Below are positions 1 to 64,000 of a DNA stretch of 64,000 nt, one piece after another. A model generated the notes under the pieces. The model had not been told where the DNA came from. It worked only from the letters and a program-made list of their open reading frames with translations, and ran no database searches. How positions within the stretch are numbered: position 1 is the stretch's first letter; every line of letters starts with the position of its first letter. Where the stretch lies: assembly GCF_058153355.1 (NCBI RefSeq), contig NZ_CM177019.1; one strand, written 5' to 3'. The position numbers and the translations under genes were made by a program.

Positions 1-484
1 CGAGTGGCTGATGGCGGATGATAAAAACCAGCGCGAGAACATGCTGGTGGTGGAAGATATTTGCCAACGATTGCAGGCCGATACCCAGACGCTGGATGTT
101 TTACCGCCGCAGGTACTGCGTCTGCGTAAAGTGCAGCATCTGCGCCGCTGTATCTGGACTTCACTCAACAAAGCGGATGATGTGATCTGTTTACATCAGT
201 TGCAGCCAACGGCCGCGGTTGCGGGCTTACCGCGTGACCTGGCGCGGCAGTTTATCGCCCGTCACGAACCGTTCACCCGTGAATGGTATGCCGGTTCCGC
301 GGGCTATCTTTCGTTACAACAAAGCGAATTCTGCGTTTCCCTGCGCTCAGCAAAAATTAGCGGCAATGTCGTGCGGTTATATGCTGGCGCGGGCATTGTC
401 CGTGGCTCCGACCCCGAGCAAGAGTGGCAGGAAATCGACAACAAAGCGGCAGGGCTGCGTACTTTATTACAAATGGAAGAGTAA
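1..484 (+). CDS. menF: isochorismate synthase MenF, 3' portion (gene starts upstream of window)
   Basis: ORF in frame from window start to stop at 482-484; followed by menDHBCE in K-12 order; protein recognised from memory. Confidence 0.8.
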
Positions 485-569
485 TGAGTCGCATCATTAC
501 CGATTCATATCAATAATCTATTTTTGTAGCTCCTTATACTTAGCCGCAATATTGATACCGGACAAACTC

Positions 570-2240
570 ATGTCAGTAAGCGCATTTAACCGACGCTGGG
601 CGGCGGTCATTCTGGAAGCATTAACGCGTCACGGCGTCAGACACATTTGTATCGCCCCTGGCTCGCGTTCTACACCGTTAACGTTAGCAGCGGCGGAGAA
701 TTCCGCCTTTATTCACCACACCCATTTTGATGAGCGTGGACTGGGGCATCTGGCGCTGGGGCTGGCGAAAGTCAGCAAGCAGCCGGTGGCGGTGATAGTG
801 ACCTCCGGTACGGCGGTTGCGAATCTCTATCCGGCATTGATTGAAGCTGGGTTAACCGGAGAAAAACTGATCCTGCTAACCGCCGATCGCCCGCCGGAGC
901 TCATTGACTGCGGCGCGAATCAGGCGATTCGTCAGCCGGGAATGTTCGCTTCTCATCCTACGCATAGCATTTCACTGCCGCGCCCGACGCAGGATATTTC
1001 TGCCCGTTGGCTGGTCTCTACTATCGACCACGCCCTTGGTACGCTTCATGCTGGAGGAGTTCATATCAACTGCCCGTTTGCTGAACCGCTATATGGCGAG
1101 ATGGACGACACCGGGCTTAGTTGGCAACAGCGTCTTGGCGACTGGTGGCAGGACGATAAACCGTGGCTGCGTGAAGCGCCTCGTCTGGAAAGTGAAAAAC
1201 AGCGTGACTGGTTCTTCTGGCGACAAAAGCGCGGCGTGGTAGTTGCTGGTCGCATGAGTGCGGAAGAGGGCAAAAAAGTTGCTCTGTGGGCGCAAACTCT
1301 TGGCTGGCCGCTGATTGGCGACGTCCTGTCGCAAACCGGACAGCCGCTGCCGTGTGCCGATCTCTGGTTAGGCAATGCCAAAGCGACAAGCGAACTGCAA
1401 CAGGCGCAGATTGTGGTGCAACTGGGCAGCAGCCTGACGGGCAAACGGCTCCTGCAATGGCAGGCAAGCTGTGAACCAGAAGAGTACTGGATTGTTGATG
1501 ACATTGAAGGGCGACTTGATCCGGCACACCATCGCGGACGCCGCTTAATTGCCAATATTGCCGACTGGCTGGAGCTGCATCCGGCAGAAAAACGCCAGCC
1601 CTGGTGCGTTGAAATCCCGCGCCTGGCGGAACAGGCAATGCAGGCGGTTATTGCCCGTCGCGATGCGTTTGGCGAAGCGCAACTGGCGCATCGCATCAGC
1701 GACTATTTGCCGGAACAGGGGCAACTGTTTGTTGGCAACAGCCTGGTGGTACGTCTGATTGATGCGCTTTCGCAACTTCCGGCGGGTTACCCGGTGTATA
1801 GCAACCGTGGGGCCAGCGGTATTGACGGGCTGCTATCTACTGCCGCAGGCGTTCAGCGGGCCAGTGGCAAACCGACGCTGGCGATTGTGGGCGATCTCTC
1901 AGCACTTTACGATCTCAATGCGCTGGCGCTATTGCGCCAGGTTTCCGCGCCGCTGGTATTAATTGTGGTGAACAACAACGGCGGGCAAATTTTCTCGCTG
2001 CTGCCGACACCGAAAAGCGAGCGTGAGCGTTTCTATCTGATGCCGCAAAACGTCCATTTTGAGCACGCCGCCGCGATGTTCGAGCTGAAATATCATCGTC
2101 CGCAAAACTGGCAGGAACTTGAAACGGCACTTGCCGACGCCTGGCGCACGCCGACCACCACGGTAATTGAAATGGTGGTTAATGACACCGATGGTGCGCA
2201 AACCCTCCAGCAACTGCTGGCGCAGGTAAGCCATTTATGA
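570..2240 (+). CDS. menD: SEPHCHC synthase MenD (556 aa)
   Basis: Track ORF 219..2240 trimmed to internal ATG giving N-terminus [10 protein letters not shown]; thiamine-diphosphate enzyme-like sequence; synteny. Confidence 0.9.
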
Positions 2241-2995
2241 TCCTGCACGCGCAGGCAAAACACGGCAAACCAGGTTTACCCTGGCTGGTGTTTTTGCACG
2301 GTTTTTCCGGCGATTGCCAGGAATGGCAAGAAGTGGGCGAGGCGTTTGCCGACTACTCGCGGTTGTATGTTGATCTCCCTGGTCACGGTGGTTCGGCAGC
2401 AATTAGCGTCGATGGATTTGATGATGTCACCGGCTTACTGCGTAAAACTCTGGTTAGTTACAACATCCTTAACTTCTGGCTGGTGGGGTACTCGCTCGGC
2501 GGACGGGTGGCGATGATGGCGGCTTGCCAGGGGATGGCGGGGCTTTGTGGCGTGATTGTCGAAGGTGGGCATCCCGGGCTGCAAAGTGCTGAACAACGCA
2601 CGGAACGTCTGCTTTCCGATCGCCAATGGGCGCAGCGTTTTCGCACAGAACCATTAACGGCGGTATTTGCCGACTGGTATCAACAGCCTGTCTTTGCCTC
2701 GCTCAATGACGATCAACGCCGGGAGCTGGTGGCGCTGCGTAGCCACAATAACGGTGTAACGCTTGCTACTATGCTGGAGGCCACTTCTCTCGCCGTCCAG
2801 CCTGATTTACGTGCTAACCTTAGCGCCCGCACATTTGCGTTTTATTATTTATGTGGTGAACGTGACAGCAAATTCCGCGCTCTGGCGGCGGAACTGGCTG
2901 CCGACTGCCATGTCATTCCTCGCGCCGGACATAACGCGCACCGGGAAAATCCCGCTGGCGTAATCGCAAGTCTGGCGCAGATCTTGCGTTTCTGA
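2237..2995 (+). CDS. menH: SHCHC synthase MenH (alpha/beta hydrolase, 252 aa)
   Basis: 4-bp overlap with menD stop; GYSLGG nucleophile-elbow motif; synteny. Confidence 0.9.
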
Positions 2996-3009
2996 CTAAA
3001 GGACACAAT

Positions 3010-3867
3010 ATGATTTATCCTGATGAAGCAATGCTTTACGCACCGGTTGAATGGCACGACTGCTCCGAAGGTTTCGAGGACATTCGTTATGAAAAATCCA
3101 CCGACGGTATCGCAAAAATCACCATTAATCGTCCGCAGGTGCGCAATGCCTTCCGTCCACTGACGGTCAAAGAGATGATCCAGGCACTGGCAGATGCGCG
3201 TTATGACGACAACATCGGCGTGATCATTCTGACTGGTGCAGGCGATAAAGCGTTCTGCTCTGGTGGCGACCAGAAAGTGCGTGGCGATTACGGCGGCTAT
3301 AAAGATGATTCCGGCGTACATCATCTGAATGTGCTGGACTTCCAGCGTCAGATCCGTACCTGTCCGAAACCGGTTGTCGCGATGGTAGCAGGTTACTCCA
3401 TCGGCGGCGGTCACGTTCTGCACATGATGTGCGACCTGACCATCGCGGCGGAAAACGCCATCTTCGGTCAGACTGGTCCGAAAGTCGGTTCCTTCGATGG
3501 CGGCTGGGGCGCTTCCTATATGGCGCGCATTGTTGGGCAGAAAAAAGCGCGTGAAATCTGGTTCCTGTGCCGTCAGTACGACGCGAAACAAGCGCTGGAT
3601 ATGGGCCTTGTGAACACCGTTGTGCCGCTGGCAGATCTGGAAAAAGAAACCGTGCGTTGGTGCCGCGAAATGCTGCAAAACAGCCCGATGGCGCTGCGTT
3701 GCCTGAAAGCTGCGCTGAACGCTGACTGTGACGGTCAGGCGGGTCTGCAGGAACTGGCGGGCAACGCCACCATGCTGTTCTACATGACGGAAGAAGGTCA
3801 GGAAGGTCGCAACGCCTTCAACCAGAAACGTCAGCCTGACTTCAGCAAATTTAAACGGAATCCGTAA
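3010..3867 (+). CDS. menB: 1,4-dihydroxy-2-naphthoyl-CoA synthase MenB (285 aa)
   Basis: Crotonase-fold sequence; synteny. Confidence 0.93.
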
Positions 3868-4829
3868 TGCGTAGCGCGCAGGTATACCGCTGGCAGATCC
3901 CCATGGACGCGGGGGTGGTTCTGCGCGACAGGCGGTTAAAAACCCGCGACGGGCTGTATGTTTGCCTGCGTGAGGGCGAGCGCGAAGGGTGGGGGGAGAT
4001 CTCCCCACTACCGGGCTTCAGCCAGGAAACATGGGAAGAGGCACAAAGCGTGCTGCTTGCCTGGGTAAATAACTGGCTGGCAGGTGATAGCGAGCTACCG
4101 CAAATGCCTTCCGTCGCCTTTGGCGTAAGCTGTGCATTGGCGGAGCTGGCAGACACGCTCCCGCAGGCAGCCAATTATCGTGCTGCGCCGCTGTGTAATG
4201 GCGATCCTGACGATCTGATCCTCAAACTTGCCGATATGCCAGGTGAGAAAGTGGCGAAGGTCAAAGTGGGATTGTACGAAGCCGTGCGCGACGGCATGGT
4301 GGTCAATCTGTTGCTGGAGGCAATTCCGGATCTGCATTTGCGTCTTGACGCGAATCGCGCCTGGACACCGCTGAAAGGCCAGCAGTTTGCCAAATACGTT
4401 AACCCGGATTATCGCCACCGCATCGCGTTTCTCGAAGAGCCGTGCAAAACCCGCGATGATTCGCGAGCGTTTGCCCGTGAAACCGGCATTGCCATTGCCT
4501 GGGATGAAAGCTTGCGCGAGCCGGATTTTGCCTTTGTCGCTGAACAGGGCGTGCGCGCGGTAGTTATCAAACCCACGCTCACGGGCAGCCTGGAGAAAGT
4601 ACGTGAGCAGGTGCAGGCGGCGCACGCGCTGGGGCTGACGGCGGTGATCAGTTCATCTATTGAGTCGAGCTTAGGCTTAACGCAACTGGCGCGGATTGCT
4701 GCCTGGTTAACACCAGACACCATTCCGGGGCTGGACACGCTGGATCTGATGCAGGCGCAGCAGGTTCGTCGCTGGCCGGGTAGCACGCTGCCTTTTGTCG
4801 ACGTTGATGCACTGGAGCGGTTGTTATGA
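3867..4829 (+). CDS. menC: o-succinylbenzoate synthase MenC (320 aa)
   Basis: Start overlaps menB stop; enolase-superfamily-like sequence; synteny. Confidence 0.9.
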
Positions 4830-6181
4830 TCTTCTCTGACTGGCCGTGGCGTCATTGGCGGCAAGTGCGGGGAGAAGCCATCGCCTTACGTCTCAATGAT
4901 GAGCAACTCAACTGGCGCGAGCTTTGTGTTCATGTCGATGAATTAGCCTCCGGCTTTGCGGCGCAGGGCGTGGTTGAGGGCAGCGGCGTGATGTTGCGGG
5001 CGTGGAATACGCCGCAAACGCTGCTCTCCTGGCTGGCGCTACTGCAATGCGGAGCGCGGGTGCTGCCCGTGAATCCACAGTTGCCGCAACCGTTGCTTGA
5101 GGAATTGTTGCCCAATCTGACGCTGCAATTTGCACTTGTGCCGGAAGGGGAAAACACATTTTCGGCGTTAACGTCGCTGCATATTCAGCAGGTTGAAGGC
5201 GTACATGCCGCTGCGTGGCAGCCGACGCGTCTGTGCTCAATGACGTTGACCTCCGGCTCTACCGGTTTGCCGAAAGCCGCTGTTCATACTTATCAGGCCC
5301 ATCTTGCCAGTGCGCAAGGTGTGTTATCGCTGATACCGTTTGGCGAGCACGATGACTGGTTGCTCTCTTTACCGCTGTTTCACGTCTCCGGTCAGGGAAT
5401 TATGTGGCGCTGGTTATACGCTGGTGCGCGGATGACGGTACGTGATAAACAGCCGTTGGATCACATGCTGGCAGGCTGTACTCACGCATCGCTGGTGCCG
5501 ACGCAGCTCTGGCGTTTGCTGGTTAACCGCAGTTCCGTTTCCCTGAAAGCAGTGTTGCTTGGCGGCGCGGCGATCCCGGTCGAGTTGACGGAACAGGCGC
5601 GCGAGCAGGGTATTCGTTGCTTTTGTGGCTATGGTCTGACCGAGTTTGCTTCCACGGTGTGTGCGAAAGAAGCCGACGGTCTGGCGGACGTCGGTTCGCC
5701 GCTGCCCGGTCGGGAAGTGAAAATCGTTAACGATGAAGTGTGGCTGCGGGCTGCCAGCATGGCAGAAGGTTACTGGCGTAATGGACAACTGGTGCCGCTG
5801 CTCAATGACGAAGGCTGGTACGCTACGCGCGATCGCGGCGAGATGCATAACGGTAAACTGACCATTGTCGGGCGCTTAGATAATCTATTCTTCAGTGGTG
5901 GCGAGGGTATTCAGCCGGAAGAGGTGGAGCGTGTAATTGCTGCACATCCTGCGGTTTTGCAGGTGTTTATCGTCCCCGTTGCGGACAAGGAGTTTGGTCA
6001 TCGACCGGTAGCGGTGGTGGAGTATGACCATCAAAGCGTTGATCTCAGCGAATGGGTGAAAGATAAGCTGGCCCGTTTTCAACAACCGGTGCGCTGGCTG
6101 ACTTTGCCGCCGGAGCTGAAAAACGGCGGTATTAAAATTTCACGTCAGGCGTTAAAAGAATGGGTGCAACGTCAGCAATAA
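4826..6181 (+). CDS. menE: o-succinylbenzoate-CoA ligase MenE (451 aa)
   Basis: 4-bp overlap with menC; adenylate-forming enzyme motif TSGSTGLPK; synteny. Confidence 0.9.
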
Positions 6182-6293
6182 TTATTGACTCTCCATTTCA
6201 CTTCTCATTTCTGCCATTCCATTGCCGTTGATGAAGAGTTTATCTGTTAATCTGTAAATTGATGTGAAAACTCTTAGCAAACAGGATAATGCA

Positions 6294-6560
6294 ATGGAAT
6301 GGCTGGTCAAAAAATCGTGCAGCGATAAACAAGATAACAGACATGTACTTATGCTCTGCGATGCTGGCGGCGCGATAAAAATGATCGCCGAAGTGAAGAG
6401 TGACTTCGCCGTGAAAGTGGGCGATTTACTCTCCCCTTTGCAGAATGCGCTTTACTGTATTAATCGTGAAAAGCTGCACACGGTGAAGGTCCTCTCGGCA
6501 AGCAGTTACAGCCCCGATGAGTGGGAACGGCAGTGTAAAGCGGCAGGGAAAACTCAGTAA
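6294..6560 (+). CDS. pmrD: signal transduction protein PmrD (88 aa)
   Basis: Track ORF 6264..6560 trimmed to ATG with AGGA RBS (MEWLVKK...); located between menE and the arn operon as in K-12. Confidence 0.8.
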
Positions 6561-6940
6561 CGTTGTTTTGTCGTGGGCAGGAAAATCAACATCAACCCGC
6601 TCATAATACAAGCAACTCCCAGTAGTGCCTTCAGCGAAAAAGTTCCTTCCCAGCCGGGAAGTACCATAGATGCAATCCATACCAGCACATAACTCATACT
6701 GAGTAAGGCATAGGCTTTGCTTAGTGCAAGTTTATGTAGCGTTTTGTACCAACAAAAAACGGAAAGCAGATAACCCAGCAGCCCAAGCAACAGTATCCGT
6801 GCCTCCAGGCCAAAAGCTAACAGCGCCGCGATAAAATCCCATAAGTGCGTCATCGGCGGCAGATGACTCGCCGCAAAACCGAGGCTTAATTGCGCAACTG
6901 AGGCAATAATGACGCTGAATAATCCCCACACCAGACCCAT
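6554..6940 (-). CDS. arnF: undecaprenyl-phosphate-aminoarabinose flippase subunit ArnF (128 aa)
   Basis: Track ORF 6554..6994 trimmed to [10 protein letters not shown]...; small membrane protein; start overlaps arnE stop. Confidence 0.8.
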
Positions 6941-7275
6941 TACACCGTACTCCCGAGGATCACAATGCCGCCAATAATGAACGCTACTCCACACCAGTGA
7001 CGCAGCGATACTGGCTCATGCCACAGTTTAACCGCAGCCAGCGTCACCCAGACAAAATTCAGACTCAACATCGGGTAGGCAATGCCCACTGGCACGTTTT
7101 GCAAGACCAGCAGCCAGAGCACCATCGCAAGGCCAAGACAAGCCAGCGCCAGTCCCAGCCACAGCACGATATGTTTGCGCCGTTTGTTTATCGCCACAAA
7201 GCAGGTTGCTTGTTTCTGACACAACTGCCCGGCAACGCTAAGCAAGCTGGCAAAGACTAATGTTAGCCAGATCAT
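6940..7275 (-). CDS. arnE: flippase subunit ArnE (111 aa)
   Basis: Small hydrophobic protein; operon position. Confidence 0.8.
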
Positions 7276-8924
7276 TTGGGCCGATACTGAATCAGCACCA
7301 GACGCTCCTGACGATCGATGGCATCTGCGGGCGGAATGGCGAGACTGTTGATATCTTCATCGCGGTCAACCGAAAGCACGAGTGTAATAACCCCCTCCTG
7401 ACGATGTTGATTAAGCCAGTTTGCGAACTCATCACCGCTGACAAATCTCCCTTTCGCATCCGGATAATTTAGGCCGTATTTCAATTCCCCTGTCTGGCGA
7501 TACATGATGATGTCATCACGTCTCAGGCTCCATGCCAGACCAGCAGCAACGCCGACGCTATCGGTAAGAATATAGCGGCTTGGCTGCAGTGATTCTTGTG
7601 TCGTCTCGACAAAAAATTGCGGATGTTTTCCTTCCATGACTCTGTCAGGAATTGAAAATCCTACCAGCAACGCCAGCCCAAGCGGGCAAAGTGCGGCAAA
7701 AGGCCAGTTTTTTTCGACGTTTGTTAAGGTATACCAGCCGAAAAATGCCCATAGCGAAAAAATCGACCATGCACAGAAGACTTTATAGCTCTCGAAGGTT
7801 TGCCACACCGGCGTGCTCATAGGTCCCCAGGGGGAGACCACAAACGTAGCAATAATGCCAGTGACGCCAAAAGCGATGTTAATCCAGCCATTAATCCGCA
7901 ACGCCAGAGGATTATTTTTTGCTGCCAGCAAAGCGTAATGCGCCATCAGCATTGCCAGAGGTGCAAAGCAGGAAAGAATATAGGTGGGTAATTTGCCTTT
8001 GGCGACAGAGAAAAACAGCAGTGGCATTACCGTCCAGCTCAACAAATAGACGGTTGCGGAATGATTGCGGTTTTTCCAGCCAGCATACAGTGCACCGGGG
8101 AGTAATCCTAACCACGGCAGGCTACCGGCAATGATGACCGGCAAGTAGTACCAGAACGGAGCTCTATGCTGAGCATCATCCATTGCAAAGCGTTGAATAT
8201 GCTCAACCCAGAAAAAATAGTGCCAGAAGTCAGGCTCCCGCTGCGCTATCGCCAGTCCCCAGGGGAGAACCGTCAGTACGCAACTGATAACCGCCAGCCA
8301 GCCGTAAATAAAGAGATCTTTCCAGCGTTTTTGCGTTGCAACCCATGGCAGCACGCTTAATACCGGCACGGCAAGGGCGAGAAAACCTTTGGTCATCACC
8401 CCCATGCCGCAGGTGATTCCCAGCAGTAAAAATCCCGCGCTTTTGCCTTTCCACGTTTGTGCCTGCATTGCCAGCCAGAAGCTGCACATTCCCGCCACCA
8501 GCCAGAATGCAATAAACGGATCGAGCACGGCATAAGTGCCAATGGCATAGACAATAAACAGTGAGAGATAAATCACTGCGGCGAGTAGAGCCAGACGTTT
8601 ATCGCGCCATAAGCGCAGAGTAAACCAGGTCACCAGCGCGGCAGTTAACAGGGTCGCAAAGATAACGCCTGCCCGCACACCAAAGTTATTTGCGCCAAAT
8701 AGCCATTGCCCAATACTGTTAATCCAGTATCCGGCAATGGGTTTTTCGAAATAACGTAGCCCTAACATATGGGGCACAATCCAGTCGCCGGATGCCAGCA
8801 TTTCCCGACTGATTTCCGCATAACGCGTTTCATCTGGTTGCCAGAGCAGACGCGTGCTGATCGGTAACAGGTAATAGCAGGCAATAAACGCGAAGAGGCC
8901 GATAAGGTAACGTACCGATTTCAT
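7272..8924 (-). CDS. arnT: 4-amino-4-deoxy-L-arabinose transferase ArnT (550 aa)
   Basis: Track ORF 7272..8951 trimmed to [11 protein letters not shown]...; polytopic membrane protein; synteny. Confidence 0.85.
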
Positions 8925-9814
8925 CAGCGACGACCCGCAATTTGTTGGCAACCCAGCCAGCCTTCACGTCCGGCAATATTTCCGCGAACAACTTGTCCGA
9001 GCGGCAACGTCTCTGATAATAGTTCGCTTAAAGGGCAAAATATTACGCCTTCCTGGGTTGCACGTTTCAGGAGATCCACAAAATTATGCTGATAAGCACA
9101 GCCTTCAACTTCTGCATGAATGGTATAAACCGGCGTGCCTTTATCTCGTAGGATGCGGTTGAGTAACCAACCGTTAAAATCTTCAGCTTTCACATCCCGA
9201 CCAATCACTTCATCCCAGGTGGGTAAGGTCACCGGAATTTGCGCCGTGCCGGGTTTTCCTGTTTCGAGCAATGGACGAAACGGCATAGCCCCACGACAAT
9301 CGCTGTTGTAGCGCAAATGGAACGCTTCTTTTACTTCGATCACTTGCTGGTCGGCACGCCATCCAGCGGCAGCTGAGCAGGTTACCGGTTGGCCGATAAT
9401 CTCTCCCAGGGTGCTAAGGCCGCGTGCAATATCGTCGGTCATCGTTTGCCGATCCCAGTTACCGCTATGGGCTTGCCAGGCGTGATGATCCCAGGCGTGT
9501 AGGCCGACTTCGTGGTGTTTAGCCGCTTCTCGAATGATATCGGCATTGGCATGACCAATCTCTTTTCCTGGCCATGCCGTACCCGCCAGCAAAATATCCC
9601 AGCCATAAAGCGATGCTGCGTTTGAGCGCAGCATCTTCCACAAAAACTGTGGCTTCACCAGTCGCCAGAGATGGCGGCCCATATTGTCCGGGCCGACGCT
9701 GAAAAAAATGCTGGCCTGAATATTATGCTTACTCAAGATTTCCAGCAGACGTGGCACGCCTTCACGGGTGCCACGAAAGGTATCGACATCAATGCGTAAG
9801 CCTACTTTGGTCAT
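8924..9814 (-). CDS. arnD: deformylase ArnD (296 aa)
   Basis: Polysaccharide-deacetylase-like sequence; synteny. Confidence 0.85.
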
Positions 9815-11792
9815 GATTGTTTATCCGTAAGATCGACGGTGCGCAGGAAAAAATCCAGCGTTTCGTCGATGGTTTCCTGCATATCAATTTTCGGTTCCCA
9901 GTCCAGGCAACGGCGGGCATTGCGGATGCTCGGTTTACGATGCTCTACGTCCTGATATCCTTTACCGTAGTAACTGCTACTTTCGACCACGCGAAAGCCT
10001 GCAAATGGTGGGAAGTGATGGCGCAGCGGATGTTTTTCGAAGCTCGCCAGCAGCATTTCGCCCAGTTCCTCAATGCTCGCTTCGTTATCAGGATTGCCAA
10101 TATTGATAATTTCGCCGTCGCAGCGATTGCCTGCATTTTCGATAATGCGATACAACGCTTCAATGCCATCCCGGATATCAGTAAAGCAGCGTTTTTGTTT
10201 TCCGCCATCAATCAGCTTAATCGGTGAACCTTCTACCAGATTGAGAATGAGTTGCGTAATAGCGCGGGAGCTGCCAATTCGCGCTGCATTAAGGTTATCC
10301 AGTCGTGGCCCCATCCAGTTAAACGGGCGGAAGAGGGTAAACTGTAAACCCTCTTTTTCGCCATAGGCCCAGATCACTCGATCAAGTAATTGTTTAGACA
10401 CCGAATAAATCCAGCGTGGTTTATTCACCGGGCCGACGATTAAATTAGAATGGTCTTCATCGAAGTATTTATCGCTACACATCCCATAAACTTCTGAAGT
10501 CGACGGGAAGATGATTCGCTTACGGTACTTCACGCAGTAACGGATAATGCGTAGATTCTCTTCAAAATCGAGTTCAAAGACGCGCAGCGGGTTGCGGGTA
10601 TATTCAATCGGCGTGGCTATTGCCACCAGCGGCAAGACGACATCACATTTTTTGACGTGATATTCAATCCATTCGGAATGGATACTGATATCGCCTTCGA
10701 CAAAGTGAAAATGCGGATGATTCAGAAAACGGCTTATCGCATCGCTGCCGATATCCAGACCGTAAACTTCATAATGATCTTCGCGCAGCAGGCGTTCTGT
10801 CAGATGGTTGCCAATAAAGCCATTCACCCCGAGGATGAGTACCCGAGTACGGCGTCGGGCGGTGCAGGCAGGCTGGCTATTCAAGCGTGAACCTTGCACC
10901 AGACCCAGCGACTGCGCTAACTGCGAGCCTTGCATAGTAATGCCGTCTCCCGCCTGTCCGGTGACGATTTCCAGCGCGCCATCGCCACAGGCAATCAGCA
11001 GTGGCGCAACAGAAATCACGCTCCCCGGTTGTGCTGCGGGCGCATGAGAATGCACGCGTGACGACCAGACGGTAAATTTTTGATTACCAACATAGCTGAA
11101 GGCACCCGGCCACGGATCGGCGACGGCACGCACCATGTTATGCAATACTGCTGCCGGTTTATGCCACTCGAGGAAACTGTCTTCCGGTGTTCTGCGACCA
11201 AAACAGGTGGCTTCGTTTTCGCGCTGGGCGATTTCCAGAATATTACCGTCTTTAATGGCGGGTAATGTCTGCTCCAGTAGCTGGCGCGCGGCATGGCATA
11301 ACTTGTGATGAAGCGTAATGGCGATATCGTCTGGCGCAATGGCAATGCGCAATTGGGCCACAATGGCCCCAGCATCGGCACGTTTCACCATTCGGTGCAA
11401 TGTCACGCCAGTTTCCGTTTCACCGTTCACCAGCACCCAGTTCAGCGGCGCGCGACCACGATATTTTGGTAACAGCGAACCATGCAGATTAAATGCGCCT
11501 GCAGGGGCGAGCTGCAAAATCTCGTCGTGAATAAGATGGCGATAATAAAACGAGAAAATCACCTCCGGCGACATTTGGGCAATGCGCTCCACCCATAGTG
11601 GATGATTAACGTTATCCGGCGCGTAAACCGGAATGCCTCTTTCCGCTGCAAGTCGGGCAACCGAACCATAAAAGGCTTTTTCACCGGGATTATCAGTATG
11701 AGTAAAAATAGCGCTAATTTCGTAACCGGCAGCCAGCAGGGCTTCAATACCGAGGCATCCCATATCGTGGTAAGCAAAAACGACAGTTTTCA

Positions 11793-11793
<1 letters not shown>
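9811..11793 (-). CDS. arnA: bifunctional UDP-glucuronate decarboxylase / Ara4N formyltransferase ArnA (660 aa)
   Basis: N-terminal formyltransferase fold plus C-terminal NAD-binding [10 protein letters not shown]; synteny. Confidence 0.92.
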
Positions 11794-12764
<971 letters not shown>

Positions 12765-13904
12765 TTATTGTCCTGCGAGTTGCTGAAGGGCTGTGATGAC
12801 GCGGTCGGCATCGGCGGTGGTCATATCCGGGAACAGCGGCAACGAACAGATGCGTTCGCTATTCCATTCGGTATTCGGTAACGACAGCTCGGGAAAACGC
12901 TCGCGATAATATTTTTGCGTGTGAGCGGCGCGGAAATGTAACCCGGTACCAATGCCTCTTTCTTTTAACGCTTCCATCAACGCATCGCGACTGATACCAC
13001 AACGTTGTTCATCGACACGAATAATAAACAGATGCCAGGCGTGAACGTGCGGCCAGGCGGGAAGGCTTAATGGCTCAAATGGGAGAGCTGCCAGAGCTTG
13101 CTGATATTGCAGAGCAATTTCGCGCCGACGGGTGTTGAGGTGCTCTAATTTGGCTAACTGGGTCAGGGCAATCGCGGCGTTAATATCGGTCAGATTATAC
13201 TTATAGCCCGGCGTTAAGACTTCAGCTTGCGGTGCACGGCCCCAGGTTTGTCTGTCATATGCATCGACACCCAGACCGTGAAATTTCAGCATCCGTAGCT
13301 GGCGGGCAAGGTTTTCATTATCAGTAACAATCAGGCCACCTTCCGCACAGGTAATATTTTTGATGGCGTGAAACGAAAAAATAGCGGTACCTTTTGCGCC
13401 AATATGTCGGCCTTTGTAATACGTACCGACGGCATGGGCAGCATCTTCGATAACTGCGATGCCGTAACGTTCGCCAATGGCGCGAATGGCGTCAATATCT
13501 GCTGGCGCACCGGCATAATGCACCGGAATGATGGCTTTAGTGCGTGGCGTAATGGCTGCTTCGATCGTTTCAGGCGTGACCATCAGCGTATCGCGGTCGA
13601 CATCCACCATTACCGGCGTTGCACCCAACAAGGAGATCATATTGAGGGTTGAAACCCAGGTCAGGGAAGGCGTAATCACTTCATCGCCCTTGCCAATTTC
13701 CAACGCCATTAGCGTGATATGCATTCCGGCGGTGGCTGAACTGACCGCGATGGCATGCTGATTTCCCGTCAACTGGCAAAAGGCTTGTTCAATCGCCTGA
13801 TTCTTCGGACCGGTTGTGATCCAACCGGATTCGAGAACCTCTTTAACTGCTGCGAGTTCCTCCACGCCCATTGCTGGTCGCGAAAAAGGCAAAAATTCTG
13901 ACAT
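12765..13904 (-). CDS. arnB: UDP-Ara4O aminotransferase ArnB
   Basis: Track ORF 12765..13937 (GTG start); start set at internal ATG ([10 protein letters not shown]...); upstream alternatives at 13922 and 13937 are possible. Confidence 0.85.
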
Positions 13905-14002
13905 TGCTTTTCCTTCCGCCATTGAATACCTGTCCACTTATATTTGCTATAAAGAGTGTTGTGTATATTTTGCCATTTGGAGCGAAATTCTAAGGATAGA
14001 AT

Positions 14003-14019
14003 ATTAACTTAACCTTAAG
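14003..14019 (-). promoter_or_regulatory. PmrA-box-like direct repeat CTTAAG-N5-GTTAAT upstream of arnB
   Basis: Minus-strand sequence CTTAAGGTTAAGTTAAT about 100 bp upstream of the arnB start; matches the YTTAAK-N5-YTTAAK pattern as I recall it. Confidence 0.45.
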
Positions 14020-14211
14020 AAATTAATATTAGACGTAAATATTGAAATTTTTATATTTTTTCTTATTTAGGCTTTGCATTTGGCAAAATTTTGAGGCATT
14101 TTGCCGGCATCGTAGGATTTTTAATATTACACCAACTGCTAATTATCGCCAGAAATGTCGCTCAATTTCACGGTAATTGTCTGGTTGCACTTGTCTATAG
14201 GTGGAGTTTAC

Positions 14212-14814
14212 GTGTTAGCTTTTTGCCGCTCTTCGTTGAAGTCAAAAAAATATTTCATCATTTTACTGGTGCTCGCTGCAATTGCCGGACTGGGTACTCA
14301 TGCCGCCTGGAGTAGTAATGGTTTGCCACGTATCGACAATAAAACACTGGCCAGACTGGCACAGCAGCACACGGTTGTCGTTTTGTTTCGCCATGCTGAA
14401 CGTTGCGATCGTTCAACCAATCAATGCTTGTCAGATAAAACAGGTATTACGGTCAAAGGTACCCAGGATGCCCGTGAACTGGGCAACGCTTTTAGCGCTG
14501 ACATCCCTGATTTCGATCTTTATTCCAGTAATACCGTCCGGACCATTCAGTCGGCGACCTGGTTTTCAGCGGGGAAAAAGCTGACGGTAGATAAACGACT
14601 TCTTCAATGCGGTAATGAGATTTATAGTGCAATTAAGGACTTACAAAGCAAAGCACCTGATAAAAATATCGTTATTTTTACCCATAATCATTGCCTGACA
14701 TATATTGCTAAAGATAAGCGTGATGCGACATTTAAACCTGATTATCTGGATGGTTTAGTCATGCATGTAGAAAAAGGCAAAGTTTATCTGGATGGGGAAT
14801 TCGTTAACCACTAA
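14212..14814 (+). CDS. ais: lipopolysaccharide core heptose(II)-phosphate phosphatase Ais/PmrG (200 aa)
   Basis: Track ORF 14155..14814 trimmed to GTG giving (M)[14 protein letters not shown]...; histidine-phosphatase motif RHAERC; divergent from arnB. Confidence 0.75.
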
Positions 14815-14852
14815 ATTTTCAATCTGACAGCCAGTAATGGCTGCCATCACTG

Positions 14853-15278
14853 TTACAGAAGACCTTTCAAACGTAACGTTTTTCGGGTGGCGACATTCAA
14901 ATCATAATGCACCAGATCTTCAGGTTTTACCCACGCGTAGTCCTGAAACTCTTCGTTTATTTTCACTTCTCGGTTGGCAGAAACGCAGTCAAAAATCAGG
15001 TAAATCATATAAATCTCTTCCTTGCGGCCATCTGCATACGTCTTGGTGCGAATATCATCGCTGAAGGTCCACGGCGTGATTTCTGTCAAAAGCAGCTGTT
15101 CTCCCAGTTCTTCGCGAATTTCGCGGCGTAGTGCCTCTTCAATTCGTTCACCAGGCTCCACGCCGCCACCCGAAAGCGCCCATTGACCGGGGAAAACGCC
15201 GCGATCGTCGGCCATTTTACACAGCAAATAAGCACCATCATTTTCAATCAAAGGGCATACAATAGTCCGTTGTCGCAC
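14853..15278 (-). CDS. nudI: Nudix hydrolase NudI (141 aa)
   Basis: Nudix box [24 protein letters not shown]; track ORF 14853..15323 trimmed to the GTG codon (V in VRQRTIV), inferred from the remembered K-12 N-terminus MRQRTIV. Confidence 0.8.
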
Positions 15279-15556
15279 AGGAGTATTCCTTATAAATAAA
15301 AAGAAACCATGAGAATACGGCAACTCAGAAATATGTGAAAGTGACAGTAATCTCTTTTGCGATGATAACTGTACTTATTATTATTTTTGTGTGTATCGGT
15401 AAAGTGTGTTTATTTTTTCGGCGTTTAATTATTTAAGAAGTATTTAGTTACAATAAGTGACTAGCTCCCTTTTTTCGCTCATTGAATCCTCTGTGCCAGG
15501 CAGTACAATCCCGCAGCTTTGGGAATTTTGATTTATTGCTTGTGGGAGAGGGGAAA

Positions 15557-16099
15557 ATGAAAAAAATTGCGCTAGCAGGTCTGGCCGGAATGCTGTTGGT
15601 TTCTGCATCGGTCAATGCAATGAGTATCAGCGGTCAGGCGGGTAAAGAATACACCAATATTGGTGTCGGTTTTGGTACGGAATCGACGGGCCTGGCGTTA
15701 AGCGGTAACTGGACACATAACGACGACGACGGTGACGTCGCGGGTGTGGGGCTGGGGTTGAATCTGCCTCTTGGTCCGTTAATGGCGACCGTTGGCGGTA
15801 AAGGTATTTATACCAATCCGAATGATGGTGATGAAGGCTATGCCGCTGCTGTTGGTGGTGGTTTGCAGTGGAAAATTGGCAACAGCTTCCGTTTGTTTGG
15901 CGAGTATTACTACTCTCCAGATTCGCTCTCCAGCGGTATTCAAAGTTATGAGGAAGCGAATGCGGGTGCGCGTTACACCATTATGCGTCCAGTCAGTATT
16001 GAGGCAGGTTATCGCTATCTGAATCTGTCGGGTAAATATGGTAACCGCGACAACGCCGTGGCTGACGGTCCATATGTTGGGGTTAACGCCAGTTTCTGA
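15557..16099 (+). CDS. yfaZ: outer-membrane-type protein YfaZ (180 aa)
   Basis: Track ORF 15482..16099 trimmed to MKKIALAGLAG signal peptide; Gly-rich beta-barrel-like composition; synteny. Confidence 0.75.
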   Translation: MKKIALAGLAGMLLVSASVNAMSISGQAGKEYTNIGVGFGTESTGLALSGNWTHNDDDGDVAGVGLGLNLPLGPLMATVGGKGIYTNPNDGDEGYAAAVGGGLQWKIGNSFRLFGEYYYSPDSLSSGIQSYEEANAGARYTIMRPVSIEAGYRYLNLSGKYGNRDNAVADGPYVGVNASF

Positions 16100-16198
16100 T
16101 GCCTTCCGGCGCGGCATTCTGTCGCGCCATTCAGTTTCTTACTACGCCTTATCTCCCTTTGCGTTATAGTGATTCGATAACAAAAGCAGGAGATAACC

Positions 16199-17401
16199 AT
16201 GTTAACAGTGGAAATGTTATCCACCGGGGATGAAGTGTTACACGGGCAAATCGTTGACACTAACGCTGCCTGGCTGGCCGATTTTTTCTTTCATCAGGGG
16301 TTGCCATTATCTCGCCGTAATACGGTGGGGGATAACCTCGATGACTTAGTGACCATTCTTCGTGAACGTAGTCAGCACGCCGATGTGCTGATTGTGAACG
16401 GCGGGCTGGGGCCGACCAGTGATGATTTAAGCGCACTCGCCGCTGCGACTGCAAAAGGAGAAGGCCTGGTGCTGCATGAGGCCTGGCTCAAAGAGATGGA
16501 ACGCTATTTCCGCGAACGTGGACGGGTGATGGCACCGAGCAACCGTAAACAAGCGGAGCTGCCAGCCAGTGCAGAATTTATCAATAACCCGGTAGGCACC
16601 GCTTGTGGTTTTGCCGTGCAGCTTAATCGTTGTCTGATGTTCTTTACCCCCGGCGTACCGTCGGAATTTAAGGTGATGGTCGAGCACGAAATCCTGCCGC
16701 GCCTGCGCGAACGTTTTTCTTTACCGCAGCCGCCGATTTGTCTGCGTTTGACTACCTTCGGTCGTTCGGAAAGCGATCTGGCGCAAAGCCTGGACTCCCT
16801 GCAACTGCCGCCGGGCGTAACAATGGGCTATCGCTCTTCTATGCCGATAATTGAACTTAAGCTGACCGGACCGGCAAGCGAGCAACAGGCGATGGAAAAA
16901 CTGTGGCTGGACGTTAAACGTGTTGCCGGACAGAGTGTGATTTTCGAAGGTACTGAAGGACTGCCCGCGCAGATCAGCCGCGAATTGCAAAGCCGTCAGT
17001 TCAGCCTGACATTGAGTGAGCAATTCACCGGTGGTTTAATGGCTTTGCAACTTTCTCGCGCAGGTGCTCCATTGCTGGCGTGTGAAGTAGTTCCTTCACA
17101 GGAAGAAACCCTGGCGCAAACTGCGCACTGGATTACAGAACGGCGTGCCAACCATTTTGCCGGGCTGGCACTGGCTGTTTCGGGTTTCGAGAACGAACAT
17201 CTCAACTTTGCGCTAGCCACGCCAGACGGCACTTTCGCTTTGCGTGTGCGTTTTAGCACTACGCGCTACAGTCTGGCTATTCGCCAGGAAGTCTGCGCAA
17301 TGATGGCACTGAATATGCTGCGCCGTTGGTTAAACGGTCAGGACATCGCCAGTGAGCATGGCTGGATTGAGGTTGTTGAGTCCATGACTTTATCTGTCTG
17401 A
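16199..17401 (+). CDS. yfaY: CinA-like competence/damage-inducible family protein (400 aa)
   Basis: Sequence recognised as CinA-like; synteny. Confidence 0.8.
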   Translation: MLTVEMLSTGDEVLHGQIVDTNAAWLADFFFHQGLPLSRRNTVGDNLDDLVTILRERSQHADVLIVNGGLGPTSDDLSALAAATAKGEGLVLHEAWLKEMERYFRERGRVMAPSNRKQAELPASAEFINNPVGTACGFAVQLNRCLMFFTPGVPSEFKVMVEHEILPRLRERFSLPQPPICLRLTTFGRSESDLAQSLDSLQLPPGVTMGYRSSMPIIELKLTGPASEQQAMEKLWLDVKRVAGQSVIFEGTEGLPAQISRELQSRQFSLTLSEQFTGGLMALQLSRAGAPLLACEVVPSQEETLAQTAHWITERRANHFAGLALAVSGFENEHLNFALATPDGTFALRVRFSTTRYSLAIRQEVCAMMALNMLRRWLNGQDIASEHGWIEVVESMTLSV

Positions 17402-17620
17402 TTCCGCCACTCCGTGCCGGTTTACTGCACCGGCACATTCTCCCTCCGGCAAAATTTGTCCAACCTGTTGTACTCAATAAGAAAAAATCCGTGCGCTGAT
17501 TCACAAATTTGTGCGTAATTTCTCCAGTCCGCTGGACGAGGTGCGGGATTTGATGCGCTTCACAATTTTACTCCCCCTGAGCAACGAGACTGATTCCAGT
17601 ATCTAAGACTGGAGTCCAGT

Positions 17621-18403
17621 ATGTTGGAATCAAGCAAAGTTCCCGCCCTGACACGGGCTATTGATATTCTCAATTTGATTGCCCGCATTGGCCCCTGTAG
17701 TGCTGCGACGATCATTGACACATTGGGGATCCCTAAAAGCACGGCCTATTTGCTGCTTAATGAACTCAGGCGTCAGCGTTTTCTTAGCCTTGATCACCAG
17801 GAAAATTTTTGTTTGTGGACCAAGCTGGTGGAGCTTTCCGGTCATGCGTTAAGCAAGATGGATCTCCGGGAACTGGCTCGACCGCGTTTGACGCAACTGA
17901 TGGATACCACCGGGCTGTTATGTCACCTGGGGATTATTGATAACGGCAGCGCTTATTACATTTTGAAAGTGGAGTCATCAGCCACTATCAGCGTGCGTTC
18001 CCATGAAGGAAAAAGCCTTTCGCTTTATCGCTCCGGAATAGGTAAATGCCTGCTAGCCTGGCAACCTGCATCTGTACAGCAAAGTATTATCGAAGGGCTG
18101 GTCTGGGAGCAGGTGACACCCACAACGATTACTCATCCACAGCAACTTCACGAAGAACTGGCGCGTATTCGCCGTCAGGGCTGGAGCTATGACAATGGCG
18201 AAGATTACGCCGATGTCCGTTGTGTTGCTGCGCCGGTGTTTAACGCCAATAACGAGCTTACCGCTGCGATCTCGGTGGTCGGTACCCGCTTACAAATCAA
18301 TGAAGAATACCGTGATTATCTGGCGGGCAAGGCCATTGCCTGCGCCAGGGATATTTCACGTCTGTTGGGATGGAAAAGTCCCTTTGACTTACAGGCCTCA
18401 TAA
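17621..18403 (+). CDS. rhmR: IclR-family transcriptional regulator of the L-rhamnonate operon (260 aa)
   Basis: N-terminal HTH and IclR-like C-terminal domain; immediately upstream of rhmD. Confidence 0.75.
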
Positions 18404-18417
18404 CAATGGAGAACAGC

Positions 18418-19623
18418 ATGACCCTACCAAAAATCAAACAGGTTCGCGCCTGGTTTACTGGCGGTGCGACAGCAGAAAAAGGCGCTGGCGGCGGTGATTA
18501 TCACGACCAGGGGGCGAATCACTGGATTGACGATCATATTGCCACCCCGATGAGTAAATACCGCGATTACGAGCAGTCACGCCAGTCATTTGGCATTAAC
18601 GTTCTTGGCACGTTGATTGTTGAAGTCGAAGCAGAAAACGGCCAGACCGGATTCGCCGTTTCGACAGCCGGTGAAATGGGCTGTTTTATTGTCGAAAAAC
18701 ACCTTAACCGTTTCATTGAGGGTAAATGTGTCAGTGATATCAAACTGATCCACGATCAAATGCTCAATGCCACCCTGTATTACTCCGGCTCTGGTGGCCT
18801 GGTGATGAATACGATTTCCTGTGTCGATCTGGCTCTGTGGGATCTGTTCGGCAAAGTGGTCGGGCTTCCGGTTTATAAACTTTTAGGCGGCGCAGTTCGT
18901 GATGAGATTCAGTTCTACGCCACAGGTGCGCGTCCGGATCTGGCAAAAGAGATGGGCTTTATCGGTGGCAAAATGCCGACGCACTGGGGGCCACATGATG
19001 GCGATGCGGGGATCCGCAAAGATGCCGCTATGGTCGCGGATATGCGTGAAAAATGCGGTGAGGATTTCTGGTTAATGCTCGACTGCTGGATGAGTCAGGA
19101 CGTGAACTATGCCACCAAACTGGCCCACGCTTGCGCGCCCTATAACCTGAAATGGATCGAAGAGTGCCTGCCGCCACAGCAGTATGAAGGTTATCGTGAA
19201 CTGAAACGCAACGCGCCAGTCGGAATGATGGTCACCAGCGGTGAGCATCACGGCACACTGCAATCTTTCCGTACGCTTTCAGAAACCGGTATCGACATTA
19301 TGCAGCCGGATGTTGGCTGGTGCGGTGGCTTAACCACGCTGGTGGAAATTGCCGCAATCGCCAAATCCAGAGGGCAACTGGTGGTGCCGCACGGTTCGTC
19401 TGTTTACTCTCACCATGCGGTGATCACCTTCACCAATACGCCATTCAGCGAATTCCTGATGACCAGCCCGGATTGTTCAACGATGCGTCCGCAATTTGAT
19501 CCGATTCTGCTTAATGAGCCAGTGCCGGTGAATGGTCGTATTCATAAATCAGTGCTTGATAAACCCGGTTTCGGCGTCGAGCTCAATCGTGACTGCAATT
19601 TGAAACGCCCCTACAGCCACTAA
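18418..19623 (+). CDS. rhmD: L-rhamnonate dehydratase RhmD (enolase superfamily)
   Basis: Track ORF 18406..19623; second ATG at 18418 has a GGAGA RBS (MTLPKIKQ...). Confidence 0.85.
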
Positions 19624-19679
19624 TCATTCCGGGCGTTGCTTTGACAACGGTAACGCCCACATATTCTAAGGAGCTTTTT

Positions 19680-20969
19680 ATGAGCACCGCTTTGCTTGAC
19701 GCCGTGGTGAAGAAAAACCGTGCGCGTTTAATTCCGTTTATGTTGGCGCTGTATGTGCTGGCGTTTCTCGACCGTTCGAATATCGGTTTTGCCAAACAGA
19801 CCTACCAGATTGATACCGGGCTGAGTAATGAAGCTTATGCGCTGGGAGCAGGCATTTTCTTTGTGGTATATGCGTTTCTGGGTGTTCCGGCGAATCTTTT
19901 GATGCGCAAACTGGGGGCAAGAACCTGGATTGGTACGACAACACTGCTGTGGGGATTTCTTTCGGCAGCCATGGCATGGGCCGATACTGAAGCGAAATTT
20001 CTGATCGTTCGCACTCTGCTTGGTGCTGCGGAGGCCGGGTTCTTCCCTGGTATGATTTATCTCACCTCGCAATGGTTTCCGCAGCGTAATCGCGCCAGCA
20101 TTATGGGGCTGTTCTATATGGGCGCACCGTTGGCGTTAACACTGGTATCACCGCTTTCCGGCGCGCTGCTGGAGATGCATGGATTTATGGGGCATCCCGG
20201 CTGGTTCTGGATGTTTGTGATTGAAGGATTGCTGGCAGTCGGCGCTGGTGTATTCACATTCTTTTGGCTTGATGACACGCCGGAGCAGGCTCGTTTTCTG
20301 AGTAAAGAAGAAAAAACGTTGCTTATCAACCAACTGGCAAGTGAAGAACAACAGAAAGTGACTTCTCGACTGAGCGATGCGCTGCGTAATGGGCGAGTCT
20401 GGCAACTGGCGATTATCTACCTGACCATTCAGGTGGCGGTTTACGGATTAATTTTCTTCCTGCCGACGCAGGTTGCTGCATTGTTGGGGACAAAAGTGGG
20501 CTTTACGGCGTCGGTGGTCACCGCCATTCCGTGGGTCGCGGCCTTGTTTGGGACCTGGCTTATTCCGCGCTATTCCGATAAAACCGGCGAACGGCGTAAT
20601 GTCGCGGCGCTGACATTACTGGCGGCGGGCATTGGTATTGGTCTCTCCGGGCTGCTTTCTCCAGTACTGGCGATCGTAGCGCTGTGTGTTGCAGCCATCG
20701 GGTTTATTGCCGTGCAGCCGGTGTTCTGGACGATGCCGACACAACTGCTTTCCGGTACGGCGCTGGCGGCGGGGATTGGTTTTGTAAACCTGTTTGGTGC
20801 AGTGGGCGGGTTTATTGCCCCGATCCTGCGCGTGAAAGCAGAAACGTTGTTTGCCAGCAATGCGGCTGGATTACTGACGCTGGCAGCGGTGGCGGTCATC
20901 GGTTCGCTGATTATTTTCACTCTGCGTGTAAATCGCACTGTTGCGCAGACCGACGTGGCACATCATTAA
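19680..20969 (+). CDS. rhmT: MFS transporter RhmT
   Basis: Track ORF 19641..20969 trimmed to ATG with AGGAG RBS ([10 protein letters not shown]...); multiple TM segments. Confidence 0.8.
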
Positions 20970-20985
20970 TAGGTTAAGGAACACC

Positions 20986-21789
20986 ATGAACGCATTATTA
21001 ACCAATCCCTTTAAAGAACGTTTACGCAAGGGCGAAGTGCAAATTGGTCTGTGGTTAAGCTCGACTACTTCTTATATGGCAGAAATTGCCGCCACCTCCG
21101 GTTATGACTGGTTGCTGATTGACGGGGAGCACGCGCCAAACACCATTCAGGATCTTTATCACCAGCTACAGGCGGTAGCGCCCTATGCCAGCCAACCCGT
21201 GATCCGTCCGGTGGAAGCCAGTAAGTCGCTGATTAAACAAGTCCTGGATATTGGCGCGCAAACTCTATTGATCCCGATGGTCGATACTGCCGATCAGGCA
21301 CGTCAGGTGGTGTCTGCCACGCGCTATCCTCCCTACGGTGAGCGTGGTGTCGGGGCCAGTGTGGCACGGGCTGCGCGCTGGGGACGCATTGAGAATTACA
21401 TGGCGCAAGTCAACGATTCGCTTTGTCTGTTGGTGCAGGTGGAAAGTAAAACAGCACTGGATAACCTGGACGAAATCCTCGACGTCGAAGGGATTGACGG
21501 CGTGTTTATTGGACCTGCGGATCTTTCTGCCTCGTTGGGCTACCCGGATAACGCCGGGCACCCGGAAGTGCAGCAAATTATTGAAACCAGTATTCGGCGG
21601 ATCCGTGCTGCGGGTAAAGCGGCTGGTTTTCTGGCTGTGGCTCCTGATATGGCGCAGCAATGCCTGGCATGGGGAGCGAACTTTGTCGCTGTTGGCGTTG
21701 ACACGATGCTCTACAGCGATGCCCTGGATCAACGACTGGCGATGTTTAAATCAGGCAAAAATGAGCCACGCATAAAAGGTAGTTATTGA
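20986..21789 (+). CDS. rhmA: 2-keto-3-deoxy-L-rhamnonate aldolase RhmA (267 aa)
   Basis: Track ORF 20941..21789 trimmed to [11 protein letters not shown]...; HpcH/HpaI aldolase-like. Confidence 0.85.
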
Positions 21790-21796
21790 TATCAAA

Positions 21797-21821
21797 GGCC
21801 CACGGGGATCGGCTGTGGGCC
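21797..21821. terminator. hairpin between convergent rhmA and yfaD
   Basis: GGCCCAC...GTGGGCC 7-bp stem; weak T-run. Confidence 0.35.
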
Positions 21822-21829
21822 TGTGTTAA

Positions 21830-22732
21830 TTAGTGGTTATTCGCTGCCAGATCGGCTTCGCTTAGCTGGGTGGCAGCGAGCACCAGGTCACGATCAATGC
21901 CCTGTTCCAGCATGCGCAAGGCAATTTTAATGGCTTGTTCATGCATGCCTTCCTGCCAGCCAATTTGATGCCCTTCCTGCCGTAGCCGTTCAGCAATAGT
22001 CATCAATCTCTCCTTTTGTAGTGGTGAACGTTCGGCAATCTCCTCAATAAAGCGGGTGAAACGGGAGGTATCGCCGCATTGCAGAAGATAATTAAACAGC
22101 GTTTGTAGCTGGCTGTCATTAGTGAAGCCTCTAACCAAAAGCGTGGTGATCCTGTCGACCATACCGATTAAATCGCGGTCGCGAATATGCTTTTGAATCA
22201 GTTCAAGCAGAGCTATACGCCGATGTTGCATGATCTCATCGTCAGGTACGATGGTGATATCCACCAACGGAAAAGCTTCGGTGTACAACTGCCGGGCAAG
22301 TTGCGGATCATCAAACTCATCCAGCCAGTTAAGTGAGTATGGGTAGGGCGAGGTTTCGCCGTGATAAAACAGCAACGGCACCACCAGAGGGACTCTGTCA
22401 TAGCCTTTGTCAAGGTGACGCTGCATGGCGGCGGTGGCATAGCGCATTAGCCGAAAAGCCATATTCTTTTCTGCGGAACTTTGATGTTCAATCACGCAGT
22501 AGATATAGCCGTCACCATCGCTGGTTTCCACCGACCACAAAACATCCGAGTAGTAAGCGCGTAAACTTTTTTCAATAAAGCTGGTGGGTTCCAGGCGTAA
22601 GGTTTGCAGGTTGCAAAGTTTACGCAGTGGCTCCGGTAGATGTATTTCGAGAAAATCCCGCGCGGTTTCGGGCGAGAACATAAAGGTTTTAAACACCGCA
22701 TCATGCGGGGAGGAGGTTGTTGATTCGGTCAT
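21830..22732 (-). CDS. yfaD: Rpn-family recombination-promoting nuclease / transposase_31-like protein YfaD (RpnB)
   Basis: 300-aa ORF recognised as Rpn/YhgA-like family; synteny. Confidence 0.7.
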
Positions 22733-22925
22733 GGTTGTCCGTCACCTGATATTTATGATGACGCGACATTACGGGGATCTCAGAACAATGACATCTGCCA
22801 GTTTCTGCCTTTGCGAGACGTTTTCAGAAGAATTTTCAAAGCGATGCAACGCATACACTGGATGCGGAATCACGTACGCAGAAATGCCCGATAAGCAATG
22901 CGCTTACCGGGCATCACAAGGAAGA

Positions 22926-26990
<4,065 letters not shown>

Positions 26991-27137
26991 TGTTATCCCT
27001 CTGAAGTTCGTTTTTTTACCATTTAGCCATAGTAAAAACATGAATTGTTTGATTTCGCGCATATTCACTCATAATTCGAAAGTGAAACGTGATTTCATGC
27101 GTCATTTTGAACATTCTGTAAATCTTATTTAATAATG

Positions 27138-27153
27138 TGTGCGGCAATTCACA
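27138..27153. promoter_or_regulatory. CRP-like palindrome TGTGC-N6-TCACA in glpA/glpT divergent control region
   Basis: Sequence tgtgcggcaattcaca read in the 195-bp intergenic region. Confidence 0.35.
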
Positions 27154-27263
27154 TTTAATTTCTGAATGTTTTCTTAACATCGCGGCAACTCAAGAAACGG
27201 CAGGTTCTCCCACTGAATCAGGCTGTTAATCATAAATAAGACCACGGGCCACGGAGGCTTTCA

Positions 27264-28622
27264 ATGTTGAGTATTTTTAAACCGGCGCCACACAAAGCGC
27301 GCTTACCTGCCGCGGAGATCGATCCGACTTATCGTCGATTGCGCTGGCAAATTTTCCTGGGGATATTCTTTGGCTATGCTGCTTACTATTTGGTTCGTAA
27401 GAACTTTGCGCTCGCTATGCCTTACCTGGTGGAGCAGGGATTCTCACGCGGTGATTTAGGTTTCGCGCTTTCTGGGATCTCGATCGCCTATGGATTTTCG
27501 AAATTCATCATGGGTTCGGTGTCGGATCGCTCGAATCCGCGCGTTTTCCTCCCTGCAGGTTTGATTCTGGCGGCGGCAGTGATGCTGTTTATGGGCTTTG
27601 TGCCATGGGCGACATCGAGCATTGCGGTAATGTTTGTACTGTTGTTCCTCTGCGGCTGGTTCCAGGGGATGGGGTGGCCGCCGTGTGGTCGTACTATGGT
27701 GCACTGGTGGTCGCAGAAAGAACGTGGCGGCATTGTGTCGGTGTGGAACTGTGCGCACAACGTCGGTGGTGGTATTCCGCCGCTGCTGTTCCTGCTGGGG
27801 ATGGCCTGGTTCAATGACTGGCACGCGGCCCTCTATATGCCCGCTTTCTGCGCCATTCTGGTGGCACTATTCGCCTTTGCGATGATGCGCGATACCCCAC
27901 AATCCTGTGGCTTGCCGCCGATCGAAGAGTACAAAAACGATTATCCGGACGACTATAACGAAAAAGCGGAGCAGGAGCTGACCGCGAAGCAAATTTTCAT
28001 GCAGTACGTGCTGCCGAACAAACTGCTGTGGTACATCGCCATCGCCAACGTGTTCGTTTATCTGCTGCGTTACGGCATCCTCGACTGGTCACCGACCTAC
28101 CTGAAAGAAGTTAAGCATTTCGCGCTGGATAAATCCTCCTGGGCCTACTTCTTCTATGAGTATGCGGGCATTCCGGGCACCCTGTTGTGTGGCTGGATGT
28201 CGGACAAAGTCTTCCGTGGTAACCGTGGGGCAACCGGCGTCTTCTTTATGACACTGGTGACCATCGCAACTATCGTTTACTGGATGAACCCGGCAGGCAA
28301 CCCAACCGTAGATATGATTTGTATGATTGTTATCGGCTTCCTGATCTACGGTCCTGTGATGTTGATTGGTCTGCACGCGCTGGAACTGGCACCGAAAAAA
28401 GCGGCAGGTACGGCAGCGGGCTTTACCGGTCTGTTTGGTTACCTGGGCGGTTCGGTGGCGGCGAGCGCGATTGTTGGTTACACCGTGGACTTCTTCGGCT
28501 GGGATGGCGGCTTTATGGTAATGATTGGCGGCAGCATCCTGGCGGTTATCCTGTTGATAGTTGTGATGATTGGCGAAAAACGTCGCCATCAGGAATTACT
28601 GCAAAAACGCAATGGAGGCTAA
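27264..28622 (+). CDS. glpT: glycerol-3-phosphate transporter GlpT (452 aa)
   Basis: MFS organophosphate:Pi antiporter sequence; synteny. Confidence 0.95.
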
Positions 28623-28626
28623 TGGC

Positions 28627-29703
28627 ATGAAATTGACGCTGAAAAACCTTAGCATGGCGATCATGATGAGTGGAATGATCATGGGAAGCAGTGCAATGGC
28701 GGCGGATAGCAACGAAAAAATAGTCATCGCCCATCGCGGTGCCAGTGGATATTTACCGGAGCATACGCTGCCAGCAAAAGCGATGGCGTATGCGCAGGGG
28801 GCAGATTATCTTGAACAGGATTTGGTGATGACGAAGGATGATCATCTGGTCGTTCTGCATGACCATTATCTCGATCGTGTTACTGATGTCGCCGATCGTT
28901 TCCCGGACAGGGCGCGTAAAGATGGCCGTTACTACGCGATAGATTTTACGCTGGATGAAATTAAGTCGCTGAAATTTACCGAAGGTTTCGATATTGAAAA
29001 CGGTAAAAAAGTGCAGACTTATCCGGGGCGTTTCCCGATGGGTAAGTCTGACTTCCGGGTGCACACCTTTGAAGAAGAGATTGAATTTGTTCAGGGGTTA
29101 AATCACTCCACTGGGAAAAATATTGGTATCTATCCAGAAATTAAAGCGCCGTGGTTCCACCATCAGGAAGGGAAGGATATTGCGGCAAAAACGCTGGAAG
29201 TGCTGAAGAAATATGGTTACCTCGGTAAGGACGACAAAGTTTATTTGCAATGTTTTGATGCTGATGAGCTGAAACGCATTAAAAATGAGCTGGAACCGAA
29301 AATGGGCATGGACCTCAATCTTGTACAGCTGATTGCCTATACCGACTGGAATGAAACGCAGCAGAAACAGCCGGACGGAAGCTGGGTTAATTACAGCTAT
29401 GACTGGATGTTCAAGCCGGGCGCCATGAAACAGGTAGCGGAATATGCTGATGGCATTGGTCCGGATTACCATATGGTGATTGAGGAGACATCGCAGCCGG
29501 GTAATATCAAGCTTACCGGAATGGTAAAAGATGCACAGCAGAATAAGCTGGTGGTGCATCCTTATACCGTGCGGGCCGACAAGCTGCCGGAATATGCCAC
29601 CGATGTGAATCAGTTGTATGATGCTCTGTATAACAAAGCGGGTGTAAATGGGCTGTTTACTGATTTCCCTGATAAGGCAGTAAAATTCCTTAATAAAGAG
29701 TAA
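28627..29703 (+). CDS. glpQ: periplasmic glycerophosphodiester phosphodiesterase GlpQ (358 aa)
   Basis: Track ORF 28570..29703 trimmed to ATG with GGAGG RBS; signal peptide then HRGASGYLPEHT. Confidence 0.9.
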   Translation: MKLTLKNLSMAIMMSGMIMGSSAMAADSNEKIVIAHRGASGYLPEHTLPAKAMAYAQGADYLEQDLVMTKDDHLVVLHDHYLDRVTDVADRFPDRARKDGRYYAIDFTLDEIKSLKFTEGFDIENGKKVQTYPGRFPMGKSDFRVHTFEEEIEFVQGLNHSTGKNIGIYPEIKAPWFHHQEGKDIAAKTLEVLKKYGYLGKDDKVYLQCFDADELKRIKNELEPKMGMDLNLVQLIAYTDWNETQQKQPDGSWVNYSYDWMFKPGAMKQVAEYADGIGPDYHMVIEETSQPGNIKLTGMVKDAQQNKLVVHPYTVRADKLPEYATDVNQLYDALYNKAGVNGLFTDFPDKAVKFLNKE

Positions 29704-29713
29704 TGCTACTGCA

Positions 29714-29735
29714 GGATGGCGTTCATGCGCCATCC
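29714..29735 (+). terminator. hairpin downstream of glpQ
   Basis: Perfect 8-bp stem GGATGGCG / CGCCATCC with 6-nt loop, 10 bp after the glpQ stop; no strong T-run. Confidence 0.4.
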
Positions 29736-29922
29736 TCTGCTAAAGCGAAATAATGCTACTACCGGTTATTCTTTTCATTAACGGGTGCATCCTGTAAAAA
29801 GATGCCAACATAATTTTCGTAAAACTCATTCGTTAAAAAAGCTAACACTGGGCATTGTTATTCTTTAAACAGTATGAATAGGTCTCAATAATAAATTGTA
29901 ATGCAGTTTATACTGTAAAGTA

Positions 29923-30993
29923 TTATTCGAATTTCGGAAAGGTAAAGAAAATATTAATGTATCTTATTAATTTATCATATTGTTCTTGGGTGAATGCTGT
30001 TTGCACACCTTCAGGGCAATATTTACCAGTAATAACCAGTTGCCCATTGCTGTGTTGTACCATTAAACCTTCTTTTTCCTTTGGATCTACAAACTTAGAA
30101 TTATCAAATGTGAAGATATTTTTTTCCTGTTTTGAGTAAGCAAAGAAATCTCGTGTATAGCTGAAACTATCATTTATTAATGGTGCTAACTTTTTGTCGG
30201 CGATATCGATAAGCTCACCACTTAATTTATTGATGTATTTCATTTGCTTCAATTTTTTCTGCGCTTGCACAATTTGCTTGTAGGTGTTTTCAATTTTTTT
30301 AGAAGAATTCTTAAATACATCATAGCGTTCCTCGGAGGATGTGTATTTGTACCATTCTGTATTTTTCTCAGAATGCAGTAGCAGATCTGTATATTCTTTT
30401 TGCTTGCTGTAAAGTTGAGTTCTTATATTTAACTCGTGGATAAATTTATAAATTTTGTCAGAGTTGGTTATTTTTGGTGTGTCTTTGTCTGTCAATGTTT
30501 GGATCTTGTTATTGATATTTTCTTTTGCAACATGCTCATTGATGATGTTAATTGCAGTTTCATATTCATTTAAATTTATTGTTCTTTCTGAAAGAAACCC
30601 TTCTTTGCTTTCGATACTCAAAACACCTTCGTTGTTTTCACCTCGGGTAAAGGTAAGGGTATAGGGTTCATAATCTTCTGCAAATTCATTTTTATACGTT
30701 ATGACATGCTCGACAAAATGTCTTATTGGTACGAAACCATAACTGTGAACGTCAATTTTTTGTGTTTTGATACTATCAATTTCATCTGAGGCTTTCGTGA
30801 AAAAAGCCAATAAATTAGCTATGTTGTCTGCTGAGGTTGATAACCCGAATCTACTTTGAGATATTTTTAGAAACTCATTGCAAAAAATCTCAAGTTTCGC
30901 GGTTTGTTGTGATTCTTTGTAAATTTCTGCTGTTTGCAATTTATTATTTTGTAAAATATTACAGCGAGATAATTGAATAGATGTATTTGGCAT
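29923..30993 (-). CDS. hypothetical protein (356 aa), AT-rich orphan gene in glpQ-inaA islet
   Basis: Long ORF in strongly AT-rich DNA; ATG with AAGGA RBS (MPNTSIQLSR...); Lys/Asn/Glu/Tyr-rich, no TM segments, no motif recognised. Confidence 0.6.
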   Translation of the reverse strand: MPNTSIQLSRCNILQNNKLQTAEIYKESQQTAKLEIFCNEFLKISQSRFGLSTSADNIANLLAFFTKASDEIDSIKTQKIDVHSYGFVPIRHFVEHVITYKNEFAEDYEPYTLTFTRGENNEGVLSIESKEGFLSERTINLNEYETAINIINEHVAKENINNKIQTLTDKDTPKITNSDKIYKFIHELNIRTQLYSKQKEYTDLLLHSEKNTEWYKYTSSEERYDVFKNSSKKIENTYKQIVQAQKKLKQMKYINKLSGELIDIADKKLAPLINDSFSYTRDFFAYSKQEKNIFTFDNSKFVDPKEKEGLMVQHSNGQLVITGKYCPEGVQTAFTQEQYDKLIRYINIFFTFPKFE

Positions 30994-31459
30994 AAATGAT
31001 TCCTTGTATTGTGAGTTAACAAGATACAATTTAATCTTTGCAGAATATATTCACTATCAAATTTAGCTCATTTTATTACGAAGACCTTTACGCATGTTAG
31101 AAAGTATCATTATTGTTAATAAATACGGTAATAAGTAACAAACAGATATTGATAACTTCCCTGACTAGTTATTAGGTATCCCACTTGAAGATTGAGAATG
31201 GCTCCAGAGTAAACTGTGTACTGTTCGCCGGAGTGTCATTACTCTCAACAATCGGTTTTGACAGTGAGTCGGGCGCTTCATACCGGTTTCTACCTGGAGT
31301 CATTGTCACTTCTCCCAACTGAATAAATATATATCGCCAATTCACAAAGTGGGCCAAAATCAGGTGAAAACGAATTATTACGCCTGGTAAAGACTATAGT
31401 ACAACTAAGTGTGGCGAATCAGGCAGTCTTGCATTTGTCATCAATCTCATGTCTTACAT

Positions 31460-31700
31460 CAAATTTTTCCACTCACCACGAGTTGTTCCGTACACGTTTG
31501 TAGTACAAACAGTGGACTGCCTTCTACCGGCTTTTCTTTAGCCAGCAACGAAATCTGTCGATAGAAGGTTGGTTCGAGAGGAACGGAACACAATTCACCT
31601 GCAATGGTTTTCAGCGTTAACTCTGGTAATAAGGCGATGCCTAATCCCTGTCGAATAAAACTGATCGCTGTATCCGGGTGATTAAATTCATATTTTATTT
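31460..31700 (-). pseudogene. LysR-family regulator C-terminal remnant (yfaH-like)
   Basis: Minus-strand translation gives ...GIALLPELTLKTIAGELCSVPLEPTFYRQISLLAKEKPVEGSPLFVLQ... with no N-terminal HTH domain or start codon. Confidence 0.45.
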
Positions 31701-31880
31701 GCTGGGTGCACTATTAGTGGTAGTGGCTGGTGGAGTCTATGCGCTGCAAATGAAGGGCAAAAGCGGTGTCGCGCTAGTAGTGGCAAAAGAAATTCATTAA
31801 TACGACACGTTTCATTAAGATTTTTCGCAGGTAACCACCTATAGTCATTGTCGTTAATAAAAAATGACAGGCGATAGGGT

Positions 31881-32531
31881 ATGGCAGTTTCAGCAAAGTA
31901 CGATGAATTTAATCACTGGTGGGCAACAGAGGGCGACTGGGTTGAAGAGCCTAACTATCGCCGTAATGGGATGAGCGGGGTGCAATGCGTCGAGCGCAAT
32001 GGCAAAAAGCTGTATGTGAAGCGCATGACGCATCATCTGTTTCATTCCGTACGTTATCCGTTCGGTCGACCGACGATTGTCCGTGAGGTTGCGGTAATTA
32101 AAGAACTGGAACGGGCTGGTGTCATTGTGCCGAAAATCGTTTTTGGTGAAGCGGTGAAAATTGAGGGTGAATGGCGCGCGTTGCTGGTGACGGAAGATAT
32201 GGCGGGGTTCATAAGTATTGCTGACTGGTATGCCCAGCATGCAGTAACACCTTATTCTGACGATGTTCGGCAAGCCATGTTGAAAGCTGTGGCGATGGCG
32301 TTTAAGAAAATGCATAGCGTTAATCGTCAGCATGGCTGTTGTTACGTTCGCCACATCTATGTGAAAACAGAAGGTATGGTAGAAGCTGGTTTTCTTGATC
32401 TGGAGAAAAGTCGTCGCCGCTTACGTCGGCATAAAGCGATTAATCATGATTTCCGCCAGCTGGAAAAATATCTGGAGCCGATCCCTAAAGCGGACTGGGA
32501 GCAGGTTAAAGCGTATTACTACGCCATGTAA
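31881..32531 (+). CDS. inaA: lipopolysaccharide-kinase-family protein InaA (216 aa)
   Basis: Sequence recognised; synteny next to yfaE. Confidence 0.8.
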   Translation: MAVSAKYDEFNHWWATEGDWVEEPNYRRNGMSGVQCVERNGKKLYVKRMTHHLFHSVRYPFGRPTIVREVAVIKELERAGVIVPKIVFGEAVKIEGEWRALLVTEDMAGFISIADWYAQHAVTPYSDDVRQAMLKAVAMAFKKMHSVNRQHGCCYVRHIYVKTEGMVEAGFLDLEKSRRRLRRHKAINHDFRQLEKYLEPIPKADWEQVKAYYYAM

Positions 32532-32583
32532 TCACGTAGGCCAGATAAGACGCGTAAGCGTCGCATCTGGCACAAGTACCCGA

Positions 32584-32838
32584 TCACATCTCGATTTCAA
32601 TATCGCCTTTTGCCCGGCAACAACAGGGCAAAATTTCCCCCGGCTGAATAAAGGCTAACGGTTCGGCAATCCAGTCCACCTGGCCTGCAACAAGGCGTGT
32701 GCGACAAGAACCGCAGTAACCTTCGCGGCACTGGTACTCAACCGCCACATTGTGGGATTCCAGCGCCGCCAGAAGGGAAGGGTGTTCATCCTGGCACAGC
32801 AGTTGTGTGCCAGTGATGCGCAGGGTAACGCGAGCCAT
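32584..32838 (-). CDS. yfaE: 2Fe-2S ferredoxin YfaE (84 aa)
   Basis: CxxxxCxxC...C cluster ligands; immediately downstream of nrdB. Confidence 0.85.
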   Translation of the reverse strand: MARVTLRITGTQLLCQDEHPSLLAALESHNVAVEYQCREGYCGSCRTRLVAGQVDWIAEPLAFIQPGEILPCCCRAKGDIEIEM

Positions 32839-33968
32839 CAGAGCTGGAAGTTACTCAAATCGTCGGTGTCCACTTCCGAGTCAATCTGCCCGACCAGATA
32901 AGAACTGACTTCCACTTCCTGCGGAGCAACCTGTACGTTATCCGATACCAACCAGGTGTTGATCCACGGGATCGGGTTGGAGCGTGTCTGGAACGGCAGA
33001 TCCAAACCGACTGCCTGCATACGGATATTGGTGATGTATTCAACGTACTGGCAGAGAATGTCTTTATTCAGGCCAATCATCGAACCGTCACGGAACAGAT
33101 AATCCGCCCAGTCTTTCTCTTGCTGTGCCGCCTGAACAAACAGGTCATAGCACTCCTGCTTACACTCTTCGGCAATTTCTGCCATTTCCGGATCATCCGC
33201 GCCGCTGCGCAGCAGATTCAGCATATGCTGCGTACCGGTCAGGTGCAGGGCTTCATCGCGGGCAATCAGACGAATAATTTTGGCGTTACCTTCCATCAGT
33301 TCGCGTTCTGCAAAGGCAAAGGAACAAGCAAAGCTGACGTAGAAGCGGATCGCTTCCAGCGCGTTAACGCTCATCAGGCAGAGATACAGTTTTTTCTTCA
33401 GCTCGCGCAGGCTAACGGTTACGGTTTTACCGTTAACGGTGTGGGTACCTTCGCCCAGCAGATGCCAGTAGCTGGTCATTTCGATCAGCTCATCGTAATA
33501 GCTGGAGATCCCTTCCGCACGTTTCTGGATCTGCTCGTTGGTGACGATATCATCAAACACAACGGACGGATCGTTAACGATATTACGAATGATATGAGTA
33601 TAGGAACGGGAATGAATTGTTTCTGAGAATGCCCAGGTTTCTACCCAGGTCTCCAGTTCCGGGATCGAGATCAGCGGCAGCAGTGCCACGTTCGGGCTGC
33701 GACCCTGAATGGAGTCCAGCAGCGTCTGATATTTCAGGTTGCTGATAAAGATGTGTTTTTCGTGTTCAGGCAGTGCCTGGTAATCGATACGGTCACGAGA
33801 AACGTCAACTTCTTCCGGACGCCAGAAGAAAGAGAGCTGCTTTTCGATCAGCTTTTCGAAGATGTCATATTTTTGCTGATCGTAGCGAGCCACGTTGACC
33901 GGCTGACCAAAGAACATCGGTTCTTTCAGCTGATCATTTTTCGTCTGAGAAAAGGTGGTATATGCCAT
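32838..33968 (-). CDS. nrdB: class Ia ribonucleotide reductase beta subunit NrdB (376 aa)
   Basis: Track ORF 32838..34019 trimmed to [17 protein letters not shown]... Confidence 0.95.
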
Positions 33969-33993
33969 GAATGTGTCCTGTTGGGAGTTTAAT

Positions 33994-34105
33994 GCCGGAT
34001 AAGGCATTTTACGCCGCATCCTGTGCCTGATGCGACGCTGGCGCGTCTTATCAGGCCTACAAACCGAGCCGTAGGCCGGATAAGGCGTTCACGCCGCATC
34101 CGGCA
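33994..34105. repeat. REP/BIME cluster (three REP units) in nrdA-nrdB intergenic region
   Basis: gcctgatgcgacgctggcgcgtcttatcaggcctac and flanking gccggataaggcg...cgccgcatcc units. Confidence 0.7.
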
Positions 34106-34113
34106 TCTCAATA

Positions 34114-36399
34114 TCAGATCTTACATGCGCCGCTTTCGCAGCCATCGTCCTGAATTGACGGCACCAGATCGTCTTGTGCGTCTTCTGCACCGTCACGGGT
34201 GTTCTGATAATACAGCGTTTTGACCCCGAATTTGTAGGCGGTGAGCAGGTCTTTCAGCAGTTGCTGCATCGGCACTTTTCCTGACGGGAAGCGTGACGGA
34301 TCGTAGTTGGTGTTAGCAGAGATCGACTGATCGATAAATTTCTGCATGATACCCACCAGTTGCAGGTAGCCATCGTTACCCGGCATTTCCCACAGCAGCT
34401 CATAGGCGTCGTGCAGATGCTCGTAGTCCGGCACCACCTGGCGCAGAATACCGTCTTTCGACGCTTTGATGCTGACGTAACCACGCGGCGGTTCAATACC
34501 GTTAGTGGCGTTAGAGATCTGCGAAGAAGTCTCTGACGGCATCAGAGCAGAAAGCGTGGAGTTACGCAGGCCGTGCGTTTTGATTGACTCACGCAGTGCT
34601 TCCCAGTCGTAATGCAGCGGCTCATTAGCGATGGCATCCAGATCTTTCTTATAGGTATCGATCGGCAGGATCCCTTTCGCGTAAGTGGTTTCGTTAAACC
34701 ACGGGCACGCGCCTTGCTCTTTCGCCAGCTCATTAGACGCTTTCAGCAGGTAATACTGAATGGCTTCGAAGGTTTTATGCGTCAGGTTGTTGGCGCTGCC
34801 GTCGGAGTAGCGTTTACCGTGCTTCGCCAGGTAGTAAGCGAAGTTGATCACACCAATACCCAGCGTACGACGACCCATCGCTCCACGTTTAGCGGCCGGG
34901 ATCGGGTAATCCTGATAATCCAGCAGTGCGTCGAGTGCACGAACCGCCAGAATCGCCAGCTCTTCCAGTTCATCCTGGCTGTTAATTGCGCCCAGGTTGA
35001 AAGCAGAAAGCGTACACAGCGCGATTTCACCGTTCTCGTCGTTGACATCATTCAGTGGTTTGGTCGGTAGGGCGATTTCCAGGCACAGGTTAGACTGGCG
35101 CACTGGTGCAATAGCCGGATCAAACGGGCTGTGGGTGTTGCAGTGGTCTACGTTCTGAATATAGATACGACCGGTAGACGCACGTTCCTGCATCATCAGC
35201 GAGAACAGCTCAACGGCTTTCACACGCTGCTTGCGGATGCTGTCGTCTTTCTCATATTTGGTGTACAGGCGTTCAAACTCTTCCTGATCGGCGAAGAACG
35301 CGTCGTACAGCCCCGGTACGTCGGACGGGCTGAACAGGGTGATATCTTCACCTTTCAGCAGACGGGTATACATCAGTTTGTTGATTTGTACCCCGTAGTC
35401 CATATGACGCACGCGGTTGCCTTCAACCCCACGGTTGTTTTTCAACACCAGCAGGCTTTCCACTTCCAGATGCCACATCGGGTAGAACAGCGTTGCTGCA
35501 CCGCCACGCACACCGCCCTGAGAGCAGGATTTCACCGCTGTCTGGAAATGTTTGTAAAACGGAATACAGCCGGTGTGGAATGCTTCGCCACCGCGAATCG
35601 GGCTACCCAGCGCACGAATACGCCCGGCGTTAATGCCGATCCCGGCACGCTGGGAAACGTATTTAACAATCGCGCTGGAGGTGGCGTTGATGGAATCCAG
35701 GCTGTCGCCGCACTCAATCAGCACGCAGGAGCTGAACTGACGAGTCGGGGTACGCACGCCGGACATGATTGGCGTCGGCAGCGAAATTTTAAATGTGGAA
35801 ACCGCGTCGTAAAAACGCTTCACGTATTGCAGGCGCGTTTCACGCGGGTAGTTCGAGAACAGGCACGCAGCAACCAGAATATAGAGGAACTGGGCGCTCT
35901 CATAGATTTCGCCGGTCACGCGGTTCTGTACCAGATATTTGCCTTCCAGCTGCTTAACGGCAGCATAAGAGAAGGTCATATCACGGTCGTGATCGATAAA
36001 CGTGTCCATCTGCTTGAACTCTTCTTCCGTGTAGTCTTCCAGCAGATGATTATCGTATTTGCCCATCTCGACCATTTTCACCACGTGGTCGTACAGCGCA
36101 GGCGGCTCAAACTGGCCGTAGGCTTTTTTACGCAGGTGGAAGATCGCCAGGCGCGCGGCGAGATACTGATAATCCGGCGCATCACGGGAGATCAGGTCTG
36201 CGGCAGCCTTGATAATAGTTTCGTGGATGTCAGAGGTCTTGATACCGTCATAAAACTGAATGTGGGAGCGCAGTTCGACCTGGGAAATCGAAACGTTATG
36301 CAGTCCTTCTGCCGCCCAATCCAGAACGCGATGGATTTTGTCGAGATTGATGCGCTCTGTGCTACCGTCGCGCTTTGTCACCAGCAGATTCTGATTCAT
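34114..36399 (-). CDS. nrdA: class Ia ribonucleotide reductase alpha subunit NrdA (761 aa)
   Basis: Track ORF 34114..36591 trimmed to MNQNLLVTKRDGSTERINLDK... Confidence 0.95.
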   Translation of the reverse strand: MNQNLLVTKRDGSTERINLDKIHRVLDWAAEGLHNVSISQVELRSHIQFYDGIKTSDIHETIIKAAADLISRDAPDYQYLAARLAIFHLRKKAYGQFEPPALYDHVVKMVEMGKYDNHLLEDYTEEEFKQMDTFIDHDRDMTFSYAAVKQLEGKYLVQNRVTGEIYESAQFLYILVAACLFSNYPRETRLQYVKRFYDAVSTFKISLPTPIMSGVRTPTRQFSSCVLIECGDSLDSINATSSAIVKYVSQRAGIGINAGRIRALGSPIRGGEAFHTGCIPFYKHFQTAVKSCSQGGVRGGAATLFYPMWHLEVESLLVLKNNRGVEGNRVRHMDYGVQINKLMYTRLLKGEDITLFSPSDVPGLYDAFFADQEEFERLYTKYEKDDSIRKQRVKAVELFSLMMQERASTGRIYIQNVDHCNTHSPFDPAIAPVRQSNLCLEIALPTKPLNDVNDENGEIALCTLSAFNLGAINSQDELEELAILAVRALDALLDYQDYPIPAAKRGAMGRRTLGIGVINFAYYLAKHGKRYSDGSANNLTHKTFEAIQYYLLKASNELAKEQGACPWFNETTYAKGILPIDTYKKDLDAIANEPLHYDWEALRESIKTHGLRNSTLSALMPSETSSQISNATNGIEPPRGYVSIKASKDGILRQVVPDYEHLHDAYELLWEMPGNDGYLQLVGIMQKFIDQSISANTNYDPSRFPSGKVPMQQLLKDLLTAYKFGVKTLYYQNTRDGAEDAQDDLVPSIQDDGCESGACKI

Positions 36400-36476
36400 G
36401 TATGTCGTACCTGTTTTTGGAATTCTTTCCGCAATAGCTTCATGCAGACTACCTGTAGTGAGGGAAGCTGCTAAGA

Positions 36477-36522
36477 ACACTATATATAGGGGGTATGTTT
36501 GGGATTCACTGCAAGATAGTGT
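36477..36522. promoter_or_regulatory. two NrdR-box-like palindromes upstream of nrdA
   Basis: acactatatataggg and cactgcaagatagtgt about 30 bp apart, resembling the NrdR box as I recall it. Confidence 0.4.
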
Positions 36523-36552
36523 GAAAATGGCCCTCTTGCAAGTGCATAACTT

Positions 36553-36561
36553 TGTGGATAA
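36553..36561 (-). promoter_or_regulatory. DnaA box (TTATCCACA) in nrdA upstream region
   Basis: Plus-strand tgtggataa is the reverse complement of the 9-mer consensus. Confidence 0.45.
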
Positions 36562-37094
36562 CTCAGGAAGGAAAAAGTGGCTTTCGCGCACCTTAGGTCA
36601 GACAAGGTGTCCGGGAAAGTCAATGGGAAGAGAAAAATTTGTTAAAAATAACTGTTCGGCGATTTCTTGAACGGCAGAATAGTATGGGTAAATTGATATA
36701 GATGGTTTATTAATCTTATCGCTAATGATTGTCAAAATTGATCTAAGTACGAATCATCACATAATCTGATGTATCAGTTGTGGTCAATATATAAGCGAAT
36801 GTAAGCGATTGTTGAGTCGGAAATGGTTGTTTTCTATTCGGTTATTGTTAAATACCAAGCCAATTTGTTACTTTTGCATATATTATAAGAATATTATTTA
36901 TTACTTTAATTCAGTTTAAATATAACCGATTTACCTTAAGGTTATTAATTTGAATTATGATACACTGATATTATTCATCAAGTAATAACAAAATAGTCAT
37001 TGCGCCGGGTTGTACAATTTACAAAATAAATATACCCCATAGCGCATAATGCGATTAAATATGCCGTCTTATAGAAAATGATGGTTAGATGAAT

Positions 37095-40000
37095 ATGCGG
37101 ATTATTTTTCTACGCAAGGAGTATTTATCTTTACTCCCGTCAATGATTGCATCTCTCTTCTCCACTAATGGTATCGCAGCGGTTATTGATTCATGCCAGG
37201 GATATGATATCAAAGCGAGCTGTCAGGCCAGCAGGCAAAGCCTTTCGGGCAATATGCAGGACTGGAGCATCGCCGATGGGCAATGGGTGATATTTTCGGG
37301 TATGGCCAATAATGCCAGCGGAGGGGCCGTATTTTTGCAACAAGGAGCGGAGTTTTCTCTATCGCCAGAAAATGAAACTGGAATGACTCTGTTTGCCAAT
37401 AATACTGTCTCAGGAGAATATAATAATGGCGGGGGAATATTTGCTAAAGAAAACTCAACGCTGAATCTTACTGATGTTATTTTTTCCGGTAACGTCGCAG
37501 GCGGCTATGGTGGCGCAATCTATTCTTCTGGTACTAATGATACTGGTGGCGTCGATTTACGAGTCACTAACGCCATGTTTAGCAATAACATCGCTAATGA
37601 TGGCAAAGGCGGCGCAATTTATACCATCAATAATGATGTCTATCTAAGTGATGATGTTTTTAATAATAACCAGGCATATACATCAACAAGTTACAGTGAT
37701 GGCGATGGCGGTGCAATCGATGTCACCGATAATAATAGCGATATCACGCATCCGTCAGGTTTCACAATAATAAATAACACCGCATTTACAAATAACACTG
37801 CCGAAGGTTATGGCGGGGCAATTTATACCAATAGCGTGACGGCTCCCTATCTTATTGATATTTTTGTTGATGACAGCTACAGCCAGAACGGCGGTGTGTT
37901 AATCGATGAGAACAATAGCGCAGCAGGCTATGGGGATGGTCCTTCCACTGCGGCGGGCGGCTTTATGTATCTCGGCTTAAGTGAAGTTACCTTTGATATT
38001 GCTGACGGAAAAACGCTGGTTATCGGCAATACAGAGAATGATGGAGCTGTTGACTCTATTGCTGGTACCGGGTTGATCACCAAAACAGGTTCCGGCGATC
38101 TAGTACTTAATGCAGATAACAATGACTTTACTGGTGAGATGCAGATTGAAAACGGTGAAGTTACCCTGGGTCGCAGCAACTCCCTGATGAATGTCGGAGA
38201 TAATCATTGCCAGGACGATCCGCAAGACTGCTACGGTCTGACGATAGGGAGCATTGATAAGTACCAGAATCAGGCAGAGCTAAATGTTGGCTCCACCCAA
38301 CAAACCTTTGTGCACGCATTGACGGGCTTTCAGAATGGCACTTTAAATATCGATGCTGGTGGCAATGTTACTGTTAATCAAGGCAGTTTTGCTGGCACCA
38401 TCGAAGGTGCTGGTCAGCTCACCATTGCGCAAAACGGCAGCTACGTGCTGGCAGGGGCGCAGTCGATGGCGCTAACTGGCGATATAGTCGTTGATGATGG
38501 CGCGGTGCTCGATCTCTCTGATTTCTCCACCTGGCAGAGCGGCACATCATACAACGATGGCCTTGAAGTCAGCGGCAGCAGCGGAACGGTTATCGGCAGT
38601 CAGGATGTGGTAGATCTTGCAGGCGGAAACGATATGCATATCGGCGGCGACGGGAAAGATGGCGTCTACGTGGTGGTCGATGCGGGTGATGGGCAGGTCA
38701 GCCTGGCAAATGACAATCAATACCTCGGCACAACGCAAATTGCTTCCGGTACGCTGGTGGTGAGTGACAACTCGCAGCTTGGAGATACCCACTATAACCG
38801 CCAGGTTATCTTTACCGATAATCAACAAGAAAGCGTGATGGAGATTACTGCCAATGTCGATACTCGCTTTACAACGGTTGAGCATGGGCGTGATATTGAA
38901 ATGCGCGCCGACGGTGAAGTGGCAGTTGATGCGGGGGTAGACACGCAGTGGGGCGCACTGATGGCTGACAGCAGCGGGCAGCATCAGGATGAGGGTAGCA
39001 CATTGACTAAAACGGGGGCTGGCACCCTGGAGCTGACCGCCAGCGGTACGACGCAGTCGGCGGTGAGAGTAGAAGAAGGCACGCTGCAAGGCGATGCTGT
39101 GAATATCTTTCCTTATGCTTCGTCGCTGTGGGTCGGTGACGGAGCAACATTCGAGACTGGCGCAGATCAGGATATTCAGTCTATTGATGCTACTTCCAGC
39201 GGCACTATCGACATCAGTGATGGCACCGTTTTGCGCCTGACGAGTCAGGATACTTCCGCCGCACTGGATGCCTCGCTGTTTAACGGCGACGGTACGTTGG
39301 TGAATGCCACCGATGGCGTGACGTTGACAGGCGAGCTTAATACCAACCTTGAAACTGACAGCCTGACTTATCTTTCCGACGTAACAGTTAATGGCAATCT
39401 GACCAATACGTCCGGTGCGGTCAGCCTGCAAAATGGCGTCGCTGGCGATACGCTCACGGTAAACGGTGATTACACCGGCGGCGGTACGTTGTTTCTCGAC
39501 AGCGAATTAAACGGCGATGACTCGGTAAGCGACCAACTGGTGTTGAACGGCAATACCTCGGGTAACACGACCGTGGTGGTTAACCCCATTACCGGCATTG
39601 GTGAACCGACTTCTACAGGTATTAAAGTGGTTGATTTCACTGCTGATCCCACGCAATTTCAAAACAATGCGCTGTTTAGTCTTGCGGGCAGCGGCTACGT
39701 TAATATGGGCGCGTATGACTACACGCTGGTGGAAGATAACAACGACTGGTATCTGCGATCGCAAGAAGTCACTCCGACGCCGCCGCCCGATCCGGACCCG
39801 ACTCCAGATCCTGATCCCACGCCGGATCCTGATCCAACACCCGACCCGGCTCCAGCCCCTATGCCTGCCTACCAGCCGGTGCTGAACGCCAAAGTTGGTG
39901 GCTATCTCAATAACCTACGTGCGGCAAATCAGGCATTTGTGATGGAGCGACGCGATCACGCTGGTGGCGATGGTCAGACGCTGAATTTACGTGTTATCGG

Positions 40001-40775
40001 CGGACGTTATCATTACACGGCGGCAGGGCAATTGGCTCAGCATGAAGACACTTCTACGGTGCAGCTTAGCGGTGACCTGTTTAGGGGGCGCTGGGGCGAT
40101 GACGGCGAATGGATGCTAGGGGCCATTGGTGGTTACAGCGATAACCAGGGTTACAGCTGCTCGAATAGGACCGGAACTCGCGCCGATAACCAGAACCACG
40201 GTTATGCCGTTGGGGTGACGTCAAACTGGTTTCAGCACGGTAGCCAAAAACAGGGGGCCTGGCTGGATAGTTGGCTGCAATACGCGTGGTTTAACAATGA
40301 TGTTTCCGAACAAGGCGATGGTGCGGATCATTACCACTCATCGGGGATTATCGCCTCGCTGGAAGCCGGGTATCAGTGGTTACCGGAGCATGGAGTGGTG
40401 ATTGAACCACAGGCGCAGGTGATTTATCAGGGCGTGCAGCAGGATGATTTTACCGCCGCTAACCATGCGAGCGTGTCACAATCGCAGGGCGATGATCTTC
40501 AGACGCGGCTGGGGGTACACAGCGAATGGCGTACCGCTGTGCATATCACGCCAACCCTGGATCTGAATTATTATCACGATCCCCATTCGACGGAAATTGA
40601 AGAAGATGGCAGCACTATCAGTGACGATGCGGCGAAGCAACGGGGTGAAATAAAAGTGGGAGTAACGGGCAACATCAGTCAGCGAGTGTCCCTGCGTGGT
40701 AGCGTGGCGTGGCAGAAAGGGAGTGATGATTTTGCCCAGACGGCAGGGTTTTTGTCGATGACGGTGAAATGGTAA
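37095..40775 (+). CDS. yfaL: autotransporter adhesin YfaL-like
   Basis: Pectate-lyase-like beta-helix repeats (GGAIY), proline-rich linker, C-terminal beta-barrel ending in W; long AT-rich upstream region; start could be 37089 or 37095. Confidence 0.8.
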   Translation: MRIIFLRKEYLSLLPSMIASLFSTNGIAAVIDSCQGYDIKASCQASRQSLSGNMQDWSIADGQWVIFSGMANNASGGAVFLQQGAEFSLSPENETGMTLFANNTVSGEYNNGGGIFAKENSTLNLTDVIFSGNVAGGYGGAIYSSGTNDTGGVDLRVTNAMFSNNIANDGKGGAIYTINNDVYLSDDVFNNNQAYTSTSYSDGDGGAIDVTDNNSDITHPSGFTIINNTAFTNNTAEGYGGAIYTNSVTAPYLIDIFVDDSYSQNGGVLIDENNSAAGYGDGPSTAAGGFMYLGLSEVTFDIADGKTLVIGNTENDGAVDSIAGTGLITKTGSGDLVLNADNNDFTGEMQIENGEVTLGRSNSLMNVGDNHCQDDPQDCYGLTIGSIDKYQNQAELNVGSTQQTFVHALTGFQNGTLNIDAGGNVTVNQGSFAGTIEGAGQLTIAQNGSYVLAGAQSMALTGDIVVDDGAVLDLSDFSTWQSGTSYNDGLEVSGSSGTVIGSQDVVDLAGGNDMHIGGDGKDGVYVVVDAGDGQVSLANDNQYLGTTQIASGTLVVSDNSQLGDTHYNRQVIFTDNQQESVMEITANVDTRFTTVEHGRDIEMRADGEVAVDAGVDTQWGALMADSSGQHQDEGSTLTKTGAGTLELTASGTTQSAVRVEEGTLQGDAVNIFPYASSLWVGDGATFETGADQDIQSIDATSSGTIDISDGTVLRLTSQDTSAALDASLFNGDGTLVNATDGVTLTGELNTNLETDSLTYLSDVTVNGNLTNTSGAVSLQNGVAGDTLTVNGDYTGGGTLFLDSELNGDDSVSDQLVLNGNTSGNTTVVVNPITGIGEPTSTGIKVVDFTADPTQFQNNALFSLAGSGYVNMGAYDYTLVEDNNDWYLRSQEVTPTPPPDPDPTPDPDPTPDPDPTPDPAPAPMPAYQPVLNAKVGGYLNNLRAANQAFVMERRDHAGGDGQTLNLRVIGGRYHYTAAGQLAQHEDTSTVQLSGDLFRGRWGDDGEWMLGAIGGYSDNQGYSCSNRTGTRADNQNHGYAVGVTSNWFQHGSQKQGAWLDSWLQYAWFNNDVSEQGDGADHYHSSGIIASLEAGYQWLPEHGVVIEPQAQVIYQGVQQDDFTAANHASVSQSQGDDLQTRLGVHSEWRTAVHITPTLDLNYYHDPHSTEIEEDGSTISDDAAKQRGEIKVGVTGNISQRVSLRGSVAWQKGSDDFAQTAGFLSMTVKW
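39775..39865 (+). repeat. in-frame PDPDPT proline-rich tandem repeat inside yfaL
   Basis: Encodes TPTPPPDPDPTPDPDPTPDPDPTPDPAPAP between passenger and translocator. Confidence 0.6.
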
Positions 40776-40796
40776 TCGCTGTCTGACCGGCACTAT

Positions 40797-40880
40797 TGCC
40801 GGATGCGGCGTAAACGCCTTATCTGGCCTACGGGAGCATTTGTAGGCCTGATAAGACGCGGCAAGCGTCGCATCAGGCAT
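40797..40880. repeat. REP/BIME elements between yfaL and ubiG
   Basis: gccggatgcggcgtaaacgccttatctggcctac and gtaggcctgataagacgcggcaagcgtcgcatcaggca. Confidence 0.65.
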
Positions 40881-40914
40881 TGGCACGGTTGCCGGATGAA
40901 TCCAAACAACAACC

Positions 40915-41637
40915 TCACTTATTCTGCGTGTGCAGCATATAGTTCACATCTACGCCGGGACCGAGCTTAAAAGTGTTAGTAATCGGGTTGTAATGCAGTC
41001 CGATCATATGCCGTTCTTTTAGACTGGTCTGATCCACCCAGCCCAGCAATTCTGCCGGTTTAATAAACTTCTTCACATCATGCGTACCTTTAGGCACCAT
41101 GCGCAAAATATATTCAGCACCAACCACCGCCATCAGCCATGACTTGCCGTTGCGATTAAGCGTCGAGAAAAAAACATCGCCGCCCGGTTTCACCAGTTGC
41201 GCACAGGCTCTGACCACTGACTGCGGATCGGGGACGTGCTCCAGCATCTCCATGCAGGTCACCACATCATAATGCCCGGCATGTTTTGCGGCGTGCTCTT
41301 CCACGGTTTCCTGCACGTAATTCACCTGAATGCCACTTTCCAGTGCGTGCAGCTTTGCCACCTGCAATGGCTCAAAGCCCATATCCAGACCGGTCACCGT
41401 CGCGCCTTCCCGCGCCATGCTCTCGGCCAGAATGCCGCCGCCACAACCGACATCGAGCACCTTTTTGCCAAATAAACCGCCAGCACGCTCGGCAATATAG
41501 CCCAGACGCAGCGGGTTAATGCGGTGCAGCGGTTTGAACTCACCTTCAAGATCCCACCAGCGGGAGGCGACGGCTTCAAATTTAGCGATCTCTTCGTGGT
41601 CTACGTTAGGGGTTACCGGCGATTTTTCGGCATTCAT
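40915..41637 (-). CDS. ubiG: ubiquinone biosynthesis O-methyltransferase UbiG (240 aa)
   Basis: Track ORF 40915..41685 trimmed to [16 protein letters not shown]...; SAM-binding LDVGCGGG. Confidence 0.9.
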
Positions 41638-41783
41638 TGGCACTTCTACTCCGTAATTGGCAAGACAAACGAGTATATCAGGCATTGGATGTGAATAAAG
41701 CGTATAGGTTTACCTCAATCAGCGCGGCTGTGTTATAATTTGCGACCTTTGAATCCGGGATACAGTAGAGGGATAGCGGTTAG

Positions 41784-44411
41784 ATGAGCGACCTTGCGAG
41801 AGAAATTACACCGGTCAACATTGAGGAAGAGCTGAAGAGCTCCTATCTGGATTATGCGATGTCGGTCATTGTTGGCCGTGCGCTGCCGGATGTCCGAGAT
41901 GGCCTGAAGCCGGTACACCGTCGCGTACTTTACGCCATGAACGTACTAGGCAATGACTGGAACAAAGCCTATAAAAAATCTGCCCGTGTCGTTGGTGACG
42001 TAATCGGTAAATACCATCCCCATGGTGACTCGGCGGTTTATGACACGATCGTCCGTATGGCGCAGCCATTCTCGCTGCGTTACATGCTGGTAGACGGTCA
42101 GGGTAACTTCGGTTCCATCGACGGCGACTCTGCGGCGGCAATGCGTTATACGGAAATCCGTCTGGCGAAAATTGCCCATGAACTGATGGCCGATCTCGAA
42201 AAAGAGACGGTCGATTTCGTTGATAACTATGACGGCACGGAAAAAATTCCGGACGTCATGCCAACCAAAATTCCTAACCTGCTGGTGAACGGTTCTTCCG
42301 GTATCGCCGTAGGTATGGCAACCAACATCCCGCCGCACAACCTGACGGAAGTCATCAACGGTTGTCTGGCGTATATCGATGATGAAGACATCAGCATTGA
42401 AGGGCTGATGGAACACATCCCGGGGCCAGACTTCCCGACGGCGGCAATCATCAACGGTCGTCGCGGTATCGAAGAAGCTTACCGTACCGGTCGCGGCAAG
42501 GTATATATCCGCGCCCGTGCTGAAGTGGAAGTTGACGCCAAAACCGGACGTGAAACCATTATCGTCCACGAAATTCCGTATCAGGTGAACAAAGCGCGCC
42601 TGATCGAGAAGATTGCGGAACTGGTAAAAGAAAAACGCGTGGAAGGCATCAGCGCGCTGCGTGACGAGTCTGACAAAGACGGTATGCGCATCGTGATTGA
42701 AGTGAAACGCGATGCGGTCGGTGAAGTGGTGCTCAACAACCTCTACTCCCAGACCCAGTTGCAGGTTTCTTTCGGTATCAACATGGTGGCATTGCACCAT
42801 GGTCAGCCGAAGATCATGAACCTGAAAGACATCATCGCTGCGTTTGTTCGTCACCGCCGTGAAGTGGTGACCCGTCGTACCATTTTCGAACTGCGTAAAG
42901 CTCGCGATCGTGCTCATATCCTTGAAGCATTAGCCGTGGCGCTGGCGAACATCGACCCGATCATCGAACTGATCCGTCATGCGCCGACGCCTGCAGAAGC
43001 GAAAACGGCGCTGGTTGCTAATCCGTGGCAGTTGGGCAACGTTGCCGCGATGCTGGAACGTGCGGGCGATGATGCTGCGCGTCCGGAATGGCTGGAGCCA
43101 GAGTTCGGTGTGCGTGACGGTCTGTACTACCTGACCGAACAGCAAGCTCAGGCGATTCTGGATCTGCGTCTGCAGAAACTGACCGGCCTTGAGCACGAAA
43201 AACTGCTCGATGAATACAAAGAGCTGCTGGATCAGATCGCGGAACTGTTGCGTATTCTTGGTAGCGCCGATCGTCTGATGGAAGTGATCCGCGAAGAGCT
43301 GGAGCTGGTTCGTGAACAGTTCGGTGACAAACGTCGTACTGAAATCACCGCCAACAGCGCAGACATCAACCTGGAAGATTTGATTACTCAGGAAGATGTG
43401 GTAGTGACGCTCTCTCACCAGGGCTACGTGAAGTACCAGCCGCTTTCTGAATACGAAGCGCAGCGTCGTGGCGGGAAAGGTAAATCTGCCGCACGTATTA
43501 AAGAAGAAGACTTTATCGACCGACTGCTGGTGGCGAACACCCACGACCATATTCTGTGCTTCTCCAGCCGTGGTCGCGTCTATTCGATGAAAGTTTACCA
43601 GTTGCCGGAAGCCACTCGTGGCGCGCGCGGTCGTCCGATCGTCAACCTGCTGCCGCTGGAGCAGGACGAACGTATCACTGCGATCCTGCCGGTGACCGAG
43701 TTTGAAGAAGGCGTGAAAGTCTTCATGGCGACCGCTAACGGTACCGTGAAGAAAACTGTCCTCACCGAGTTCAACCGTCTGCGTACCGCCGGTAAAGTGG
43801 CGATCAAACTGGTTGACGGCGATGAGCTGATCGGCGTTGACCTGACCAGCGGTGAAGACGAAGTAATGCTGTTCTCCGCCGAAGGTAAAGTGGTGCGCTT
43901 TAAAGAGTCTTCTGTCCGTGCGATGGGCTGCAACACCACCGGTGTTCGCGGTATTCGCTTAGGTGAAGGCGATAAAGTCGTCTCTCTGATCGTGCCTCGT
44001 GGCGATGGTGCAATCCTCACCGCAACGCAAAACGGTTACGGTAAACGTACTGCGGTAGCGGAATACCCGACTAAGTCGCGTGCGACGAAAGGGGTTATCT
44101 CCATCAAGGTTACCGAACGTAACGGTTTAGTGGTTGGCGCGGTGCAGGTAGATGACTGCGACCAGATCATGATGATCACCGATGCCGGTACGCTGGTACG
44201 TACTCGCGTTTCTGAAATCAGCATCGTGGGCCGTAACACCCAGGGCGTGATCCTTATCCGTACTGCGGAAGATGAAAACGTGGTGGGTCTGCAACGTGTT
44301 GCTGAACCGGTTGACGAGGAAGATCTGGATACCATCGACGGCAGTGCTGCGGAAGGGGACGATGAAATCGCTCCGGAAGTGGACGTTGACGACGAGCCAG
44401 AAGAAGAATAA
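41784..44411 (+). CDS. gyrA: DNA gyrase subunit A (875 aa)
   Basis: Unmistakable GyrA sequence including the AAMRYTEIR active-site tyrosine region and acidic C-terminal tail. Confidence 0.97.
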
Positions 44412-44430
44412 TTTCATCGCCTCATGCCAA

Positions 44431-44452
44431 AAGGGAGTTATCTCCCTTTTTT
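44431..44452 (+). terminator. Rho-independent terminator downstream of gyrA
   Basis: aagggag-ttat-ctccctt followed by TTTT. Confidence 0.6.
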
Positions 44453-44551
44453 GAATTGAAGTCCAGGCTGCAAAGTCTGGGCTTTTGTCGTATAAGGGCG
44501 CGGTAAAGTTTTGCTGTACCCATAAAAAATGGCTGGCTTTACACAAGGAAT

Positions 44552-48239
<3,688 letters not shown>

Positions 48240-48299
48240 TAAAATTACATTAATTATCAACATGTTAGTGTGAGCAGGTCATTATTAGTCAAAATAAAA

Positions 48300-49373
48300 T
48301 CATTTGTTGATTTCAATTTTGTCCCATTCTCTCCCTCGGCTGTCCCTATACCGCGCCGCCATTGAATCTGATTTATGCCCGAGAAGACGTTGAGCAAATT
48401 TATCGCCAATCTGGTTCCGGTATAGCCTCGCTGACAGGCTACGCAGTTCATGGAATGTTGGCGGGTCTCCATCAAATGAGAGTCCGGAGGCATTTCTCGC
48501 CTTTGTAAAATACTTTGATACTGTTTTCGGGGAAAGCGGATCGTGATGCTTTGATGCGATTATAGTTTCACTGCTGCTGGCTTCCCTGCATTTCTGTAGT
48601 GTATCAACCAGTGAGATATTGAGCGCGTCAATCGTTAGCGTCAGCGGAATGGCGAGCTTAGCCCCTGTTTTACCCTGCTCAATGTGAAGATGGTTGTCGT
48701 TTATGTCTGACCACTTCATTCTACATAAATCGCCCACTCTCTGCCCTGTAATGACGGCCAAATCCATTGCCAGCCTCAGCCAGATAGGGAGAGGTTCGGC
48801 TGCATGGTAAATCTCGACATACTCATTAGCTGTCAGCCTTGAGCGCCTTACTTCTGACTTTGCTGTGCGGGTTGCTGTTACCGGATTCGTAGCCACATGC
48901 CCCTCGGCTATTGCTTCACGAAAAACGTCAACAAGGGTTGACCTGATTAATTTTGCGGAAGCCGCTTTACCTTCTGCTACGTAGGTATTTAGCATTGCTG
49001 CCACCTCTTTCGTTGATATGTCAGTGAGCGGTTTGTCCGGCAATTTTCTTCGAATTGCCCTGATTTTGCTGGCGTAGTCGAGTAGAGTTTTCGGTCTGAT
49101 GCCCCTCTCGCTGAGGATTGTTTCATATCGGTCAAGCCACGCATGAAGAGTGATTGCGTCAGCGCCTTTAATCCTGTCTATCAGTGACTCACGCCTGTTC
49201 TCAGATAGCAACTCAATATTGGCCTGAATAGCCTCTGAAACTGCTATCCTTCTGTCTCTGCCTAATCCGAACTCTTTACCCGTCCTTGGGTCCCTGTAGC
49301 AGTAATATCCATTGTTTCTTATATAAAGGTTAGGGGGTAAATCCCGGCGCTCATGACTTCGCCTTCTTCCCAT
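48300..49373 (-). CDS. int: lambda-family tyrosine integrase (357 aa)
   Basis: N-terminus MGRRRSHERRDLPPNLYIRNNGYYCYRDPRTGKEFGLGRDRRIA matches my memory of lambda Int; C-terminal catalytic region with HELRSL...LGH...Y. Confidence 0.9.
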   Translation of the reverse strand: MGRRRSHERRDLPPNLYIRNNGYYCYRDPRTGKEFGLGRDRRIAVSEAIQANIELLSENRRESLIDRIKGADAITLHAWLDRYETILSERGIRPKTLLDYASKIRAIRRKLPDKPLTDISTKEVAAMLNTYVAEGKAASAKLIRSTLVDVFREAIAEGHVATNPVTATRTAKSEVRRSRLTANEYVEIYHAAEPLPIWLRLAMDLAVITGQRVGDLCRMKWSDINDNHLHIEQGKTGAKLAIPLTLTIDALNISLVDTLQKCREASSSETIIASKHHDPLSPKTVSKYFTKARNASGLSFDGDPPTFHELRSLSARLYRNQIGDKFAQRLLGHKSDSMAARYRDSRGREWDKIEINK

Positions 49374-49569
49374 TTCTGATCCTCTTCAAAAGGCTATCTG
49401 TTACTGGTCGATTTAAGTCAACCTTTACCGCTGATTCGTGGAACAAATACTCTCTTCCATCCTTAACCGGAGGAGGGAATATCCTGCACTCGCGTACCCA
49501 TCGACGAACTGTTTCAAGGCTCCTTGGGCGTCGCTGGCGTGCGTTCCACTCCTGAAGTGTCAAGTACAT
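49351..49569 (-). CDS. xis: lambda-type excisionase (72 aa)
   Basis: MYLTLQEWNARQRRPRSLETVRRWVRECRIFPPPVKDGREYLF matches my memory of lambda Xis; overlaps int start. Confidence 0.85.
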   Translation of the reverse strand: MYLTLQEWNARQRRPRSLETVRRWVRECRIFPPPVKDGREYLFHESAVKVDLNRPVTDSLLKRIRNGKKAKS

Positions 49570-49653
49570 CGCAAAGTCTCCGCAATTACTCGCAAGGGAG
49601 CGAGTATTGGTTTATTTTCTCCAACAAAAAAGGAGCCGAAGCTCCTTTGATGA

Positions 49654-50325
49654 TTAAAATTCGAATTGTCTCGCCCGAAGGCTTTTCAGCATTGGTTTTG
49701 CCCGTTCGAAAAGGGCGCTTGCTTGGTCAAGTCGTGTCGCCTCCCTTAGCAGTACATCTCTGTTTTTCGTCACCGTGTAAAAAGTTTCAAACGCGATGTC
49801 ATACAGCTTGCTCGTGTATGATGAGTTCAGTTCCTTCAATATCGGGTACAGACGTTTGCAGATGTCCTGCGCATTCTCCATCTGTACCTGCATATAGCAA
49901 AGGAGGATGATTTCTTCGTCTGTGAATTGCGGCTGAATCTGCGGCTGCAGTTCGGTTGGTGTTGTTTTTCCCTGGCTGAAATAACAGTCTTCCAGTTTTT
50001 CGAACACATCCCACGCCTGATCGGTTTCGAGCATTTTGGCATGACGGGCGGCACCGCGTTCTGTCCAGAGGATGAGCGAGCGAACGTTACGGGCGATTGT
50101 CACAGAGTGACTTAAAGACACTCTGTGCTTAAACTCACGCAATTCTGCACCTTCCAGCAAAAAATAATGTTTACCAATAACAAAACGTTCATGGTTTCGG
50201 CTGTGGTTTTTGCGAATATTAGTTACATCTGTGCCGTAAAGGTGGGCAAGAAGTTCAGTAGTAATAACGGGGATTTGGTTATGGCTGATCTGGGGTACCG
50301 TTTCTACGGTGATTTGAGTAGACAT
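49654..50325 (-). CDS. phage antirepressor-like protein, ORF6N-type N-terminal domain
   Basis: KHYFLLEGAELREFKH...ILWTERGAARHAKMLETDQAWDVFEKLEDCYF resembles the ORF6N/antirepressor family; start chosen at the second Met (50325); track ORF start 50337 is the alternative. Confidence 0.5.
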   Translation of the reverse strand: MSTQITVETVPQISHNQIPVITTELLAHLYGTDVTNIRKNHSRNHERFVIGKHYFLLEGAELREFKHRVSLSHSVTIARNVRSLILWTERGAARHAKMLETDQAWDVFEKLEDCYFSQGKTTPTELQPQIQPQFTDEEIILLCYMQVQMENAQDICKRLYPILKELNSSYTSKLYDIAFETFYTVTKNRDVLLREATRLDQASALFERAKPMLKSLRARQFEF

Positions 50326-50490
50326 AGTCTTCTCCATATGTGTTTTAGTCTACGCTCACCAGTTAGTAGCTGGTGATCGGGTGTCAACTAGAGCCACATA
50401 TGAAGCTCCGGGCATATTCCCCTTGTGGGTATTGTATTACGCCTCTCCACCCGACCTTTGTACGGATGTAACTACGCCAAATTGCAGGCA

Positions 50491-50568
50491 TAAAAAAGCC
50501 GCAAAGCTATCGGGTGCGGATGACCGCATATGTGTTCTAGTACGGCCAGTATGCGATAGCTTTGGCGG
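50491..50568 (-). other. inverted repeat plus run of six T (minus strand) between the two antirepressor paralogs; possible terminator or structured RNA
   Basis: gccgcaaagctatcgg ... cgatagctttggcgg arms about 40 nt apart; reverse complement ends in TTTTTT. Confidence 0.25.
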
Positions 50569-50655
50569 ATTTGTCAAATCATGTAGGCCTTATCTTGCTG
50601 TAAGCCGCGCCATTCGGGCTTTTCCCCACATTTGGGGAAAACTATCTTGTCAAAA

Positions 50656-51438
50656 TCATGCAGCCTTTCGCTCTCCTTCGATGAGTTCCTCTATTTTGTG
50701 CACTCCAGCCTCGTTGTACCGAAATGTTTCAACCTGCTTGTCATTGTGCGCCGATTTGTCGATGAACCACTTCCCGTACTTTTCTGTTTTGAGCATGTAG
50801 GTGTTGGCTATGCGTCCTACCTTGTTGGCTGAAATACCGTAGCGCTGGCCGACTTCCGTAGCAGAGTAGTAGTGCTCTGAGATAGCTGGCAGAGGTACAA
50901 CATCGCGACCAACAATCGGGTTGAACACTCCAGCTACTGCTGCCTGCTTTGATTCTGAGGACAGATTCGGGAACATATTCACCAGTCGATCCGCCACGTT
51001 CAAAGCTATTTCCATGGCTCGCGCACGGTCTAGGCTACTTTCTGGTTGCGGTACTGGTTGAGGATGGTTGGCAACCTTTTCGCGCTGATTGAAGTAGCCG
51101 TCCTCCAGTTTTTCGAACACGTCCCATGCCTGATCGGTTTCGAGCATCTTCGCGTGACGGGCGGCTCCGCGCTCTGTCCAGAGGATGAGGTGGCGTGCAT
51201 TTGGGGCAATTTTCACAAAGTAGTTTAAAGCTACTTTGTGTTTTAGCGCGCGCAGCTCGTCACCAACGACCTTGTAGAAGTGTACCCCCTCAACAAAGCG
51301 CGACTTGTTTTCATGATGGTTTTGCCGGATGCGCACAACATCCGTTCCGTACAACTGCGCCAATAGTTCGCTGGTGATGACGTTGGTTTGTTTGTAGGTG
51401 ATTGGTGAAAGTGTTTCAACAGAAATTTGAGTATTCAT
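50656..51438 (-). CDS. phage antirepressor-like protein, ORF6N-type (260 aa), paralog of 49654..50325
   Basis: About 60-70% identical N-terminal 120 aa to the neighbouring ORF, with a distinct C-terminal domain. Confidence 0.5.
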   Translation of the reverse strand: MNTQISVETLSPITYKQTNVITSELLAQLYGTDVVRIRQNHHENKSRFVEGVHFYKVVGDELRALKHKVALNYFVKIAPNARHLILWTERGAARHAKMLETDQAWDVFEKLEDGYFNQREKVANHPQPVPQPESSLDRARAMEIALNVADRLVNMFPNLSSESKQAAVAGVFNPIVGRDVVPLPAISEHYYSATEVGQRYGISANKVGRIANTYMLKTEKYGKWFIDKSAHNDKQVETFRYNEAGVHKIEELIEGERKAA

Positions 51439-51580
51439 AGCGTCCTCACATTGGCTTTTGCATTGAAGAAAGCTTGACGGTGAACTCGCCGTAGCGAGTT
51501 CAGATAAAAGAAATCTCCGCGAATGCGAGGATTGTTATTCATTGCCGATATTCACCTTTATCTCAAACACCTTTATCGGC

Positions 51581-51823
51581 TTATCTCCTTTGCATGGCAC
51601 GTAATTTTTTCAGATGGTTCTCCTGCTCTGTTTCAGCCAGGATCTGGTGATATTCTCTGTGATCAATGTGTTCGAATAAATTATTGAATTTTCTGATGCA
51701 CACCCTTCCAGGATAGCCATCCATCCTCTTGAAGAATACTGAGTGATCAGTACTACGAATGATTTTTACTGGATAGCCAGCGCTATCGGTGTATATCTGA
51801 CCACGTTGAATCAGAGCGAACAT
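51581..51823 (-). CDS. hypothetical phage protein (80 aa)
   Basis: ORF in the leftward early operon; no motif recognised. Confidence 0.3.
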   Translation of the reverse strand: MFALIQRGQIYTDSAGYPVKIIRSTDHSVFFKRMDGYPGRVCIRKFNNLFEHIDHREYHQILAETEQENHLKKLRAMQRR

Positions 51824-51907
51824 TCCTTTATCTCCAGCGGCAAATCGAATACATCATCAGTGCCACCGCCAGTGCGGTTCCTACCTCTTTGAATGCTTCA
51901 GGCCAGG

Positions 51908-52627
51908 TCATTGATTCACCTCCTTCGGCGGTTCTGGTAGCGGCATCCAGTGGGTTACATTGCGGCTCTGCGTTTCGAAGAACTCCTCACCATTGCGGAC
52001 GACATCAAAAAATTCACCGTCTCGATATTGCGCATAAAGAACGAATGCGCCATCACATAAAATAATTACGTGCTGACCATCATCAGGCATTCGCTCACTA
52101 CAGCTTATCCAACCATCCGGAATTACCGGAGAGTTGCCGGGTTCTTTAATGTGCAAGCGAGGCTCACCATCTTTTGGTTCAGGCCACTGGCGTTCCATGT
52201 TGATCTTCAATTTATTTTCCATAGCAGCGGTAATTTCAGCATCACTGATACCAGCACGGCGCTGTGCATCCCACAACAGAAACTGCATATCAGCCCACTC
52301 GCTAAGATCGTCTGGTTCGGCTGCGGCTTCCAGTTCATCCAGCAGTACCAGCACGGTAGCCGGATTGGCCTCTGCTATGAATTCAGCGTTTGCATAAGCC
52401 TGAGCATCTGTTTCAACCAGGCAGTTAACATGACATTCTGCAATCACGCCACCGGGTTCTCCTTTCCATTTTTGACAAACAAAAACTCCTGTTAAATTGC
52501 CATGCCGATTAACAGATGTATGCCCTACGATGTAGCTTCCTTTAGTTGCTTTTTCTGCCTTGGCACGCAGTGCCTGATAGTCAATCTTGCTCACTGGTTG
52601 CCTCCTTTGCGAATCTGTTCCGCCCAT
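51908..52627 (-). CDS. phage protein with C-terminal DUF551-like domain (Ead/Ea22-like region of lambdoid phages)
   Basis: C-terminal WISCSERMP...VTHWMPLPEPP pattern recalled from DUF551 prophage proteins. Confidence 0.45.
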   Translation of the reverse strand: MGGTDSQRRQPVSKIDYQALRAKAEKATKGSYIVGHTSVNRHGNLTGVFVCQKWKGEPGGVIAECHVNCLVETDAQAYANAEFIAEANPATVLVLLDELEAAAEPDDLSEWADMQFLLWDAQRRAGISDAEITAAMENKLKINMERQWPEPKDGEPRLHIKEPGNSPVIPDGWISCSERMPDDGQHVIILCDGAFVLYAQYRDGEFFDVVRNGEEFFETQSRNVTHWMPLPEPPKEVNQ

Positions 52628-52962
52628 TCTTCTAGGGATTTCTCCGCATATTCACCAGACAGGCCATCAATCGGATGCGGTTCATTAGCCAACTCTTCTT
52701 TCGCTGACAGAATCATGCGTGTAACGTCGAAAACTTCACGTAAAGACTTATTGATAAATCCGTGATTGAACGCAGCAGCAAGACGGCTTGCGGTATAGTT
52801 AATACCCTCGTTGCGAGCCTCAGCACGTACTTCATCGAATTTACGCACCAGATATTCAGCGTTTGTTTCGTTAACCTTTAAATCTCGTGGGATGCATTTA
52901 CCTTTCAGAAATCCATCCATCTCAATTAGTGACATTTGTTTCATTTCTTCCCACTCCGCCAC
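52591..52962 (-). CDS. hypothetical phage protein (123 aa)
   Basis: Co-oriented ORF, unrecognised. Confidence 0.35.
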
Positions 52963-53115
52963 ATCGCATTCAGATATTTGTTGTCATTAACAGAACCGAA
53001 ACTCTTTCTCTTAAGCAATTCCTCTCTCGATGGCATTGGCTTTACGCGCTGGCGAATAATCATTTCTGCTGGAAGAATGCCGGGATTGTATGCAAGTCCT
53101 CTCATGGTAAATTCC

Positions 53116-53412
53116 TCAGTCATTACTGATAGCGCCATAGCGTGAGCGGTAATTACGCAGGCGCGGGTCGATATATTCAGGGAAGTGGGTATATGTGGCT
53201 TTGCGGAATGGTCTCATTGCTGTTTCGTTTGTTCGGTCCTTCTCCTGTTTTAGCGCGAGTTGTATATCGCGTCGGTACATCCGTTCTGCTTTTGTTTCTG
53301 GTGTCAGAGCAAGAAACGCGTCGAAATTGTTTTTGATATTTTCCAGCACCTCCGTCTTGGAGCTACCGGAGCAGTTGCGCGGGTCATCCGCACCATACAG
53401 AGGCGCTGGCAT
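53116..53412 (-). CDS. hypothetical phage protein (98 aa)
   Basis: Co-oriented ORF, unrecognised. Confidence 0.3.
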
Positions 53413-53435
53413 AATGGGAGCCTTATTTTCAGTAA

Positions 53436-54023
53436 TCAGAAAGGAGGGTAATCGTTCTGGCTGTAACCATAATCATCTGCATGATTCTGGCTTACGTTTT
53501 TAGAGCGATTGTCTTTATCTTTGAGGCTGGCAACCATGTTGGCGATAGTTTCTGGTTGCTTGCCTTCCGACTTTTCTTTAAGGGTTTGACCTGTTTGTGC
53601 AATAAACGGGATGCGTATTTCCATCTGGTAGCTGTCTGCGCCAGTCTTTTTGTTTGTGGTTAATACTTTCTGGAGCACTAACCCGATTTTCTTTCCATGA
53701 AATTCAGGAGCAACAAATTTACTGGCGGAAACCATATGTTGCGTTAACTGCTTAATCCCAACACACCCCATCATGGCATGAACGACGTTTGCACCAAACT
53801 TGTTTTCCGTTCCGTCATTTTTCTGAACACAAACGCTAAGATACTGGATTTTACGTCCGTCGTCGGATTCTCCAGAAAACTCAATAAATTTGGCTCCTTT
53901 CTCTGATTGCTTTAGTTCTGCTTCAGTAATGGTAATGATATGAGCGCCAGTTTCGTTAATAAAACCACCTTGCCCTGCGGTCAGTGCTGCTTCTTCGTTA
54001 TAAGTAAAAATCACGTTGCTCAT
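53436..54023 (-). CDS. putative ssDNA-binding protein (DUF669-like) with SSB-like acidic C-terminal tip
   Basis: Ends DDYGYSQNDYPPF, like the SSB C-terminal tail; lies next to a Sak4-like ATPase. Confidence 0.4.
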   Translation of the reverse strand: MSNVIFTYNEEAALTAGQGGFINETGAHIITITEAELKQSEKGAKFIEFSGESDDGRKIQYLSVCVQKNDGTENKFGANVVHAMMGCVGIKQLTQHMVSASKFVAPEFHGKKIGLVLQKVLTTNKKTGADSYQMEIRIPFIAQTGQTLKEKSEGKQPETIANMVASLKDKDNRSKNVSQNHADDYGYSQNDYPPF

Positions 54024-54027
54024 GCTT

Positions 54028-64000: not shown

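Follow-up and report, generated by a model that had tools for sequence, protein, structure and literature searches.

A conserved PmrA/BasR box as the very probable activator site of the arnBCADTEF promoter in an Escherichia coli chromosome, with notes on neighbouring NrdR, DnaA and CRP sites

A 17-mer lying between the divergent genes arnB and ais of Escherichia coli, CTTAAG-GTTAA-GTTAAT (CTTAAGGTTAAGTTAAT; 14003..14019, minus strand), is very probably the activator site of PmrA (BasR) at the arnBCADTEF promoter, as judged from its sequence, its conservation and the naming of the same box in earlier work (PMC10729948). The box is present in the orientation of arnB, is conserved, and keeps a fixed spacing to a -10 hexamer. 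It is also an already known element and a case of ordinary core-genome regulation, and the same applies to the NrdR, DnaA and CRP sites found elsewhere in the window (the whole stretch of 64,000 nucleotides analysed here), which have been described previously. In this sense, the expectation of the sequence-only reading that all of these are core-genome regulation was correct, since every site has its precedent in the literature.

The window is an E. coli-type chromosome corresponding to the 50-51 min region of K-12 in inverted orientation. As deduced from the annotation of near-identical strains, the gene order is men genes, pmrD, arnFETDACB (minus), ais (plus), nudI, yfaZ ... glpCBA (minus), glpTQ (plus) ... 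nrdBA (minus), yfaL, ubiG and gyrA. The regulated target, arnB (pbgP/pmrH; 12765..13904, minus strand), is the first gene of arnBCADTEF, and both its limits and those of ais (14212..14814, plus strand, with a GTG start at 14212) follow from the open reading frames and the RefSeq annotation of near-identical strains. The RefSeq start of arnB is the ATG at 13904 (minus); if translation began at the in-frame ATG at 13922, the N-terminus would instead be MAEGKAM. Between the two genes there is a divergent intergenic region of 307 bp that contains the PmrA box. The stretch around the box, which covers ais and arnB, finds a match in 5418 of the 5426 complete E. coli genomes, in most of them with 95-99% identity. 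None of the PmrA, NrdR, DnaA and CRP sites is marked in the RefSeq annotation, and an Rfam scan of all three control regions gave no RNA family match.

The repeat and the PmrA consensus

On the plus strand, positions 14003..14019 read ATTAACTTAACCTTAAG, whose reverse complement is the arnB-sense 17-mer given above. Half-site 1 occupies 14019..14014, the spacer 14013..14009 and half-site 2 14008..14003, so that the box stands 99-115 nt upstream of the arnB ATG. The sequence-only reading had placed a PmrA-box-like repeat at these positions between arnB and ais, and both its sequence and its coordinates, inside the intergenic region, were found to be right. With respect to the pattern YTTAAK-N5-YTTAAK, the arnB-sense strand agrees at 11 of the 12 specified positions, in the form of two direct-repeat hexamers with a 5-bp spacer. 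The single deviation is a G, not a Y, at the first base of the second hexamer (position 12 of the box), which is the most variable position among the orthologues (G in 12, A in 16, C in 34 and T in 8 of 70). An identical box occurs in the K-12-like record NZ_CP062250.1 (2359292..2359308). In 2012 Ogasawara reportedly defined the BasR box as a TTAAnnTT direct repeat, a definition that would presumably fit TTAAGGTT and TTAATATT at the PmrA box region.

The degenerate pattern (C/T)TTAA(G/T)-N5-(C/T)TTAA(G/T) is the published PmrA consensus (PMC1525208, PMC10729948), and the validated form CTTAA-N5-CTTAA was derived, among others, from yfbE, i.e., arnB itself (PMC1525208). Moreover, exactly the same 17-mer was named as the PmrA consensus 'with a slight modification' in the arn promoter of EPEC, PmrA binding being a prediction in that work (PMC10729948). 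Counting such patterns is of little help on its own: with one mismatch allowed, YTTAAK-N5-YTTAAK matches 4 times in the 64-kb window versus 3.8 expected from shuffles, and a relaxed pattern, chosen post hoc, matches once versus 0.19 expected. The PmrA box is therefore not separable from chance by pattern count alone in 64 kb, and its context is decisive. In this line, the consensus matches of PmrA, DnaA, CRP and NrdR all occur about as often as chance predicts in 64 kb, so significance by pattern counts was dropped as a criterion, and context and conservation were used instead.

Conservation across species and within E. coli

The 400 nt upstream of arnB were examined in 81 sequences, comprising the window and 80 loci with close ArnB relatives, one genome being taken for each species and some 25 enterobacterial genera represented (Escherichia, Citrobacter, Salmonella, Enterobacter, Klebsiella/Raoultella, Kluyvera, Kosakonia, Buttiauxella, Erwinia, Pantoea, Dickeya and others). 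The pattern CTTAAK-N5-NYTAAB occurs in arnB orientation in 70 of the 81 species and on the opposite strand in 3, compared with a mean of 0.33 (maximum 2) in Markov-1 random versions, figures to be read knowing that the relaxed patterns were written after a first listing had been seen and that the species are phylogenetically related. After the box, a TAnnnT hexamer follows at a gap of exactly 10 nt in 68 of these 70 promoters, with gaps of 5 nt and 16 nt in one promoter each, and the ten gap positions themselves vary freely. The letters T, A and T of the hexamer are conserved in 68, 70 and 70 promoters, respectively, and the spacer Ts at box positions 8-9 in 56 and 68 of the 70. Since neither the hexamer nor these spacer Ts formed part of the selection pattern, they attest independently to constraint. 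A slightly wider pattern recovers the whole arrangement of box, N10 and TAnnnT in 75 of the 81 species. Invariant motif columns standing beside scrambled neighbours, as this alignment has them, are the classical signature of a footprint.

Within the species, the 32-mer at 13991..14022, which includes the 10-nt spacing, the box and three upstream bases, is at least 99% identical in no fewer than 5397 of the 5426 complete E. coli genomes; the 1.2 kb around the box typically differ from the window by 2-3% among E. coli genomes, and the nearest variable positions between the window and K-12, 13990 and 14023, flank the invariant 32-mer. The box sequence is the species-wide E. coli allele. Altogether, the proposal of a PmrA-box-like repeat upstream of arnB is borne out by a phylogenetic footprint with fixed promoter geometry, by invariance in E. 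coli and by the literature that names the 17-mer (PMC10729948).

A particular case among the loci is that of Citrobacter amalonaticus S646 (locus L005), whose box is identical to that of E. coli. Because it lies 327 nt upstream of arnB, compared with about 120 nt in sister strains, some 200 bp may have been inserted between promoter and gene in this strain.

Promoter geometry and proposed activation

The putative -10 hexamer of the PmrA-dependent arnB promoter is TAGAAT (13987..13992, minus strand), which starts 11 nt after the box and corresponds to the conserved TAnnnT. From this hexamer, transcription of arnB would start at about 13980, and the leader would measure about 76 nt. Because the box ends 10 nt upstream of TAGAAT, it would span about -39..-23 and replace the -35 element, with half-site 1 at the -35 position; the promoter indeed has no -35 hexamer, and half-site 1 is found where one would be. 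The predicted end of the E. coli box at -23 agrees with the K. pneumoniae pbgP promoter, where PmrA protects the DNA from -22 upstream, at the predicted box (PMC2565834). The third position of the -10 hexamer (13990), just outside the invariant 32-mer, is polymorphic, with TAGAAT in the window and E. whittamii and TAAAAT in K-12.

The first steps of the mechanism are established in the literature on the system. Either PmrB detects Fe3+, Al3+ or mild acid, or PmrD shields phosphorylated PmrA in low Mg2+. Phosphorylated PmrA dimerises through its receiver domains and places its two winged-helix DNA-binding domains head-to-tail on the direct-repeat hexamers, which are 11 bp apart from start to start. 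Located at the -35 position, as the geometry allows to propose, PmrA could then recruit RNA polymerase, probably by a contact with sigma region 4 of the kind made by PhoB at pho boxes, and transcription would proceed leftwards into arnB. The resulting expression leads to L-Ara4N on lipid A and, in this way, to resistance to polymyxin and cationic peptides.

Several published results are consistent with these steps. In the crystal structure of activated PmrA on the K. pneumoniae box, the protein is dimerised through its receiver domains, and its two DNA-binding domains occupy half-1 and half-2 in head-to-tail order, with the -35 element located at half-1 (PMC4660055). The PhoB-sigma4 ternary complex was used in the same work as the docking template for PmrA, and its authors (Lou et al.) state that there is no direct evidence for a contact between PmrA and sigma4 (PMC4660055). 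As for expression, an arnB-lacZ fusion was activated to a similar extent in constitutive basS and basR suppressor-mutant backgrounds (PMC8151780), and the mRNA of arnT was 50-fold up in a pmrA-constitutive strain (PMC8129183), data that set the box upstream of a gene with PmrA/BasR-dependent transcription. BasR would also bind the exact E. coli fragment, to judge from orthology and from the second-hand citation of a mobility shift assay with the ais promoter.

Relatives of the box

The window box represents E. coli in the family of PmrA boxes at arnB/pbgP, and its closest relatives are the boxes of Salmonella and Klebsiella. The box of Salmonella enterica pbgP (pmrH/arnB), in the pmrG-pbgP intergenic region, shares with the window the orthologous target and the divergent neighbour, pmrG being the orthologue of ais, as well as the two-hexamer arrangement with a 5-bp spacer and the 10-nt gap to TAnnnT. 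In S. enterica subsp. diarizonae, it reads CTTAATGTTAATTTAAT and is found at -115 from the ATG, exactly as in the window. The hexamers differ, CTTAAG/GTTAAT in the window versus CTTAAT/TTTAAT in Salmonella, whose box is a perfect consensus whereas that of E. coli has the G at position 12. In 2004 Winfield and Groisman reportedly observed that PmrD of E. coli K-12 couples PhoPQ to PmrA poorly, and low-Mg2+ induction is said to differ between the two despite the conserved box.

The pbgP box of Klebsiella pneumoniae, which has been footprinted and co-crystallised with BeF3-activated PmrA, is a direct repeat in the same orientation as in the window, and the Klebsiella/Raoultella loci keep a 10-nt gap from the box to TAAATT. 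The Klebsiella box, CTTAAT-ATTAT-CCTAAG, differs nevertheless in its hexamer letters, and its promoter region carries an extra PhoP box with a second, PhoP-dependent promoter (a feedforward connector loop), unlike E. coli, which is without the PhoP box. When the PhoP pattern KGTTTA-N5-KGTTTA was sought in the ais-arnB intergenic region of the window no match was found, in agreement with previous work (PMC2565834). More distantly, the pho box of PhoB, of the OmpR/PhoB-family class II type, is likewise a tandem direct repeat with an 11-bp period in place of a -35 hexamer, although its recognition sequence differs from that of the PmrA box.

A possible single site for two divergent promoters

The location of the box between two divergent genes raises the possibility, tentative and rather doubtful in our opinion, that a single bidirectional PmrA site serves both promoters, the same bound dimer activating ais and arnB. 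The TTAA core is self-complementary, the box reads ATTAAC-N5-CTTAAG on the ais strand, ais is located 193 nt from it, and no second consensus box was found in the ais-arnB intergenic region. Furthermore, the mRNA of ais is 2.64-fold lower in a basSR deletion (PMC12419081), and the same source cites a mobility shift of BasR on an ais promoter fragment. The divergent neighbour is also ais in Escherichia, Salmonella and the C. amalonaticus group, at box-to-ais distances of 157-193 nt, but most species retain the box although their neighbour is not ais. Read in reverse, the box has 2 mismatches, and inspection of the alignment showed that the conserved TAnnnT at 10 nt is absent on the ais side. 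The only sigma-70-like match in that direction, TAGACG-16-TATATT (14030..14057), would put the box at about -45..-61 and is conserved neither in E. whittamii nor in E. albertii. A class II-type ais promoter using the reversed box was accordingly rejected, there being no conserved TAnnnT 9-11 nt from the box on the ais side and no conservation of that sigma-70-like match. The initial description of the repeat as lying between divergent arnB and ais holds therefore for its position; the box is, however, oriented and spaced for arnB and is not symmetric for both genes.

Other elements in this intergenic region are worth describing. A third hexamer with a TTAA core, ATTAAT (14022..14027, minus strand; ATTAGT in K-12, which differs at 14023), is located 2 nt upstream of half-site 1, and a TTAA core occurs at this position in 18 of the 70 species (Citrobacter, Salmonella, Klebsiella/Raoultella and one Kosakonia). 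Together with the PmrA box it forms an outer palindrome, AATATTAA...TTAATATT (14000..14030). On the other hand, the 8-mer GGCAAAAT is found three times within 140 bp (13968..13975, minus; 14082..14089, plus; 14098..14105, minus), and the copy at 14098..14105, AAAATGCC when read in the arnB sense, does not vary in the alignment of Escherichia, Salmonella and Citrobacter; this 8-mer may be an ais promoter or operator element. Two of its copies make up a GGCAAAAT/ATTTTGCC inverted repeat at 14082..14105 (arms 14082-89 and 14098-105). As an RNA hairpin or terminator this repeat was rejected, since its arms do not co-vary (Salmonella has lost the left arm and kept the right one) and no terminator is predicted. 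Taking these elements together, the control region could hold a quasi-palindromic core that, with the third hexamer, is shared by the paralogues PmrA and QseB in both directions, plus a separate ais element GGCAAAAT, a scheme we regard as unlikely. If true, it would represent an undescribed regulatory layer for the dephosphorylation of the LPS core.

QseB and chance as alternatives

Very improbable is a view derived from work with EPEC, according to which the box or the surrounding 60 bp are primarily or additionally a QseB site, bound PmrA acts as a repressor that occludes RNA polymerase, and transcription of arn requires the absence of PmrA together with phosphorylation of QseB by PmrB. Like BasR, QseB is a regulator of the OmpR family, and in its phosphorylated form it shifts a 60-mer equivalent to window positions 13981..14040, with the whole PmrA box included (PMC10729948). 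In a pmrA qseC double mutant of EPEC, arnB and eptA are constitutively up, and the authors of that work proposed that PmrA blocks RNA polymerase (PMC10729948). The effect was nevertheless seen in EPEC only in the double mutant (PMC10729948), and with the probe used in the mobility shift a QseB site could not be told apart from the PmrA box. Phosphorylated QseB may therefore cross-bind the site of its paralogue when the QseC phosphatase is missing. Against a repressor role, arnB-lacZ and arnT are induced by activating basS/basR alleles (PMC8151780, PMC8129183), pbgP is activated by PmrA from the orthologous box in Klebsiella and Salmonella (PMC2565834), and the conserved box-N10-TAnnnT arrangement lacking a -35 hexamer has the geometry of an activator-dependent promoter. 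We think that cross-binding of phosphorylated QseB to the PmrA box without the QseC phosphatase is a more economical reading than one of PmrA as a blocker.

Finally, a purely fortuitous match with no specific protein partner, in intergenic DNA that is AT-rich and has many short repeats, has a negligible probability and was ruled out, for even if one-mismatch matches to the consensus occur in the window at the chance rate, 70-75 of 81 species conserve the box with fixed orientation and spacing between variable flanks, and it is invariant in about 5400 E. coli genomes. The preferred reading continues to be that of a PmrA (BasR) activator site for arnB.

Regulatory sites upstream of nrdA

The sequence-only reading had also noticed two NrdR-box-like palindromes and a perfect DnaA box upstream of nrdA, whose ATG is at 36399 (minus). 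Both palindromes are present: box 1 of nrdAB, ACACTATATATAGGGG, which is CCCCTATATATAGTGT on the nrdA-sense strand (36477..36492, minus), is identical to the K-12 oligo, and the classical predicted 'box 0', CTGCAAGATAGTGTGA (36509..36524, minus), is identical to K-12 as well and overlaps the nrdA -10 region. In a 2025 study, NrdR bound boxes 1 and 2 with a Kd of about 113 nM versus >6000 nM for boxes 0 and 1 (PMC12176259). Box 1 was required for binding and box 0 contributed little, boxes 1 and 2 being the true site (PMC12176259). Of the two palindromes first noticed, only box 1 thus belongs to the high-affinity site, and its partner lies outside the range originally proposed. This functional partner, box 2, was located by alignment to the published K-12 oligo at 36446..36461 (minus) and reads TCACTACAGGTAGTCT. 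The linker between boxes 1 and 2 is 15 bp and box 0 is 16 bp from box 1, so the region has the composition of a two-box NrdR operator, and the annotation of the site is corrected here to the pair formed by boxes 1 and 2, in contrast to the classical pair of boxes 0 and 1.

The box 2 of the window differs from that of K-12 at its two outer bases (TCACTACAGGTAGTCT versus GTACTACAGGTAGTCT, starting with TCAC versus GTAC), and there is one further change in the 15-bp linker. With acaCwAtATaTwGtgt as the NrdR consensus, the TCAC change would presumably bring box 2 of the window closer to it. The 131-bp nrdA control region of the window is a lineage allele, because only 1154 genome records reach at least 99% identity to it.

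With regard to DnaA, the perfect box TTATCCACA (36553..36561, minus), the only one in the 64-kb window, is followed 3 bp downstream by a second box, TTATGCACT (36541..36549), in the double box TTATCCACA-aag-TTATGCACT (36541..36561, minus). The perfect box noticed upstream of nrdA is therefore real, and it forms part of a double box, gTTATCCACAaagTTATGCACTt, that is bound at nrdA in ChIP-seq experiments and is identical in the window (PMC11317965). Part of the 131-bp control region is also matched in 217 E. coli plasmid records. One of these, pAPSLC-111K (2501..2542 of locus L082), was inspected, and in it 42 nt are about 95% identical to the DnaA double-box region (window 36523..36564), at about 140 nt upstream of a gene annotated as 'DNA polymerase III subunit theta' and adjoining humD.

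Regulatory sites between glpA and glpT

Between the start of glpA (26990, minus) and the ATG of glpT (27264, plus) there is a CRP palindrome, already suspected from the sequence, which corresponds to the footprinted cAMP-CRP site of glpT, AATGTGTGCGGCAATTCACATT (27135..27156, plus). Its core, TGTGCGGCAATTCACA (27138..27153; TGTGC-GGCAAT-TCACA), agrees with TGTGA-N6-TCACA at 9 of 10 positions and is placed at about -41.5 with respect to the glpT promoter, as is typical of class II. In EHEC, cAMP-CRP protected the identical 22-mer from DNase I at -30..-52 of glpT, a stretch that overlaps the -35, and expression of glpT was undetectable in crp and cyaA mutants (PMC5352689). From this footprint, the start of glpT would therefore be near 27187, 77 nt before its ATG. 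An FNR-like site, TTGATTTCGCGCAT (27049..27062, plus), falls within the FNR-protected region reported in the same work (PMC5352689). The DnaA and CRP sequences of the window are both identical to the published K-12/EHEC sites. The identification of the NrdR, DnaA and CRP sites rests on their position and on published binding data, the count of each of them taken alone being unremarkable.

Other features of the window

In the interval between glpQ and inaA (29923..31800), the closest annotated strain has a hypothetical gene with a frameshift, along with two truncated pseudogene fragments, of which one is a remnant of a LysR substrate-binding domain; this indicates gene decay in this interval. 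The far end of the window contains insertion sequences and prophage DNA. A 448-aa transposase ORF of the IS4 family is present in two copies (46651..47997 and 57279..58625, both plus), and an IS66-family transposase ORF is found at 59399..60970 (plus). Collinearity with the closest E. coli genome is broken by the first IS4 copy at about 46585, and past about 48.2 kb there is no match to the yfaT...ato...rcsC region of the closest strain. This last stretch (about 48230..64000) looks like a lambdoid prophage, and it includes a tyrosine recombinase ORF (48300..49373, minus) as well as Rfam matches to Lambda_thermo, the cIII thermoregulator (55671..55729, minus), and to sRNA-Xcc1 (50367..50456, minus).

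Significance of the arnB box

The call made from sequence only has been confirmed for the arnB box by independent comparative evidence. Moreover, the succession of box, 10 nt and TAnnnT across about 25 genera offers a usable annotation rule. The box is the cis element for activation by PmrAB (BasSR) of the L-Ara4N modification of lipid A. Of the chromosomal routes by which Enterobacteriaceae become resistant to polymyxin and colistin, this modification is the main one, and the integrity of the box is therefore relevant to the reading of resistance genotypes.

Follow-up and report, generated by a model that had tools for sequence, protein, structure and literature searches.

A 40-codon reading frame in the glpQ-inaA interval of Escherichia coli is almost certainly the leftover of a deletion within a LysR-MFS gene pair

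Introduction

Does a short, hydrophobic reading frame that lies beside a regulator remnant encode a small membrane protein, or is it what remains of a larger gene? Validated small inner-membrane proteins of E. coli, which have fewer than 50 amino acids and a single transmembrane helix, were found by ribosome profiling and epitope tagging. In size, and in having one hydrophobic helix and a charged tail, the predicted product of an open reading frame (ORF) between glpQ and inaA resembles them. This ORF lies in a stretch of 64,000 nucleotides (NCBI RefSeq assembly GCF_058153355.1, contig NZ_CM177019.1), which we analysed as a whole and hereafter call the window. An earlier note on this DNA, made from its letters alone, had offered two readings of the ORF, a gene for a small membrane protein or the remnant of a decayed gene, and had associated it with a fragment of a LysR-family gene on the opposite strand.

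Comparison with related genomes leads us to an answer that we hold to be almost certain: the ORF is a non-functional leftover, in which the 3' end of an MFS transporter gene has been joined to antisense LysR sequence by a deletion of 1,879 bp. Below, we describe the parentage of the ORF, the deletion junction and its distribution among E. coli genomes, and we weigh three other readings of the same sequence. The features that are relevant to this argument are collected in Table 1.

Table 1. Features of the glpQ-inaA interval and of the intact homologous locus. Positions are those of the window, except where L004 (O157:H7 strain F6667) is named.
Feature	Position	Strand	Basis or remark
glpQ	28570-29703	+	
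Hypothetical gene, 356 aa (368 aa from upstream TTG)	29923-30993 (to 31029 for 368 aa)	-	About 30% GC (profile over 29700-31200); between glpQ and the LysR remnant
LysR-family regulator C-terminal remnant (yfaH), 80 aa, residues 213-292 of a 292-aa protein	31459-31701	-	Translation, PF03466, PGAP, K-12 record
Chimeric 40-codon ORF	31678-31800	+	GTG start; ORF list, translation, comparison with the O157:H7 MFS protein
Deletion junction, single remaining copy of the 8-bp microhomology	31694-31701		TTTATCTG in intact alleles, TTTATTTG here
MFS transporter gene 3' remnant (last transmembrane helix, C-terminal tail, stop)	31702-31800	+	blastn to L004 and protein identity
inaA (lipopolysaccharide kinase InaA), intact	31881-32531	+	80 bp 3' of the remnant; ORF list, homologous-locus annotation
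yfaE	32584-32838	-	
nrdB	from 32838	-	
Intact LysR regulator, 292 aa, WP_000176738.1	L004 5080-5958	-	HTH_1 and LysR_substrate (Pfam)
Intact MFS transporter, 396 aa, WP_000660231.1	L004 6110-7300	+	MFS_1, 3e-60 (Pfam)

The reading frame and its product

The 40-codon ORF translates as (V/M)IKFIFYLLGALLVVVAGGVYALQMKGKSGVALVVAKEIH and is terminated by TAA at 31798-31800, and the ORF list and translation thus agree with the earlier note on where the frame ends and on its possible GTG start. The nearest upstream in-frame stop is the TAA at 31642-31644. Because the frame is open back to that codon, position 31645, from which the earlier note had counted, is simply the first in-frame codon past the stop. 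Residues 5-23 of the product form a single strongly hydrophobic segment (mean Kyte-Doolittle value 2.35) that precedes a Lys-rich tail, which is the arrangement of one helix and a basic tail that had been noted before. This segment is the only hydropathy peak of the 40-aa product, and the product has no Pfam match.

The length of the ORF is uninformative, given that the ORF list contains approximately 33 entries of 40 aa or more that overlap the 4.5 kb around it. In GenBank, the exact 40-aa product is present on two contigs only, where it is named 'transporter, major facilitator family domain protein' (EGE64166.1) and hypothetical protein (KDA57291.1).

The placement of the ORF in the glpQ-inaA interval is likewise correct (Table 1), as is the existence of an overlap with the LysR fragment on the opposite strand. 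The extent of this overlap is limited, however, in that the fragment covers only 24 nucleotides of the ORF proper (31678-31701) and the remaining 99 of 123 nucleotides lie outside it. Codons 1-6 (V-I-K-F-I-F) consist of LysR coding sequence read on the opposite strand, and codons 7-40, together with the stop codon, are derived from the MFS gene.

The parent is a neighbouring transporter gene

Residues 7-40 of the ORF product are identical at 34 of 34 positions to residues 363-396 of the MFS transporter WP_000660231.1 in a direct protein comparison. The DNA of the remnant is collinear with positions 7194-7300 of L004, the intact O157:H7 locus, and the collinearity runs on into inaA; when the junction repeat is counted in, the remnant spans residues 363-396 of the 396 in the full protein. 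Residues 361-379 form the final hydropathy peak of the intact transporter. The helix and basic tail of the ORF are the last (twelfth) transmembrane helix and the cytoplasmic tail of this 12-helix protein, and the hydrophobicity of the 40-aa product stems from that ancestry and is no argument for a small-protein gene. The earlier note had tied the ORF to the LysR remnant, but its actual parent is the neighbouring, divergently transcribed transporter gene. We found no evidence that contradicts MFS ancestry of the ORF.

A functional member of the MFS_1 family (PF07690) requires the full 12-helix domain. The intact O157 protein matches this model at 3.2e-60, and the matching stretch, residues 14-346, falls entirely within the part that is deleted in the window. 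Since the ORF retains only one of the 12 helices and has no Pfam match, it is not a functional member of the family. It is a pseudogene fragment of one specific MFS gene, since it is collinear with, and identical to, the C-terminal end of the intact orthologue that occupies this locus.

The pseudogene status of the plus-strand fragment was already known, in that it is flagged by PGAP and lies at the known yfaH locus. PGAP annotates the stretch equivalent to window positions 31690-31800 as 'hypothetical protein, incomplete, missing N-terminus', and both the LysR piece and the MFS piece carry its label of incomplete pseudogene in all homologous genomes that we inspected.

The LysR remnant and the flanking genes

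The minus-strand fragment, whose translation ends in LVVSGKI and a stop, matches PF03466 (LysR_substrate) with an E-value of 1.5e-7 over profile positions 131-189 of 209, and a Pfam search found no HTH_1 domain in it. Its description as a LysR C-terminal fragment that lacks the HTH domain is therefore sound. A LysR-type regulator carries both HTH_1 and LysR_substrate, as the intact O157 protein does, and the fragment lacks this combination. Residues 226-292 of the intact O157 LysR protein match the NCBIfam model NF007272 (a 68-aa 'hypothetical protein' model) with an E-value of 4e-43. In the curated K-12 record, the matching position is taken by the pseudogene yfaH (b2238), and nothing else is listed from there to inaA. 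Given the NF007272 match and the position of yfaH in that record, we equate the minus-strand remnant with yfaH. PGAP annotates this piece as a pseudogene 'missing N-terminus'.

The literature on yfaH that we found consists of incidental mentions, either as a site that was replaced by a resistance cassette to serve as a linked transduction marker (PMC2714960), and was thus dispensable in practice, or as an entry in expression lists (PMC9600279, PMC9501238).

The K-12 yfaH locus has the same junction as the window and the same two back-to-back fragments between glpQ and inaA. The two loci are not identical, however. Approximately 31 of 431 aligned positions differ between the window and the K-12 allele around the junction, and there the window resembles the intact O157-type alleles. 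The window also keeps the AT-rich gene for a 356-aa protein. K-12 lacks this gene, O157:H7 has it in intact form, and in strain MFDS1022581 it carries a frameshift. This protein has no match in Pfam, NCBIfam, PHROGs or PADLOC, and its gene was probably acquired horizontally. On the other side of the locus, a 39-bp stretch just 3' of inaA (32536-32574) matches two inverted copies in L004 (9523-9561 and 9604-9642) at 90% identity, and resembles a REP-type intergenic repeat.

A deletion between short direct repeats

When the window was compared with L004 by blastn, positions 29500-31706 aligned to 3119-5326 and positions 31694-32600 aligned to 7194-8101. Because these two segments map to separated stretches of L004, about 1.87 kb of the O157 locus is missing from the window. 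The segments share 13 bp (window 31694-31706), and within L004 the sequence TTTATCTG occurs at both 5315-5322 and 7194-7201, which gives the deletion its exact size of 1,879 bp. The single copy left at the junction in the window reads TTTATTTG, which differs from TTTATCTG by a later C>T change.

Lost with the deleted segment are LysR codons 1-212 (the 5' three-quarters of the gene), the 151-bp divergent intergenic region with its promoter sequences, and MFS codons 1-362. Thus, the window retains 80 of 292 LysR codons and 34 of 396 MFS codons, and the promoter region is gone. Unlike the O157:H7 pair, which is the parent of both fragments (the plus-strand piece matches MFS residues 363-396 exactly and the minus-strand piece matches LysR residues 213-292) and which is syntenic with the window from glpQ to yfaE and nrdB, neither Pfam domain can function in the window.

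Of the four intact alleles that we sampled, three carry TTTATCTG at each endpoint of the deletion, and in the fourth (M121) the left endpoint is divergent. All ten deletion alleles that we aligned have an identical junction. A repeat at both endpoints of the undeleted locus, with one copy at the junction of the deleted locus, is the pattern that identifies a deletion between short direct repeats, or microhomology deletion.

These observations show the following series of events. The ancestral E. coli locus had the order glpQ, LysR regulator (minus strand), MFS transporter (plus strand) and inaA. The DNA between the 8-bp direct repeats, one of which lies within each gene, was then deleted, probably by replication slippage or some other form of microhomology-mediated joining. 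The surviving 3' ends of the LysR and MFS genes were thereby joined back to back, which is why the MFS frame continues from antisense LysR sequence. In the lineage of the window, this antisense sequence happens to contain a GTG that is in frame and lies six codons ahead of the junction, and the 40-codon ORF is the result. Both fragments would now be evolving in a manner that is free of coding constraint.

The intact pair and its losses in the population

The intact locus of L004 has the order glpQ, the 356-aa hypothetical gene (minus strand), LysR, MFS and inaA. A LysR regulator next to a divergently transcribed transporter is a classic divergent regulator-target pair. The same divergent LysR-MFS pair is located between glpQ and yfaE-nrdB in Salmonella enterica serovar Djakarta (L018) and Citrobacter werkmanii (L020), whose MFS proteins are 86-87% identical to that of E. 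coli. Since Salmonella and Citrobacter carry the pair at this position, we consider it ancestral at the locus and the E. coli variants to be losses. In both of these genomes (L018 and L020, 4961-7450), yfaE lies directly 3' of the MFS gene with no inaA between them, and thus the placement of inaA differs from that in E. coli.

A megablast search with window positions 31380-31900 against 5,426 complete E. coli genomes revealed that 3,102 of them (57%) align across the junction. Of the same 5,426 genomes, 1,217 keep at least 80% of the deleted segment. The remaining genomes lack both LysR and MFS. For example, glpQ lies approximately 200 bp from inaA in strain E2348/69 (L006). Genomes in which glpQ directly adjoins inaA still align to the window from about position 31782 (window about 31782-31880; L006 3897-4100). 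Identity to the window across the junction stretch reaches 99% or more in only 14 genomes.

Independent damage by insertion sequences was also observed at this locus in other strains. An IS1 element truncates LysR and glpQ in ETEC6334 (L003), and another cuts the MFS gene down to its C-terminal 170 aa in GDSC2227PM (L017). In L001 and L012, IS2/IS3 elements are located beside the LysR remnant or glpQ.

Two classes of deletion allele

Over window positions 31440-31880, we compared the window and the deletion alleles L001, L002 and L007-L013 with the intact alleles L004 and L014-L016. Two classes can be distinguished among the deletion alleles, and their TTTATCTG junction is identical: a rare class comprising the window and L001, and a common K-12 class. 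When the O157 allele is deleted in silico, the window class differs from it at only 4 of 256 positions to the left of the junction and 2 of 174 to the right. The corresponding differences between the K-12 class and the window class are 24 of 258 and 7 of 173. In the 100 bp nearest the junction, about ten differences are fixed in the K-12 class and absent from all four sampled intact alleles.

Because the window class is nearer to the intact alleles than to the K-12 class, a simple single origin of the deletion that involves no recombination is disfavoured. From this small sample of alleles, we favour the possibility that the same repeat-mediated deletion recurred independently. Alternatively, both flanks may have been converted right up to the junction.

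The inaA gene of the window (31900-32600) differs by approximately 2-8% per 100 bp from the K-12 and O157 alleles, which differ from each other by only 0-3%, and the sequence just 5' of inaA in the window is approximately 1-2% from that of O157. The locus is a recombination mosaic, as judged from these patterns of divergence.

Is the transporter 3' end kept for the sake of inaA?

Given that the remnant ends only 80 bp 5' of the inaA start codon, one might propose that this stretch is kept as DNA, because the transporter 3' end carries upstream regulatory sequence of inaA, and that this explains where deletions stop. This proposal draws further on genomes of the phylogroup B2 type that lack LysR and MFS, in which homology is regained at about 31782, or 18 bp before the MFS stop, and on the inaA gene having a promoter of its own that is regulated by Mar/Sox (Rosner and Slonczewski 1994, as this work is cited in PMC5257004). 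Because homology to the pair-less genomes resumes at that point, the last six or so MFS codons overlap the conserved region upstream of inaA.

However, only approximately 18 nucleotides of the ORF are common to the B2 configuration, and the other approximately 80 nucleotides of MFS-derived sequence (31702-31781) are dispensable there. Moreover, the location of the 8-bp repeat fully accounts for the position of the junction. A scan for the marbox consensus (AYNGCACNNWNNRYYAAAYN, with at most two mismatches) was at chance level overall, with 17 matches in the window against 17.5 expected, and no match was located 5' of inaA. We therefore regard a regulatory reason for the retention of the transporter 3' end as rather unlikely. 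The comparison with the B2 configuration suggests that only the last 18 or so nucleotides of the ORF overlap the inaA upstream region; the remaining approximately 80 nucleotides of MFS-derived sequence survive simply through the position of the repeat.

Is the reading frame a gene?

A second proposal takes up the possibility that the ORF encodes a lineage-specific, single-pass inner-membrane peptide of 40 aa that has some activity, and that a gene has been born from the transporter remnant in the rare allele class of the window, which would have acquired or kept an in-frame GTG after the deletion. Several characteristics are in keeping with this idea. The ORF is intact and has a GTG start in both the window and L001, which is its closest relative (99.4% identical). 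The strong transmembrane segment and positively charged tail of the product are shared with many E. coli small membrane proteins, and in two GenBank assemblies gene callers have arrived at precisely this 40-aa product.

These same characteristics must be weighed against the fate of the frame in other alleles, which is the check that the earlier note had itself recommended. Among the ten aligned deletion alleles (the window, L001 and eight of the K-12 type), the start codon of the ORF is GTG in only the first two, whereas CTG takes its place in every one of the eight sampled alleles of the K-12 type, which stand for the majority of the 3,102 deletion-carrying genomes. As a consequence of this difference, the longest canonical ORF in K-12-type alleles has 27 codons and starts within the helix, compared with 40 codons in the window. 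One of the ten alleles, L012 (13E0725), carries a 1-bp deletion that frameshifts the MFS remnant, and in two other sampled deletion alleles the LysR piece is interrupted by a stop codon or frameshift. The substitutions in the MFS remnant are mostly of the amino-acid-changing type (V>I, A>K/T, L>P and V>A), and sister alleles thus display both a frameshift and non-synonymous decay. Furthermore, the GTG-containing sequence GGGTGATT already occurs in undeleted alleles of the O157 type, where it lies antisense to LysR codons, and therefore the GTG is inherited sequence rather than a codon that was selected as a start.

Signals for expression are equally inconspicuous. There is no Shine-Dalgarno sequence 5' of the GTG: the 20 nucleotides upstream pair with the anti-Shine-Dalgarno sequence at -1.1 kcal/mol, which is weaker than 69% of random window positions. 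Leaderless or Shine-Dalgarno-independent initiation is known to exist in E. coli. No sigma-70-like promoter or terminator was found on either strand between 31300 and 31950, although this is a weak negative, since the same scan misses the known, activator-dependent promoter of inaA. Read-through transcription into the ORF is unlikely because both upstream neighbours, the LysR remnant and the gene for the 356-aa protein, are encoded on the minus strand, and hence no co-directional gene upstream could supply transcription.

In sum, unlike the validated small inner-membrane proteins, the ORF has no conserved start, no Shine-Dalgarno sequence, no frame that is conserved as a unit and no curated K-12 entry, and it is demonstrably derived from a larger gene that PGAP calls a pseudogene. 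We infer from these sequence comparisons that the ORF lacks functional translation, and we judge an active 40-aa peptide to be highly improbable. Of the two possibilities put forward in the earlier note, the decayed gene remnant is the one that holds, and the small membrane protein gene is not borne out by start conservation, frame conservation or Shine-Dalgarno pairing.

Lastly, there is next to no chance that the ORF arose fortuitously on the strand antisense to the LysR remnant and lacks a separate ancestry; the GTG and first six codons are indeed antisense to LysR and short ORFs abound in the region, but we reject this reading because most of the ORF lies outside the LysR remnant and its residues 7-40 are the MFS C-terminus.

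Implications

Comparison with O157:H7 alone settles the identity of the ORF as the leftover of a transporter gene, and the ORF itself yields no new biology. It does offer a lesson for annotation, in that intact alleles should be consulted before a hydrophobic short ORF beside a pseudogene is proposed to encode a small membrane protein. If the 40-aa peptide were nevertheless active, the locus would present an observable first step in the birth of a small gene from a pseudogene.

Of broader relevance are the fates of the LysR-MFS pair, which has been lost by several routes within one species: by microhomology deletion in 57% of genomes, by complete absence of the pair, and by IS1 insertion. If the deletion did recur at the same 8-bp repeat, the site would constitute a small natural example of a deletion hotspot, and the LysR-MFS module would be a target of recurrent, and possibly selected, loss in E. 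coli.

Follow-up and report, generated by a model that had tools for sequence, protein, structure and literature searches.

A 78-bp in-frame passenger deletion in the autotransporter gene yfaL/ehaC marks a small clone of an E. coli-clade genome

The gene yfaL in the stretch of DNA analysed here, 64,000 nucleotides of contig NZ_CM177019.1 (assembly GCF_058153355.1) and hereafter the window, encodes a shorter protein than its K-12 counterpart, which raises the question of where the missing residues were lost. The first-pass annotation, made from the letters alone, had put the K-12 length at about 1250 aa and had implied that slippage in an in-frame repeat of the proline-rich linker lay behind the difference.

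The locus is an ordinary, well-known chromosomal yfaL/ehaC gene of an E. coli-clade genome, and both its identity and its domain content are demonstrated here (Table 1). The gene order nrdA-ypaB-yfaL-ubiG-gyrA is the same in the window and in K-12, which makes the gene the syntenic ortholog of K-12 yfaL/ehaC, and its position between nrdA/ypaB and ubiG/gyrA together with high full-length identity (92.8% of amino acids to K-12 and 96.6% to strain 2020CK-00188) places it in the yfaL/ehaC ortholog group. Of 5,426 complete E. coli genomes, 5,413 have at this locus a match, annotated yfaL, that covers at least 80% of the query; the gene name given at first reading is thus borne out by synteny, ortholog annotation and domains. 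The open reading frame is intact and yields 1226 aa plus stop from the start at 37095, while an in-frame alternative ATG at 37089 adds two residues (37089..40775, + strand, 1228 aa). RefSeq orthologs are annotated from the second ATG (MRIIF...), which is equivalent to 37095 in the window, so that the earlier combination of 1228 aa with this start had the right frame and a length that belongs to the upstream ATG.

Table 1. Positions in the window of yfaL, its internal features and its upstream region
Feature	Position	Strand	Basis or remark
ypaB	36527..36670	+	Small 47-aa ORF that differs from K-12 by one substitution; overlap with the divergent promoter region of nrdAB
DnaA box	36553..36561	-	Perfect, TTATCCACA; sole one in the 64-kb window; upstream of nrdA
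ypaB-yfaL spacer	36671..37094		AT-rich, 424 bp, 28.8% GC; orthologous to the K-12 yfaL/ypaB promoter island
yfaL/ehaC CDS	37095..40775	+	AIDA-I-type (type Va) autotransporter adhesin; ORF, Pfam domains, synteny, RefSeq annotation of orthologs
Junction of the 78-bp (26-aa) in-frame deletion	38505..38509	+	Passenger domain; alignment to K-12 and to undeleted alleles
Proline-rich linker	39762..39866	+	aa 890-924, QEVTPTPPPDPDPTPDPDPTPDPDPTPDPAPAPMP; between autochaperone domain and barrel-plug helix
Three PDPDPT units	39786-39839	+	In-frame, within the linker

From the N-terminus, the predicted layout of the protein would be a Sec signal peptide, then a beta-helical passenger that carries PATR repeats, followed by an autochaperone, the proline-rich linker and a plug helix, with a 12-strand beta-barrel at the C-terminus. 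The autotransporter beta-domain PF03797 scores 118.1 bits (cut-off 26) over residues 967-1206 and 3-254 of the 255 profile positions, the autochaperone AC_1 (PF18883) scores 63.5 bits (cut-off 27.1) over residues 770-880, and the PATR repeats (PF12951) reach 43.4 bits (cut-off 27). By Pfam, the protein has the C-terminal 12-strand beta-barrel, and the autochaperone at the C-terminal end of the passenger, of a type Va autotransporter. The N-terminus, MRIIFLRKEYLSLLPSMIASLFSTNGIAAV, has by inspection a basic n-region and a hydrophobic core, and its residues 1-23 are the same as in K-12. In AF2 models, passenger residues 300-660 are mainly beta-strands, but at a mean pLDDT of just 49-53.

K-12 YfaL is indeed 1250 aa long, and alignment with it, a check already proposed at first reading, resolves the 24-aa shortfall into a loss of 26 aa in the passenger and a gain of 2 aa at the end of the linker. 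The window protein is 24 residues shorter because of a 78-bp in-frame deletion in the passenger, not repeat slippage. The lost residues, VLTLEGDAADLAALQDEPQSIVLNGG, correspond to K-12 residues 471-496 and lie about 1.3 kb upstream of the linker; the protein now reads ...DDGAVL/DLSDF... across the junction (slash), where a 5-bp microhomology, GTGCT, is what remains of the imperfect direct repeats GGCGCGGTGCT and GGCGGTGTGCT. The nearest undeleted alleles, those of EC42405 (NZ_CP043414.1, 1252 aa) and 2020CK-00188 (1254 aa), both keep the 78 bp and share 96.8-97.5% nucleotide identity with the window over 5.3 kb, rising to 100% in the 300 bp that surround the deletion; against EC42405, the deletion is the sole indel over the 5.3 kb, and its flanks are 100% identical. 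In places within the 3' half, block-wise identity to these two alleles is as low as 87-95%, a drop that shows mosaic recombination. The window yfaL is a member of an allele class that is rare and mosaic through recombination, and it is on this background that the deletion would have arisen, between two short and imperfect direct repeats spaced 78 bp from each other. The likely mechanism is illegitimate recombination or replication slippage at the 5 bp of exact microhomology, which would have removed 26 passenger residues and kept all other domains in frame. Since other rare yfaL alleles carry different in-frame passenger deletions (7-83 aa), losses of this kind recur in the gene. It was also considered whether the deleted 26 aa form one coil of the beta-helix, an idea which found no support: the AF2 models, built on a 9-sequence alignment, reached a mean pLDDT of 53 for the undeleted EC42405 segment and 49 for the window segment, too low to read coil structure, and although an offset of 26 gave the top local self-similarity score in the passenger (11), this was not above shuffled sequences, the maximum of which had a mean of 9.1 and a 95th percentile of 20.

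Such a deletion might inactivate the adhesin, through misfolding of the passenger or stalled secretion, and leave yfaL a decaying gene that is effectively dead despite its intact frame. The gene is dispensable and often disrupted elsewhere, by IS1 or IS421 insertions or, in strain MS 16-3, by an internal stop; it is cryptic in K-12; and the pLDDT just past the junction (block 181-190) is 37 as against 64 in the undeleted segment, in models that are both poor. We nevertheless consider a dead gene unlikely. The deletion is in frame and is accompanied by no further lesions, the three yfaL alleles that carry it being equal in length and only 1-2 substitutions apart, and the predicted signal peptide, the autochaperone, the linker and the barrel are all intact. 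Moreover, alleles with other in-frame deletions are in circulation, and beta-helical passengers tolerate such losses. The shortened YfaL would probably still fold and be secreted.

The other candidate for length change is the linker, where copy number of the PDPDPT repeat, altered by slipped-strand events, could explain the length difference from K-12 as well as length variation overall, as a fast contingency-type linker would. The in-frame tandem DNA repeat noticed at first reading is genuine but modest: Tandem Repeats Finder reports it at 39784-39835 with a period of 18, 2.9 copies, 79% matches and a score of 62, and it was confirmed as three units. Synonymous differences separate the copies that encode PDPDPT, which by eye repeat perfectly over 11 bp at most. 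By Pfam coordinates, AC_1 ends about 10 aa upstream of the linker and the beta-domain begins about 40 aa downstream. Across Escherichia alleles, linker classes of 21, 25, 27, 33, 35 and 37 aa occur, in multiples of 6 bp, which is consistent with past slippage; an identical length in all alleles, the finding that the first-pass annotation had named as fatal to its view, was accordingly not seen. Against slippage as the cause here, however, PDPDPT occurs three times in the window and three times in K-12, and the window linker is 2 aa longer rather than shorter, ending in PAPAPMP where K-12 has PEPTP. In addition, 46 of 46 complete genomes with a linker segment at least 98.8% identical to that of the window have the same 401-bp span, and because of this invariance within the class the linker is not a fast contingency repeat. 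Linker length does vary, from 21 to 37 aa in steps of 6 bp, with classes that track deep allele lineages; the earlier description of the repeat as a slippage substrate is thus consistent with past changes among allele classes, but the repeat does not behave as an active substrate. All observed linker indels are multiples of 6 bp inside the reading frame, and since the units are multiples of 3 bp, frameshift switching is impossible; of the marks of a contingency locus, the linker showed neither many near-perfect copies, nor copy-number differences among close strains, nor a unit length and location suited to expression switching. Slippage is already refuted for the comparison with K-12, and as a general explanation it is highly improbable. 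The PDPDPT linker is a conserved spacer, and its length has moved in 6-bp steps only as allele classes diverged.

The deletion junction, represented by the 41-nt sequence GTTGATGATGGCGCGGTGCTCGATCTCTCTGATTTCTCC, does not occur in 5,426 complete E. coli genomes or among 111 protein-cluster representatives, and exact junction scans gave no match in GTDB representative genomes or in JGI metagenome contigs. Exact-protein look-ups of the window YfaL with both candidate starts found no match in a collection of 15 billion sequences, nor did those of the YfaL of the two sister assemblies in a collection of clustered proteins. These sister alleles, which were located solely via the neighbouring UbiG protein, are those of two independent draft assemblies, GCA_015332025.1 and GCA_043012465.1; both contain the same junction, both encode a 1226-aa product, and both are 99.97% identical to the window over 11.7 kb. 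Because these two independent assemblies share the junction, it can be taken as genuine and as the mark of a small clone. The 78-bp deletion is lineage-specific and fixed in this clone, made up of the window genome and the two draft assemblies. That the gap is instead a sequencing or assembly artefact, a collapse between two similar repeats, might be suggested by the absence of the junction from all complete E. coli genomes and of the exact protein from the 15-billion-sequence collection, but is hardly credible given the identical junction and 1226-aa product in two independent NCBI assemblies and flanking repeats that match exactly over just 5 bp, much less than an assembly collapse would take.

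The AT-rich DNA that had been pointed out ahead of yfaL is real, a spacer with the same GC content in the window and in K-12 (28.8%); GC is 24-34% over 36600-37100, as against 50% for the whole window, and the wider intergenic region 36401-37094 aligns to K-12 gap-free at 92.5% identity. The K-12 counterpart is promoter island 2342143_534 yfaL/ypaB, of 534 bp (Panyukov and Ozoline 2013, PMC3661553 Table 1), which is H-NS-bound in all ChIP studies cited there for K-12 and for which occupancy by H-NS and RNA polymerase with little productive transcription was measured in K-12 only (PMC3661553). The window spacer is AT-rich, exceeds 300 bp and is orthologous to this listed island. YfaL phenotypes were obtained only once a constitutive promoter had been placed before the gene (PMC3764049), and the same is stated, with reference to Roux 2005, in a passage of PMC7251025. 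A sigma-70 consensus scan of the spacer found 6 promoter-like sites versus 4.1 ± 1.7 in dinucleotide-preserving shuffles, the scan being different from PlatProm, which defines the island class, and the H-NS consensus TCGATAAATT, at up to 2 mismatches, was not enriched in the spacer, with two weak matches only. Because promoter sites do not exceed the shuffles and the H-NS motif is not enriched, silencing in the window strain rests on K-12 orthology. On that footing, the spacer presumably holds a silenced yfaL promoter, and a conserved H-NS-bound promoter island would keep transcription of yfaL cryptic in laboratory culture. From the far end of the spacer, the nrdAB promoter would diverge; the DnaA box belongs to the nrdAB regulatory region and not to yfaL, and both DnaA and H-NS are cited as regulators of nrdA (PMC12176259).

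The yfaL/ehaC gene and its AT-rich, H-NS-bound leader were already known, and the single new fact is the clone-specific 78-bp in-frame deletion. The overall significance is small, for yfaL/ehaC is a near-universal and usually silent E. coli adhesin gene; the account as a whole, which takes in a known adhesin gene, a deletion in one clone, a conserved linker and an H-NS-bound spacer, can be held with high confidence. The deletion could act as a lineage marker, and the deleted allele is a natural "one-segment-shorter" variant for studies of passenger folding or for YfaL surface-display scaffolds. The locus also illustrates that a tandem repeat in a gene need not be the cause of a length difference, the true indel being 1.3 kb away. 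It is speculation, and very unlikely, that the recurrent passenger deletions (26 aa here, 7-83 aa elsewhere) and the stepwise linker classes reflect selected tuning of adhesin projection or antigenic face rather than neutral decay; if this were true, yfaL would be a slowly length-tuned adhesin, matched for example to O-antigen or capsule thickness.

Among known systems, the closest are K-12 YfaL (b2233) and EhaC of EHEC O157:H7, both of the AIDA-I family, with the same position, domain order, three PDPDPT units and AT-rich spacer; the spacer likewise resembles the K-12 promoter island in its orthologous sequence and equal AT content. The window yfaL nevertheless has just 84-94% nucleotide identity to K-12 across the gene, against 98-99% in the flanking nrdA and gyrA. 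The EC42405 allele has the same 35-aa linker apart from one substitution. Bordetella pertactin provides a further comparison, with its repeat polymorphism in region 1, (GGxxP)n, and region 2, (PQP)n, where closely related strains in circulation differ in repeat number, a variation with immunological relevance. Both pertactin and YfaL are autotransporters in which tandem repeats that contain proline, and are in frame, vary in copy number from allele to allele. In YfaL, however, linker length is fixed within allele classes, and the linker adjoins the barrel, whereas the pertactin repeats lie in an exposed loop of the passenger.

The gene yfaL (ehaC) lies in one long open reading frame on the plus strand (37089-40775), and its product carries an Autotransporter beta-domain (118 bits), an autochaperone AC_1 domain (63.5 bits) and PATR repeats (43.4 bits), all Pfam matches well over the curated cut-offs. 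Gene order around it is exactly that of K-12, and the locus is present in 5,413 of 5,426 complete E. coli genomes by megablast, with matches annotated as "AIDA-I family autotransporter adhesin YfaL/EhaC"; the identification as the yfaL autotransporter in the first-pass annotation is therefore secure. The start proposed there also stands, being the second ATG and the RefSeq start in yfaL orthologs (MRIIFLRKEY...), but the proposed 1228 aa goes with the ATG at 37089, and the product is 1226 aa. These two in-frame ATGs are 6 bp apart; public gene calls of identical yfaL alleles differ by 2 aa as well (1242 vs 1244, 1205 vs 1207), which appears to be start-codon ambiguity and not true length variation.

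Coordinates of yfaL, its neighbours and other features in the window
Feature	Position	Strand	Remarks
nrdA	start at 36399	-	neighbour of yfaL
ypaB	36527-36670		neighbour of yfaL; small ORF, 47 aa
DnaA box, perfect	36553-36561		only one in the 64-kb window; within ypaB, opposite strand
yfaL	37095-40775	+	autotransporter adhesin
Deletion junction	38505-38509		5-bp microhomology GTGCT
Proline-rich linker	39762-39866		residues 890-924, QEVTPTPPPDPDPTPDPDPTPDPDPTPDPAPAPMP; between autochaperone domain and pre-barrel segment
Three PDPDPT units	39786-39839		inside the linker
ubiG	40915-41637	-	neighbour of yfaL
gyrA	from 41784		neighbour of yfaL
IS4-family element, first copy	46563-48000		transposase ORF 46651-47997, 448 aa, NF033592
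Lambdoid prophage remnant	48300-56500		between the IS4 copies
Tyrosine integrase ORF	48300-49373	-	prophage remnant
sRNA-Xcc1	50367-50456	-	prophage remnant; 63.8 bits
Lambda CIII thermoregulator	55671-55729	-	prophage remnant; Rfam, 88.5 bits
IS4-family element, second copy	57191-58630		transposase ORF 57279-58625, 448 aa, NF033592
IS66-family transposase ORF	59399-60970		523 aa, NF033517, 479 bits; right after second IS4 copy

K-12 YfaL is 1250 aa, in agreement with the first-pass annotation, which by implication tied the shortfall of the window protein to the PDPDPT repeat of the linker. Alignment shows that the repeat is not the cause, as both linkers hold three PDPDPT units and the window linker is 2 aa longer, ending in PAPAPMP instead of the PEPTP of K-12. 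The missing length sits in the passenger domain as a gap of 26 aa, where K-12 reads ...DDGAVLSLEGDAADLTALQDDPQSIVLNGGVLDLSDF... and the window ...DDGAVLDLSDF..., and which corresponds in DNA to an exact 78-bp deletion. The microhomology at the junction belongs to a pair of imperfect direct repeats, GGCGCGGTGCT and GGCGGTGTGCT, which undeleted alleles carry at a distance of 78 bp; this structure is typical of short repeats that undergo replication slippage or illegitimate recombination, the likely mechanism here. The closest undeleted allele, that of strain EC42405 (1252 aa), shows a single indel relative to the window over 5.3 kb, the 78-bp deletion, and is 100% identical in the ~300 bp flanking it, and thus the deletion is recent on that allele background.

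The best matches among complete genomes align in two pieces with 78 extra bases between them, and a 41-nt junction probe, unable to seed on undeleted alleles, had no match in the 5,426 complete E. coli genomes. The junction was likewise not found in 100,044 GTDB representative genomes or in JGI metagenome contigs, and none of 111 near-full-length YfaL protein-cluster representatives had the 26-aa gap. A look-up of the window's exact UbiG protein, in turn, led to two NCBI drafts carrying the deletion, GCA_015332025.1 (contig AAXEGZ010000005.1) and GCA_043012465.1 (contig DAXYJU010000034.1), both matching the window at 99.97% identity along 11.7 kb, with the same junction and a YfaL of 1226 aa. 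The same junction in two draft assemblies rules out an assembly artefact as the source of the gap, and the deletion is therefore real and a marker of a small clone; it is the sole part of the yfaL finding not already known. Residue 592 (38868-38870) is Phe in the window and Ser in both sister assemblies, K-12 and 2020CK-00188, a change private to the window that explains why the exact YfaL protein was not found in a large protein collection. One sister assembly additionally carries Cys instead of Ser at position 1195.

AF2 models, built on a shallow 9-sequence alignment, reached a mean pLDDT of 49 for the 361-residue segment and 53 for the 387-residue segment, and neither is strong enough to lean on; in the undeleted one, the lost residues span one strand, a short helix and the first part of another strand (pLDDT 64-77). 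In a local self-comparison of the passenger, offset 26, equal to the deletion length, scored best, yet not above shuffled controls; loss of exactly one beta-helix coil is at most a possible reading of these results. Distinct in-frame deletions (7, 13, 20, 23, 33, 35 and 83 aa) are seen in the passengers of further rare alleles, suggesting a domain that can bear losses of this kind, or weak constraint on yfaL. The gene is broken by IS1 or IS421 insertion in NZ_AP045787.1, NZ_CP122499.1, NZ_CM142781.1 and NZ_CP136025.1 and, in NZ_CP146667.1 (strain MS 16-3), by an internal stop, and it appears dispensable and lesion-prone.

The diversity of yfaL is far above that of neighbouring genes. Across the locus, identity to the window is 90-95% in most E. 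coli genomes, just 80-90% in 1,263 and 95-99% in only 64; mid-passenger identity falls to 64-75% in some alleles, against 96-99% for nrdA, ubiG and gyrA (98-99% for nrdA and gyrA). Identity to any one allele shifts abruptly between 200-bp blocks, which indicates intragenic recombination, and this strongly mosaic pattern fits recombination-driven diversification of a surface protein.

The linker is indeed encoded by short in-frame tandem repeats (39784-39835; period 18, 2.9 copies, 79% matches in Tandem Repeats Finder), as first described; the three PDPDPT-encoding copies diverge at synonymous positions, and the longest perfect repeated stretch, by reading the sequence, is 11 bp. Linker length is not uniform across alleles, with discrete classes of 21, 25, 27, 33, 35 and 37 aa species-wide. 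Among 59 complete genomes sampled at even spacing, a 401-bp query segment spanned 395 bp in 39 genomes, 377 bp in 13, 401 bp in 4, 371 bp in 2 and 407 bp in 1, with lengths grouped in blocks tracking allele identity. At codon level, alleles gain or lose PD, PDPT or PDPDPTPD units, always in multiples of 6 bp, and slippage has therefore occurred in yfaL history. Length does not vary within the window's own linker class: every one of the 46 genomes with at least 98.8% identity to the window in the linker segment has precisely its length, and so do the next 14 (~94% identical). Since the copies are imperfect and number about three, the units keep the frame and close relatives show no variation, the linker is not a contingency locus, and the suggested substrate for slipped-strand variation is not an active slippage site.

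Elsewhere in the window, two direct IS4-family copies, 10.6 kb apart and 97% identical over their first 300 nt, with equal transposase scores, flank prophage-like DNA adjoining yfaA. The sister-assembly contigs stop at 46581-46582, the start of the first copy, and E. coli genomes cover just ~35-37% of 41000-64000.

The AT-rich DNA noticed before yfaL is borne out, with GC of 24-34% across 36600-37100. At its far end the intergenic region forms part of the divergent nrdAB promoter, and PMC12176259 cites both DnaA and H-NS as regulators of nrdA; ypaB, which overlaps the nrdAB promoter region, has one substitution relative to K-12. Panyukov and Ozoline listed a 534-bp yfaL/ypaB "promoter island", one of 78 in K-12; islands of this kind are rich in AT, are occupied by RNA polymerase and H-NS and yield next to no transcript, and for this one H-NS binding is marked "according to all studies" (PMC3661553). 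Biofilm phenotypes that depend on YfaL came from strains with a constitutive promoter inserted ahead of the gene (PMC3764049), a route also credited to Roux 2005 as cited in PMC7251025, which is consistent with a cryptic yfaL. Crude scans of the ypaB-yfaL spacer added nothing (6 promoter-like sites vs 4.1 +/- 1.7 in shuffles; H-NS motif not enriched), so that silencing in the window strain is inferred from orthology to K-12, whose spacer has the same GC, 28.8%, as the 424-bp spacer of the window and whose entire intergenic region aligns with the window gap-free at 92.5% identity.

Follow-up and report, generated by a model that had tools for sequence, protein, structure and literature searches.

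A candidate c4-type RNA cassette, centered on an sRNA-Xcc1 element, in front of an ORF6N antirepressor-like gene

The 318-bp spacer (50338..50655) between two tandem minus-strand genes of the window, i.e., the whole stretch of 64,000 nucleotides analyzed here (contig NZ_CM177019.1 of RefSeq assembly GCF_058153355.1), is more than a terminator. It consists of three parts, which are referred to as U, X and D. Boxes a1 and b1 of U recur as a2 and b2 at the downstream gene's ribosome-binding site, and both copies are complementary to boxes a' and b' of X. This three-way complementarity co-varies among related loci. We consider it likely that the spacer, together with the downstream gene, is a self-contained cassette of the type known from P1 immI (c4) and Gifsy-1 (IsrK), in which RNA-RNA pairing governs how an antirepressor-like protein is translated. 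Prophage awakening is timed by antirepressors. The features of the locus are listed below in window positions.

50656..51438, minus strand: upstream paralogue, 260 aa, with an ORF6N N-domain and its own C-terminal half (ORF list, BLASTP, Pfam, PHROG)
50548..50577, minus strand: promoter-like site P_U (TTGACA, 18 nt, CATACT; 10/12 matches)
50499..50568, minus strand: long inverted repeat with exact 11-nt arms (50502-50512 and 50554-50564)
50489..50560, minus strand: U, a small terminator-ended RNA element (alignment A3, model R1)
50541..50534, minus strand: box a1 in U, ACUAGAAC
50534..50527, minus strand: box b1 in U, CACAUAUG
50527..50524, minus strand: invariant GCGG in U
50367..50456, minus strand: X, sRNA-Xcc1 (RF02221), 63.8 bits with a gathering score of 53, model positions 1-87
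50456..50447 with 50383..50375, minus strand: closing stem P1 of X, from fold and covariation
50438..50415, minus strand: hairpin P2 of X with a conserved internal loop, from the fold
50409..50390, minus strand: hairpin P3 of X, whose loop carries b'
50405..50395, minus strand: box b' in the P3 loop of X, CUUCAUAUGUG
50393..50385, minus strand: box a' in the X junction adjoining P3, CUCUAGUUG
50374..50371, minus strand: 3' tail ACCA of X
50357..50375, minus strand: hairpin CACCAGCUACUAACUGGUG directly 3' of X, kept in the E. coli clade
50323..50350, minus strand: D, target region at the ribosome-binding site, with a2, b2, SD and start codon
50350..50342, minus strand: box a2 in D, GACUAAAAC
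50342..50332, minus strand: box b2 in D, CACAUAUGGAG, including the SD GGAG (50335..50332)
49654..50325, minus strand: downstream antirepressor-like gene, ORF6N N-domain and P22_AR_C C-domain, 223 aa from ATG 50325
49625..49648, minus strand: canonical intrinsic terminator AAAGGAGCUUCGGCUCCUUUUUUG (z = -3.48) closing the cassette, between the downstream gene and xis

The initial annotation had claimed that the two genes share an N-terminal domain and differ in their C-terminal halves, and had proposed a pairwise protein alignment as a check. BLASTP gave significant similarity, 53% identity over 168 aa with an E value of 1e-57, mostly within the first ~120 residues, and the C-terminal halves were unrelated. 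An ORF6N domain (PF10543) was present in both proteins (65.3 and 71.5 bits, cutoff 27.8), and of the pair only the downstream protein possessed P22_AR_C in Pfam. Moreover, both matched PHROG anti-repressor families over their full length, the upstream one phrog_1726. By the names of these families, both genes are predicted to be antirepressor-like, in agreement with the earlier assignment. A P22_AR_C-type Ant, that of phage 24B, aids derepression (PMC3064807). The mechanical downstream ORF spans 49654..50337 (minus strand, 227 aa); its probable start is the ATG at 50325..50323, which follows the SD and yields MSTQITVE..., paralleling MNTQISVE... of the paralogue. The upstream paralogue is presumably a member of the leftward early (pL-type) operon. 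Model scans found one X and one U in the whole window and no second copy of either ahead of the upstream paralogue.

The spacer had also been described as structured, with a long inverted repeat followed by six T, and an RNA fold had been suggested for it. The exact arms of the repeat can be extended to ~15 bp (CCGCCAAAGCUAUCG/CGAUAGCUUUGCGG, 50568..50499), and UUUUUU follows at 50497..50492 on the minus strand. Folding returned a stable structure, both for the whole spacer (z = -2.96) and for the 91-nt inverted-repeat segment (-28.5 kcal/mol, z = -3.97), for which 0 of 200 shuffles were as stable. A compensatory change was found between locus L025 (CTGTCG/CGACAG) and the window (CTATCG/CGATAG). 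Owing to its 41-nt loop, the repeat escaped the consensus terminator scan. The 5' arm (50568..50554) lies inside the P_U promoter spacer and the 3' arm (50512..50499) constitutes the loop and 3' side of the U terminator; both arms would occur together only in transcripts entering from upstream. The earlier proposal of an internal terminator or a regulatory RNA holds in that the spacer contains both a terminator-like element and a regulatory RNA, but the inverted repeat on which it was built is only the edge of a larger device. The sRNA-Xcc1 element 34 nt further downstream, together with the co-varying boxes that link U, X and the ribosome-binding site, had been overlooked.

The boxes vary between loci, yet they match in U, X and D. 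For instance, close E. coli relatives have near-identical scaffolds and five different b boxes, each of which is matched in all three places; the box code of locus L010 is CTTCAAAG. The pairing was evaluated by comparing cognate with permuted partners, with X represented by its P3 and junction core only and the closing-stem arm excluded. In 43 non-redundant viral loci, the z values were -18.8 for X-core with U, -13.3 for X-core with D and +11 for the direct similarity of U to D (0/20000 permutations each). The corresponding values in 60 non-redundant bacterial loci were -19.7, -12.9 and +15, again with 0/20000 permutations. The X-core/D duplex amounted to -22.6 kcal/mol, a duplex energy that ignores intramolecular structure. 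The a2/b2 copies were also picked up by a repeat search of the spacer. The minimum-energy fold puts the SD in a weak local hairpin, and pairing in cis between the X loop and D is a pseudoknot, which lies beyond the folding tool used.

X folds as a three-way junction in a single-sequence fold. P1 covaries in 42 sequences, with GC in 26, AU in 12 and CG in 4 of them at one pair. Across phyla, hardly any variation is seen in the P2 core, AAUACAAUACCC-tetraloop-GGGGAAUA, apart from its tetraloop, which alternates between GNRA and UUCG. Across the 99 distinct viral instances of X, the usual arrangement is an ORF start 30-46 nt further on, and the same was found in bacterial genomes; in the window, the start codon lies 42 nt past X with no small ORF between. 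The proteins encoded downstream of X were Bro-N (26), AntA (21), P22_AR_N (19), KilA-N (14), Rha (7) and ORF6N (2) in the viral set (n = 93), and Rha (14), Bro-N (12), AntA (12), ANT (9) and KilA-N (5) in the bacterial set (n = 86). In Xanthomonas, sRNA-Xcc1 was mapped as a discrete 88-nt RNA (PMC2996969), and papers citing Chen (2011) describe it as trans-acting and HrpG/HrpX-controlled. The searchable papers that give its position report it in front of an ORF6N gene of APSE phages or in front of symE. Rfam assigns sRNA-Xcc1 to no clan.

P_U was the only promoter-like site found by the promoter scan in 49400..51800, and its predicted transcription start is near 50541. Similar sites precede U in 40 of 67 loci, compared with 8 of 335 random windows, and do so at a fixed distance, the end of the -10 element being 55-70 nt before the end of the U-run. 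The U terminator is a CCGC...GCGG hairpin, with the conserved CCCGAUAG in its loop, that is followed by the U6 run. RNAalifold returned no structure from the U alignment because the stems are short; when the stems were specified by hand and base pairs were counted, the terminator stem was found to covary. The sequence of U is conserved across distant taxa. Model R1 scored 47.6 bits (E 9e-8) in the window, had independent matches in L001, L002, L071, L062 and L051, and gave 81 matches in 96 viral loci. No Rfam family matched U in the window (49000..52000, E <= 1) or in 15 related loci; U may represent an RNA family that had not been catalogued before. In the clade of the window, the promoter scan found no promoter between U and X, so expression of X rests on assumed read-through.

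The c4 antisense RNA of P1 blocks icd-ant and is processed by RNase P. The order of elements in the window is that of P1/P7 immI: a promoter, a1 and b1, a structured RNA with a' and b', a2 and b2 at the ribosome-binding site, and the antirepressor gene. In the P1 record, annotations exist for a1, b1, c4, a2 and b2, and the last of these lies immediately 5' of the start of icd. Likewise, a2/b2 in the window are complementary to a'/b', b2 lies on the ribosome-binding site (50350..50332) and a1/b1 lie upstream (50541..50527). X and P1 c4 also have the same architecture, i.e., a closing stem, a capped hairpin, a hairpin with b' in its loop and a' in the junction, and the Rfam C4 and sRNA-Xcc1 models both have 87 positions and CCACC-like tail ends. 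b1 is followed by CGG in both P1 and the window, and b2 by AGG in P1 and AGG/GGAG here. In both systems the box sequences differ between related phages. As to RNase P, the features visible in X are limited to a closing stem that looks like an acceptor stem and the ACCA tail at the 3' end. Different from X, however, P1 c4 lacks the conserved P2 internal loop. In P1, icd is followed by ant and the two are translationally coupled, whereas the window has no icd-like ORF and the ribosome-binding site targeted is that of the antirepressor-like gene itself. Also unlike P1, the window-type a1/b1 element is closed by a clear terminator with a U-run and often possesses a near-consensus -35 hexamer of its own. 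A C1-type operator like that of P1 was not identified in the window cassette.

Membership in C4 (RF01695), c4-2 (RF02944; like C4, of clan CL00128), c4-a1b1 (RF03163) or isrK (RF01394) was rejected, as none of these models matched in 49000..52000 at E <= 1. In the 15 related loci, isrK and c4-a1b1 had no match at E <= 0.1; the only matches in or beside the cassette were to sRNA-Xcc1, and a sub-threshold BTnc231 match lay elsewhere in L056. The sRNA-Xcc1 model did not match P1 c4 at E <= 1. The only match of the U model in the P1 region was the a1/b1-plus-terminator segment, a weak one (19.4 bits, E 0.17 in 281 kb), and the isrK model matches the same P1 leader segment. Given the lack of C4 and isrK matches and the weakness of the U match in P1, the likeness to c4 does not establish common descent.

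U resembles IsrK of Gifsy-1. Similar to the proposed cassette, in the IsrK/STnc1160/orf45-anrP system a small RNA stops at a leaky terminator in front of the mRNA that it targets, the short form acts on the read-through form and so enables translation of an antirepressor-like operon, and a stable processed RNA that lies downstream has complementarity to the short one. It is the short form of IsrK that activates the read-through mRNA, and IsrK is structurally homologous to P4 seqA (PMC4825925). The IsrK/c4-a1b1-type layout is found in the window as a predicted promoter and terminator of its own, with predicted transcript ends, and complementarity to X. In Gifsy-1, the inhibitory pairing uses the orf45 coding sequence and translational coupling, whereas the boxes of the window lie directly on the SD. 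LexA control, a mark of Gifsy/Fels-type modules, was rejected, as no LexA box was found in 50338..50655.

The P4 CI RNA with seqA/seqC and the N15 CA RNA are, similar to X, processed leader RNAs between upstream and downstream complementary sites (PMC4825925, PMC10732415), and they govern immunity or antirepressor expression. In P4 the outcome is premature transcription termination, whereas occlusion of the ribosome-binding site is proposed here; the sequence comparison was limited to Rfam C4. In P22 immI, the small RNA sar occludes the ribosome-binding site of ant (PMC10732415), and the downstream protein of the window has P22_AR_C. P22 sar is a cis-antisense RNA from the opposite strand, whereas all three elements of the window are on the same strand. 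Finally, X shares the whole three-way junction of sRNA-Xcc1 and belongs to it by the curated score. As published, sRNA-Xcc1 is an integron-encoded, virulence-linked, stand-alone trans sRNA of Xanthomonas campestris, whereas here it appears as the c4-like center of a cis-linked cassette. The sRNA 24B_1 of phage 24B was also considered as a regulator and rejected, as it maps between lom and vb_24B_43, a different region.

By analogy with these systems, we infer in which direction regulation works at this locus and what U and X do: X probably masks the ribosome-binding site and U probably competes for X. P_U would give rise to a short U RNA of ~50 nt with a1 and b1 that ends at the weak terminator, and transcripts that read through it would carry X, a2 and b2, and the ORF. 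Folded as a three-way junction, X would present b' in the loop of P3 and a' in its junction, and their pairing with b2 and a2 over the SD would block translation, as c4 does on icd-ant in P1. With the same boxes in a longer complementary stretch, U would compete for X, and abundant U would free the ribosome-binding site in the way that the short form of IsrK turns on its own read-through transcript. It is also probable that X builds up as a separate RNA of ~90 nt, with a closing stem and 3' ACCA like those of RNase P-processed c4; such an RNA could serve in trans as an immunity factor whose specificity is coded. The least supported point is that, in transcripts from upstream, the long inverted repeat might serve as a stronger terminator that insulates the cassette. 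The pairing model leaves the most conserved nucleotides unexplained, which are those of the internal loop in P2 of X and, in U, GCGG and CCCGUCAG.

It is unlikely that X is an autonomous trans sRNA with targets among unlinked genes of the host or of plants, a role published in the case of Xanthomonas and proposed in that of Xylella, and that its place before an ORF is incidental. The trans action and HrpG/HrpX control ascribed to it and its detection as a discrete 88-nt RNA would fit such a role, as would the presence of X in STEC genomes. Moreover, the Xanthomonas integron copies contain U and X, and no a2/b2 were found when looked for near their next ORF; the cis-target model is thus not universal. 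However, the spacing to the downstream start codon is fixed, and changes in the variable boxes are accompanied by changes in U and in the ribosome-binding site next to X. The seed of X changes from phage to phage, always together with its neighbor, which points to a linked target. A trans role of X on other copies would also fit the cassette model. We regard as quite unlikely a plain intrinsic terminator between mosaic antirepressor genes, with the downstream gene being a moron with its own promoter and no RNA-RNA regulation. The stable hairpin followed by U6, the promoter-like site, the canonical terminator past the downstream gene and the mosaic junctions (49933/49934, 50332 and near 50565-50591) are all consistent with it, but it leaves unexplained the curated sRNA-Xcc1 match, the conservation of U across distant taxa and the three-way covariation of the boxes.

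The near-invariant P2 core with its tetraloop swaps is typical of a binding pocket or a tertiary module, and the pairing model does not account for it. X might therefore be a ligand- or protein-binding leader, whose P2 internal loop senses a signal and gates expression, with the box complementarity being secondary. This is very unlikely, as the covariation signal sits in the variable parts, nothing points to a ligand or protein, C4 RNA is functional although it has no loop of this kind, and no terminator/antiterminator or SD-sequestering alternative that involves P2 was found. Least credible of all is that the repeats are DNA sites, either repressor operators at P_U, in the ribosome-binding region and inside X, or recombination signals. 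In the window, the CACATATG-type boxes are partly palindromic, and ATTTGACAAAT, which overlaps the -35 hexamer, reads as a small palindrome. In other loci, however, the boxes are not palindromic, X is always the reverse complement of the U and D copies, and G-U pairs are tolerated. The GNRA/UUCG tetraloops and the stem covariation indicate RNA, and the lack of a LexA box in the spacer also argues against operators.

Of 5426 complete E. coli genomes, 387 contain a match to the leader segment 50320..50600, 193 of them over at least 80% of the segment's length, and no annotated feature lay under it among the matches listed. Shiga-toxin phages carry the same leader. There is perhaps an even chance that the sRNA-Xcc1 family, rather than consisting of stand-alone virulence sRNAs, is a second, very widespread class of c4-type immunity RNAs, each the center of a portable cassette of U (decoy sRNA), X (antisense RNA) and D in which two boxes encode a specificity that differs from one phage to the next. 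Such cassettes may gate the translation of almost every antirepressor-like family (Bro-N, KilA-N, AntA, P22_AR_N, Rha and ORF6N), and occasionally of toxins such as SymE, in Alpha-, Beta- and Gammaproteobacteria and Desulfovibrionaceae. If so, there would be a mechanistic reading, and an uncatalogued partner RNA (U), for an Rfam family whose descriptions to date are of a trans-acting, virulence-linked sRNA. Boxes a and b would then be a readable code, from which prophage cross-talk or hetero-immunity could be predicted by sequence alone, and shared or distinct codes would decide which co-resident prophages induce together or stay mutually immune. How the sRNA-Xcc1 homologues in extracellular vesicles of Xylella have recently been interpreted would be affected as well.

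The initial annotation inferred a duplicated and diverged module. A simple duplication of the gene pair in situ does not agree with the E. coli prophages L001 and L002, which at the same site have a downstream gene with an unrelated, AntA-type N-domain behind the same kind of leader. The C-terminal 90 aa of the downstream protein are 100% identical to those of the AntA-type protein in L001. As the C-terminus and the leader were kept with an unrelated N-domain, the N-domain was swapped by mosaic recombination. In line with the earlier remark on recombination points, the locus is a recombination mosaic.

The spacer between the two antirepressor-like ORFs is 318 bp long, and its main feature, an organization formed by two RNA elements (U and X) and the downstream gene's ribosome-binding site, was missed in the initial annotation, whose interpretation was otherwise partly right. 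The features of this region are as follows.

48300..49373, minus: int
49351..49569, minus: xis
49648..49629, minus: canonical terminator after the downstream gene
49654..50337, minus: downstream ORF
50367..50456, minus: X, match to sRNA-Xcc1 (RF02221), Rfam scan, 63.8 bits
50489..50560, minus: U, covariance model, 47.6 bits
50577..50548, minus: P_U, predicted promoter of U, TTGACA-18-CATACT, the only sigma-70-like site in 49400..51800
50656..51438, minus: upstream ORF

Judged by its Rfam match, for which the gathering score is 53 bits, X is a member of sRNA-Xcc1. X ended 42 nt before ATG 50325, which was taken as the true start of the downstream gene because GGAG is found 6 nt upstream and, with this start, the protein opens with MSTQITVE, parallel to its paralogue. 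When the conserved P2 core was used to scan viral contigs, 120 loci were obtained, in which an ORF usually started 30–46 nt after the X motif (99 distinct viral instances). The downstream proteins (n = 93, viral) included Bro-N (26), AntA (21), P22_AR_N (19), KilA-N (14), Rha (7), and ORF6N (2); X is a leader common to unrelated antirepressor-like genes. The bacterial genome scan, with loci in Alpha-, Beta-, and Gammaproteobacteria as well as Desulfovibrionaceae, agreed with the viral one. The leader segment matched in 387 of 5426 complete E. coli genomes, in 193 of them across 80% or more of the segment, and no annotated feature was found under the matches listed. The locus is thus common and ordinary in E. 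coli. Two earlier papers briefly mention sRNA-Xcc1 in such a position, in APSE phages upstream of an ORF6N gene and in Xanthomonas integrons upstream of symE, and five tandem copies were reported in Xylella fastidiosa Temecula1. Several cassettes per phage were also observed here (L033/L034, which are one 56-kb viral contig, L024, and L043), with four X copies on one contig and, in some of these phages, tandem cassettes ~240–300 bp apart. The 17-base X core pattern was also found in a few contigs labeled as non-proteobacterial (L125, L126, L143, L144, L169, and others), which are MAGs of Alistipes, Lachnospiraceae, and Ruminococcaceae; in at least one of them (L126) it is followed by a Bro-N gene. 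These may be real occurrences or binning contamination.

The conserved element U was found upstream of X in nearly all loci. Its parts are, in order, a short hairpin, a stretch that varies, GCGG, which is invariant, a hairpin whose stem covaries, and a U-run. The loop of this terminator hairpin is conserved as CCCG(U/A)(C/U)AG, and its stem covaries, e.g., CG 34/UA 11 and GC 32/AU 7 at two pairs, more than in 500 of 500 shuffles and in all slid controls. The U covariance model gave 81 matches in 96 viral loci and found loci outside its building set, such as L001 at 58 bits. No Rfam match to U was found in the window or in 15 related loci; U is an uncatalogued RNA and the partner of X. Promoter-like sites with a near-consensus -35 preceded U in 40 of 67 loci but in only 8 of 335 random windows. 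The distance from their -10 ends to the end of the U-run was 55–70 nt, so that the predicted RNA is ~50–60 nt long. Three U-model matches, at L072 7316-7380, L100 8486-8548, and L014 9953-10011, had no exact X core pattern nearby and could represent either orphan U elements or cassettes whose X has diverged.

Within the window, the boxes ACUAGAAC and CACAUAUG (a1 and b1) are part of U, and the boxes GACUAAAAC and CACAUAUGGAG (a2 and b2) are found just 5' of the downstream start codon, in the ribosome-binding region D. Their complements are carried by X, CUUCAUAUGUG in the P3 loop (b') and CUCUAGUUG in the junction (a'). In other loci, these three positions are occupied by different boxes. Among close E. 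coli relatives with near-identical scaffolds, five different b boxes were found, and each of them agreed between U, X, and the ribosome-binding site. Cognate partners were compared with permuted ones (20000 permutations) in non-redundant loci.

Cognate versus permuted partners; the observed value was reached by 0 of 20000 permutations in every test
43 non-redundant viral loci: X-core with U, z = -18.8; X-core with D, z = -13.3; U-to-D similarity, z = +11.0
60 non-redundant bacterial loci: X-core with U, z = -19.7; X-core with D, z = -12.9; U-to-D similarity, z = +15.0

The mean duplex energy was ~-26 kcal/mol for X-U and ~-19 kcal/mol for X-D, the X-U duplex being the stronger. Pairing in cis between the P3 loop and the ribosome-binding site would be a pseudoknot, which lies outside the folding score. 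The most conserved nucleotides, which are the P2 internal loop of X and the GCGG and CCCGUCAG of U, are left unexplained by the pairing model. In the Xanthomonas copies L138 (X. prunicola) and L184 (X. codiaei), a TTGACA promoter, U, and X were present and a1/b1 matched a'/b'; no a2/b2 copy was found near the next ORF of these integron copies, and a SymE-like ORF is located further downstream. Within P3 of the window's X (50393..50409, minus strand), an SD-like GGAG, 6 nt, and AUG UGG CUC UAG can be read as a three-codon mini-ORF. Since no other locus has a CAUAUG-based b box, this is probably due to chance.

We propose that most transcripts from P_U would stop at the U terminator, while those reading through would contain X together with the a2/b2 boxes and the ORF. 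In the read-through transcripts, b' and a' of X would pair with b2 and a2 and hide the SD, and U, owing to its longer complementarity, would compete for X and relieve the block. We infer this sign of regulation, X blocking and U relieving, by analogy. In addition, a stable RNA of ~90 nt is probably released from X, given that sRNA-Xcc1 of Xanthomonas is a discrete 88-nt RNA (PMC2996969) and that the closing stem of X is acceptor-like and bears ACCA as its 3' tail.

A similar organization is known from phage P1, whose record annotates a1, b1, a 77-nt c4 RNA, a2, and b2; the icd start lies 10 nt beyond the end of b2. In the Rfam C4 model, the closing stem of P1 c4 encloses two hairpins, of which the first is UUCG-capped and the second has b' as its loop; the junction that follows is a', and the layout of X is the same. 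Moreover, P1 has CGG after b1 and AGG after b2, and its GCGG...CCGC...GCGG-U-run segment after b1 mirrors U. This segment was matched by Rfam isrK and c4-a1b1, and it was also the only match of the U model in the P1 region, although a weak one (19.4 bits, E 0.17 in 281 kb). The short IsrK of Gifsy-1 is terminated at a leaky terminator. Its own read-through mRNA codes for an antirepressor-like protein, and short IsrK activates the translation of this mRNA; the authors related IsrK to P4 seqA and a downstream processed RNA to P4 CI (PMC4825925). However, C4, c4-2, c4-a1b1, and isrK had no match in the window at E <= 1 in the Rfam scan, and the sRNA-Xcc1 model did not match P1 c4. Thus, the window's element would work like the c4/IsrK systems but is placed outside those Rfam families. 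No Rfam clan is listed for sRNA-Xcc1, and no link between it and c4-type control was found in the searchable literature. Through the organization identified here, a known Rfam family is connected, along with its uncatalogued partner RNA, to antirepressor control of the c4/IsrK class.

One end of a lambdoid prophage lies in the window, and ybhC adjoins the element in equivalent E. coli loci. An Rfam match to Lambda_thermo, the cIII thermoregulator (88.5 bits, 55671..55729, minus strand), confirmed a lambda-like leftward early operon upstream. Directly adjoining the integrase gene is a 448-aa ORF (46651..47997, plus strand), which we take from its sequence to be an IS4-family transposase, suggesting an insertion sequence at the prophage-chromosome junction. 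With P_U upstream and the terminator behind it, the downstream gene is in its own promoter-to-terminator cassette. As the initial annotation described, the two minus-strand genes share similar N-terminal portions: their proteins were 53% identical across 168 residues (E 1e-57), mostly within the first ~120, and their C-terminal halves were unrelated. The Pfam domain ORF6N was identified in the two proteins and P22_AR_C in the downstream one only, and both had full-length matches to PHROG anti-repressor families. Their putative antirepressor function is a family label from Pfam and PHROG, for which the P22_AR_C-type Ant of phage 24B provides indirect support (PMC3064807). The pair had been regarded as duplicated and diverged. 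In E. coli prophages at the same site, however, an AntA/AntB-family gene has an sRNA-Xcc1 element ~40 nt upstream. The C-terminal 90 residues of the AntA/AntB-family protein of L001 are identical to those of the window's downstream protein, its N-domain is unrelated, and the DNA breakpoints between the window and related E. coli prophages bracket the N-domain. Thus, the apparent paralogy reflects a domain swap rather than in situ duplication.

The inverted repeat previously noted in the spacer was also recovered. It is exact over 11 nt (50502-50512 with 50554-50564), can be extended to ~15 bp and is followed by six U on the minus strand; the segment folded better than 200 of 200 shuffles (z = -3.97). 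The repeat is composite: the U terminator contributes its loop and 3' side as the 3' arm, and the 5' arm lies within the P_U promoter spacer. The terminator hairpin is weak in P_U-initiated RNA (61-nt fold). The full 15-bp stem would form in transcripts entering from upstream, and its pairing is supported by a compensatory change in a relative. Speculatively, the long repeat might thus shield the cassette against transcription reading in from outside. The sequence AAGGCYNCATGATTT(T)GACAA occurs as a direct repeat at 50642..50668 and 50567..50591 (minus strand). A second TTGACA copy, 77 nt before that of P_U, overlaps the upstream gene's stop codon and may represent either a second promoter or a scar of recombination. 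After the upstream gene, a perfect 9-bp palindrome, UUUUCCCCA-AAUG-UGGGGAAAA (50620..50641), lacks a U-run on the coding strand, and the 55-bp segment holding it (50592..50646) did not align to the related prophage L002. Finally, a hairpin directly 3' of X, CACCAGCUACUAACUGGUG (50357..50375, minus strand), begins within the ACCA tail and is kept in the E. coli clade.
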